Shown one piece after another: positions 1 to 64,000 of a DNA stretch of 64,000 nt. The notes beneath the pieces are model-generated. The model was not told where the DNA came from. It made no database searches and saw only the letters and a program-made list of their open reading frames with translations. This stretch comes from Eledone cirrhosa (lineage: Eukaryota), in contig OZ024743.1 of NCBI GenBank assembly GCA_964016885.1, forward strand, positions 75,578,001-75,642,000. Reading direction: 5' to 3'. Position numbers and translations under genes: made by a program. Within the stretch, counting starts at the first letter, position 1, and every line of letters starts with the position of its first letter.

Positions 1-786
1 CAAAATTCTCTTACCTCTTTCTGTTTAAACTGGCCACTCGTACTTATGTTAAGGTATTGTTCTCAAATAATATCAAAATCTCATAGATTCGATATTATGT
101 GAGATAAAGCCTTTACCATGAAAATATAATAGTAAATATAGAGTAATGCAAATGTTGGGTTAAACCAAGAAACACCACAACATGGCAACTAACTGTTTTC
201 AGGAGAGTGCACTCTGTTGCAAATATTTGGACTAGGCTTCGGGTTTGGGAATATCATTCTCTCTCTTTCTCTCACAATTCTCAAGGCTCTAAAAAGGGCA
301 ATGGACACCACTGTTCTTCTCACCCTGGCTAAACAAAAAAAGTATTTAATAAAAGGACCTGATTGCAGCAGGAGTTGTGAAAAGCAGAAGTAAAGTTCAG
401 GTTTGAAAGTAAGGAAAAGATCAAGTGTATTTGTTACCTAGTAAAGCTAAGCTAAAATCTTCTCAGGAATGTATATATGGTCCAAGGGAGTTATAGGGGC
501 ACCATAGGGTATTTTTTAAAACCTGGCGGAGCCCATCTCCTCTGAATACCAAAGATTTCTTCCAGAGATGGAGAGAGAGAGAGTGTGAGAAAGGAAGTGA
601 GACAGAGATATAGAGGAAGACCCCCCCCCCCCCAGTACTTTACTGGTACTTTTTTTATCAACCTCAGGAATAATACATTCTAATATATAAGAGATGTGAT
701 GTCTCAGAACTGTTCAACTGGGAAAATGTGATACACTTCAGTAGAACATGTCAGTTTTTAGTAGTGATGGCTTAGAAATGTTACTG

Positions 787-1175
787 TTTAACGTCCATTT
801 TTCCACGCTAGCATGGGTTACATGAATTGTTCCATTGTGAGACAAGCCAAATTAGATGACCATGTCTTGTTTATACAGAACTGTTTCTGGCTTGGTTTCT
901 ACAGCTGGATGTCCTTCCTAACCCCAACCACATTTACAGTGTGGGCTGGGTACTTTTTGTTGTGACACCAACACGACCACTTTACAGTGTAAGCTGGGTA
1001 CTTTTTGTTGTGATACCAACATGACCATTTTACAGTGTGGGCTGGGTACTTTTTCTTGACACCAACACGACCACTTTACAGTGTGGGCTGGGTACTTTTT
1101 GTTGTGATACCAACACGACCACTTTACTGCGTGTACTGGGTACTTTTTGTTGTGATACCAACACAACCACTTTAG
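787..1175 (-). mobile_element. SINE-like element (family A, RTE-like 3' tail) with about 5 internal 48-bp tandem units
   Basis: Reverse complement of GTGGTTGGGGTTAGGAAGGACATCCAGCTGTAGAAACC...AACCCATGCTAGCGTGGAAAAATGGACGTTAAA; related copies at 7070-7385, 14240-14455, 54805-55015 and 55215-56390. Confidence 0.75.
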
Positions 1176-1362
1176 AAGCATTTTTAGAATGGTGGTGGCA
1201 TAGGTTTACAAAATCTACAAGATTAGAATTCTATGTCAACTATTCAAATATTAAGATGAAGTTGTGGTTTCTGTAACTTTATGCTCTTTCTAATGTCAAC
1301 CACTTTACAGTGTATACTGGGAGCATTTTATTGTGGCATCAGCACTACATGTATGTGTGCGC

Positions 1363-1370
<8 letters not shown>

Positions 1371-1447
<77 letters not shown>
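1371..1447. repeat. compound (TA)n(GA)n microsatellite
   Basis: Directly visible. Confidence 0.95.
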
Positions 1448-1450
<3 letters not shown>

Positions 1451-1820
1451 AAAATCCCATGGGAGTTTACATCTCTCTATACCCACTCTGCATCTCCCCA
1501 TGCATTGAGTGATCTATCCGGTCTCAACACTGCTATAAACATACATACATATTTGTGCCCCAAAACACACGTACATATACATGTGTGTGTTAAACGGCCG
1601 CTAACACTGGTTATACATACATATATCTGTATCCACACACACACACATATATGTATATATATATGTGCATATTCTCTCATGTTTAGTGACACAAATGCAT
1701 ACATTTTTTTCATATGCATTCACCTATAAGCACATATTTAAATATATGCACGTACATACATGCTGATATATATATATATATATATATATAGTACAAACAA
1801 TGTTTCATACACTCAATATG

Positions 1821-1910
1821 TATATGCGACCATTGGTTTCGGAGTCCAGTTATGGCCACCACGGTATATTGGAGGAGGTTCTTCCAAACTGACCCCTCAT
1901 CCGGCATGCG
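1821..1910 (-). ncRNA. type I hammerhead ribozyme-like motif (core variant CGGAUGA), probably a Penelope-like/retrozyme relic
   Basis: Minus strand reads ATGC-CGGATGA-GGGGTCAGTTTGG...CCATAACTGGACTCC-GAAA-CC-AAT-GG-TC-GCAT. Stem I is ATGC/GCAT, stem II is long, stem III is minimal, and there is a GUC cleavage triplet. Flanked by (TA)n on both sides. Confidence 0.7.
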
Positions 1911-1911
1911 G

Positions 1912-1961
<50 letters not shown>

Positions 1962-3153
1962 GTGTGTGTGTGTATACCTTTGTGTGCTATACAAACCCAC
2001 ACATGTACAAAACAATAATCCTAATAATTTCATCAGGGTAGGTAGGTAAGGTAGGGGTGTGTCGTTATAGTTCTGTATCTTTTACAAGGACAAAGAGAGG
2101 CCCGTGGTGGGATGCGAACACTCGTCCTCTCTATATCTTCCTCAGTATCAATATATTTATATATATTACATATACACTAAGTGTTACTTAGACAGAGTAC
2201 CATATGCTATCTGAAAACATGTTTGCTACATCCGGAAATTCGGAAGATGCTACATAAAATATAAAAGAAATATTAAAGAGAGATATGAGAAAGGGTGGAT
2301 AAAGCGATACAACGAGAGTGGCTTCCTCTGTTTATTTATTAATAAATACCTAATAATTTAACTGATAAATTTATGATAAACATGGTTTCATAGCGGTACT
2401 TAAAAGGTGACATTACTATGGAGATCAACAATCTGTCTCATTTTTGTTATTTCCTGTTTTTAAAAAAAAATATTTTACGTTATAAGACCTTCCTATCTCA
2501 TTTAATATGTATATACACACCCTCAGCAAATATTTTTATAATTCCCCTCGTTTCTGGTTTTATACATATTTATATATATATAAGCCGTTCATCCGTTCAT
2601 CGATGAGCAAACTAAATAAGATTGAAGATTGATTAGTGAATAAATAATTTGCAGTGAGTGACAGAAGCAGCAACTAGAGGGACGGAACTCACAGACTGAG
2701 ACGATAATTATTATAGAAATTAAACAAGATAATGATGATATAATGCTGCTCTTAGACAACCAGAAAACCATTTATAGTCTATATATATTTTTCATAGAAG
2801 CATAAAAAATAAAGCCGTTTGGTTATACAAAATAATTAAATGAGAAAACTCAAGTGTGGTGTTTAAACGAAAGACGGTTTCATTGAATGAAAGGTTTTTG
2901 TAAAAAAGGAAAAAAAAATCTTGTATTCGTTTCTTTTCAGGAAAATAAAGAAATGCTTGCATTAATATAGATAAATATATTTTTATAGAATTTTTGTTGA
3001 ACTTATTAATGCATTCGACAATATTTTAGATATACTTATCTTTTATAAGCTGAGTTGGTATCACTGCTTGGCTAGGTTCAATGTGAAAGCTAGCTGTGTG
3101 CAGACGACAGTTGAGACATATAGCATGCATGGCTATCATTGGCACTCACTTAC

Positions 3154-3807
3154 CTGATATTTAGGTGCATTATTTAACAATGGATAATTTCCTTGACTGT
3201 CACCATTATGTAATAAAAGATTGTCCACGAGATTCCATCCCCAGCTTTGGTCATCGCTACCTAATAAAGAAACATATCCATGACACTGCATGGGAGCTTC
3301 CTTCGTAGCAAGTCCGATCACAGCCACAGTTCCGAGGGGACCTTCCCACCAGACCTCCCAGCAGTGTCGCCCAGTTCTAAACCCGATCTTACCTCGGGCT
3401 CCGTCCGTACTCTGTGCAATAGGGTTCCTATGTAATGTAAATCCATTGTGTTTTACATAAATGTTCCGCGAGCAATCATTGGGGTTCCACGCGTGGTAAA
3501 ATGCTCGTAATTTAGCTTTGTAAGTAGGTACATTTGATAAAACATCCGATTTAAGTGCATCTTCTGCTAATTTTCTCACACAATGAAACCGCCAAACGTC
3601 ATTATTTTCATCATTAAGAAATCTATACCAGCTTTTACAGACTAACGAACAATATCGCAAGTCAGATATGTCTAAATAAGAAAAGACCACTTCGAGTACT
3701 ACTTGAGGTAACCTGGCGGCAGCCATCTTAGTGTAGACGATACGAGTCCATACAATATCTGGATTGGCTTCTGTTTGAATACGGCATGGATCCGGGGAAA
3801 ACTGCAT
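3154..3807 (-). CDS. FBXO45: F-box/SPRY domain-containing protein 1 (FBXO45/Fsn/FSN-1), large coding exon; C-terminal exon not found in window
   Basis: Translation has the F-box [31 protein letters not shown] and the SPRY segment [22 protein letters not shown]...[16 protein letters not shown]...[14 protein letters not shown]...NNAPKYQ, closely matching my recollection of metazoan FBXO45. Similarity stops at a canonical donor CAG|GTAAGT (exon ends 3154). ATG at 3726 (MAAARLP) is the more likely start than ATG at 3807. Confidence 0.96.
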
Positions 3808-4129
3808 ACATATTCAAACCACGATGGTTCAATTCTCCGACATGGATATTATTACAATATTTTTCTTATATATTAGCAACATCTATACAGATCATTAAAG
3901 CTGCCTTCATCTTAAAAATGCGCTATTCATCATTATCATTCTATACAACACTGACGATGCTCACTTTGAGAACGGTGGTGAAAAAGAAAGTAACCTGAAG
4001 CATGAGTCCGCACATCTATTATCCAGGATACGGTGTGTATATGTCTATATGTGTGTGTATATGTGTATATACATATATATAAACATATACAAACATATAT
4101 ATATATAGATGCACACATATATATATGCA

Positions 4130-4260
4130 TCTATTATTTACTCTGTATGTTATATTTTCCGGTGCGTGTTTCTTGTACGTTTTTCGGGAGGCGGTGTGGG
4201 GAAGACAGGAGATTGTGCATGTGCACACGTAAATTACTGCAGAAATATAGTTATTGAAGT
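4130..4260. promoter_or_regulatory. candidate FBXO45 promoter / 5' region
   Basis: Short CpG-containing non-repetitive island between (TA)-rich tracts, a few hundred bp upstream of the FBXO45 start, with an ETS-like CCGGAA on the minus strand. Positional inference only. Confidence 0.25.
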
Positions 4261-4263
4261 GAG

Positions 4264-4724
<461 letters not shown>

Positions 4725-4727
<3 letters not shown>

Positions 4728-4812
4728 TAATAATGAAATTATTGTGTAAAGTGCTCAGGTGCACTACAACTCGTCAAAGGTGCATGTATAGTACATAGAA
4801 TAATACACAAAT
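4725..4812 (-). mobile_element. 3' tail fragment of the CR1/L2-like LINE
   Basis: AATAATAATGAAATTATTGTGTAAAGTGCTCAGGTGCACTACAACTCGTCAAAGGTGCA is the reverse complement of the 3' end at 63640-63720. Confidence 0.85.
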
Positions 4813-4892
4813 TCACAATATATATGCATATGTATCATCATCATCATCTATATATGTATATATGTATGCATATGTATATATATATATATATA

Positions 4893-5069
4893 ACGAAGGA
4901 AATGTGGTAAGGAACCAGGTGGACCATAACGCACCAAAGTACTCAATACTTGAGGTAGTAGAGTGGGTGATAGGAACCAGTAAGACCCCGACAGCTGAGC
5001 TCAAGCCGTTTCGACGGCTAGCCGTCGAAACGGCTTGAGCTCAGCTGTCGGGGTCTTACTGGTTCCTAT
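4893..5069. mobile_element. (TA)n-embedded insertion ending in a 100-bp perfect palindrome (possible Penelope-like pLTR fragment)
   Basis: 4970-5069 is a spacerless inverted repeat centred on GACGGCT|AGCCGTC followed by GAAAC; (TA)n on both sides. Family assignment is inferred. Confidence 0.55.
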
Positions 5070-5099
5070 ATATATATATATATATATATGAAAGGTGTA

Positions 5100-5140
<41 letters not shown>

Positions 5141-5765
5141 CACATAATTTTGCATATAAATAAACACAAAAAATATAGTTAAAATGTGTGAAACCTGTGG
5201 GAGAAGGCACACACACCACAATACTGGTTGCAGGAGTCTCCCTCTAATAATGGTTTAGGCAAGCCAACACACAACATTATCATAGGTGATAGCAAGGCTA
5301 AGATGCTGGAATAACCAAGCACCCTTCCTTGACTTCATCTGATATATTGTTAAGGCCAGTCTCCAGCAATGACAGGAACTTCATTGTCAGTAGCCCAGCT
5401 CCCCTAAATCTATTGAATGCCACAGGCTGATAAAATATAGTTTTCCGATAATGCCTGGTATTTTAGAATTTTATTCCCTTACACTAAGAATGCAGTGACC
5501 CTCACTTTCACTGCAGTATGCAGGATGTGGGAAGGACCAAGATTAAAATCTGATACATTGGTATTAAGCAACTAAGAGCACAGTCTATAATAGGGTTATA
5601 CATGTATTTATATACATTATACACACGCATATATATATAGTATATACACACGCACATATATATAATATATATAGTACATACACATGCATATATATATATG
5701 GGATAACAAATTATCATTATAGGTAATCCAGTTAGAGGTTGTGAGTACTCCGTATTGTGGATAGC

Positions 5766-6900
5766 TACTTAGCTTTTGTTGACTTGGAGAAAGCCTTTGA
5801 CAGAGTTCCCCATTCCATTATCTGGTGGGTTCTTAGAAAACGAAGAGTAGATGAATGACTTGTGAGAGCTATACAAGCCATGTATAGAGGAACAGTCAGC
5901 AAGGTGAGAACTAACAATGAATATAGTGAAGAATTTAGCGTACCAGTAGGTGTTCATCAGGGCTCTGTCCTTAGCCTCCTCCTGTTTATTATTGCCCTAC
6001 TGGCTATAACAGAAGAGTTTAAGACTGGTTGCCCCTGGGAACGTCTGTATGCAGACGCTCTGACTCTCATAGCTGAATCTATGGCAAAACTAGAGAAGAA
6101 ATTCCAAACCTGGAAGTATGGCCTAGAATCAAAAGATCTTAAAGTTAACTTGTCAAAGACTAAAGTTCTAGTATGTAGAAAGGAAAACAGAGTCCAGATC
6201 CCCTCTGGGAAATGCCCTTGCTCAGTGTTCAAGAAAGGGGTAGGTAGAAATTCCATCATATGTCCCAAATGCAAGCTATGGGTACATAAAAGATGTAGTG
6301 GGATCACAAGCAGGCTATCAAAGAACATAGGTTTTATATGTGGCCGATGCTCAAGTACAGTAAGTAGCAAGTGGCCACAGGAGTCTTGCTCCTTCAAATG
6401 CCCAGATGGTACTATAGAAATACTCAACTCTTTCCATTTCCTGAGTGATGAAATCAGCAGTGGAGGAGGGTGTTCCGAAAGTATAGCAGCCAGAGTAAGG
6501 ACAGGATGGAGAAAGTTCAGAGAGCTACCACCGCTAGAAGCTACAAAAGGTTTCTCCCTTAAATTGTACGATGCATGTATACGAACAGCAATGCCATATG
6601 GTAGTGAGATCTGGGCACTGTGTGCAGAGGACCTGCGCAGATTGGAAAGAAATGAAGCATGCATGCTCCAATGGATGTGTAATAGTAAAATACATGAACG
6701 GCAAAGCATAAATGAACAGAAAGAGAAATTAGGTATAAGAGGAATCAGATGCAGTATGCTAGAGAGGAGATTGTGTTGGTTTGGCCATATGATGCATATG
6801 AAGGATGACAGCTGTATAAAAAGGTGCAGGACAATCAAAATTGATGAAAGCTATGGAGTAGGAAGACCTGGGATGAGGTGATAAAAGTTGACCTTGTACA
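5766..6900 (+). pseudogene. 5'-truncated RTE-clade LINE ORF2 (reverse transcriptase with internal PHD-like zinc finger), inactivated
   Basis: YLAFVDLEKAFDRVP, VGVHQGSVLS, YADA (degenerate YADD), LKVNLSKTKVL, CPCSV...CPKCKLWVHKRC...CGRC, LYDACIRTAMPYGSEIW, RRLCWFGHM, GRP. In-frame TGA at 5856-5858. Confidence 0.9.
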
Positions 6901-7069
6901 ACTGAACCTCTGAAAGACAATGACACAGGTTTGAGATTTTTGTTGTTATGCAGTAATACAGAAGACTTCCCATGCGTATGGACAACACAAACATACATCT
7001 TGTAGGCACCTCTTAACCACTATATCTGTCCACACCACCCTTACACTGGAAACAGAATATATCCAGCCC

Positions 7070-7385
7070 ACACTGAAAAGTGGTTGTGTAGGAGTCATGA
7101 CAAAAAGCATCCAGCATACACTATAAAGTGGTCATGCTGATGACAACAAAAAGTGCCCAGCCTACACTGTAAAGTGGTCAGGAGGAGTCACGATAAAAAG
7201 CGCCCAGTACACACTGTAAATGTGGTTTGTGTTAGGAAGGGCATCCAGCCATAGAAACCGAGCCAAAATAAGTTCTGAATGAGCAAAACATGGTCCTCTG
7301 ACCTGATCTCTCACAACAGGACAGCCCGTCCTACCCATGCTAGCATGGAAAATAGACGTTAAATGACAACGATAATGATGATAAT
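7070..7385 (+). mobile_element. SINE family A copy with about 3 diverged 48-bp units and (GAT)n-like tail
   Basis: GTGGTTTGTGTTAGGAAGGGCATCCAGCCATAGAAACC...CCCATGCTAGCATGGAAAATAGACGTTAAATGAC. Confidence 0.75.
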
Positions 7386-7638
7386 GTGCCCAGTAAAGTG
7401 TGTGAACATTTTGTAAGGGAGATTCAAGTCCTGGCATACCTGAGTACCCCATAGATTGTAAATTGAGGCCTACAGCCCATCAAAGAGGTCAGTAACTCTT
7501 CTTGAATACTGGCCTGGTCTGTGATGACCCATTCAACCCTTTCTACCAAGGTTAAAGGATGTGATGCTTGTTCTAAGAAATACTTTTGTTTTTTTACTTG
7601 TTTTAGATCTTGCTTGGGGAATATAGTTGATTGGTGCC

Positions 7639-8560
7639 GAGGGTCGGTATACCTGAGCTGGGCAGTGGAGTGGTGTTGAGGGTCAGTATACCTGAGTTGG
7701 GCGGTGGGTTGGTGTTGAGGGTCAGTATACCTGAGTTGGGCAGTGGGGTGGTGCTGGGGTCAGTATACCTGAGCTGGGCAGTGGAGTGGTGTTGAGGGTC
7801 AGTATACCTAAGCTGGGCAGTGGAGTGGTGTTCAGGGTCAGTATACCTGAGTTGGGCGGTGGGGTGGTGCTGGGGTCAGTATACCTGAGCTGGGCAGTGG
7901 GGTGGTGCTGGGGTCAGTATACCTGAGCTGGGCAGTGGGGTGGTGCTGGGGTCAGTATACCTGAGCTGGGCAGTGGAGTGGTGTTGAGGGTCAGTATACC
8001 TAAGCTGGGCAGTGAGGTGGTGCTGGGGTCAGTATACCTGAGCTGGGCGGTGGGGTGGTGTTGAGGGTCAGTATACCTGAGTTGGGCGGTGGGGTGGTGT
8101 TGAGGGTCAGTATACCTGAGTTGGGCAGTGGGGTGGTGCTGAGGGTCGGTATACCTGAACTGGGCAGTGGGGTGGTGCTGGGGTCAGTATACTGGAGCTG
8201 GTCAGTAGGGTGGTGTTGAGGTTCAGTTTATCTGAGCTGGGAAGTGGGGTGGTGCTGAGGGCCAGTATACCTGAGGTGGGCAGTGGAGGGGTGTTGAGGG
8301 TCAGTATACCTGAGCTGGGCAGTGGGGTGGTGTTGAGGGTCAGTATACCTAAGCTGGGCAGTGGGGTGGTGCTGAGGTCAGTATACCTGAGCTGGGCAGT
8401 GGGGTGGTGTTGAGGTTCAGTTTATCTGAGCTGGGCAGTGGGGTGGTGCTGAGGGCCAGTATAATTGAGGTGGGCAGTGGGGTGGTGCTGAGGTCAGTAT
8501 ACTTGAGCTGGGGAGTGGGGTGGTGTTGAGGGTCAGTATACCTGAGCTGGACAGTAGGGT
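7639..8560 (+). repeat. G-rich 38-39-bp minisatellite, about 24 copies
   Basis: Unit AGGGTCAGTATACCTGAGCTGGGCAGTGGGGTGGTGTTG. Confidence 0.95.
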
Positions 8561-8952
8561 GAGCTCCTGCTGGCCTACTAAATGGCTCAAATAAGTTGTG
8601 TTTATCACCTCTGCCAGCCACACTCCCTCCCATGTGTCCCCGTCAAGGCACTGGCTCCACCAAATTGGGTTGGATGTGAAAGCAAGAGCTCAGTGCTATA
8701 ACTGATGCAATGGTTGGATTGCATTATCTTAAAGTGCGACCGGTCACTGCTTGTGAAACCAATCACAAGAAACTCCATTGAAATGAACTTACTCTGTGAA
8801 TTCCTTCGATGGAGCTGGCTCACTCCATCACAGGTGAACACCACCACAAGTACAGTATGTAGTTGGGTATATAGTATTGAACTGGTCCTTATTTTATTGA
8901 TCTATGTAGAATAAAGAGTAAAGTCAATCAGGGTGAGATTGGAATTCACAAC

Positions 8953-9770
8953 ATAATAATAATAATAATGAAATTATTGTGTACAGTGCTCAGATGCACT
9001 ACAACTCATCAAAGGTGCATATATGGTACATAGAATAATGTACAAATGTCAGGAAAATGAACAGTGTACGAGTCATGAAATACATGTGTGTGTGTATATG
9101 AAGGGGGTATACATGGTGTAGTGTTGGCGAATTTCAAGAAGCATGGAGGTTTTAAAGGATGCAGTGTCTCGACAGCTAACAACTGATGCAGGTAGTTTGT
9201 TCCATGGAGGTTTTAAAGGATGCAGTGTCTCGACAGCTAACAACTGATGCAGGTAGTTTGTTCCATGGAGGTTTTAAAGGATGCAGTGTCTCGACAGCTA
9301 ACAACTGATGCAGGTAGTTTGTTCCATGGAGGTTTTAAAGGATGCAGTGTCTCGACAGCTAATAACTGATGCAGGTAGTTTGTTCCATGGAGGTTTTAAA
9401 GGATGCAGTGTCTCGACAGCTAACAACTGATGCAGGTAGTTTGTTCCATGGAGGTTTTAAAGGATGCAGTGTCTTGACAGCTAATAACTGATGCAGGTAG
9501 TTTGTTCCATGGAGGTTTTAAAGGATGCAGTGTCTTGACAGCTAATAACTGATGCAGGTAGTTTGTTCCATGGAGGTTTTAAAGGATGCAGTGTCTCGAC
9601 AGCTAACAACTGATGCAGGTAGTTTGTTCCATGGAGGTTTTAAAGGATGCAGTGTCTCGACAGCTAACAACTGATGCAGGTAGTTTATTCCATGCTTCAG
9701 CAACTCTGAGCGTGAAAAAAATGTTTCCGAAAGTTATGGGAGCTGTGCTGTTTTCTGACCTTGTTGGCAT
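8953..9770 (-). mobile_element. CR1/L2-like LINE 3' fragment with nine tandem 61-bp units (9142-9690)
   Basis: Reverse complement of the 63340-63720 LINE end (FFTLRVAEAWNKLPASVVSCRDTASFKTS), with (ATT)n tail at about 8953-8970. Confidence 0.9.
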
Positions 9771-9774
9771 GGAT

Positions 9775-9975
9775 GATCTGGTGGAAAGTAGAGGACATGT
9801 CTGTACCAGCCCATACAGCAGATAGCTATGAGGTGGGAAGCTGTGGGCTGTTGCGTGCAACACTTTGTTGGAATAGTGGTGAATAGGGCTCTGCTATCAA
9901 AGCTGTCAATCCTCTTTGCCAGGGTCTTTGTGAGGGGTCATGCTTCTGCTCCATAGAGGAGAACGGAGAGGACCG
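9775..9975 (-). mobile_element. degenerate RTE-type RT C-terminal fragment
   Basis: Minus strand translates VLLYGAEA*PLTKTLAKRIDSFDSRAL, matching the LLYGxETW motif of RTE-type RTs. Confidence 0.6.
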
Positions 9976-10149
9976 ATGTATTGTAAATACAGAACATAAC
10001 CCAATACCACAAGGTATTTTATATGACAGAACCAATTCTGTTATCAACCAAATAGATGGACAATTAATGGACTTGTTTTAACAGACCAGTGTAAATAATT
10101 GAATTTACACACAGCCTATGTTACCATGGAAACACAGTCATTGGTGGCA

Positions 10150-10482
10150 CTGCTGCTGTTGTTGCTGCTGTTGTTGTTGCTGCAGTTGTTGCTGTTGATG
10201 TTGTTGCTGTTGATGTTGTTGCTGTTGTGCAGCTGTTGCTGTTGTTGCTGCTGCAGTTGTTGCTGTTGATGTTGTTGCTGTTGATGTTGTTGCTGTTGTT
10301 GCAGCTGTTGCTGTTGTTGCTGCTCCTGTTGCTGCTGCTGATGTTGTTGCTGATGTTGTTGATGATGATGATGATAATGCTGTTGCTGCTGATGATGTTG
10401 TTTTTCTGGCTGCTGCTGTTGTTGCTGTTGCTACTGTTGTTGCTGCTGTTGTTGCTGCTGCTACTGTTGTTGCTGCTGCTGC

Positions 10483-10517
<35 letters not shown>

Positions 10518-11386
10518 CTGTTGTTACTGTTGTTACTGTTGTTGCTGTTGTTGTTACTATTGTTACTGTTGTTGTTGTTGTTACTGTTGCTACTGCTGCT
10601 ACTGTTGTTGCTGCTGTTGTTGCTGTTGTTGCTGCTGTTGTTGCTGTTGTTACTGTTGTTGTTGTTGTTACTGTCGCTACTGCTGCTACTGTTGTTGCTG
10701 CTGTTGTTGCTGTTGTTGTTGCTGCTGTTGTTGCTGTTGTTGTTGCTGTTGTTGTTACTATTGTTACTGTTGTTGTTGTTACTGTTGCTACTGCTGCTAC
10801 TGTTGTTGCTGCTGTTGTTGCTATTGTTACTGTTGTTGTTGTTGTTACTGTTGCTACTCCTGCTACTGTTGTTGCTGCTGTTGTTGCTGCTGTTGTTACT
10901 ATTGTTACTGTTGTTGTTGTTGTTACTGTTGCTACTGCTGCTACTGTTGTTGCTGCTGTTGTTGCTGTTGTTGTTGCTGTTGTTGTTACTATTGTTACTG
11001 TTGTTGTTGTTGTTGCTGTTGCTACTGCTGCTACTGTTGTTGCTGCTGTTGTTGCTGCTGTTGTTGCTATTGTTACTGTTGTTGTTGTTACTGTTGCTAC
11101 TGCTGCTACTGTTGTTGCTGCTGTTGTTGCTGCTGTTGTTACTGTTGTTACTGTTGTTGTTGTTGTTACTGTTGCTACTGCTGCTACTGTTGTTGCTGCT
11201 GTTGTTGCTGCTGTTGTTACTGTTGTTACTGTTGTTGTTGTTGTTACTGTTGCTACTGTTGTTACTGTTGCTACTGCTGCTACTGCTGTTACTATTGTTA
11301 CTGTTGTTGTTGTTGTTACTGTTGCTACTGCTGCTACTGTTGTTGCTACTGCTGCTACTGCTGTTGCTGCTGCTGTTGTTGCTACT
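10150..11386. repeat. compound (YTR)n trinucleotide microsatellite (CTG/TTG/CTA/TTA) with longer-period substructure
   Basis: Directly visible; gives an artefactual poly-Leu ORF. Confidence 0.95.
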
Positions 11387-11748
11387 GAACCCTATCTACA
11401 GGACATCCACTGTTACCATTCCAAGAGTGACATCAGAGTAGTTACCAATCTGATAGACAATATATTGATTTCTTACATTTGTAAAAGGCTACAGATATAT
11501 ACTAGAGGGGAATGGTTGATTAGAATGACCCCAGTGTATGACTGCTACTTATTTTATTGCCCATAAAGGGATGAAATGTAAATATTGAACCTGATAACAT
11601 GAGATCTCAGAATATTGAGGGCTGGAACTGATTATATGAGAAGTACTTTTAGTCTGATTCATAATTCCTGTTACTTTACCAGAAGGACCCCAGTATATTT
11701 TACTGTTTAGGGCAGAGGGTCTCAAACTGTTTGGGGCTTCCATCCTCT

Positions 11749-12228
11749 TCATGGCCACATAACCCCCCCCCCCCCCTCATGGCCACATAAAACCCTCACT
11801 GCTCCCCTCATGGCCACATAAAACCCTCACTGCTCCCCTCATGGCCACATAAAACCCTCACTGCTCCCCTCATGGCCACATAATACCCTCAACCTCCTTT
11901 CATGGCCACATAATACCCTCACCGCCTCCCTCATGGCCACGTATCCCCCCCCCCATGGCCTCATAATACCCTCACCGCCCCCCTCATGGTCACATGATAC
12001 CCTCACCCCCACCTCACTCATGGCCACATAATACCCTCACCCCCCTCCCTCATGGCCACGTAATACCCTCACCACCCCCTCATGGCCACATAATACCCTC
12101 ACCCCCACCTCACTCATGGCCACATAATACCCTCACCACCCCCTCATGGCCACATAATACCCTCACCACCCCCTCATGGCCACATAATACCCCCCTCCCT
12201 CATGGCCACGTAATATCCTCACTGCCCC
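11749..12228 (+). repeat. C-rich minisatellite, about 31-bp unit with length variants, about 14 copies
   Basis: Unit CTCATGGCCACATAA(A/T)ACCCTCAC...CCC. Confidence 0.9.
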
Positions 12229-12274
12229 CTAACTCTATTTCCAGAGAGACCTGCCAACACGCAAATTATAAATA

Positions 12275-12465
12275 ATTGTTTCTACTTTTGGCACAAGGCC
12301 AGCAATTATCCCAGTGTATTACTGGTACTTTATTTTATCAACCCCGTAAGGATGAAAAGCAAAGTTAACCTCGGCGGGATTTGAACTCAGACCATAAAGG
12401 GCCGTAACTCTATGCACCAAAGCATGGCGTCCGACCCCCTACTGATACTGCCAATACACCGCCCT
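12275..12465 (-). mobile_element. tRNA-derived SINE (family B)
   Basis: Minus strand has a B-box-like GAGTTCAAATCCCGCCGAGGTTAACTTT; copies at 52115-52320, 52420-52555, 57895-58080 and a degenerate one at about 11470-11660. Confidence 0.75.
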
Positions 12466-12675
12466 AGACCCAGTAATCTTAATGAATTTTTGTTAGGCTG
12501 GACTGCTTATATGTTGGGTAAGCAAAGCAGAACTATAGCAGTTCCTAAGAAATACATGTCCCCACTTGATTCATGAGGTTTATAGGTATCATGCAGGCCA
12601 ATATTGACTGTATTGACAATATCCACTGCAAATTATAAATAAATATAATAAATAAAATCGTTAATTTATATATAA

Positions 12676-13401
12676 CTAGCAGAATGGCCCGGCGTTGCTC
12701 GGGATTCTAAACATAGATTGTTCAACCCACGAAAGCCAAGACGATAGGGTTAAGTAAAAAGGTATTCGACAAACCGAACATGTATTTGTTGTGCTATGGT
12801 ACAATGAAAGCAATAGTTAAAGAGCAGTAAGCATGTGGGACTGCAGTGGTGTGAGCATGAAGGAATTTAGTTGGATACTTTTAAGATTACAGGCCCTAAC
12901 GCAACCAAAATGCTAAACAATGCGGTCCCCGGGCAAAAATTTGAAATCTTTTTCAGTCAAGAAAATTTGTGAAACATAAGTAATGCATATGCAAAGTTTA
13001 AAAAAAAAATCGGTTGGGTACAAAAAATCGAGTTACAGGCCCTAACGCAACCAAAATGCTTTAAAAAGTCGGTTTTTCGCTTAATGCGGTCCCTGGGGCA
13101 AAAAATGATAAAATCTTTTTTGCTCAAAACACTTTAAACGACATAAGTAATGCAAATCTTGAAAAAAATCGTCTGGATTATTGTTCCATTATGCCTAAAA
13201 AAAGCCTTTAAAGCCTAAAATATGCGGTTTTTCGCCTAATGCGGTCCCTAGGGCATTGAAAATTTGAAATATTTTTTGCTCAAAACACTCACACGACCAT
13301 AAGTATTACATGTGTAAAGTTTGAAAAAAATCGGTTGGGTGGTTCTCAAGTTTTAGGGAGACAGACAGACAGACGGACATTCTCTGTTTTAGATATATAG
13401 A
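12676..13401 (-). mobile_element. non-autonomous Helitron
   Basis: Minus strand begins TCTATATATCTAAAA, followed by (CTGT)n, and ends with hairpin CCCGAGCAACGCCGGG then CTAG. Inserted between A and T with no TSD. Internal roughly 150-bp subrepeats. Confidence 0.85.
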
Positions 13402-13629
13402 TGTATAGATATATAATATACTATATACTATATACTATGTATAAATAAATATTATATATTTTTTATTTTACTATATTTATATATAATATGTATCATTTGA
13501 TATACTAATATGTATCATTTAATATACTATTATATCATCTCTATCGCCCCCCCCCCCTCAGGCCCCCCCCCCCCTGACCTTCTCAACACTCTCGGGGGTT
13601 AATGCCTACTTTGAGAACCTCTGGTTTAA

Positions 13630-13752
13630 GGTGTTCAGTTCACAACCTTAAGGTCATGAGTTCAATTTCCAGCAGTGAATTGCGTCCTTGAGCAAGATTC
13701 TTTATTTCACATTGCTTCAGTCCACTTAACTTCCAAAAATGGGATGTACCTG
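13630..13752 (+). mobile_element. SINE fragment (tRNA-like head plus central domain)
   Basis: AAGGTCATGAGTTCAATTTCC (B-box-like) followed by GTCCTTGAGCAAG...TTTATTTCACATTGCTTCAGTCCAC. Confidence 0.5.
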
Positions 13753-13963
13753 TATTCTTGGGTCCCAAATGATAGGGGGAATTAAGCCAGTGGGGGGGGG
13801 GGGGGGGTCAGTAATTTTTCCAGGTTGTCTCCATTGATTTTTTAAAAAAAACCAGAATTAGTCGTTTAGTTTACATATTGAGACTCGAACCCTCCTATTT
13901 ATTTTCTAACATATGGGATTTCTTGTAATGTTCTTTTTTGTCATGTATAATGTTTTTTAATGT
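13753..13963 (+). mobile_element. MITE-like repeat fragment, inverted homologue of 58865-59059
   Basis: About 200 bp of clear reverse-complement similarity (poly-G, CAGGTTGTCTCC, GTCGTTTAGTTTACATATTGAGAC, CATATGGGATTTCTTGTAATGT). Confidence 0.65.
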
Positions 13964-14239
13964 ACAAAGAAAATTAAGTGTTCCAGGAATGTTACCATCT
14001 GATATAAAATTTCACAGGAGATACAATGTCACTGGATCGAGACCTTTGACGCCACGCAGTAATACAGAAGACCCGCCTTCCCTACATACAAAGTTAAACC
14101 TACAGTCAGTGGGCACCTCTTAACCAAATATACACCCCAACCCACTACCCCTACTCCATCTTCCACTCCCAACAAAACATCACCCCTTTCTCTGTAAAGT
14201 TATTTTGGTACCTCACTCACAACATCCAGTCTAAACTAA

Positions 14240-14455
14240 GGTCATGTAGGTGTCACAACAAAAAGCACCCCAGTACACACAGTAAATGTGGTTGGTGTTA
14301 GGAAGGGCATTCAGCTGTAGAAACCAAGCCAGAAACAGTTCTGTGTGAGCAAGAAACGGTTGCTGGACCCAACTTGCCTAAAACGGGACAACCAGTCTAA
14401 CCAATGCTAGGGTGGGAAAATGGACATTAAATGGTGATGATGATGATGATGATAA
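14240..14455 (+). mobile_element. SINE family A copy with a single 48-bp unit and (GAT)n tail
   Basis: AAAAGCACCCCAGTACACAC...GTGGTTGGTGTTAGGAAGGGCATTCAGCTGTAGAAACC...GGACATTAAATGGTGATGATGAT. Confidence 0.75.
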
Positions 14456-14649
14456 TAAATACAACTAATTATTGCTAGGAACCTTACAAATATCTCATGA
14501 AACTTGATTAAATTCCAGTCTGAAGAGCCTCTGACCTTGAGACTAACTTTAACTTTTTTATAAATTTAACACATTTAGTTGCAAATACAAACAGAAATTA
14601 GCATAATTAATTAATATAATTGATAGGAAAAACAATTATTAGGAATACC

Positions 14650-17600
14650 CTTCTATAACAATACTACCAATACCCCCTCACTATAACAATACTACCAATA
14701 CCCTCTCTCTATAACAATACTACCAATACCCTCTCTCTATAACAATACTACCAAAACCCTCTCTCTATAACAATACTACCAATACCCTCTCTCTATAACA
14801 ATACTACCAATACCCTACTACCAACACCCTCTCTCTATAACAATACTACCAATACCCTCTCTCTATAACAACACTACCAATACCCTCTCTCTATAACAAT
14901 ATTACCAATACCCTCTCTCTATAACAACACTACCAATACCCTACTACCAATACCCTCTCTCTATAACAATACTACCAATGCCCTCTCTCTATAACAACAC
15001 TAACAATACCCTCTCTCTATAACAACACTACCAATACCTCCTCTCTATAACAACACTACCAATACCCTCTCTCTATAACAACACTACCAATACCTCCTCT
15101 CTATAACAACACTACCAATATCCTCTCTCTATAACAATACTACCAATACCCTCTCTCTATAACAATACTACCAATACCCTCTCTCTATAACAATACTACC
15201 AATACCCTCTCTCTATAACAATACTACCAATACCCTCTCTCTATAACAACACTAACAATACCTCCTCTCTATAACAACACTACCAATATCCTCTCTCTAT
15301 AACAATACTACCAATACCCTCTCTCTATAACAATACTACCAATACCCTCTCTCTATAACAATACTACCAATACCCTCTCTCTATAACAACACTACCAATA
15401 CCCTCTCTCTATAACAATACTAACAATACCCTCTCTCTATAACAACACTACCAATACCTCCTCTCTATAACAACACTACCAATACCCTCTCTCTATAACA
15501 ACACTACCAATACCCTACTACCAATACCCTCTCTCTATAACAACACTACCAATACCCTCTCTCTATAACAATATTACCAATACCCTCTCTCTATAACAAC
15601 ACTACCAATACCCTACTACCAATACCCTCTCTCTATAACAACACTACCAATACCCTCTCTCTATAACAATATTACCAATACCCTTTCTCTATAACAACAC
15701 TACCAATACCCTACTACCAATACCCTCTCTCTATAACAACACTACCAATACCCTCTCTCTATAACAACACTAACAATACCCTCTCTCTATAACAATACTA
15801 CCAATACCCTCTCTCTATAACAATACTACCAATACCCTCTCTCTATAACAACACTACCAATACCCTCTCTCTATAACAACACTACCAAAACCCTCTCTCT
15901 ATAACAACACTACCAATACCCTCTCTCTATAACAACACTAACAATACCCTCTCTCTATAACAACACTACCAATACCCTCTCTCTATAACAACACTACCAA
16001 AACCCTCTCTCTATAACAACACTACCAATACCCTCTCTCTATAACAACACTAACAATACCCTCTCTCTATAACAACACTACCAATACCCTCTCTCTATAA
16101 AAACACTACCAATACCCTCTCTCTATAACAACACTACCAATACCCTCTCTCTATAACAACACTACCAATACCCTCTCTCTATAACAACACTACCAATACC
16201 CTCTCTCTATAACAATACTACCAATACCCTCTCTCTATAACAATACTACCAATACCCTCTCTCTATAACAACACTACCAAAACCCTCTCTCTATAACAAC
16301 ACTACCAATACCCTCTCTCTATAACAACACTAACAATACCCTCTCTCTATAACAACACTACCAATACCCTCTCTCTATAACAACACTACCAATACCCTCT
16401 CTCTATAACAACACTACCAATACCCTCTCTCTATAACAACACTACCAATACCCTCTCTCTATAACAACACTACCAATACCCTACTACCAATACCCTCTCT
16501 CTATAACAATACTACCAATACCCTCTCTCTATAACAACACTAACAATACCCTCTCTCTATAACAACACTACCAATACCCTCTCTCTATAACAACACTACC
16601 AATACCCTACTACCAATACCCTCTCTCTATAACAATACTACCAATACCCTCTCTCTATAACAACACTAACAATACCCTCTCTCTATAACAACACTACCAA
16701 TACCCTCTCTCTATAACAATACTACCAATACCCTCTCTCTATAACAACACTAACAATACCCTCTCTCTATAACAACACTACCAAAACCCTCTCTCTATAA
16801 CAATACTACCAATACCCTCTCTCTATAACAACACTAACAATACCCTCTCTCTATAACAACACTACCAATACCCTACTACCAATACCCTCTCTCTATAACA
16901 ATACTACTAATACCCTCTCTCTATAACAACACTAACAATACCCTCTCTCTATAACAACACTACCAATACCCTCTCTCTATAACAACACTAACAATACCCT
17001 CTCTCTATAACAACACTACCAATACCCTCTCTCTATAACAACACTACCAAAACCCTCTCTCTATAACAACACTACCAATACCCTCTCTCTATAACAACAC
17101 TAACAATACCTCCTCTCTATAACAACACTACCAATACCCTCTCTCTATAACAACACTACCAATACCCTCTCTCTATAACAACACTAACAATACCTCCTCT
17201 CTATAACAACACTACCAATACCCTCTCTCTATAACAATACTACCAATACCCTACTACCAATACCCTCTCTCTATAACAACACTACCAAAACTCTCTCTCT
17301 ATAACAACACTACCAATACCCTCTCTCTATAACAACACTACCAATACCCTCTCTCTATAACAACACTAACAATACCTCCTCTCTATAACAACACTACCAA
17401 TACCCTCTCTCTATAACAACACTACCAATACATCCTCTCTATAACAACACTAACAATACCCTCTCTCTATAACAACACTACCAATACCCTCTCTCTATAA
17501 CAACACTACCAATACCCCCTCTCTATAACAATACTACCAATACCCTCTCTCTATAACAACACTACCAATACCCTCTCTCTATAACAACACTACCAATACC

Positions 17601-20600
17601 CTCTCTCTATAACAACAATACCAATACCCTCTCTCTATAACAACACTACCAATACCCTCTCTCTATAACAATACTACCAATACCCTCTCTCTATAACAAC
17701 ACTACCAATACCCTCTCTCTATAACAACACTACCAATACCCTCTCTCTATAATAATACTACCAATACCCTCTCTCTATAACAACACTACCAATACCCCCT
17801 CTCTATAACAATACTACCAATACCCCCTCTCTATAACAACACTACCAATACCCTCTCTCTATAACAACACTACCAATACCCGTCTATAACAACACTACCA
17901 ATACCCTCTCTCTATAACAACACTACCAATACCCTCTCTCTATAACAATACTACCAACACCCTCTCTCTATAACAACACTACCAATACCCTCTCTCTATA
18001 ACAATACTACCAATACCCTCTCTCTATAACAATACTACCAACACCCTCTCTCTATAACAACACTACCAATACCCTACTACCAATACCCTCTCTCTATAAC
18101 AACACTACCAATACCCTCTCTCTATAACAACACTACCAATACCCTCTCTCTATAACAACACTACCAATACCCTCTCTCTATAACAACACTACCAATACCC
18201 ACTCTCTATAACAACACTACCAATACCCTCTCTCTATAACAACACTACCAATACCCTCTCTCTATAACAACACTACCAACACCCTCTCTCTATAACAACA
18301 CTACCAATACCCTCTCTCTATAACAATACTACCAATACCCTCTCTCTATAACAATACTACCAACACCCTCTCTCTATAACAACACTACCAATACCCTACT
18401 ACCAATACCCCCTCTCTATAACAACACTACCAATACCCCTCTCTATAACAACACTACCAATACCCTCTCTCTATAACAACACTACCAATACCCCCTCTCT
18501 ATAACAACACTACCAATACCCTCTCTCTATAACAATACTACCAATACCCTCTCTCTATAACAACACTACCAATACCCTACTACCAATACCCTCTCTCTAC
18601 AACAACACTACCAATACCCTACTACCAATACCCTCTCTCTATAACAATACTACCAATACCCTCTCTCTATAACAATACTACCAATACCCTCTCTCTATAA
18701 CAATACTACCAATACCCTCTCTCTATAACAACACTACCAATACCCTACTACCAATACCCTCTCTCTATAACAACACTACCAATACCCTACTACCAATACC
18801 CTCTCTCTATAACAACACTACCAATACCCTACTACCAATACCCTCTCTCTATAACAATACTACCAATACCCTCTCTCTATAACAATACTACCAACACCCT
18901 ACTACCAATACCCTACTACCAATACCCTCTCTCTATAACAACACTACCAATACCCTACTACCAATACCCTACTACCAATACCCCCTCTCTATAACAACAC
19001 TACAAATACCCTACTACCAATACCCTCTCTCTATAACAACACTACCAATACCCTCTCTCTATAACAACACTACCAATACCCTCTCTCTATAACAATACTA
19101 CCAATACCCCCTCTCTATAACAATACTACCAATACCCTCTCTCTATAACAATACTACCAATACCCTCTCTCTATAACAACACTACCAATACCCTCTCTCT
19201 ATAACAACACTACCAATACCCTCTCTCTATAACAATACTACAAACACCTTACTACCAATACCCTCTCCCTATAACAATACTACCAATACCCTCTCTCTAT
19301 AACAACACTACAAATACCCTACTACCAATACCCTCTCTCTATAACAACACTACCAATACTCTCTCTCTATAACAATACTACCAATACCCTCTCTCTATAA
19401 CAATACTACAAATACCTTACTACCAATACCCTCTCTCTATAACAATACTACCAATACCCTCTCTCTATAACAACACTACCAATACCCTACTACCAATAAC
19501 GTACTACCAATACCCTCTCTCTATAACAACACTACAAATACCCTACTACCAATACCCTCTCTCTATGACAATACTACCAATACCCTCTCTCTATAACAAT
19601 ACTACCAATACCCTCTCTCTATAACAACACTAACAATACCCTCTCTCTATAACAACACTACCAATACCCTCTCTCTATAACAACACTAACAATACCCTCT
19701 CTCTATAACAACACTACCAATACCCTCTCTCTATAACAACACTACCAAAACCCTCTCTCTATAACAACACTACCAATACCCTCTCTCTATAACAATACTA
19801 CCAATACCCTACTACCAATACCCTCTCTCTATAACAACACTACCAATACCCTCTCTCTATAACAACACTAACAATACCTCCTCTCTATAACAACACTACC
19901 AATACCCTCTCTCTATAACAACACTAACAATACCTCCTCTCTATAACAACACTACCAAAACCCTCTCTCTATAACAACACTACCAATACCCTCTCTCTAT
20001 AACAATACTACCAATACCCTACTACCAATACCCTCTCTCTATAACAACACTACCAATACCCTCTCTCTATAACAACACTACCAATACCCTCTCTCTATAA
20101 CAACACTACCAATACCCTCTCTCTATAACAACACTACCAATACCCTCTCTCTATGACAATACTACCAATACCCTCTCTCTATAACAATACTACCAATACC
20201 CTCTCTCTATAACAACACTAACAATACCCTCTCTCTATAACAACACTACCAATACCCTCTCTCTATAACAACACTACCAATACCCTCTCTCTATAACAAC
20301 ACTAACAATACCTCCTCTCTATAACAACACTACCAATACCCTCTCTCTATAACAACACTACCAATACCCCCTCTCTATAACAATACTACCAATACCCTAC
20401 TACCAATACCCTCTCTCTATAACAACACTACCAAAACCCTCTCTCTATAACAACACTACCAATACCCTCTCTCTATAACAACACTACCAATACCCTCTCT
20501 CTATAACAACACTAACAATACCTCCTCTCTATAACAACACTACCAATACCCTCTCTCTATAACAACACTACCAATACCTCCTCTCTATAACAACACTAAC

Positions 20601-23600
20601 AATACCCTCTCTCTATAACAACACTAACAATACCTCCTCTCTATAACAACACTACCAATACCCTCTCTCTATAACAACACTAACAATACCTCCTCTCTAT
20701 AACAACACTACCAATACCCTCTCTCTATAACAACACTACCAATACCTCCTCTCTATAACAACACTAACAATACCCTCTCTCTATAACAACACTAACAATA
20801 CCTCCTCTCTATAACAACACTACCAATACCCTCTCTCTATAACAACACTACCAATACCTCCTCTCTATAACAACACTAACAATACCCTCTCTCTATAACA
20901 ACACTACCAGTACCCTCTCTCTATAACAACACTACCAATACCCCCTCTCTATAACAATACTACCAATACCCTCTCTCTATAACAACACTACCAATACCCT
21001 CTCTCTATAACAACACTACCAATACCCTCTCTCTATAACAACACTACCAATACCCTTCTATAACAATACTACCAATACCCCCTCTCTATAACAACACTAC
21101 CAATACCCTCTCTCTATAACAATACTACCAATACCCTCTCTCTATAACAATACTACCAATACCCTCTCTCTATAACAATACTACCAATACCCTCTCTCTA
21201 TAACAATACTACCAATACCCTCTCTCTATAACAACACTACCAATACCCTACTACCAATACCCTCTCTCTATAACAACACTACCAATACCCTACTACCAAT
21301 ACCCTCTCTCTATAACAACACTACCAATACCCTACTACCAATACCCTCTCTCTATAACAACACTTCCAGTACCCTACTACCAATACCCTCTCTCTATAAC
21401 AACACTACCAATACCCTACTACCAATACCCTCTCTCTATAACAATACTACCAATACCCTCTCTCTATAACAACACTACCAATACCCTACTACCAATACCC
21501 TCTCTCTATAACAACACTACCAATACCCTACTACCAATACCCTCTCTCTATAACAACACTACCAATACCCTACTACCAATACCCTCTCTCTATAACAACA
21601 CTACCAATACCCTACTACCAATACCCTCTCTCTATAACAACACTACCAATACCCTCTCTCTATAACAACACTACCAATACCCTACTACCAATACCCTCTC
21701 TCTATAACAACACTACCAATACCCTACTACCAATATCCTCTCTCTATAACAACACTACCAATACCCTACTACCAATACCCTACTACCAATACCCCCTCTC
21801 TATAACAACACTACAAATACCCTACTACCAATACCCTCTCTCTATAACAACACTACCAATACCCTCTCTCTATAACAATACTACAAATACCCTACTACCA
21901 ATACCCTACTACCAATACCCCCTCTCTATAACAATACTACCAATACCCTACTACCAATACCCTCTCTCTATAACAATACTACAAATACCTTACTACCAAT
22001 ACCCTCTCCCTATAACAATACTACCAATACCCTCTCTCTATAACAATACTACAAATACCCTACTACCAATACCCTCTCTCTATAACAATACTACCAATAC
22101 TCTCTCTCTATAACAATACTACCAATACCCTCTCTCTATAACAACACTACCAATACCCTCTCTCTATAACAATACTACCAATACCCTCTCTCTATAACAA
22201 CACTACAAATACCCTACTACCAATACCCTCTCTCTATGACAATACTACCAATACCCTCTCTCTATAACAACACTACAAATACCCTACTACCAATAACCTC
22301 TCTCTATAACAATACTACCAATACCCTCTCTCTATAACAACACTACAAATACCCTACTACCAATACCCTCTCTCTATAACAACACTACAAATACCCTACT
22401 ACCAATACCCTCTCTCTATAACAATACTACCAATACCCTACTATCAATAACCTCTCTCTATAACAATACTACCAATACCCTACTACCAATACCCTCTCTC
22501 TATAACAATACTACCAATACTCTCTCTCTATAACAACACTACCAATACCCTACTACCAATACTCTCTCTCTATAACAATACTACCAATACCCTCTCTCTA
22601 TAACAACACTAACAATACCCTACTACCAATACCCCCTCTCTATAACAATACTACCAATACCCTCTCTCTATAACAACACTACCAATACCCTACTACCAAT
22701 AACCTCTCTCTATAACAATAATACCAATACCCTACTACCAATACCCTCACTCTATAACAATACTACCAATACCCTCACTCTATAACAACACTACCAATAC
22801 CCCCTCTCTATAACAATACTACCAATACCCTACTACCAAAACCCTCTCTCTATAACAACACTACCAATACCCTCTCTCTATAACAACACTACCAATACCC
22901 TCTCTCTATAACAATACTACCAATACCCTCTCTCTATAACAACACTACCAATACCCTCTCTCTATAACAACACTACCAATACCCTCTCTCTATAACAACA
23001 CTACCAATACCCTCTCTCTATAACAATACTACCAATGCCCTCTCTCTATAACAATACTACCAATACCCTACTACCAATACCCTCTCTCTATAACAATACT
23101 ACCAATACCCTACTACCAATACCGTCTCTCTATAACAACACTACCAATACCCTACTACCAATACCCTCTCTCTATAACAACACTACCAATACCCTACTAC
23201 CAATACCCTCTCTCTATAACAACACTACCAATACCCTCTCTCTATAACAACACTACCAAAACCCTCTCTCTATAACAACACTACCAATACCCTCTCTCTA
23301 TAACAACACTAACAATACCTCCTCTCTATAACAACACTACCAATACCCTCTCTCTATAACAACACTACCAATACCTCCTCTCTATAACAACACTACCAAT
23401 ACCCTCTCTCTATAACAATACTACCAATACCCTACTACCAATACCCTCTCTCTATAACAACACTACCAAAACCCTCTCTCTATAACAACACTACCAATAC
23501 CCTCTCTCTATAACAACACTACCAATACCCCCTCTCTATAACAACACTAACAATACCTCCTCTCTATAAACAACACTACCAATACCCTCTCTCTATAACA

Positions 23601-26600
23601 ACACTACCAATACCTCCTCTCTATAACAACACTAACAATACCCTCTCTCTATAACAACACTACCAATACCCTCTCTCTATAACAACACTACCAATACCCT
23701 CTCTCTATAACAATACTACCAATACCCTCTCTCTATAACAACACTACCAATACCCTCTCTCTATAACAACACTACCAATACCCTCCCTCTATAACAACAA
23801 TACCAATACCCTCTCTCTATAACAACACTACCAATACCCTCTCTCTATAACAATACTATCAATACCCTCTCTCTATAACAACACTACCAATACCCTCTCT
23901 CTATAACAACACTACCAATACCCTCTCTCTATAACAATACTACCAATACCCTCTCTCTATAACAATACTACCAATACCCTCTCTCTATAACAACACTACC
24001 AATACCCTTCTATAACAATACTACCAATACCCCCTCTCTATAACGACACTACCAATACCCTCTCTCTATAACAATACTACCAATACCCTCTCTCTATAAC
24101 AATACTACCAATACCCTACTACCAATACCCTCTCTCTATAACAACACTACCAATACCCTCTCTCTATAATAATACTACCAATACCCTCTCTCTATAACAA
24201 CACTACCAATACCCTTCTATAACAATACTACCAATACCCCCTCTCTATAACAACACTACCAATACCCTCTCTCTATAACAACACTACCAATACCCGTCTA
24301 TAACAACACTACCAATACCCTCTCTCTGTAACAACACTACCAATACCCTCTCTCTATAACAATACTACCAACACCCTCTCTCTATAACAACACTACCAAT
24401 ACCCTCTCTCTATAACAATACTACCAATACCCTCTCTCTATAACAATACTACCAACACCCTCTCTCTATAACAACACTACCAATACCCTACTACCAATAC
24501 CCCCTCTCTATAACAACACTACCAATACCCTCTCTCTATAACAACACTACCAATACCCTCTCTCTATAACAACACTACCAATACCCCCTCTCTATAACAA
24601 CACTACCAATACCCTCTCTCTATAACAACACTACCAATACCCTCTCTCTATAACAACACTACCAATACCCTCTCTCTATAACAACACTACCAATACCCTC
24701 TCTCTATAACAAAACTACCAATACCCTACTACCAATACCCTCTCTCTATAACAATACTACCAATACCCTACTACCAATACACTCTCTCTATAACAACACT
24801 ACCAATACCCTCTCTCTATAACAACACTACCAATACCCTACTACCAATACCCTCTCTCTATAACAATACTACCAATACCCTACTACCAATACCCTCTCTC
24901 TATAACAATACTACCAATACCCTCTCTCTATAACAACACTACCAATACCCTACTACCAATACCCTCTCTCTACAACAACACTACCAATACCCTACTACCA
25001 ATACCCTCTCTCTATAACAATACTACCAATACCCTCTCTCTATAACAATACTACCAATACCCTCTCTCTATAACAATACTACCAATACCCTCTCTCTATA
25101 ACAACACTACCAATACCCTACTACCAATACCCTCTCTCTATAACAACACTACCAATACCCTACTACCAATACCCTCTCTCTATAACAACACTACCAATAC
25201 CCTACTACCAATACCCTCTCTCTATAACAACACTTCCAATACCCTACTACCAATACCCTCTCTCTATAACAACACTACCAATACCCCCTCTCTATAACAA
25301 CACTACCAATACCCTCTCTCTATAACGACACTACCAATACCCTCTCTCTATAACAACACTACCAATACCCTCTCTCTATAACAATACTACCAATACCCTC
25401 TCTCTATAACAATACTACCAATACCCCCTCTCTATAACAATACTACAAATACCTTACTACCAATACCCTCTCCCTATAAAAATACTACCAATACCCTCTC
25501 TCTATAACAACACTACAAATACCCTACTACCAATACCCTCTCTCTATAACAATACTACCAATAACCTCTCTCTATAACAATACTACCAATACCCTCTCTC
25601 TATAACAACACTACCAATACCCTACTACCAATAACGTACTACCAATACCCTCTCTCTATAACAACACTACAAATACCCTACTACCAATACCCTCTCTCTA
25701 TGACAATACTACCAATACCCTCTCTCTATAACAATACTACCAATACCCTACTATCAATAACCTCTCTCTATAACAATACTACCAATACCCTACTACCAAT
25801 ACCCTCTCTCTATAACAATACTACCAATACTCTCTCTCTATAACAACACTACCAATACCCTACTACCAATACTCTCTCTCTATAACAATACTACCAATAC
25901 CCTCTCTCTATAACAACACTACCAATACCCTACTACCAATAACCTCTCTCTATAACAATACTACCAATACCCTACTACCAATACCCTCACTCTATAACAA
26001 TACTACCAATACCCTACTACCAATACCCTCACTCTATAACAACACTACCAATACCCCCTCTCTATAACAATACTACCAATACCCTACTACCAATACCCTC
26101 TCTCTATAACAACACTACCAATACCCTCTCTCTATAACAACACTACCAATACCCTCTCTCTATAACAATACTACCAATACCCTCTCTCTATAACAACACT
26201 ACCAATACCCTCTCTCTATAACAATACTACCAATACCCTACTACCAATACCCTCTCTCTATAACAACACTACCAATACCCTCTCTCTATAACAACACTAC
26301 CAATACCCTAGTACCAATACCCTCTCTCTATAACAACACTACCAATTCCCTGCTACCAATACCCTACTACCAATACCCTCTCTCTATAACAACACTACCA
26401 ATACCCTCTCTCTATAACAATACTACCAATACCCTCTCTCTATAACAATACTACCAATGCCCTCTCTCTATAACAATACTACCAATACCCTCTCTCTATA
26501 ACAACACTACCAATACCCTACTACCAATACCCTCTCTCTATAACAACACTACCAATACCCTCTCTCTATAACAACACTACCAATACCCTAGTACCAATAC

Positions 26601-29600
26601 CCTCTCTCTATAACAACACTACCAATTCCCTGCTACCAATACCCTACTACCAATACCCTCTCTCTATAACAACACTACCAATTCCCTGCTACCAATACCC
26701 TACTACCAATACCCTCTCCCTCTAACAACACTACCAATACCCTACTACCACTACCCTCTCTCTATAACAACACTACCAATACCCTACTACCAATAACGTA
26801 CTACCAATACCCTCTCTCTATAACAACACTACAAATACCCTACTACCAATAACGTACTACCAATACCCTCTCTCTATAACAATACTACCAATACCCTCTC
26901 TCTATAACAATACTACCAATACCCTACTACCAATACCCTCTCTCTATAACAATACTACCAATACCCTACTACCAATAACCTCTCTCTATAACAATACTAC
27001 CTATACCCTGCTACCAATACCCTCTCTCTATAACAATACTACCAATACCCTACTACCAATACCCTCTCTCTACAACAATACTACCAATACCCTCTCTCTA
27101 TAACAACACTACCAATACCCTACTACCAATACCCTCTCTCTATAACAATACTACCAATACCCTCTCTCTATAACAATACTACCAATACCCTCTCTCTATA
27201 ACAATACTACCAATACCCTACTACCAATACCCTCTCTCTATAACAATACTACCAATACCCTACTACCAATACCCTCACTCTATAACAACACTACCAATAC
27301 CCCCTCTCTATAACAATACTACCAATACCCTACTACCAATACTCTCTCTCTATAACAATACTACCAATACTCTCTCTCTATAACAACACTACCAATACCC
27401 TCTCTCTATAACAATACTACCAATACTCTCTCTCTATAACAACACTACCAATACCCTGTCTCTATAACAATACTACCAATACCCTCTCTCTATAACAACA
27501 CTACCAATACCCTCTCTCTATAACAATACTACCAATACCCTCTCTCTATAACAACACTACCAATACCCTCTCTCTATAACAACACTACCAATACCCTACT
27601 ACCAATACCCTCTCTCTATAACAACACTACCAATACCCTCTCTCTATAACAATACTACCAATACCCTACTACCAATACCCTCTCTCTATAACAATACTAC
27701 CAATACCCTACTACCAATACCCTCTCTCTATAACAACACTACAAATACCCTACTACCAATACCCTCTCTCTATAACAATACTACCAATACCCTACTACCA
27801 ATACCCTCTCTCTATAACAATACTACCAATACCCTACTACCAATACCCTCTCTCTATAACAACACTACAAATACCCTACTACCAATACCCTCTCTCTATA
27901 ACAATACTACAAATACCTTCTCTCTATAACAATACTACCAATACCCTACTACCAATACTCTCTCTCTATAACAATACTACCAATACCCTCTCTCTATAAC
28001 AACACTACCAATACCCTACTACCAATAACGTACTACCAATACCCTCTCTCTATAACAACACTACAAATACCCTACTACCAATACCCTCTCTCTATAACAA
28101 TACTACCAATACCCTACTACCAATACCCTCTCTCTATAACAATACTACCAATACTCTCTCTCTATAACAACACTACCAATACCCTACTACCAATACCCTC
28201 TCTCTATAACAATACTACCAATACTCTCTCTCTATAACAACACTACCAATACCCTACTACCAATACCCTCTCTCTATAACAACACTACCAATACCCTACT
28301 ACCAATACCCTCTCTCTATAACAATATTACCAATACCCTCTCTCTATAACAATACTACCAATACCCTACTACCAATACCCTCTCTCTATAACAATACTAC
28401 CAATACCCTACTACCAATACCCTCTCTCTATAACAATACTACCAATACCCTACTACCAATACCCTCTCTCTATAACAACACTAGCAATACCCTACTACCA
28501 ATACCCTCTCTCTATAACAATACTACCAATACCCTACTACCAATACCCTCACTCTATAACAACACTACCAATACCCTACTACCAATACTCTCTCTCTATA
28601 ACAATACTACCAATACCCTACTACCAATACTCTCTCTCTATAACAATACTACCAATACCCTTTCTCTATAACAACACTACCAATACCCTCTCTCTATAAC
28701 AATACTACCAATACCCTCTCTCTATAACAATACTACCAATACTCTCTCTCTATAACAATACTACCAATACCCTCTCTCTATAACAATACTACCAATACCC
28801 TCTCTCTATAACAATACTACCAATACCCTACTACCAATACCCTCTCTCTATAACAACACTACCAATACCCTACTACCAATACCCTCTCTCTATAACAATA
28901 CTACCAATACCCTCTCTCTATAACAACACTAACAATACCCTCTCTCTATAACAACACTACCAATACCTCCTCTCTATAACAACACTACCAATACCTCCTC
29001 TCTATAACAATACTACCAATACTCTCTCTCTATAACAATACTACCAATACCCTCTCTCTATAACAATACTACCAATACCCTCTCTCTATAACAATACTAC
29101 CAATACCCTACTACCAATACCCTCTCTCTATTACAACACTACAAATACCCTACTACCAATACCCTCTCTCTATAACAACACTACCAATACCTCCTCTCTA
29201 TAACAACACTACCAATACCCTCTCTCTATAACAATACTACCAATACCCTCTCTCTATAACAACACTACCAATACCCTCTCTCTATAACAACACTACCAAA
29301 ACCCTCTCTCTATAACAACACTACCAATACCCTCTCTCTATAACAACACTAACAATACCCTCTCTCTATAACAACACTACCAAAACCCTCTCTCTATAAC
29401 AACACTACCAATACCCTCTCTCTATAACAATACTACCAATACCCTCTCTCTATAACAACACTAACAATACCCTCTCTCTATAACAACACTACCAAAACCC
29501 TCTCTCTATAACAACACTAACAATACCCTCTCTCTATAACAACACTACCAATACCCTACTACCAATACCCTCTCTCTATAACAATACTACCAATACCCTC

Positions 29601-32600
29601 TCTCTATAACAACACTAACTATACCCTCTCTCTATTACAACACTACCAATACCCTCTCTCTATAACAACACAAACAATACCTCCTCTCTATAACAACACT
29701 ACCAATACCCTCTCTCTATAACAACACTACCAATACCCTCTCTCTATAACAATACTACCAATACCCTCTCTCTATAACAATACTACCAATACTCTCTCTC
29801 TATAACAATACTACCAATACCCTCTCTCTATAACAATACTACCAATACCCTCTCTCTATAACAATACTACCAATACCCTACTACCAATACCCTCTCTCTA
29901 TAACAACACTACCAATACCCTACTACCAATACCCTCTCTCTATAACAACACTACCAATACCCTCTCTCTATAACAACACTACCAATACCCTCTCCCTATA
30001 ACAACACTACCAATACCCTACTACTAATACCCTACTACCAATACCCTCTCTCTATAACAACACTACAAATACCCTACTACCAATACCCTCTCTCTATAAC
30101 AACACTACCAATACCCTACTACCAATACCCTCTCTCTATAACAATACTACCAATACCCTCTCTCTATAACAACACTACCAATACCCTCTCTCTATAACAA
30201 CACTACCAATACCCTACTACCAATACCCTCTCTCTATAACAACACTACCAATACCCTCTCTCTATAACAACACTACCAATACCCTCTCTCTATAACAATA
30301 CTACCAATACCCTCTCTCTATAACAATACTACCAATACCCTCTCTCTATAACAATACTACCAATATCCTACTACCAATACCCTCTCTCTATAACAACACT
30401 ACCAATACCCTCTCTCTATAACAATACTACCAATACCCTCTCTCTATAACAACACTACCAATACCCTACTACCAATACCCTCTCTCTATAACAATACTAC
30501 CAACACCCTCTCTCTATAACAATACTACCAATACCCTCTCTCTATAACAATACTACCAATACCCTCTCTCTATAACAATACTACCAATACCCTCTCTCTA
30601 TAACAATACTACCAATACCCTCTCTCTATAACAATACTACCAATACCCTCTCTCTATAACAATACTACCAATACCCTCTCTCTATAACAATACTACCAAT
30701 ATCCTACTACCAATACCCTCTCTCTATAACAATACTACCAACACCCTCTCTCTATAACAATACTACCAATACCCTCTCTCTATAACAACACTACCAATAC
30801 CCTACTACCAATACCCTCTCTCTATAACAATACTACCAATACCCTCTCTCTATAACAACACTAACAATACCCTCTCTCTATAACAACACTACCAATACCT
30901 CCTCTCTATAACAACACTACCAATACCTCCTCTCTATAACAACACTACCAATACCTCCTCTCTATAACAATACTACCAATACCCTCTCTCTATAACAACA
31001 CTACCAATACCCTACTACCAATACCTCCTCTCTATAACAATACTACCAATACCCTCTCTCTATAACAACACTACCAATACCCTCTCTCTATAACAACACT
31101 ACCAAAACCCTCTCTCTATAACAACACTACCAATACCCTCTCTCTATAACAACACTAACAATACCCTCTCTCTATAACAACACTACCAAAACCCTCTCTC
31201 TATAACAACACTACCAATACCCTCTCTCTATAACAATACTACCAATACCCTCTCTCTATAACAACATTAACAATACCCTCTCTCTATAACAACACTACCA
31301 AAACCCTCTCTCTATAACAACACTAACAATACCATCTCTCTATAACAACACTACCAATACCCTACTACCAATACCCTCTCTCTATAACAATACTACCAAT
31401 ACCCTCTCTCTATAACAACACTAACTATAGCCTCTCTCTATTACAACACTACCAATACCCTCTCTCTATAACAACACTAACAATACCCTCTCTCTATAAC
31501 AACACTACCAATACCCTACTACCAATACCCTCTCTCTATAACAATACTACCAATACCCTCTCTCTATAACAACACAAACAATACCTCCTCTCTATAACAA
31601 CACTACCAATACCCTCTCTCTATAACAACACTACCAATACCCTCTCTCTATAACAATACTACCAATACCCTCTCTCTATAACAATACTACCAATACTCTC
31701 TCTCTATAACAATACTACCAATACCCTCTCTCTATAACAATACTACCAATACCCTCTCTCTATAACAATACTACCAATACCCTACTACCAATACCCTCTC
31801 TCTATAACAACACTACCAATACCCTACTACCAATACCCTCTCTCTATAACAACACTACCAATACCCTCTCTCTATAACAACACTACCAATACCCTCTCCC
31901 TATAACAACACTACCAATACCCTACTACTAATACCCTACTACCAATACCCTCTCTCTATAACAACACTACAAATACCCTACTACCAATACCCTCTCTCTA
32001 TAACAACACTACCAATACCCTACTACCAATACCCTCTCTCTATAACAATACTACCAATACCCTCTCTCTATAACAACACTACCAATACCCTCTCTCTATA
32101 ACAATACTACCAATACCCTCTCTCTATAACAACACTACCAATACCCTCTCTCTATAACAATACTACCAATACCCTCTCTCTATAACAACACTACCAATAC
32201 CCTCTCTCTATAACAACACTACCAATACTCTCTCTCTATAACAATACTACCAATACCCTCTCTCTATAACAATACTACCAATACCCTACTACCAATACCC
32301 TCTCTCTATAACAATACTACCAATACCCTCTCTCTATAACAATACTACCAATACCCTCTCTCTATAACAACACTACCAATACCCTACTACCAATACCTCC
32401 TCTCTATAACAATACTACCAATACCCTCTCTCTATAACAACACTACCAATACCCTCTCTCTATAACAACACTACCAAAACCCTCTCTCTATAACAATACT
32501 ACAATACCCTCTCTTATAACAACACTACCAATACCCTCTCTCTATAACAACACTACCAATACCCTACTACCAATACCCTCTCTCTATAACAATACTACCA

Positions 32601-35600
32601 ATACCCTCTCTCTATAACAACACTAACAATACCCTCTCTCTATAACAACACTACCAATACCTCCTCTCTATAACAACACTACCAATACCTCCTCTCTATA
32701 ACAACACTACCAATACCTCCTCTCTATAACAATACTACCAATACCCTCTCTCTATAACAACACTACCAATACCCTACTACCAATACCTCCTCTCTATAAC
32801 AACACTACCAAAACCCTCTCTCTATAACAACACTACCAATACCCTCTCTCTATAACAACACTAACAATACCCTCTCTCTATAACAACACTACCAAAACCC
32901 TCTCTCTATAACAACACTACCAATACCCTCTCTCTATAACAATACTACCAATACCCTCTCTCTATAACAACACTAACAATACCCTCTCTCTATAACAACA
33001 CTACCAAAACCCTCTCTCTATAACAACACTAACAATACCCTCTCTCTATAACAACACTACCAATACCCTACTACCAATACCCTCTCTCTATAACAATACT
33101 ACCAATACCCTCTCTCTATAACAACACTACAAATACCCTACTACCAATACCCTCTCTCTATAACAACACTACCAATACCCTACTACCAATACCCTCTCTC
33201 TATAACAATACTACCAATACCCTCTCTCTATAACAACACTACCAATACCCTCTCTCTATAACAATACTACCAATACCCTCTCTCTATAACAACACTACCA
33301 ATACCCTCTCTCTATAACAACACTACCAATACCCTCTCTCTATAACAATACTACCAATACCCTCTCTCTATAACAATACTACCAATACCCTACTACCAAT
33401 ACCCTCTCTCTATAACAATACTACCAATAGCCTACTACCAATACCCTCTCTCTATAACAATACTACCAATACCCTCTCTCTATAACAATACTACCAATAC
33501 CCTACTACCAATACCCTCTCTCTATAACAATACTACAAATACCCTCTCTCTATAACAACACTACCAATACCCTCTCTCTATAACAATACTACCAATACCC
33601 TACTACCAATACCCTCTCTCTATAACAATACTACCAATAGCCTACTACCAATACCCTCTCTCTATAACAATACTACCAATACCCTACTACCAATACCCTC
33701 TCTCTATAACAATACTACCAATAGCCTACTACCAATACCCTCTCTCTATAACATTACTACCAATACCCTACTACCAATACCCTCTCTCTATAACAATACT
33801 ACAAATACCCTCTCTCTATAACAACACTACCAATACCCTCTCTCTATAACAATACTACCAATACCCTACTACCAATACCCTCTCTCTATAACAATACTAC
33901 CAATAGCCTACTACCAATACCCTCTCTCTATAACAATACTACCAATACCCTACTACCAATACCCTCTCTCTATAACAATACTACCAATACCCTACTACCA
34001 ATACCCTCTCTCTATAACAATACTACCAATACCCTACTACCAATACCCTCTCTCTATAACAATACTACCAATACCCTACTACCAATACCCTCTCTCTATA
34101 ACAATACTACCAATAGCCTACTACCAATACCCTCTCTCTATAACAATACTACCAATACCCTACTACCAATACCCTCTCTCTATAACAATACTACCAATAC
34201 CCTACTACCAATACCCTCTCTCTATAACAATACTACAAATACCCTCTCTCTATAACAACACTACCAATACCCTCTCTCTATAACAATACTACCAATACCC
34301 TACTACCAATACCCTCTCTCTATAACAATACTACCAATACCCTCTCTCTATAACAAACTACCAATACCCTCTCTCTATAACAATACTACCAATACCCTCT
34401 CTCTATAACAATACTACCAATACCCTCTCTCTATAACAATACTACCAATACCCTACTACCAATACCCTCTCTCTATAACAATACTACCAATACCCTCTCT
34501 CTATAACAATACTACCAATACCCTACTACCAATACCCTCTCTCTATAACAATACTACCAATACCCTCTCTCTATAACAATACTACCAATACCCTACTACC
34601 AATACCCTCTCTCTATAACAATACTACCAATAGCCTACTACCAATACCCTCTCTCTATAACAATACTACCAATACCCTACTACCAATACCCTCTCTCTAT
34701 AACAATACTACCAATACCCTACTACCAATACCCTCTCTCTATAACAATACTACCAATAGCCTACTACCAATACCCTCTCTCTATAACAATACTACCAATA
34801 CCCTACTACCAATACCCTCTCTCTATAACAATACTACCAATACCCTACTACCAATACCCTCTCTCTATAACAATACTACAAATACCCTCTCTCTATAACA
34901 ACACTACCAATACCCTCTCTCTATAACAATACTACCAATACCCTACTACCAATACCCTCTCTCTATAACAATACTACCAATACCCTCTCTCTATAACAAT
35001 ACTACCAATACCCTCTCTCTATAACAATACTACCAATACCCTCTCTCTATAACAATACTACCAATACCCTACTACCAATACCCTCTCTCTATAACAATAC
35101 TACCAATACCCTCTCTCTATAACAATACTACCAATAGCCTACTACCAATACCCTCTCTCTATAACAATACTACCAATACCCTACTACCAATACCCTCTCT
35201 CTATAACAATACTACCAATACCCTCTCTCTATAACAATACTACCAATACCCTCTCTCTATAACAATACTACCAATAGCCTACTACCAATACCCTCTCTCT
35301 ATAACAATACTACCAATACCCTCTCTCTATAACAATACTACCAATACCCTCTCTCTATAACAATACTACCAATACCCTACTACCAATACCCTCTCTCTAT
35401 AACAATACTACCAACACCCTACTACCAATACCCTCTCTCTATAACAATACTACCAATACCCTACTACCAATACCCTCTCTCTATAACAATACTACCAATA
35501 GCCTACTACCAATACCCTCTCTCTATAACAATACTACCAATAGCCTACTACCAATACCCTCTCTCTATAACAATACTACCAATACCCTACTACCAATACC

Positions 35601-38600
35601 CTCTCTCTATAACAATACTACCAATACCCTACTACCAATACCCTCTCTCTATAACAATACTACCAATACCCTCTCTCTATAACAATACTACCAATACCCT
35701 CTCTCTATAACAATACTACCAATAGCCTACTACCAATACCCTCTCTCTATAACAATACTACCAATACCCTACTACCAATACCCTCTCTCTATAACAATAC
35801 TACCAATACCCTCTCTCTATAACAATACTACCAATACCCTCTCTCTATAACAATACTACCAATAGCCTACTACCAATACCCTCTCTCTATAACAATACTA
35901 CCAATACCCTCTCTCTATAACAATACTACCAATACCCTCTCTCTATAACAATACTACCAATAGCCTACTACCAATACCCTCTCTCTATAACAATACTACC
36001 AACACCCTACTACCAATACCCTCTCTCTATAACAATACTACCAATACCCTACTACCAATACCCTCTCTCTATAACAATACTACCAATAGCCTACTACCAA
36101 TACCCTCTCTCTATAACAATACTACCAATAGCCCTACTACCAATACCCTCTCTCTATAACAATACTACCAATACCCTACTACCAATACCCTCTCTCTATA
36201 ACAATACTACCAATACCCTACTACCAATACCCTCTCTCTATAACAATACTACCAATACCCTACTACCAATACCCTCTCTCTATAACAATACTACAAATAC
36301 CCTCTCTCTATAACAACACTACCAATACCCTCTCTCTATAACAATACTACCAATACCCTACTACCAATACCCTCTCTCTATAACAATACTACCAATACCC
36401 TACTACCAATACCCTCTCTCTATAACAATACTACCAATAGCCTACTACCAATACCCTCTCTCTATAACAATACTACCAATACCCTACTACCAATACCCTC
36501 TCTCTATAACAATACTACCAATACCCTACTACCAATACCCTCTCTCTATAACAATACTACCAATAGCCTACTACCAATACCCTCTCTCTATAACAATACT
36601 ACCAATACCCTACTACCAATACCCTCTCTCTATAACAATACTACCAATACCCTACTACCAATACCCTCTCTCTATAACAATACTACAAATACCCTCTCTC
36701 TATAACAACACTACCAATACCCTCTCTCTATAACAACACTACCAATACCCTCTCTCTATAACAATACTACCAATACCCTCTCTCTATAACAATACTACCA
36801 ATACCCTACTACCAATACCCTCTCTCTATAACAATACTACCAATACCCTCTCTCTATAACAATACTACCAATACCCTCTCTCTATAACAATACTACCAAT
36901 AGCCTACTACCAATACCCTCTCTCTATAACAATACTACCAATACCCTCTCTCTATAACAATACTACCAATACCCTCTCTCTATAACAACACTACCAATAC
37001 CCTACTACCAATACCTCCTCTCTATAACAATACTACCAATACCTCCTCTCTATAACAACACTACCAATACCCTCCTCTCTATAACAACACTACCAATACC
37101 TCCTCTCTATAACAATACTACCAATACCCTCTCTCTATAACAACACTACCAATACCCTACTACCAATACCTCCTCTCTATAACAATACTACCAATACCCT
37201 CTCTCTATAACAACACTACCAATACCCTCTCTCTATAACAACACTACCAAAACCCTCTCTCTATAACAACACTAACAATACCCTCTCTTTATAACAACAC
37301 TACCAATACCCTCTCTCTATAACAACTCTACCAATACCCTACTACCAATACCCTCTCTCTATAACAATACTACCAATACCCTCTCTCTATAACAACACTA
37401 ACAATACCCTCTCTCTATAACAACACTACCAATACCTCCTCTCTATAACAACACTACCAATACCTCCTCTCTATAACAACACTACCAATACCTCCTCTCT
37501 ATAACAATACTACCAATACCCTCTCTCTATAACAACACTACCAATACCCTACTACCAATACCTCCTCTCTATAACAATACTACCAATACCCTCTCTCTAT
37601 AACAACACTACCAATACCCTCTCTCTATAACAACACTACCAAAACCCTCTCTCTATAACAACACTACCAATACCCTCTCTCTATAACAACACTAACAATA
37701 CCCTCTCTCTATAACAACACTACCAAAACCCTCTCTCTATAACAACACTACCAATACCCTCTCTCTATAACAATACTACCAATACCCTCTCTCTATAACA
37801 ACACTACCAATACCCTCTCTCTATAACAACACTACCAAAACCCTCTCTCTATAACAACACTAACAATACCCTCTCTCTATAACAACACTACCAATACCCT
37901 ACTACCAATACCCTCTCTCTATAACAATACTACCAATACCCTCTCTCTATAACAACACTAACAATACCCTCTCTCTATAACAACACTACCAATACCCTCT
38001 CTCTATAACAACACAAACAATACCTCCTCTCTATAACAACACTACCAATACCCTCTCTCTATAACAACACTACCAATACCCTCTCTCTATAACAATACTA
38101 CCAATACCCTCTCTCTATAACAATACTACCAATAGCCTACTACCAATACCCTCTCTCTATAACAATACTACCAATACCCTACTACCAATACCCTCTCTCT
38201 ATAACAATACTACCAATCCCCTCTCTCTATAACAATACTACCAATACCCTACTACCAATACCCTCTCTCTATAACAATACTACCAATACCCTCTCTCTAT
38301 AACAATACTACCAATACCCTCTCTCTATAACAATACTACCAATAGCCTACTACCAATACCCTCTCTCTATAACAATACTACCAATACCCTACTACCAATA
38401 CCCTCTCTCTATAACAATACTACCAATACCCTACTACCAATACCCTCTCTCTATAACAATACTACAAATACCCTCTCTCTATAACAACACTACCAATACC
38501 CTCTCTCTATAACAATACTACCAATACCCTACTACCAATACCCTCTCTCTATAACAATACTACCAATAGCCTACTACCAATACCCTCTCTCTATAACAAT

Positions 38601-41600
38601 ACTACCAATACCCTACTACCAATACCCTCTCTCTATAACAATACTACCAATAGCCTACTACCAATACCCTCTCTCTATAACAACACTACCAATACCCTAC
38701 TACCAATACCCTCTCTCTATAACAATACTACAAATACCCTCTCTCTATAACAACACTACCAATACCCTCTCTCTATAACAATACTACCAATACCCTACTA
38801 CCAATACCCTCTCTCTATAACAATACTACCAATAGCCTACTACCAATACCCTCTCTCTATAACAATACTACCAATACCCTACTACCAATACCCTCTCTCT
38901 ATAACAATACTACCAATACCCTACTACCAATACCCTCTCTCTATAACAATACTACCAATACCCTACTACCAATACCCTCTCTCTATAACAATACTACAAA
39001 TACCCTCTCTCTATAACAACACTACCAATACCCTCTCTCTATAACAATACTACCAATACCCTACTACCAATACCCTCTCTCTATAACAATACTACCAATA
39101 CTCTACTACCAATACCCTCTCTCTATAACAATACTACCAATAGCCTACTACCAATACCCTCTCTCTATAACAATACTACCAATACCCTACTACCAATACC
39201 CTCTCTCTATAACAATACTACCAATACCCTACTACCAATACCCTCTCTCTATAACAATACTACCAATAGCCTACTACCAATACCCTCTCTCTATAACAAT
39301 ACTACCAATACCCTACTACCAATACCCTCTCTCTATAACAATACTACCAATACCCTACTACCAATACCCTCTCTCTATAACAATACTACAAAAACCCTCT
39401 CTCTATAACAACACTACCAATACCCTCTCTCTATAACAATACTACCAATACCCTACTACCAATACCCTCTCTCTATAACAATACTACCAATAGCCTACTA
39501 CCAATACCCTCTCTCTATAACAATACTACCAATACCCTCTCTCTATAACAATACTACCAATACCCTCTCTCTATAACAATACTACCAATACCCTCTCTCT
39601 ATAACAATACTACCAATACCCTACTACCAATACCCTCTCTCTATAACAATACTACCAATACCCTCTCTCTATAACAATACTACCAATAGCCTACTACCAA
39701 TACCCTCTCTCTATAACAATACTACCAATACCCTACTACCAATACCCTCTCTCTATAACAATACTACCAATACCCTCTCTCTATAACAATACTACCAATA
39801 CCCTCTCTCTATAACAATACTACCAATAGCCTACTACCAATACCCTCTCTCTATAACAATACTACCAATACCCTACTACCAATACCCTCTCTCTATAACA
39901 ATACTACCAATAGCCTACTACCAATACCCTCTCTCTATAACAATACTACCAATACCCTACTACCAATACCCTCTCTCTATAACAATACTACCAATACCCT
40001 ACTACCAATACCCTCTCTCTATAACAATACTACCAATAGCCTACTACCAATACCCTCTCTCTATAACAATACTACCAATAGCCTACTACCAATACCCTCT
40101 CTCTATAACAATACTACCAATACCCTACTACCAATACCCTCTCTCTATAACAATACTACCAATACCCTACTACCAATACCCTCTCTCTATAACAATACTA
40201 CCAATACCCTACTACCAATACCCTCTCTCTATAACAATACTACAAATACCCTCTCTCTATAACAACACTACCAATACCCTCTCTCTATAACAATACTACC
40301 AATACCCTACTACCAATACCCTCTCTCTATAACAATACTACCAATACCCTACTACCAATACCCTCTCTCTATAACAATACTACCAATAGCCTACTACCAA
40401 TACCCTCTCTCTATAACAATACTACCAATAGCCTACTACCAATACCCTCTCTCTATAACAATACTACCAATACCCTACTACCAATACCCTCTCTCTATAA
40501 CAATACTACCAATACCCTACTACCAATACCCTCTCTCTATAACAATACTACAAATACCCTCTCTCTATAACAACACTACCAATACCCTCTCTCTATAACA
40601 ATACTACCAATACCCTACTACCAATACCCTCTCTCTATAACAATACTACCAATAGCCTACTACCAATACCCTCTCTCTATAACAATACTACCAATACCCT
40701 CTCTCTATAACAATACTACCAATACCCTCTCTCTATAACAATACTACCAATACCCTCTCTCTATAACAATACTACCAATACCCTACTACCAATACCCTCT
40801 CTCTATAACAATACTACCAATACCCTCTCTCTATAACAATACTACCAATACCCTCTCTCTATAACAATACTACCAATAGCCTACTACCAATACCCTCTCT
40901 CTATAACAATACTACCAATACCCTACTACCAATACCCTCTCTCTATAACAATACTACCAATAGCCTACTACCAATACCCTCTCTCTATAACAATACTACC
41001 AATACCCTACTACCAATACCCTCTCTCTATAACAATACTACCAATACCCTACTACCAATACCCTCTCTCTATAACAATACTACAAATACCCTCTCTCTAT
41101 AACAACACTACCAATACCCTCTCTCTATAACAATACTACCAATACCCTACTACCAATACCCTCTCTCTATAACAATACTACCAATAGCCTACTACCAATA
41201 CCCTCTCTCTATAACAATACTACCAATACCCTACTACCAATACCCTCTCTCTATAACAATACTACCAATAGCCTACTACCAATACCCTCTCTCTATAACA
41301 ATACTACCAATACCCTACTACCAATACCCTCTCTCTATAACAATACTACAAATACCCTCTCTCTATAACAACACTACCAATACCCTCTCTCTATAACAAT
41401 ACTACCAATACCCTACTACCAATACCCTCTCTCTATAACAATACTACCAATAGCCTACTACCAATACCCTCTCTCTATAACAATACTACCAATACCCTAC
41501 TACCAATACCCTCTCTCTATAACAATACTACCAATACCCTACTACCAATACCCTCTCTCTATAACAATACTACAAATACCCTCTCTCTATAACAACACTA

Positions 41601-44600
41601 CCAATACCCTCTCTCTATAACAATACTACCAATACCCTACTACCAATACCCTCTCTCTATAACAATACTACCAATAGCCTACTACCAATACCCTCTCTCT
41701 ATAACAATACTACCAATAGCCTACTACCAATACCCTCTCTCTATAACAATACTACCAATAGCCTACTACCAATACCCTCTCTCTATAACAATACTACCAA
41801 TACCCTACTACCAATACCCTCTCTCTATAACAATACTACCAATACCCTACTACCAATACCCTCTCTCTATAACAATACTACCAATAGCCTACTACCAATA
41901 CCCTCTCTCTATAACAATACTACCAATACCCTACTACCAATACCCTCTCTCTATAACAATACTACCAATACCCTCTCTCTATAACAATACTACCAATAGC
42001 CTACTACCAATACCCTCTCTCTATAACAATACTACCAATACCCTACTACCAATACCCTCTCTCTATAACAATACTACCAATAGCCTACTACCAATACCCT
42101 CTCTCTATAACAATACTACCAATACCCTACTACCAATACCCTCTCTCTATAACAATACTACCAATACCCTACTACCAATACCCTCTCTCTATAACAATAC
42201 TACAAATACCCTCTCTCTATAACAACACTACCAATACCCTCTCTCTATAACAATACTACCAATACCCTCTCTCTATAACAACACTACCAATACCCTCTCT
42301 CTATAACAATACTACCAATACCCTCTCTCTATAATAACACTACCAATACCCTCTCTCTATAACAATACTACCAATACCCTCTCTCTATAACAATACTACC
42401 AATACCCTACTACCAATACCCTCTCTCTATAACAATACTACCAATACCCTCTCTCTATAACAATACTACCAATACCCTCTCTCTATAACAATACTACCAA
42501 TAGCCTACTACCAATACCCTCTCTCTATAACAATACTACCAATACCCTACTACCAATACCCTCTCTCTATAACAATACTACCAATACCCTCTCTCTATAA
42601 CAATACTACCAATACCCTACTACCAATACCCTCTCTCTATAACAATACTACCAATAGCCTACTACCAATACCCTCTCTCTATAACAATACTACCAATAGC
42701 CTACTACCAATACCCTCTCTCTATAACAATACTACCAATACCCTACTACCAATACCCTCTCTCTATAACAATACTACCAATACCCTCTCTCTATAACAAT
42801 ACTACCAATACCCTACTACCAATACCCTCTCTCTATAACAATACTACCAATACCCTCTCTCTATAACAATACTACCAATAGCCTACTACCAATACCCTCT
42901 CTCTATAACAATACTACCAATACCCTACTACCAATACCCTCTCTCTATAACAATACTACCAATACCCTCTCTCTATAACAATACTACCAATAGCCTACTA
43001 CCAATACCCTCTCTCTATAACAATACTACCAATAGCCTACTACCAATACCCTCTCTCTATAACAATACTACCAATAGCCTACTACCAATACCCTCTCTCT
43101 ATAACAATACTACCAATACCCTCTCTCTATAACAATACTACCAATAGCCTACTACCAATACCCTCTCTCTATAACAATACTACCAATACCCTACTACCAA
43201 TACCCTCTCTCTATAACAATACTACCAATACCCTCTCTCTATAACAATACTACCAATAGCCTACTACCAATACCCTCTCTCTATAACAATACTACCAATA
43301 CCCTACTACCAATACCCTCTCTCTATAACAATACTACCAATACCCTCTCTCTATAACAATACTACCAATAGCCTACTACCAATACCCTCTCTCTATAACA
43401 ATACTACCAATACCCTACTACCAATACCCTCTCTCTATAACAATACTACCAATACCCTCTCTCTATAACAATACTACCAATACCCTCTCTCTATAACAAT
43501 ACTACCAATAGCCTACTACCAATACCCTCTCTCTATAACAATACTACCAATACCCTACTACCAATACCCTCTCTCTATAACAATACTACCAATACCCTCT
43601 CTCTATAACAATACTACCAATACCCTCTCTCTATAACAATACTACCAATAGCCTACTACCAATACCCTCTCTCTATAACAATACTACCAATACCCTACTA
43701 CCAATACCCTCTCTCTATAACAATACTACCAATACCCTCTCTCTATAACAATACTACCAATACCCTCTCTCTATAACAATACTACCAATAGCCTACTACC
43801 AATACCCTCTCTCTATAACAATACTACCAATACCCTACTACCAATACCCTCTCTCTATAACAATACTACCAATACCCTCTCTCTATAACAATACTACCAA
43901 TACCCTACTACCAATACCCTCTCTCTATAACAATACTACCAATACCCTCTCTCTATAACAATACTACCAATAGCCTACTACCAATACCCTCTCTCTATAA
44001 CAATACTACCAATACCCTACTACCAATACCCTCTCTCTATAACAATACTACCAATACCCTCTCTCTATAACAATACTACCAATACCCTCTCTCTATAACA
44101 ACACTACCAATACCCTACTACCAATACCTCCTCTCTATAACAATACTACCAATACCTCCTCTCTATAACAACACTACCAATACCTCCTCTCTATAACAAC
44201 ACTACCAATACCTCCTCTCTATAACAATACTACCAATACCCTCTCTCTATAACAACACTACCAATACCCTACTACCAATACCTCCTCTCTATAACAATAC
44301 TACCAATACCCTCTCTCTATAACAACACTACCAATACCCTCTCTCTATAACAACACTACCAAAACCCTCTCTCTATAACAACACTACCAATACCCTCTCT
44401 CTATAACAACACTAACAATACCCTCTCTCTATAACAACACTACCAATACCCTCTCTCTATAACAACACTACCAAAACCCTCTCTCTATAACAACACTACC
44501 AATACCCTCTCTCTATAACAACACTAACAATACCCTCTCTCTATAACAACACTACCAATACCCTCTCTTTATAACAACACTACCAATACCCTCTCTCTAT

Positions 44601-47600
44601 AACAACACTACCAATACCCTACTACCAATACCCTCTCTCTATAACAATATTACCAATACCCTCTCTCTATAACAACACTACCAATACCCTCTCTCTATAA
44701 CAACACTACCAAAACCCTCTCTCTATAACAACACTACCAATACCCTCTCTCTATAACAACACTAACAATACCCTCTCTCTATAACAACACTACCAATACC
44801 CTCTCTTTATAACAACACTAACAATACCCTCTCTCTATAACAACACTACCAATACCCTCTCTCTATAACAACACTACCAAAACCCTCTCTCTATAACAAC
44901 ACTACCAATACCCTCTCTCTATAACAACACTAACAATACCTTCTCTCTATAACAACACTACCAATACCCTCTCTCTATAACAACACTACCAATACCTCCT
45001 CTCTATAACAACACTACCAATACCCTCTCTCTATAACAATACTACCAATACCTTAACTACCAATACCCTCTCTCTATAACAATACTACCAATACCCTCTC
45101 TCTATAACAACACTAACAATACCCTCTCTCTATAACAACACTACCAATACCCTCTCTCTATAACAATACTACCAATACCCTCTCTCTATAACAACAATAA
45201 CAATACCCTCTCTCTATAACAACACTACCAATACCCTCTCTCTATAACAACACTACCAATACCCCCTCTCTATAACAATACTACCAATACCCTCTCTCTA
45301 TAACAACACTACCAATACCCTCTCTCTATAACAACACTACCAATACCCTCTCTCTATAACAACAATACCTATACCCTCTCTCTATAACAACACTACCAAT
45401 ACCCTCTCTCTATAACAATACTACCAATACCCTCTCTCTATAACAACACTACCAATACCCTCTCTCTATAACAACACTACGAATACCCTCTCTCTATAAC
45501 AATACTACCAATACCCTCTCTCTATAACAATACTACCAATACCCTCTCTCTATAACAACACTACCAATACCCTTCTATAACAATACTACCAATACCCCCT
45601 CTCTATAACAACACTACCAATACCCTCTCTCTATAACAATACTACCAATACCCTCTCTCTATAACAATACTACCAATACCCTACTATCAATACCCTCTCT
45701 CTATAACAACACTACCAATACCCTCTCTCTATAATAATACTACCAATACCCTCTCTCTATAACAACACTACCAATACCCTTCTATAACAATACTACCAAT
45801 ACCCCCTCTCTATAACAACACTACCAATACCCTCTCTCTATAACAACACTACCAATACCCTTCTATAACAACACTACCAATACCCTCTCTCTATAACAAC
45901 ACTACCAATACCCTCTCTCTATAACAACACTACCAATACCCTCTCTCTATAACAACACTACCAATACCCTTCTATAACAACACTACCAATACCCTCTCTC
46001 TATAACAACACTACCAATACCCTCTCTCTATAACAACACTACCAATACCCTCTCTCTATAACAATACTACCAACACCCTCTCTCTATAACAACACTACCA
46101 ATACCCTCTCTCTATAACAATACTACCAATACCCTCTCTCTATAACAATACTACCAACACCCTCTCTCTATAACAACACTACCAATACCCTACTACCAAT
46201 ACCCCCTCTCTATAACAACACTACCAATACCCTCTCTCTATAACAACACTACCAATACCCTCTCTCTATAACAACACTACCAATACCCTCTCTCTATAAC
46301 AACACTACCAATACCCGCTCTCTATAACAACACTACCAATACCCTCTCTCTATAACAACACTACCAATACCCTCTCTCTATAACAACACTACCAATACCC
46401 TTCTATAACAACACTACCAATACCCTCTCTCTATAACAACACTACCAATACCCTACTACCAATACCCTCTCTCTATAACAATACTACCAATACCCTACTA
46501 CCAATACACTCTCTCTATAACAACACTACCAATACCCTCTCTCTATAACAACACTACCAATACCCCCTCTCTATAACAACAATACCAATACCCTCTCTCT
46601 ATAACAACACTACCAATACCCTACTACCAATACCCTCTCTCTATAACAATACTACCAATACCCTACTACCAATACACTCTCTCTATAACAACACTACCAA
46701 TACCCTATCTCTATAACAACACTACCAATACCCTACTACCAATACCCTCTCTCTATAACAATACTACCAATACCCTACTATCAATACCCCCTCTCTATAA
46801 CAACAATACCAATACCCTCTCTCTATAACAACACTACCAATACCCTCTCTCTATAACAAGACTACCAATACCCTACTACCAATACCCTCTCTCTATAACA
46901 ATACTACCAATACCCTACTACCAATACCCTCTCTCTATAACAATACTACCAATACCCTCTCTCTATAACAACACTACCAATACCCTACTACCAATACCCT
47001 CTCTCTACAACAACACTACCAATACCCTACTACCAATACCCTCTCTCTATAACAATACTACCAATACCCTCTCTCTATAACAATACTACCAATACCCTCT
47101 CTCTATAACAATACTACCAATACCCTCTCTCTATAACAATACTACCAATACCCTCTCTCTATAACAACACTACCAATACCCTACTACCAATACCCTCTCT
47201 CTATAACAACACTATCAATACCCTACTACAAATACTCTCTCTCTATAACAACACTTCCAGTACCCTACTACCAATACCCTCTCTCTATAACAACACTACC
47301 AATACCCTCTCTCTATAACAACACTACCAATACCCTACTACCAATACCCTCTCTCTATAACAACACTACCAATACCCTCTCTCTATAACAACACTACCAA
47401 CACCCTACTACCAATACCCTCTCTCTATAACAACACTACCAATACCCTACTACCAATACCCTCTCTCTATAACAACACTACCAATACCCTACTACCAATA
47501 TACTCTCTCTATAACAACACTTCCAGTACCCTACTACCAATACCCTCTCTCTATAACAACACTACCAATACCCTACTACCAATACCCCCTCTCTATAACA

Positions 47601-50600
47601 ACACTACCAATACCCTCTCTCTATAACAACACTACCAATACCCTACTACCAATACCCTCTCTCTATAACAACACTACCAATACCCTACTACCAATATACT
47701 CTCTCTATAACAACACTTCCAGTACCCTACTACCAATACCCTCTCTCTATAACAACACTACCAATACCCTACTACCAATACCCTCTCTCTATAACAACAC
47801 TACCAATACCCTCTCTCTATAACAACACTACCAATACCCTCTCTCTATAACAACACTACCAATACCCTCTCTCTATAACAATACTACCAATACCCTCTCT
47901 CTATAACAACACTACCAATACCCTACTACCAATAACGTACTACCAATACCCTCTCTCTATAACAACACTACAAATACCCTACTACCAATACCCTCTCTCT
48001 ATAACAACACTACCAATACCCTACTACCAATACCCTCTCTCTATAACAACACTACCAATACCCTACTACCAATACCCTCTCTCTATAACAACACTACCAA
48101 TACCCTACTACCAATACCCTCTCTCTATAACAACACTACCAATACCCTACTACCAATACCCTCTCTCTATAACAATACTACCAATACCCTCTCTCTATGA
48201 CAATACTACCAATACCCTCTCTCTATAACAATACTACCAATACCCTCTCTCTATAACAACACTACCAATACCCTACTACCAATACCCTCTCTCTATAACA
48301 ATACTACCAATACCCTACTACCATTACCCTCACTCTATAACAACACTACCAATACCCCCTCTCTATAACAATACTACCAATACCCTACTACCAATACCCT
48401 CTCTCTATAACAACACTACCAATACCCTCTCTCTATAACAACACTACCAATACCCTCTCTCTATAACAATACTACCAATACCCTCTCTCTATAACAATAC
48501 TACCAATACCCTCTCTCTATAACAACACTACCAATACCCTCTCTCTATAACAACACTACCAATACCCTCTCTCTATAACAATACTACCAATACCCTCTCT
48601 CTATAACGATACTACCAATACCCTCTCTCTATAACAATACTACCAATACCCTACTACCAATACCGTCTCTCTATAACAACACTACCAATACCCTACTACC
48701 AATACCCTCTCTCTATAACAACACTACCAATACCCTACTACCAATACCCTCTCTCTATAACAACACTACCAATACCCTAGTACCAATACCCTCTCTCTAT
48801 AACAACACTACCAATTCCCTGCTACCAATACCCTACTACCAATACCCTCTCTCTATAACAACACTACCAATACCCTACTACCAATACCCTCTCCCTCTAA
48901 CAACACTACCAATACCCTACTACCAATACCCTCTCTCTATAACAACACTACCAATACCCTCTCTCTATAACAACACTACCAATTCCCTGCTACCAATACC
49001 CTAGTACCAATACCCTCTCTCTATAACAACACTACCAATTCCCTGCTACCAATACCCTACTACCAATACCCTCTCTCTATAACAACACTACCAATTCCCT
49101 GCTACCAATACCCTACTACCAATACCCTCTCCCTCTAACAACACTACCAATACCCTACTACCACTACCCTCTCTCTATAACAACACTACAAATACCCTAC
49201 TACCAATACCCTCTCTCTATAACAACACTACCAATACCCTCTCTCTATAACAATACTACCAATACCCTACTACCAATACCCTCTCTCTATAACAACACTA
49301 CCAATACACTCTCTCTATAACAACACTACCAATACCCTCTCTCTATAACAACACTACCAATACCCTACTACCAATACCCTCTCTCTATAACTATACTACC
49401 AATACCCTACTACCAATACCCTCACTCTATAACAACACTACCAATACCCCCTCTCTATAACAATACTACCAATACCCTACTACCAATACTCTCTCTCTAT
49501 AACAACACTACCAATACCCTCTCTCTATAACAACACTACCAATACCCTCTCTCTATAACAACACTACCAATACCCTCTCTCTATAACAACACTACCAATA
49601 CCCTCTCTCTATAACAATACTACCAATACCCTCTCTCTATAACAATACTACCAATACCCTCTCTCTATAACAACACTACCAATACCCTCTCTCTATAACA
49701 ATACTACCAATACCCTCTCTCTATAACAACACTACCAATACCCTCTCTCTATAACAATACTACCAATACCCCCTCTCTATAACAATTCTACCAATACCCT
49801 ACTACCAATACCCTCTCTCTATAACAATACTACCAATACCCTCTCTCTATAACAACACTACAAATACCCTACTACCAATACCCTCTCTCTATAACAATAC
49901 TACCAATACCCTCTCTCTATAACAACACTACAAATACCCTACTACCAATACCCTCTCTCTATAACAACACTACCAATACCCTCTCTCTATAACAACACTA
50001 CCAATACCCTACTACCAATACCCTCTCTCTATAACAACACTACCAATACCCTCTCTCTATAACAATACTACCAATACCTTCTCTCTATAACAATACTACC
50101 AATACCCTACTACCAATACTCTCTCTCTATAACAATACTACCAATACGCTCTCTCTATAACAACACTACCAATCCCCTACTACCAATAACGTACTACCAA
50201 TACCCTCTCTCTATAACAACACTACAAATACCCTACTACCAATACCCTCTCTCTATAACAATACTACCAATACCCTACTACCAGTACCCTCTCTCTATAA
50301 CAATACTACCAATACCCTACTACCAATACCCTCTCTCTATAACAATACTACCAATACTCTCTCTCTATAACAACACTACCAATACCCTACTACCAATACC
50401 CTCTCTCTATAACAATACTACCAATACCCTACTACCAGTACCCTCTCTCTATAACAATACTACCAATACCCTACTACCAATACCCTCTCTCTATAACAAT
50501 ACTACCAATACTCTCTCTATATAACAATACTACCAATACCCTACTACCAATACCCTCTCTCTATAACAACACTACCAATACCCTACTACCAATACCCTCT

Positions 50601-51570
50601 CTCTATAACAATACTACCAATACCCTACTACCAATACCCTCTCTCTATAACGATACTACCAATACCCTACTACCAATACCCTCTCTCTATAACAACACTA
50701 CCAATACCCCCCCTCTATAACAATACTACCAATACCCTCTCTCTATAACAACACTACCAATACCCTCTCTCTATAACAACACTACCAATACCCTCTCTCT
50801 ATAACAATACTACCAATACCCTACTACCAATACCCTCTCTCTATAACGATACTACCAATACCCTACTACCAATACCCTCTCTCTATAACGATACTACCAA
50901 TACCCTACTACCAATACCCTCTCTCTATAACAACACTACCAATACCCTCTCTCTATAACAACACTACCAATACCCCCTCTCTATAACAATACTACCAATA
51001 CCCTCTCTCTATAACAACACTACCAATACCCTCTCTCTATAACAACACTACCAATACCCTCTCTCTATAACAATACTACCAATACCCTCTCTCTATAACA
51101 ATACTACCAATACCCTCTCTCTATAACAACACTACCAATACCCTCTCTCTATAACAACACTACCAATACCCTCTCTCTATAACAACACTACCAATACCCT
51201 CCCTCTATAACAATACTACCAATACCCTCTCTCTATAACAACACTACCAATACCCTCTCTCTATAACAACACTACCAATACCCTCTCTCTATAACAACAC
51301 TACCAATACCCTCTCTCTATAACAATACTACCAATACCCTCTCTCTATAACAACACTACCAATACCCTCTCTCTATAACAATACTACCAATACCCTCTCT
51401 CTATAACAACACTACCAATACCCTCTCTCTATAACAACACTACCAATACCCTACTACCAATACCCTCTCTCTATAACAATACTACCAATACCCTACTACC
51501 AATACCCTCTCTCTATAACAATACTACCAATACCCTACTACCAATACCCTCTCTCTATAACAATACTAAT
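14650..51570 (+). repeat. about 37-kb satellite of 28-bp units CCCTCTCTCTATAACAA(C/T)ACTACCAATA interspersed with 14-bp units CCCTACTACCAATA
   Basis: Directly visible; + strand almost free of G; no interruption by other sequence noticed. Confidence 0.99.
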
Positions 51571-52006
51571 ACTTTTCTTTCTTTAACAATTTTTCATTTA
51601 AAACATTTGTTTTTGTTTCGTTTTGTCCAGTTTTAGATATTCAAGTAGTAATCTCTATGACGTTCTGCCATACTTCTGCCATATTTCTGCCATATTTCTG
51701 CCATATATTCCCACTATAAACAATTTAGCATCTTAATGTTGGTTACTATGGCAACAAACCAGTCATGTAGTCATAAGCAATTAATATAACTGATGCTGAT
51801 CCAATAGGAGAGTTTCTATGTAGTAGCATGACATGCTAGAAATAGCAGCCAAATCTCTTGTAAATCACAGTTTGTTGTCTTAAAATGAGGGAAGGATATA
51901 TATGATAAAGTAGTCCTAGGTGGACATAGCCTGATAAAAAGGACAAGACAGTCACAGCTGGAATGTCTTCCATCATTGATCTGTTCAATCAAGCTAACCT
52001 ATAGTT

Positions 52007-52115
52007 ATAATAATAATAATGAAATTATTGTGTACAGTGCTCAGGTGCACTACAACTCATCAAAGGTGCATGTATAGTACATAGAATAATGTACAAATGT
52101 CAGGAAAATGAACAG
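52007..52115 (-). mobile_element. CR1/L2-like LINE 3' tail fragment
   Basis: Same tail as at 4725, 8953 and 63640. Confidence 0.85.
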
Positions 52116-52555
52116 AATGGTTTCTGATTCAGGCACAAGGCCAACAATTTGGGGGAGGGGGGTTGATTAAATCGACCCCAGTGTGTTATTGCTACTTTAT
52201 TTTGACCCCCACAAGGTATAAGGTAAAGCTAGCCTTGGCGGGATTTGAGCTCAGAATGTAAAGGGATGTAACTCTATGCTACAAAGCATGTTGTCTAACA
52301 CTCTACCAATTACTTCCAATCCACACAAAAATAAATGGTGCTATAATGATATGAAACTATTTAACTAAAACCATTCTTGTTTTCCAAATATTCTTATACT
52401 TCAAATATTTTATTATAATAATAATTGTTTCTACTTTTTGGCAAGACCAGCAATTACCCAGTATAATTACTGGTACTTTATTTTATCGACCCCGTAAGAA
52501 TGAAAGGCAAAGTTAACCTCGGCGGGATTTGAACTCAGAATGCAAAGGCCGTAAA
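52115..52555 (-). mobile_element. two SINE family B copies (52115-52320 and 52420-52555)
   Basis: GACCCC...AAGG...AAAG(T/C)TA(A/G)CCT(C/T)GGCGGGATTTGA(A/G)CTCAGA in both. Confidence 0.75.
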
Positions 52556-52564
52556 TAATAGGAT

Positions 52565-52736
52565 TATAATAATAATGAAATTATTGTGTAAGTGCTCAGG
52601 TGCACTGCAACTCATCAAAGGTGTATGTATAGACCATAGAATAATATACAAATGTCAGGGAAGTGAATAGTGTATGAGTCATGATATACAAGTGTGTGTG
52701 TGTATGGAGGGGCAATATTAGGTGTAGTGTTGGCGA
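52565..52736 (-). mobile_element. CR1/L2-like LINE 3' tail fragment
   Basis: Matches the reverse complement of 63550-63720. Confidence 0.85.
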
Positions 52737-54525
52737 CTGTATGACACCTGTGTGTGAAGTGCAATGCTGCATGGTAGTGAAATATGGGCAGTGACTACAG
52801 AGGACATGTGGTGCTACATGGTAGTGAAACATGGGCTGTGACTGTGGAGGACATGTGGTGCTGCATGGTAGTGAAACATGGTCAGTGACTGTGGAGGACA
52901 TGTGGTGCTACATGGTAGTGAAATATGGGCATTGACTGTGGAAGACATGTGGTGTTACATGGTAGTGAAACATGGGCAGTGACTGTAGAAGACATGTGGT
53001 GCTACATGGTAGTGAAACATAGGCAGTGAATGTGGAGGACATGTGGTGCTACATGGTAGTGAAATATGGTCAGTGACTGTGGAGGACATGTGGTGCTACA
53101 TGGTAGTGAAACATGGGCAGTGACTGTGGAGGACATGTGGTGCTACATGGTAGTGAAACATGGGCAGTGATTGTGGAGGACATGTGGTGCTACATCGTAG
53201 TGAAACATGGGCAGTGACTGTGGAGGACATGTGGTGCTACATGGTAGTGAAATATGGGCTGTGACTGTGGAGGACATGTGGTGCTGCATGGTAGTGAAAC
53301 ATGGTCAGTGACTGTGGAGGACATGTGGTGCTACATGGTAGTGAAACATGGGCAGTGACTGTAGAAGACATGTGGTGCTACATGGTAGTGAAACATGGGC
53401 AGTGACTGTGAAGGACATGTGGTGCTACATGGTAGTGAAATATAGGCAGTGACTGTGGAGGACATGTTGTGCTACATTGTAGTGAAACATGGGCAGTGAC
53501 TGTGGAGGACATGTTGTGCTACATTGTAGTGAAATATGGGCAGTGACTGTGGAGGACATGTGGTGCTACATGGTAGTGAAATATGGGCAGTGACTGTGGA
53601 GGACACGTGGTACTACATTGTAGTGAAACATGGGCAGTGACTGTGGAGGACATGTGGTGCTACATTGTAGTGAAATATGGGCAGTGATTGTGGAGGACAT
53701 GTTGTGCTACATGGTAGTGAAATATGGGCAGTGACTGTGGAGGACATGTTGTGCTACATTGTAGTGAAACATGGGCAATGACTGTGGAGGACACGTGGTA
53801 CTACATGGTAGTGAAATATGGGCAGTGACTGTGGAGGACATGTTGTGCTACATGGTAGTGAAATATGGGCAGTGACTGTGGAGGACATGTGCTACATGGT
53901 AGTGAAATATGGGCAGTGACTGTGGAGGACATGTGGTACTACATTGTAGTGAAACATGGGCAGTGACTGTGGAGGACATGTTGTGCTACATTGTAGTGAA
54001 ACATGGGCAGTGACTGTTGAGGACACGTGGTACTACATTGTAGTGAAACATGGGCAGTGACTGTGGAGGACATGTGGTGCTACATTGTAGTGAAACATGG
54101 GCAGTGACTGTTGAGGACACGTGGTACTACATGGTAGTGAAACATGGGCAGTGACTACAGAGGACATATGTAGACTGGAGAGAAATGAAGCAGCCATGCT
54201 TTGTTGGATGTGTCATGTAAATGTGAGAGAAAGACAGAGCTTGGATGAACTGAGGGAGAAGCTGGGGTTAAGAGGAATCTGATGAGGTGTGCAGGAAAGA
54301 AGACTGCATTGGTATAGACATGTGATGTGCATGGATGATGATTCCTAGGTGAAGAAGGGACAAGAAATGCCAGTAGTAGGAAGTTGCAGTAGAGGTAGAT
54401 TGAGGAAGACCTAGGCAGAGGTGGTGAAAGATGACATCAAATCACTAAGACTCATAGAGGTAATGACAAATAAATGTGGCAAGTGGAAAGATGCCGTTTT
54501 GAGAAGGATCTGTCCAACCCATGCA
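52737..54525 (+). mobile_element. RTE LINE 3' fragment with an internal 47-bp minisatellite (about 30 copies, 52764-54168)
   Basis: Flanks translate LYDTCV*SAMLHGSE... and ...EDICRLERNEAAMLCWMC, colinear with the RTE at 6562-6680. Unit GTGGTGCTACATGGTAGTGAAACATGGGCAGTGACTGTGGAGGACAT. Confidence 0.9.
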
Positions 54526-54789
54526 ATAAAATACCAGTCTGGATTGGCAGAATTGTTAAAAAGTCAGATGAGGTGTTTTGTAGTTTCTGATATGGTTCGG
54601 TGTGTTCTAAGTTTAACCCTTTCCTAACCACATTTCTAATGAAATACACTTTAATTAGTTAATGAAGAATTTTGAGGGATTTACTAAAATTACTAATTAT
54701 TTCATTACTAGGATAGTAACTTAAACCTTTGATGACCATATTTCCAGCCTTCACTCCCATCCCAATCCCCTGATTATCAAATTTTGCTT

Positions 54790-55015
54790 ATCATCATCAT
54801 CAACATCATCATCATTTAACGTCTATCTTCCACGCTAGAATGGGTTAGATGGGAATTGTCCCACTTGAGGCAAGATTGATCGGGTGACTGTGTCTCACTC
54901 GTATAGAACTGTATCTGGCAGGTTTTCTACGGCTGGATGCCCTTCCTAACACAAACCACATTTACAGTGTGGACTGGGAGACTTTTTACTGTCTCCTACA
55001 TGACCACTTTACAGT
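54790..55015 (-). mobile_element. SINE family A copy
   Basis: (CAT)n tail then TTTAACGTCTATCTTCCACGCTAG...TTTCTACGGCTGGATGCCCTTCCTAACAC. Confidence 0.75.
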
Positions 55016-55214
55016 TTACTATTAGTATTTATTTTCCAGTAGAGTCACTCTGGAGTAACATAGAGAAAATGAAGCAGTGTTTAGAATGTATTTCCAAAGA
55101 GAACCATAAAAATAATTCAAATGACTCGGGTGGGGGTGTCAGAACATTCTGAATGAGTGTTTTAATTTCCAATAATTCTATGGGGAAGTTTTGAAATAAA
55201 CATATCACTGTTTA

Positions 55215-56390
55215 CTCTGTAAAGTGGTGTGTAGGTGTCATGACAAAAGCACCCAGTCCACACTGTAAAGTGGTTGTGTAGGTGTCATGACAAAAGCACC
55301 CAGTACACACTGTAAAGTGGTTTGTAGGTGTCATGACAAAAAGCACCCAGTCCACACTGTAAAGTGGTTGTGTAGGTGTCATGACAAAAGCACCCAGTAC
55401 ACACTGTAAAGTGGTTTGTAGGTGTCATGACAAAAAACACCCAGTACACACTGTAAAGTGGTTTGTAGGTGTCATGACAAAAAACACCCAGTACACACTA
55501 TAAAGTGGTTATGTAGGTGTCATGACAAAAAACACGCCGTACACACTATAAAGTGGTTGTGTAGGAATCATGACAAAAAAACACCCAGTACACACTGTAA
55601 AGTGGTTGTGTAGGTGCCAAGACAAAAAGCACCCAGTACACACTATAAAGTGGTTGTGTAGGTCTCATGACAAAAAGCACCCAGTACACACTGTAAAGTG
55701 GTTGTGTAGGTGTCATGACAAAAAACACTCAGTACACACTGTAAAGTGGTTGTGTAGGTGTCATGACAAAAAGCACCCAGTACACACTATAAAGTGGTTG
55801 TGTAGGTGTCATGACAAAAAGCACCCAGTACACACTATAAAGTGGTTGTGTATCTGTCATGACAAAAAGCACTCAGTACACACTGTAAAGTGGTTGTGTA
55901 GGTGTCATGACAAAAAACACCCAGTACAGACTGTAAAGTGGTTGTGTAGGTGTCATGACAAAAATCACCCAGTACACACTATAAAGTGGTTGTGTAGGTG
56001 TCATGACAAAAAACACCCAGTACACACTGTAAAGTGGTTGTGTAGGTGTCATGACAAAAAGCACCCAGTACACACTATAAAGTGGTTGTGTAGGTGTCAT
56101 GACAAAAAGCACCCAGTACACACTGTAAAGTGGTTGTGTAGGTGTCATGACAAAAAACACCCAGTACACACTGTAAAGTGGTTGTGTAGGTGTCTTGACA
56201 AAAAGCACCCAGTACACACTGTAAATAAGGTTGGTGTTAGGAAGGACATCCAGCCGTAGAAATCAAGCCCAAACCAGTTCTGTATGAGTAAGACACCATC
56301 ACCTGGCCTGACTTGTCTCATAATAGGACAACTTGTCTAACCCATGCTAGCGTGGAAAGATGGATGTTACACAGTGATGATGGTGATGAT
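55215..56390 (+). mobile_element. SINE family A copy with about 21 tandem 48-bp units (55215-56225)
   Basis: Unit AAAGTGGTTGTGTAGGTGTCATGACAAAAAGCACCCAGTACACACTGT runs directly into GGTTGGTGTTAGGAAGGACATCCAGCCGTAGAAA and the tail. Confidence 0.9.
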
Positions 56391-56582
56391 ACCAGCATAA
56401 AGTTTTCTAAACATGAGGCTGTACCATTGAAACGTGTGTGTGTGTAGGGAAGGATTGATTAGATTCCCCCACCTCCTGCAACAGATCACTTAATAGATAT
56501 TTAGGGGAAGAATTTCATATTTTTTGTCAAAACAAAACTTATAGGGTTTAAACATACAAAATGCCTGGAAGTCAAACATTAC

Positions 56583-57125
56583 ATACCATACTCTGAACGC
56601 CTTGCTTCCCTGGGCATGGATACATTGAAGCTCCGATGCCTGGCAACTGACTTGGTAAACACCCACAAAATTATTAACCATCTTGCCAACAACAACCCTG
56701 AGTATCTTTTTGATTTCCATGTGTCTAACACACGTGGGCATGCCAAGAAAGTCAGAAAGCAGCACAGCTCCCATGACTTTTGGAAACATTTTTTCAAGCT
56801 CAGAGTTGCTGAAGCATGGAACAAACAACCTGCATCAGTTGTTAGCTGAGACACTGCATCCTTTAAAACCTCCATGGAACAAACTACCTGCATCAGTTAT
56901 TAGCTGTCGAGACACTGCATCCTTTAAAACCTCCTGGCTTCCTGAGATTTGCCAACACTACACCTAATATTCCCACTCCATACACATGCACACATGTATA
57001 TCATGACTCATACACTATTCACTTCTCTGACATTTGTATATTATTCTATGTACTAAACATGCACCTTTGATGAGTTGTAGTGCACCTGAGCACTGTACAC
57101 AATAATTTCATTATTATTTATTATA
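56583..57125 (+). mobile_element. CR1/L2-like LINE 3' fragment with two 61-bp units
   Basis: PYSERLASLGMDTLKLRCLATDLVNTHKIINH...HFFKLRVAEAWNK; (ATT)n tail. Confidence 0.9.
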
Positions 57126-57713
57126 ATATTCTGTTTTTTACTCCTTTTTCTCTTCCATATACAAGTTCGGAGCATCCACATTAATCTACCAATCAGATGA
57201 GTTCATCATTTTCTTCAATTATATTTCATTCAGTTTGCTTAGTGACGCCAGCAACCACAGGGCTGCTTCTGAAGACATAACCTGAAAAATATACCTAAAT
57301 AGGGAAGGAGATATTTATTATTTTTTTCTTTCTTTCTTTTTCTTTTAAAGTTGAAATACTCGCAACTTTTATTCAGCCCAGGTTCTGCTGCCTGCCAAGC
57401 TGAAGAGGGCAAACTGTCCAAGTATCGACCGCTCTCAGATAGATTTGAGGTTGAGCTTGGTGCAGTGGAGACCTCCGGTGTTCTTGACACCCCTGGACTA
57501 CATCCCTACTCACTGCTAACGGAGCAGGGTTGGCTGCCAGCTGATGTGAGCCCCACAAGGTGTTGTGGCTGTTCCAGCACGTCTCCCTTGCCATCCTCCA
57601 GTCCCATGTATTCTCCATCCTGTCGGCCAGGACCACGAAGAAAAGGGTTAGTTGCAGGTGGAGGATACTTGTTCCAATGTCCTTTTCTCTCTCTTCCTTT
57701 AAAATTATTTATA

Positions 57714-57812
57714 CAGGGTGTCCCAAACAAATGCATATACAATTCAACAGCCTTCTAATAAATATTGCCTGTACAAGTAATCAAAGTGTGTATACATTTT
57801 TGGGACATCCTG
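57714..57812. mobile_element. Tc1/mariner-type MITE, 99 bp
   Basis: TA|CAGGGTGTCCCAAA...TTTGGGACATCCTG|TA: terminal inverted repeats with TA on both sides. Confidence 0.8.
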
Positions 57813-57894
57813 TATATATACTTTTCACACACATTTTCACTCCATCCATTATCTTTATAACTCTCTTCCATACTAACAGACTGACATCCACATT

Positions 57895-58080
57895 ACAATA
57901 CAAGGCCAGTAATTTGGGGGGAGGAGAAAGTCGATCAAATCGACCCCAGTACACTACTTTATCGACCCCGTAAGGGTGAAAGGCAAAGTTAACCTCGGCA
58001 GGATTTGAACTCAGACCGTAAAGGGACGTAACTCTATGCTGCAAAGCATGGCGTCTGACTCTCTACCGATACTGCCAATT
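57895..58080 (-). mobile_element. SINE family B copy
   Basis: Similar to 12290-12455. Confidence 0.78.
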
Positions 58081-58707
58081 ACAAATATAATGCACAAAAT
58101 ATGGTCAAAACGAGAGGAAAAAGACAGAACAGAAAAAAAAAAAATGACCACCAATTCACCAAGTGCGACAAATCGGTCACACACCACATCACAAGGGTCA
58201 ACAGAATATTTTGAAGCAAGCCAACACGCTGACAGCATTACGGCGAGTGATTGCGAGGCTAACGTACTGAAATAACCAAGAGCACCCTCACGGGTATCAC
58301 CTGACACCTCAGTAAGGTGAACCCCCAGTGGTGACACGAACATCGTTATGAGCGGCCCAACTCCACCAAAAGTCACAGACTGGAGAAAATAGTTAATTTA
58401 GCATAACAAATATGTTTTAAATATATACATACATTACAAATGCTTAGATAACATTATAAATTGCTCGGGATTCTTTCAGAAAGATATATTCTTTTAATGT
58501 TACAATATTAAAGAAAATGTAAAGGAAGAGGTGAACAACGGAGCCAACACCAGAGCAAAAGACAGCAGCGAGGAGTACTGGGCAACCTCTCTAATGATTT
58601 TTGAGGCAAGTCAGCACACTCGCAGTGTTACCTCGGGTGATGGCGAGGCTAATGCGCTGGAACAATTTATTTTATATAGTAGTTGGTGAACAAACGCATT
58701 ATTGGTT

Positions 58708-59059
58708 ACTTTCAGGTCTCGAATAATCATCTTACCCCTGCTTATTCAGACCCCCTCCCCCGCTCTTATTTCACCCCACCCCCGCTTATTAAATCTCGCT
58801 ACTCTATCTCCGGCAAAATATTATTTTAAGTGGTAGCATTCCTGCGACTATTAACTCCCTTTAGACATTAAAAACATTATACATGACAAAAAAGTACATT
58901 ACAAGAAATCCCATATGTTATAGAATAAATAGGATGGGTTGGGGTCTCAATATGTAAACTAAACGACATATTCTGGTTTTTAAAAAAAATCAACGGAGAC
59001 AACCTATAATAAAAATTATTGACCCCCCCCCCCCCCCCATTATTTGGGACTCGAGGTTA
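58708..59059. mobile_element. MITE-like element with degenerate TIRs
   Basis: Left TACTTTCAGGTCTCGAATAA vs right (reverse complement) TAACCTCGAGTCCCAAATAA; right part is homologous to 13753-13963. Confidence 0.5.
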
Positions 59060-59889
59060 CGTGTTTTCAATGAGTCAGTCATTTGCTCATAACATTTCTG
59101 AAAACAAGAGCGTCAAGAATGGCTAGAATTCGATGCAGAACAAATATTGCAAGGGATTTCATACGAGAAACACCGTTTTTCGACCCCATAAATTTATAGA
59201 TCACTATCCATCCCACGTTCGATGGAAAAATAATTTTTCATATATTTATTTTTGCGTGTGTTTTCAAAACATCTGACCTCCAAACCCATCGGAATGGATC
59301 CGTTGTTTAGAAAATGAGATTTCCCGACAGATTTGGTAGAGTTGTTGAAAACATAACAAATAGAAAAAAAAAAAAAATAATAATAAAGGAAAACAATAAT
59401 TAAAAACAATTAAGTGAGAAAAAGAAAATTAGTTATAATTTCTCAACACTAGTATTCAGCGTTCTTGGCCCCCGGAGCACATCCCTACTCACTTCGGAAT
59501 GGAGTTGGCTGACCGTAGTTGTGAGCTCCGTGAGGTAGAGTGGCTGTACCAACGTGTTTCCATCGCTGTCCTCTGCGACAATGTATTCTCCATCCTATCA
59601 GCCGGGACCCAGAGATAAGTTAGTTGGAAGTGAAAGATACTTGTTCGAACGTCACACATTTCCTCTTCTCACCTCACTTTCACTCACTCGATAACTAGTA
59701 AACAAACAAACAAACAAAAAAAACCTACTTATATTTCTAAGTAAAAATTTATTCACAGTTGTGTGAAAAAAAAGAAATATAATAATACAATACTTACAGA
59801 ACGAAAGCACAAACAAATATAATATAAAGGAAAGGGAAAGGGAGAACAGAAAAGAAAGTGGAAAAGAAAGGGAAAAGAAAAGAAAAAAA

Positions 59890-60890
59890 ACACAGAAGCA
59901 GGTAGCACACACATCTAGGACCACCTACAACACAGAAGCAGGTAATACACACACCAGGGACCACATACAACACAGAAGCAGGTAATACACACACCTGGGA
60001 CCACATACAACACACAAGCAGGTAGTACACACATCTAGGACAACACACAACACACAAGCAGGTAATACACACACCAGGGACCACATACAACACAGAAGCA
60101 GGTAATACACATCTAGGACCACATACAACACACAAACAGGTAGTACACACATCTAGGTCCACATACAACACACAAGCAGGTAATACACACATCTAGGACC
60201 ACATACAACACACAAGCAGGTAGTACACACATCTAGGTTCACATACAACACACAAGCAGGTAATACACACATCTAGGACCACATACAACACACAAGCAGG
60301 TAGTACACACATCTAGGTCCACATACAACACACAAGCAGGTAATACACACACCAGGGACCACATACAACACACAAGCAGGTAGTACACACATCTAGGTCC
60401 ACATACAACACACAAGCAGGTAATACACACACCAGGGACCACATACAACACACAAGCAGGTAGTACACACATCTAGGTCCACATACAACACACAAGCAGG
60501 TAATACACACATCTAGGACCACATACAACACACAAGCAGGTAGTACACACATCTAGGTCCACATACAACACACAAGCAGGTAATACACACATCTAGGACC
60601 ACATACAACACACAAGCAGGTAGTACACACATCTAGGTCCACATACAACACACAAGCAGGTAATACACACACCAGGGACCACATACAACACACAAGCAGG
60701 TAGTACACACATCTAGGACCACATACAACACACAAGCAGGTAGTACACACATCTAGGTCCACATACAACACACAAGCAGGTAATACACACATCTAGGACC
60801 ACATACAACACACAAGCAGGTAGTACACACATCTAGGACCACATACAACACACAAGCAGGTAATACACACATCTAGGTCCACATACAACA
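59890..60890 (+). repeat. 40-bp minisatellite, about 25 copies, with 80-bp dimeric alternation
   Basis: Unit ACACAAGCAGGTA(A/G)TACACACATCTAGG(A/T)CCACATACAAC. Confidence 0.95.
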
Positions 60891-61669
60891 AAAGGCAGGC
60901 GAAAGATGCGGACAACCGAGCCGCTATCAGAGCAAAAGATAACAGTATCGCGAGGAGCACTAGGAAACCTTTCTAATAGTTTTTGAGGCAAGCCAGCACG
61001 GTCGCAGCGTTACCTCGAGTGATAGCGAGGCTGAGGAGCTGGAACAACCAAGCACCATCACCAGTTACCTCTGTTAGGCCAGCCGCCAGTGAAGATAAGA
61101 ATCACGTAGTCAGTAGCCCGACTCCCCAAACGTCTCGAACGCCACAGGCTGGAAAATGTTCTCTCCCCTTCACAATTTATTTCTTTGTCTCGTAGTCCTT
61201 GCCCTTCCCTTTCCTCTCATTTATGACATTTATAGTCCTTTCCAATACTGCACTCTTTTTCTCTATGTTTATATAACCCTGCTACAAAATAAAATATTGA
61301 CGAGTTATGACAGTCCAAGGGAAATAACTGTGTAACTTTCACTGAATTATTCTGTCAAACGTCACAATGTTTTCTCTCATACTGTGTTACAGCGATGTTA
61401 TTATGTTGACCGACTGTTGTCGTGTGTAGAGCAGATCAAGTTATCAATGGAATCAATTATGAGGAACACTCAACCGTCTTTCTAACTGGAAAGGGCAGAA
61501 AGTGTTTCGTTGTCTGTTGGCAATTGGTTGTATGGTGGACAGTATTGAGAAGACTGAAGACGAACATATTTCTATTTTCTCAAGGTCTTATCGATTTTTT
61601 TCAAATTCCATTTGAAACGAAAGGTGATAGTAGAGAGGGAAGTACTCTACTCCGATGAATTTTACAAAA

Positions 61670-62056
61670 GATGGGTGTTGGTATGGACACGTGATGCACA
61701 TGGACAATGACCGCCAGGAAATCCCAGTAGAAGGAAGCCCCAGTAGAGGTAGACCGAGAAAGATCTGGGCAGAGGAGGTGTGCAGGAGATAAGACGGCGT
61801 TGGTATGAACATGTGATGCGTATGAACAATGATCAATGGATGAAGAAATGCCGGGAGATCCCAGTAGAAGGAAGCTGCAGTAGAGGTAGACCGTGAAAGA
61901 CCTGGGCAGAGGAAGTGAGAGCTGACCTCAAATCACAGATTCATAGAAGTAATGGCAAAGAAACATGGCGAGTGGAAAGATGCTGTGCTGAGAAGGACTC
62001 GTCCAACCCATGCAAGTGTGGAAACACGGACGTAAAAACGACGATGATGATGATGT
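61670..62056 (+). mobile_element. RTE LINE 3' end with partial internal duplication and (GAT)n tail
   Basis: WYGHVMHMD...SRGRPRKIWAEE-type segment occurs twice; tail CCAACCCATGCAAGTGTGGAAACACGGACGTAAAAACGACGATGATG. Confidence 0.8.
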
Positions 62057-62304
62057 CACACGCTATGGTTGTATGAGTTTGGTCCTTAAGAGAAGTGGAT
62101 ATATCAGCCTCACAAGCCTGCTCAGATGTTTCCAATTGTCAGGCAGGTACCAACTGGGTTTCCTGAATGTACCAGTGTAGACATGTAGTAACCACAGTGA
62201 GTTGTTCAGTGAGTTGTTAGAGTTTTCGTTAGGTTAACAGCTAAAGACAGCATTGGGTGGCCTTAATTTCAACGGAGGTTTGCACCGACCACCAAGATAG
62301 GACA

Positions 62305-62538
62305 CAGACAGGGGCCCAGTTACACTGGAAGGGAGGCAGGGGTCCAGTTACTGGAACAGAGGCAGGGGCCCAGTTACTGGAACGGAGGCAGGGGTCCAGT
62401 TACTGGAATAGAGGCAGGGGTCCAGTTACTGGAACAGAGGCAGGGGCCCAGTTACTGGAACAGAGGCAGGGGCCCAGTTACTGGAACAGAGGCAGGGGTC
62501 CAGTTACTGGAACAGAGGCAGGGGTCCAGTTACTGGAG
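62305..62538 (+). repeat. 26-bp minisatellite, about 9 copies
   Basis: Unit GGAACAGAGGCAGGGG(T/C)CCAGTTACT. Confidence 0.9.
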
Positions 62539-62789
62539 GCTGAACATATTTTACCCAGCACACAAAGACTTCAGAAACCAGATCAGTGGATTAGTTAAAA
62601 GACAATTGAGGGGAGCGATCACCAACAATTGGAGGTGGGGCGCTCTGAAGAGAACCTCCAGAGTAGAGTTGATAAGAAGTAGCAATAGAGAAACATAGAC
62701 TAGAAGGTGAGCCAGTAAGCAGATTAGAAAAGATATCTTGACTGACTCATCAACTCCTAGTTTTCTAAGACACTGCCAGAAGAAGAAGA

Positions 62790-62985
62790 AGGTAAAAAAG
62801 CAGTACAGCTTCTATGACTGTCGGAAACATTTTTTCTTGCTCAGAGTTGCTGAAGCATGGAACAAACTACATGCATCAGTTGTTAGCTGTCGGGAGACTA
62901 GAGTTGGTGATTTACACGATAAACGCACACAGGACACACTGTAAAGTAGTTGGTGATAGGAAGGACATCCAGCTGTAGAAATCTT
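62790..62985 (+). mobile_element. CR1/L2-like fragment joined to a SINE family A fragment
   Basis: RKHFFLLRVAEAWNKLHASVVSCR followed by ACACACTGTAAAGTAGTTGGTGATAGGAAGGACATCCAGCTGTAGAAA. Confidence 0.65.
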
Positions 62986-63057
62986 GCGAAACAAAAGTTT
63001 GGGAGGACCCTCAGTTGTATCAAAGAAATGACATCCTCCCTGAGAACTCGATAGAAT

Positions 63058-63722
63058 GTGAAACTGCACATAGCTATGGTACGGCCACACTTAGAGTTTG
63101 CATCACCAGTCTGGAACCCCTATCTTGTTCAGAACATTGACTGCCTGGAAACTGTTCAGAGACGTGCAACCAAGCGAATACCCTCCATCAGGCATCTACC
63201 ATACTCTGAACGCCTTGCTTCCCTGGGCATGGATACATCGAAGCTCCAACGCCTGGCAACTGACTTGGTAAACACCCACAAGATTATTAACCATCTTGCC
63301 AACAACAACCCTGAGTACCTTTTTGAATTTCATGTGTCTAACACAAAGTCAGAAAACAGCACAGCTCCCATGACTTTCGGAAACATTTTTTCAAGCTCAG
63401 AGTTGCTGAAGCATGGCACAAACTACCTGCATCGGTTGTTAGCTGTCGAGACACTGCATCCTTTAAAACCTCCATGGAACAAACTACCGGCATCTGTTGT
63501 TAGCTGTCGAGACACTGCATCCTTTAAAACCTCCACGCTTCCTGAGATTTGCCAACACTACACCTAATACACACGCACACATGTATTTCATGACTCATAC
63601 ACTATTCACTTCCCTGACATTTATATATTATTTTATGTACTATATATGCACCTTTGATGAGTTGTAGTGCACCTGAGCACTGTACACAATAATTTCATTA
63701 TCATTATTATTATTATTATTAT
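63058..63722 (+). mobile_element. 5'-truncated CR1/L2-group LINE: RT C-terminus (frameshifted), 3' UTR and (ATT)n tail
   Basis: MVRPHLEFASPVWNPYLVQNIDCLETVQRRATKRIP...PYSERLASLG is typical of CR1/L2-group ORF2 C-termini; two 61-bp units; TGCAC...GTGCA stem-loop at 63647-63671. Confidence 0.9.
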
Positions 63723-63856
63723 AAGTGAGACGACAGATCCCTGGCTTGTCTGGGAAATCTGTTGCCACCGCTTCAGTACTGACTACGTCTGTATGGAGCA
63801 AGCAGTTCAACCCTTGCTGGTACAGAAAGTGGACGTTAAAATGACGTCAAAACGTC

Positions 63857-63973
63857 ATGGTGATGATGATGATGATGATGATGATAACGATGATGATGAT
63901 GGTGGTGGTGGTGGTGATGGTGACGGTGATGGTGATGGTGATGGTGATGGTGATGGTGATGATGATGATGATG
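63857..63973 (+). repeat. (GAT)n/(GATGGT)n microsatellite expanded from an RTE/SINE-type tail
   Basis: Preceded by CAACCCTTGCTGGTACAGAAAGTGGACGTTAAAATGACG. Confidence 0.8.
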
Positions 63974-64000
63974 AATGTAAAAAAAACAAAAAAAAACAAC

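What the first reader, a model, noticed from the sequence alone, without database searches (positions are those of the whole stretch)
1821..1910. Hammerhead ribozyme fold inside the FBXO45 intron, on the gene's sense strand
Seen: the minus strand reads GCATGC CGGATGA GGGGTCAGTTTGG [loop] CCATAACTGGACTCC GAAA CC AAT GG TC GCAT. All three helices and the GUC site are placed as in a type I hammerhead; the core differs from CUGAUGA by U4>G. The roughly 125-bp island is flanked by (TA)n. Established: Penelope-like element pLTRs and retrozymes carry type I hammerheads with a very short stem III that can cleave as dimers. Inference: this is a solo pLTR/retrozyme relic. It lies 3' of the FBXO45 donor on the same strand, so it would be in the pre-mRNA, and the core mutation may reflect selection against self-cleavage or simple decay. 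The long stem II insert is unusual.
Basis: partly seen in the sequence, partly recalled or inferred. Interest (0 to 1): 0.75.

Follow-up and report, generated by a model that had tools for sequence, protein, structure and literature searches.

The report
Decayed Penelope hammerhead in FBXO45 intron
This is a real hammerhead (self-cutting RNA) motif, but it is a leftover end of a Penelope-type jumping gene with an estimated 1,000 or more copies in this genome, likely too damaged to cut the host RNA; the less ordinary part is that most of the related copies examined carry a non-standard catalytic core and all carry an unusually long stem.

Summary
The motif is there (core 1903-1897, GAAA 1840-1837, cut site 1828/1827, minus strand), sense to the 19,770-nt intron 1 of an F-box/SPRY (FBXO45-type) gene; a transcript-type contig joins the two exons. 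It is a 127-bp stump in (TA)n of an old repeat (about 11% divergence, roughly 1,000+ copies). Longer copies carry the same motif behind a reverse transcriptase-endonuclease ORF with Hydra-clade Penelope marks, so it is a pLTR piece, not a retrozyme. The source elements mostly read CCGAUGA; the CUGAUGA copies fit CpG decay. Core damage is the norm (41 of 58), so selection against cutting is not needed, though not directly tested. No second copy lies in the intron to form the dimer that its short stem III likely needs. A sister subfamily has an extra A in the core. Cleavage is untested. The scan has reported similar octopus-type Penelope stumps and variant cores on other DNA. Verdict: ordinary locus, mildly unusual family.

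The parts
1790..1916 (-). Solo pLTR stump of a Hydra-type Penelope-like element (5' end blurred by TA microhomology at 1916-1920; 3' end at the family's short end, without the ~65-nt tail)
   Evidence: (blastn 1782-1920, 83% to L028)
1904..1907 (-). Stem I, 5' strand (AUGC)
1897..1903 (-). Core 5' half CGGAUGA; G at position 4 (1902), where the subfamily mostly has C
1841..1896 (-). Stem II with long internal module (56 nt; 10-13 predicted pairs with bulges, 28-nt loop)
   Evidence: two registers possible
1837..1840 (-). Core 3' half GAAA
1829..1837 (-). Stem III, near-palindrome ACCA-A-UGGU (3 bp as monomer, 8 bp plus A.A predicted in a dimer)
   Evidence: same string in Hydra-1_oBim
1827..1828 (-). 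Predicted cleavage site after GUC
   Evidence: hammerhead numbering (established knowledge); not tested
1824..1827 (-). Stem I, 3' strand (GCAU)
1917..1945 (.). (TA)n tract on the 5' side
1766..1789 (.). (TA)n tract on the 3' side
3154..3726 (-). Coding part of exon 1 of the F-box/SPRY (FBXO45-type) host gene; donor GT at 3153
1..3153 (-). In-window part of intron 1 (19,770 nt; ends at G000:C4:75561384)

Best explanation
The motif is a 127-bp truncated end (pLTR) of an old, multi-copy Penelope-like retrotransposon with Hydra-clade marks, sitting in a TA repeat of the FBXO45-type intron, where it likely decays neutrally and is predicted not to cut the pre-mRNA. Shown: repeat family, link to an RT-endonuclease ORF, TA flanks, inverted 5' copies, two 3' ends, sense position in a spliced intron, C as the commonest letter at core position 4. 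Inferred: the copy was made by target-primed reverse transcription of an RNA not cut at this site, truncated after about 130 nt; the source elements of this subfamily mostly had CCGAUGA, T4 copies arose largely by CpG decay, and G4 is a private later change; in the parent the ribozyme would work weakly, as a dimer and perhaps with protein help.
For: Family: 972 first-look candidates, 40 scored, 82-91% identical; 165 exact hits to a 26-nt 3' pattern against 0 for the reversed control, about 960 copies by extrapolation (a lower-side estimate). ORF link: 18 of 30 loci found with a query made of ORF, 3' UTR and motif hold the motif, 13 downstream on the ORF strand, 5 only as an inverted upstream copy. 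Hydra marks: RWK and DKT (L070), CxCX5C linker (L038, L072), CxxC in the endonuclease (definitions in PMC8557442 section 11); stem III equals that of Hydra-1_oBim. Position 4 in subfamily A (n=58): C39 T14 A4 G1; CG kept 30 of 58 against 25 of 58 at the C11.1-G12 CpG; TG 12 vs CA 6, p=0.24; T 14 vs 11, p=0.65; G5>A 10 of 58 above the 7.6% background, p=0.012; background T>C 2.2% cannot give 39 C. T4 is not clustered on a tree without CpG columns (15 changes, shuffled 17.4, 58 of 500). Only 17 of 58 keep CYGANGA+GAAA+UH. 75 of 92 copies chosen by their 3' end extend more than 10 nt upstream, across the cut site. No second copy and no other descriptor hit in the intron. Single changes in the CUGA turn gave low activity in a type III hammerhead (PMC9901934).
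Against: Cleavage was not tested. In sister subfamily B (n=37) T4 is in excess (TG 18 vs CA 3, p=0.0015), so U4 source elements existed there, and a minority U4 source cannot be excluded in A: T4 is weakly tied to T at column 34 (11 of 12 vs 20 of 35, p=0.037 uncorrected, 11 tests), and 6 of the window copy's 12 nearest copies have T4, so G4 could derive from T. The tree is built on about 125 columns and has little power. Pfam names no RT or GIY-YIG domain in 11 decayed fragments or in 6 intact homologues; the clade call rests on motifs, tblastn and by-eye comparison with Hydra-1_Obim, not a phylogeny. RWK and DKT were seen in L070, a copy with subfamily B letters, not in the window's own subfamily. 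No compensatory double change was seen in stems I or II. Selection on sense intronic copies was not tested directly.
Confidence: 0.85

Rival explanations
1. The copy arrived active, cut the FBXO45 pre-mRNA, and G4 was fixed by selection to silence it.
For: It is sense in a spliced intron; G4 is the only core change in this copy, which is otherwise less diverged than average (7.6% vs 11.4%); vertebrate retrozymes are depleted in introns (bioRxiv 2026.07.22.740005 section 13).
Against: The subfamily core already departed from consensus (C4 in 39 of 58); one G among 58 is expected by chance (p about 0.6); 41 of 58 copies have core damage; no cis partner for a dimer; single minimal PLE hammerheads showed no cleavage (PMC4209133).
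Confidence: 0.07
2. It is a monomer of a non-coding retrozyme that spreads through circular RNA.
For: Short, non-coding, type I fold; animal retrozymes are proposed to derive from pLTRs (abstract).
Against: No head-to-tail tandem arrays were noticed in the fetched copies (not tested by a dedicated scan); 5' ends scatter from 1 to over 130 nt upstream of the anchor; longer copies run into the PLE 3' UTR and ORF.
Confidence: 0.04
3. The copy keeps a low, regulated cleavage activity (protein-assisted or by pairing of two transcripts) that trims FBXO45 output.
For: All three stems can still form; the U4C variant keeps a viroid infectious despite low activity in vitro (PMC3088659); the Poseidon hammerhead cut only with its protein (PMC11167929).
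Against: No sign of conservation; double-hammerhead fold is 6 kcal/mol above the free dimer MFE; no near-intact or young copy of this family was found to supply the protein (closest copies about 5% from the majority letters; all ORFs seen are broken).
Confidence: 0.04

Closest known systems
Hydra clade of C-terminal-endonuclease Penelope-like elements, including Hydra-1_Obim (Craig et al. 2021, PMC8557442; read: passages, section 11, supplement parts 2 and 52)
   Same: RWK, DKT, CxCX5C linker, CxxC, no cysteines inside the GIY-YIG stretch, under 3 kb, (TA)n targets, hammerhead at the 3' end; stem III ACCA-A-UGGU identical to Hydra-1_oBim.
   Different: Different family: other stems I and II; all 26 Hydra rows of File S2 start CUGA with loop 2 of at most 10 nt, whereas this family has CCGAUGA or CYGAAUGA and 56 nt between the core halves. 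That list came from a descriptor search for canonical motifs, so it could hardly have held such variants.
[quoted passage not shown]
   Same: Short helix I (4-5 bp), long helix II, G10.1-C11.1, a purine after A9 that can be unpaired, palindromic helix III, mostly solo copies, inverted pairs.
   Different: C4 or an added A in the core, and a far longer stem II module, are not described in the parts read; supplements not read.
Natural core variants U4C and A6a (Perreault et al. 2011, PMC3088659; read: section 8, passages)
   Same: Same two departures from consensus; both reported with low activity.
   Different: There rare single cases (U4C in a viroid); here they mark subfamilies of an animal retrotransposon.
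Animal non-LTR retrozymes (bioRxiv 2026.07.22.740005; read: abstract, section 13)
   Same: Type I hammerhead, pLTR kinship.
   Different: No tandem unit seen; the parent here encodes its own protein.

Membership tests
Type I hammerhead ribozyme | Three helices around the core, open end in stem I | tested here: met
   stems I and III are weak in the predicted ensemble
Type I hammerhead ribozyme | Core CUGANGA | tested here: not met
   window CGGAUGA; subfamily position 4 C39 T14 A4 G1 of 58
Type I hammerhead ribozyme | GAAA and NUH | tested here: met
   G12 is a decaying CpG site in other copies
Type I hammerhead ribozyme | Covariation of stems | tested here: inconclusive
   One double change in stem III (ACCU-A-AGGU, 4 of 89 copies plus 2 likely derivatives, probably one event); C/U alternation against G in stem II register B; none seen in stem I
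Type I hammerhead ribozyme | Match to an Rfam hammerhead model | tested here: not met
   window; 6 other copies
Type I hammerhead ribozyme | Self-cleavage | not testable with these tools
   no raw reads offered; needs an in vitro assay
Penelope-like element (EN+) | RT followed by C-terminal GIY-YIG-type endonuclease upstream of the motif | tested here: met
   tblastn of intact homologue P0001 tiles aa 3-691 over loci L046-L075. Pfam gave no name. Absent from the window copy itself
Penelope-like element (EN+) | pLTR repeats and inverted 5'-truncated copies | tested here: met
   inverted upstream copy in L046, L047, L058, L062, L063, L065; direct upstream piece in L070; inverted family words in 33 of 92
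Penelope-like element (EN+) | Optional 3' tail | tested here: met
   44 of 92 with, 48 without, by regular expression; about 65 nt, longer than the 30-40 nt quoted in PMC8557442
Hydra clade | RWK and DKT motifs | tested here: met
   L070:2961-3341; seen in a copy with subfamily B letters only
Hydra clade | CxCX5C linker; CxxC in EN; CCHH absent | tested here: met
   L038 (window's subfamily), L072; CCHH absence read by eye; CxH not seen (decayed end)
Hydra clade | (TA)n insertion, length under 3 kb | tested here: met
   dinucleotide run within 84 nt downstream in 79 of 92 (no background control, and such runs are common here); L070 spans about 2.6 kb
Hydra clade | Canonical hammerhead | tested here: not met
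   variant cores against 26 of 26 CUGA rows; a trait reported for the clade, not the protein definition
Hydra clade | RT phylogeny groups with Hydra families | not tested
   reference proteins lie in a paper supplement and were compared by eye only
Non-LTR retrozyme | Non-coding tandem unit delimited by hammerheads | tested here: not met
   solo copy; parent has an ORF; scattered 5' ends

The most novel reading that the evidence does not exclude
This Hydra-type lineage spread to about a thousand copies with a working but non-canonical hammerhead: CCGAUGA in one subfamily, an added A (CYGAAUGA) in the sister, a 56-nt stem II module and a stem III that pairs only between two molecules (kept by a double change). 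Its cutting would be turned down or made dependent on the element's protein so that uncut RNA serves as template, and CpG decay in dead copies turns some cores back into the textbook sequence.
Probability: 0.3. Interest if true: 0.5.

Novelty: new variant of a known kind. Interest (0 to 1): 0.25.

Why it matters
The locus itself matters little: it is one stump among many. At family level it gives natural core variants (C4, added A) and a long stem II in an element that demonstrably transposed, which bears on the open question of whether Penelope hammerheads need to cut at all. It also warns that textbook CUGAUGA copies in such a genome can be CpG-decay products, and that Rfam and short-loop descriptors miss this family.

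Tried and rejected
Rfam scans: nothing at gathering level in the window, no hammerhead at E<=10 in 1-5000 or at E<=0.5 in 6 other copies; hits were TA-repeat miRNA models. Pfam on 11 decayed ORF pieces and 6 intact homologues, and PDB on one piece, named no RT or endonuclease. Pile-up of 5' ends at the cut site: 12 of 92 fall 4-10 nt from the anchor, but by eye most are fold-backs at the palindrome TTAACATGTTAA; only about 3 start at the site, so no sign of templates cut there. Constrained dimer folding did not take the constraint and was redone by direct evaluation. Expression of the stump: no RNA holder on record; contigs of X19 (469) and X21 (23) lie on the element but are almost all other copies and hardly cover 1902, so neither expression nor the G at 1902 could be checked; X23 and X2 gave no cover, which proves nothing. 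Region-wise divergence among dead copies (core 4-7%, stems 6-13%, loop II 7.5%, tail 9%) mostly reflects C/G content and was not used as evidence of selection. The stem I A-U pair of the window copy (G-C in 40 of 64) is treated as two chance transitions. Rows dropped before counts: 19 of 83 unique hits that did not span the motif; 58 of 92 3'-anchored copies that did not reach the core and 3 duplicates; 41 of 130 that could not be parsed without gaps; 90 loci were held for the 165 pattern hits. Two further copies in subfamily B show G at position 4 but lie at junctions or misalign. Literature: the search 'hammerhead'+'CCGAUGA' gave 1 unrelated paper, 'hammerhead'+'U4C'+'variant' gave 1, 'hammerhead ribozyme'+'octopus' 4 (listings). 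Lunse et al. (PMC5785218) is not held and the supplements of PMC4209133 were not read; either may already list such variants.

Full report
Observation. Stem I is 1907-1904 with 1827-1824 (4 pairs), the core CGGAUGA is 1903-1897, stem II spans 1896-1841, GAAA is 1840-1837, stem III 1837-1829, and the predicted cut lies between 1828 and 1827. A relaxed descriptor finds only this site in 64 kb and none in 30 simulations of 22 kb. Rfam does not see it. Folding is unremarkable (z=0.03); the hammerhead fold lies 3.5 kcal/mol above the MFE.

Host gene. An F-box + SPRY exon lies on the minus strand, single copy. Its donor is at 3153 and the next exon, read from the neighbouring genome stretch, begins 19,770 nt on. 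Contigs of runs X21 and X2 end at 3152 and continue with that exon, so the intron is spliced and the motif is sense in the pre-mRNA.

Family. A search of the own genome gave 972 candidates, 40 scored. A 26-nt pattern from the 3' part has 165 exact hits, which extrapolates to about 960 copies (biased low because the best copies set the rate). Copies differ from the majority letters by 11% on average, this one by 7.6%: an old family. Following L015 upstream led to a broken ORF. Of 30 loci found with that ORF-to-motif stretch, 18 hold the motif, 13 downstream on the ORF strand and 5 only as an inverted upstream copy. Intact homologues of about 700 aa tile the pieces from end to end. RWK, DKT, a CxCX5C linker and an endonuclease without the inner cysteines match the Hydra clade as defined in PMC8557442; that paper lists Hydra-1_Obim from an octopus, whose stem III is the same ACCA-A-UGGU and whose RT resembles these pieces by eye. 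The host is therefore likely an octopus (inference). Pfam named none of the pieces, and no tree with references was built. Insertion marks fit: 79 of 92 copies have a dinucleotide run just downstream, 44 carry a tail and 48 stop short as this copy does, 33 have inverted family sequence upstream.

The core. In 95 copies that span the core, two subfamilies separate (the added A forms nearly one clade, 2 changes against 10.3 shuffled). Subfamily A (the window's, n=58) has C39, T14, A4, G1 at position 4. T>C background is 2.2%, so C was in the source elements. C4-G5 is a CpG and behaves like the CpG at C11.1-G12: kept in 30 and 25 of 58, with raised G5>A; T4 is scattered on the tree. CUGAUGA copies therefore fit decay from CCGAUGA. 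Against this: T4 is weakly linked to one diagnostic site, half of the window copy's 12 nearest copies have T4, and in subfamily B (n=37, mostly CYGAAUGA with a GUA site) T4 exceeds CpG expectation (TG 18, CA 3), so U4 sources existed there. The window's G4 is private; one such change in 58 copies is expected with p about 0.6; 41 of 58 copies have lost some core letter even if C4 is allowed.

Structure. Stem II is supported by folding in two registers; the second leaves the purine after A9 unpaired and tolerates the C/U alternation, as in minimal PLE hammerheads (PMC4209133). Four of 89 copies change both bases next to the centre of stem III (ACCU-A-AGGU), probably one event; those bases can pair only between two molecules, which fits the dimer model. 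No compensatory change was seen in stems I or II.

Mechanism. Shown: repeat origin, ORF link, flanks, position, core counts. Inferred from PLE biology (PMC11167929 passages; PMC6765202 passages): the element's endonuclease nicked the TA tract and reverse transcription began near the RNA 3' end and stopped after about 130 nt. 75 of 92 copies chosen by their 3' end run across the cut site, so templates were mostly uncut there, in line with the report that Poseidon inserts unprocessed RNA. In the intron the stump lacks a partner, its double-hammerhead fold is 6 kcal/mol above the free dimer, and changes in the CUGA turn lower activity (PMC9901934 passages; PMC3088659). It is predicted to be silent, and was probably weak on arrival.

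Novelty. Hammerheads in pLTRs, solo stumps, Hydra elements in octopus, U4C and A6a variants are each known. A subfamily-wide C4 or added A with a 56-nt stem II in a Hydra element was not found in what I read, but Lunse et al. and some supplements were out of reach, and earlier notes of this scan describe similar variant cores in octopus-type genomes (unchecked). Interest 0.25.

Noticed in passing
window 4891-5068: Young fold-back element in (TA)n, with at least 36 copies 94-100% identical (1,312 candidates). A 48-bp perfect hairpin holds only the 3' half of a different hammerhead (GAAA, palindromic stem III, GUC). The centre varies in length between copies and arm changes are mirrored in both arms (L155, L160), as if the 5' arm were recopied at each insertion.
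   Followed up: partly
L070:450-590 (+), L049:140-280 (+): Longer, decayed parent form of that second family, with stem I ACCCC/GGGGU and again a long stem II; often nested beside copies of the finding's family.
   Followed up: partly
L036, about 450-560 nt upstream of the motif: A third Penelope-type family, read by eye: inverted pair of CUGAUGA hammerheads around an ORF start resembling the N-terminus of the Hydra-type homologues.
   Followed up: no
L136, L163, L120, L122, L196: Several insertions of the finding's family fold back exactly at the palindrome TTAACATGTTAA just 3' of the ribozyme.
   Followed up: partly
L112, L128, L141, L180: A few subfamily B copies read CYGAAGA (7-nt core, A at position 7), like Hydra-1_oBim; possibly an older state from which the added-A core arose.
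   Followed up: no
window about 18700-51600: About 33 kb of tandem satellite with 14/28/42-nt periodicity, seen as repetitive open frames.
   Followed up: no
window 10100-11400: About 1.3 kb of (CTG/TTG)-type trinucleotide repeat, open in several frames.
   Followed up: no
window 5859-6881 (+); 56505-56967 and 63055-63567 (+): Decayed non-LTR retrotransposon fragments: an RTE-like RT region, and CR1-like C-terminal pieces (names recalled from motifs).
   Followed up: no
window 4745-4820: Short dispersed repeat in (TA)n also seen upstream in L014; possibly another element end.
   Followed up: no
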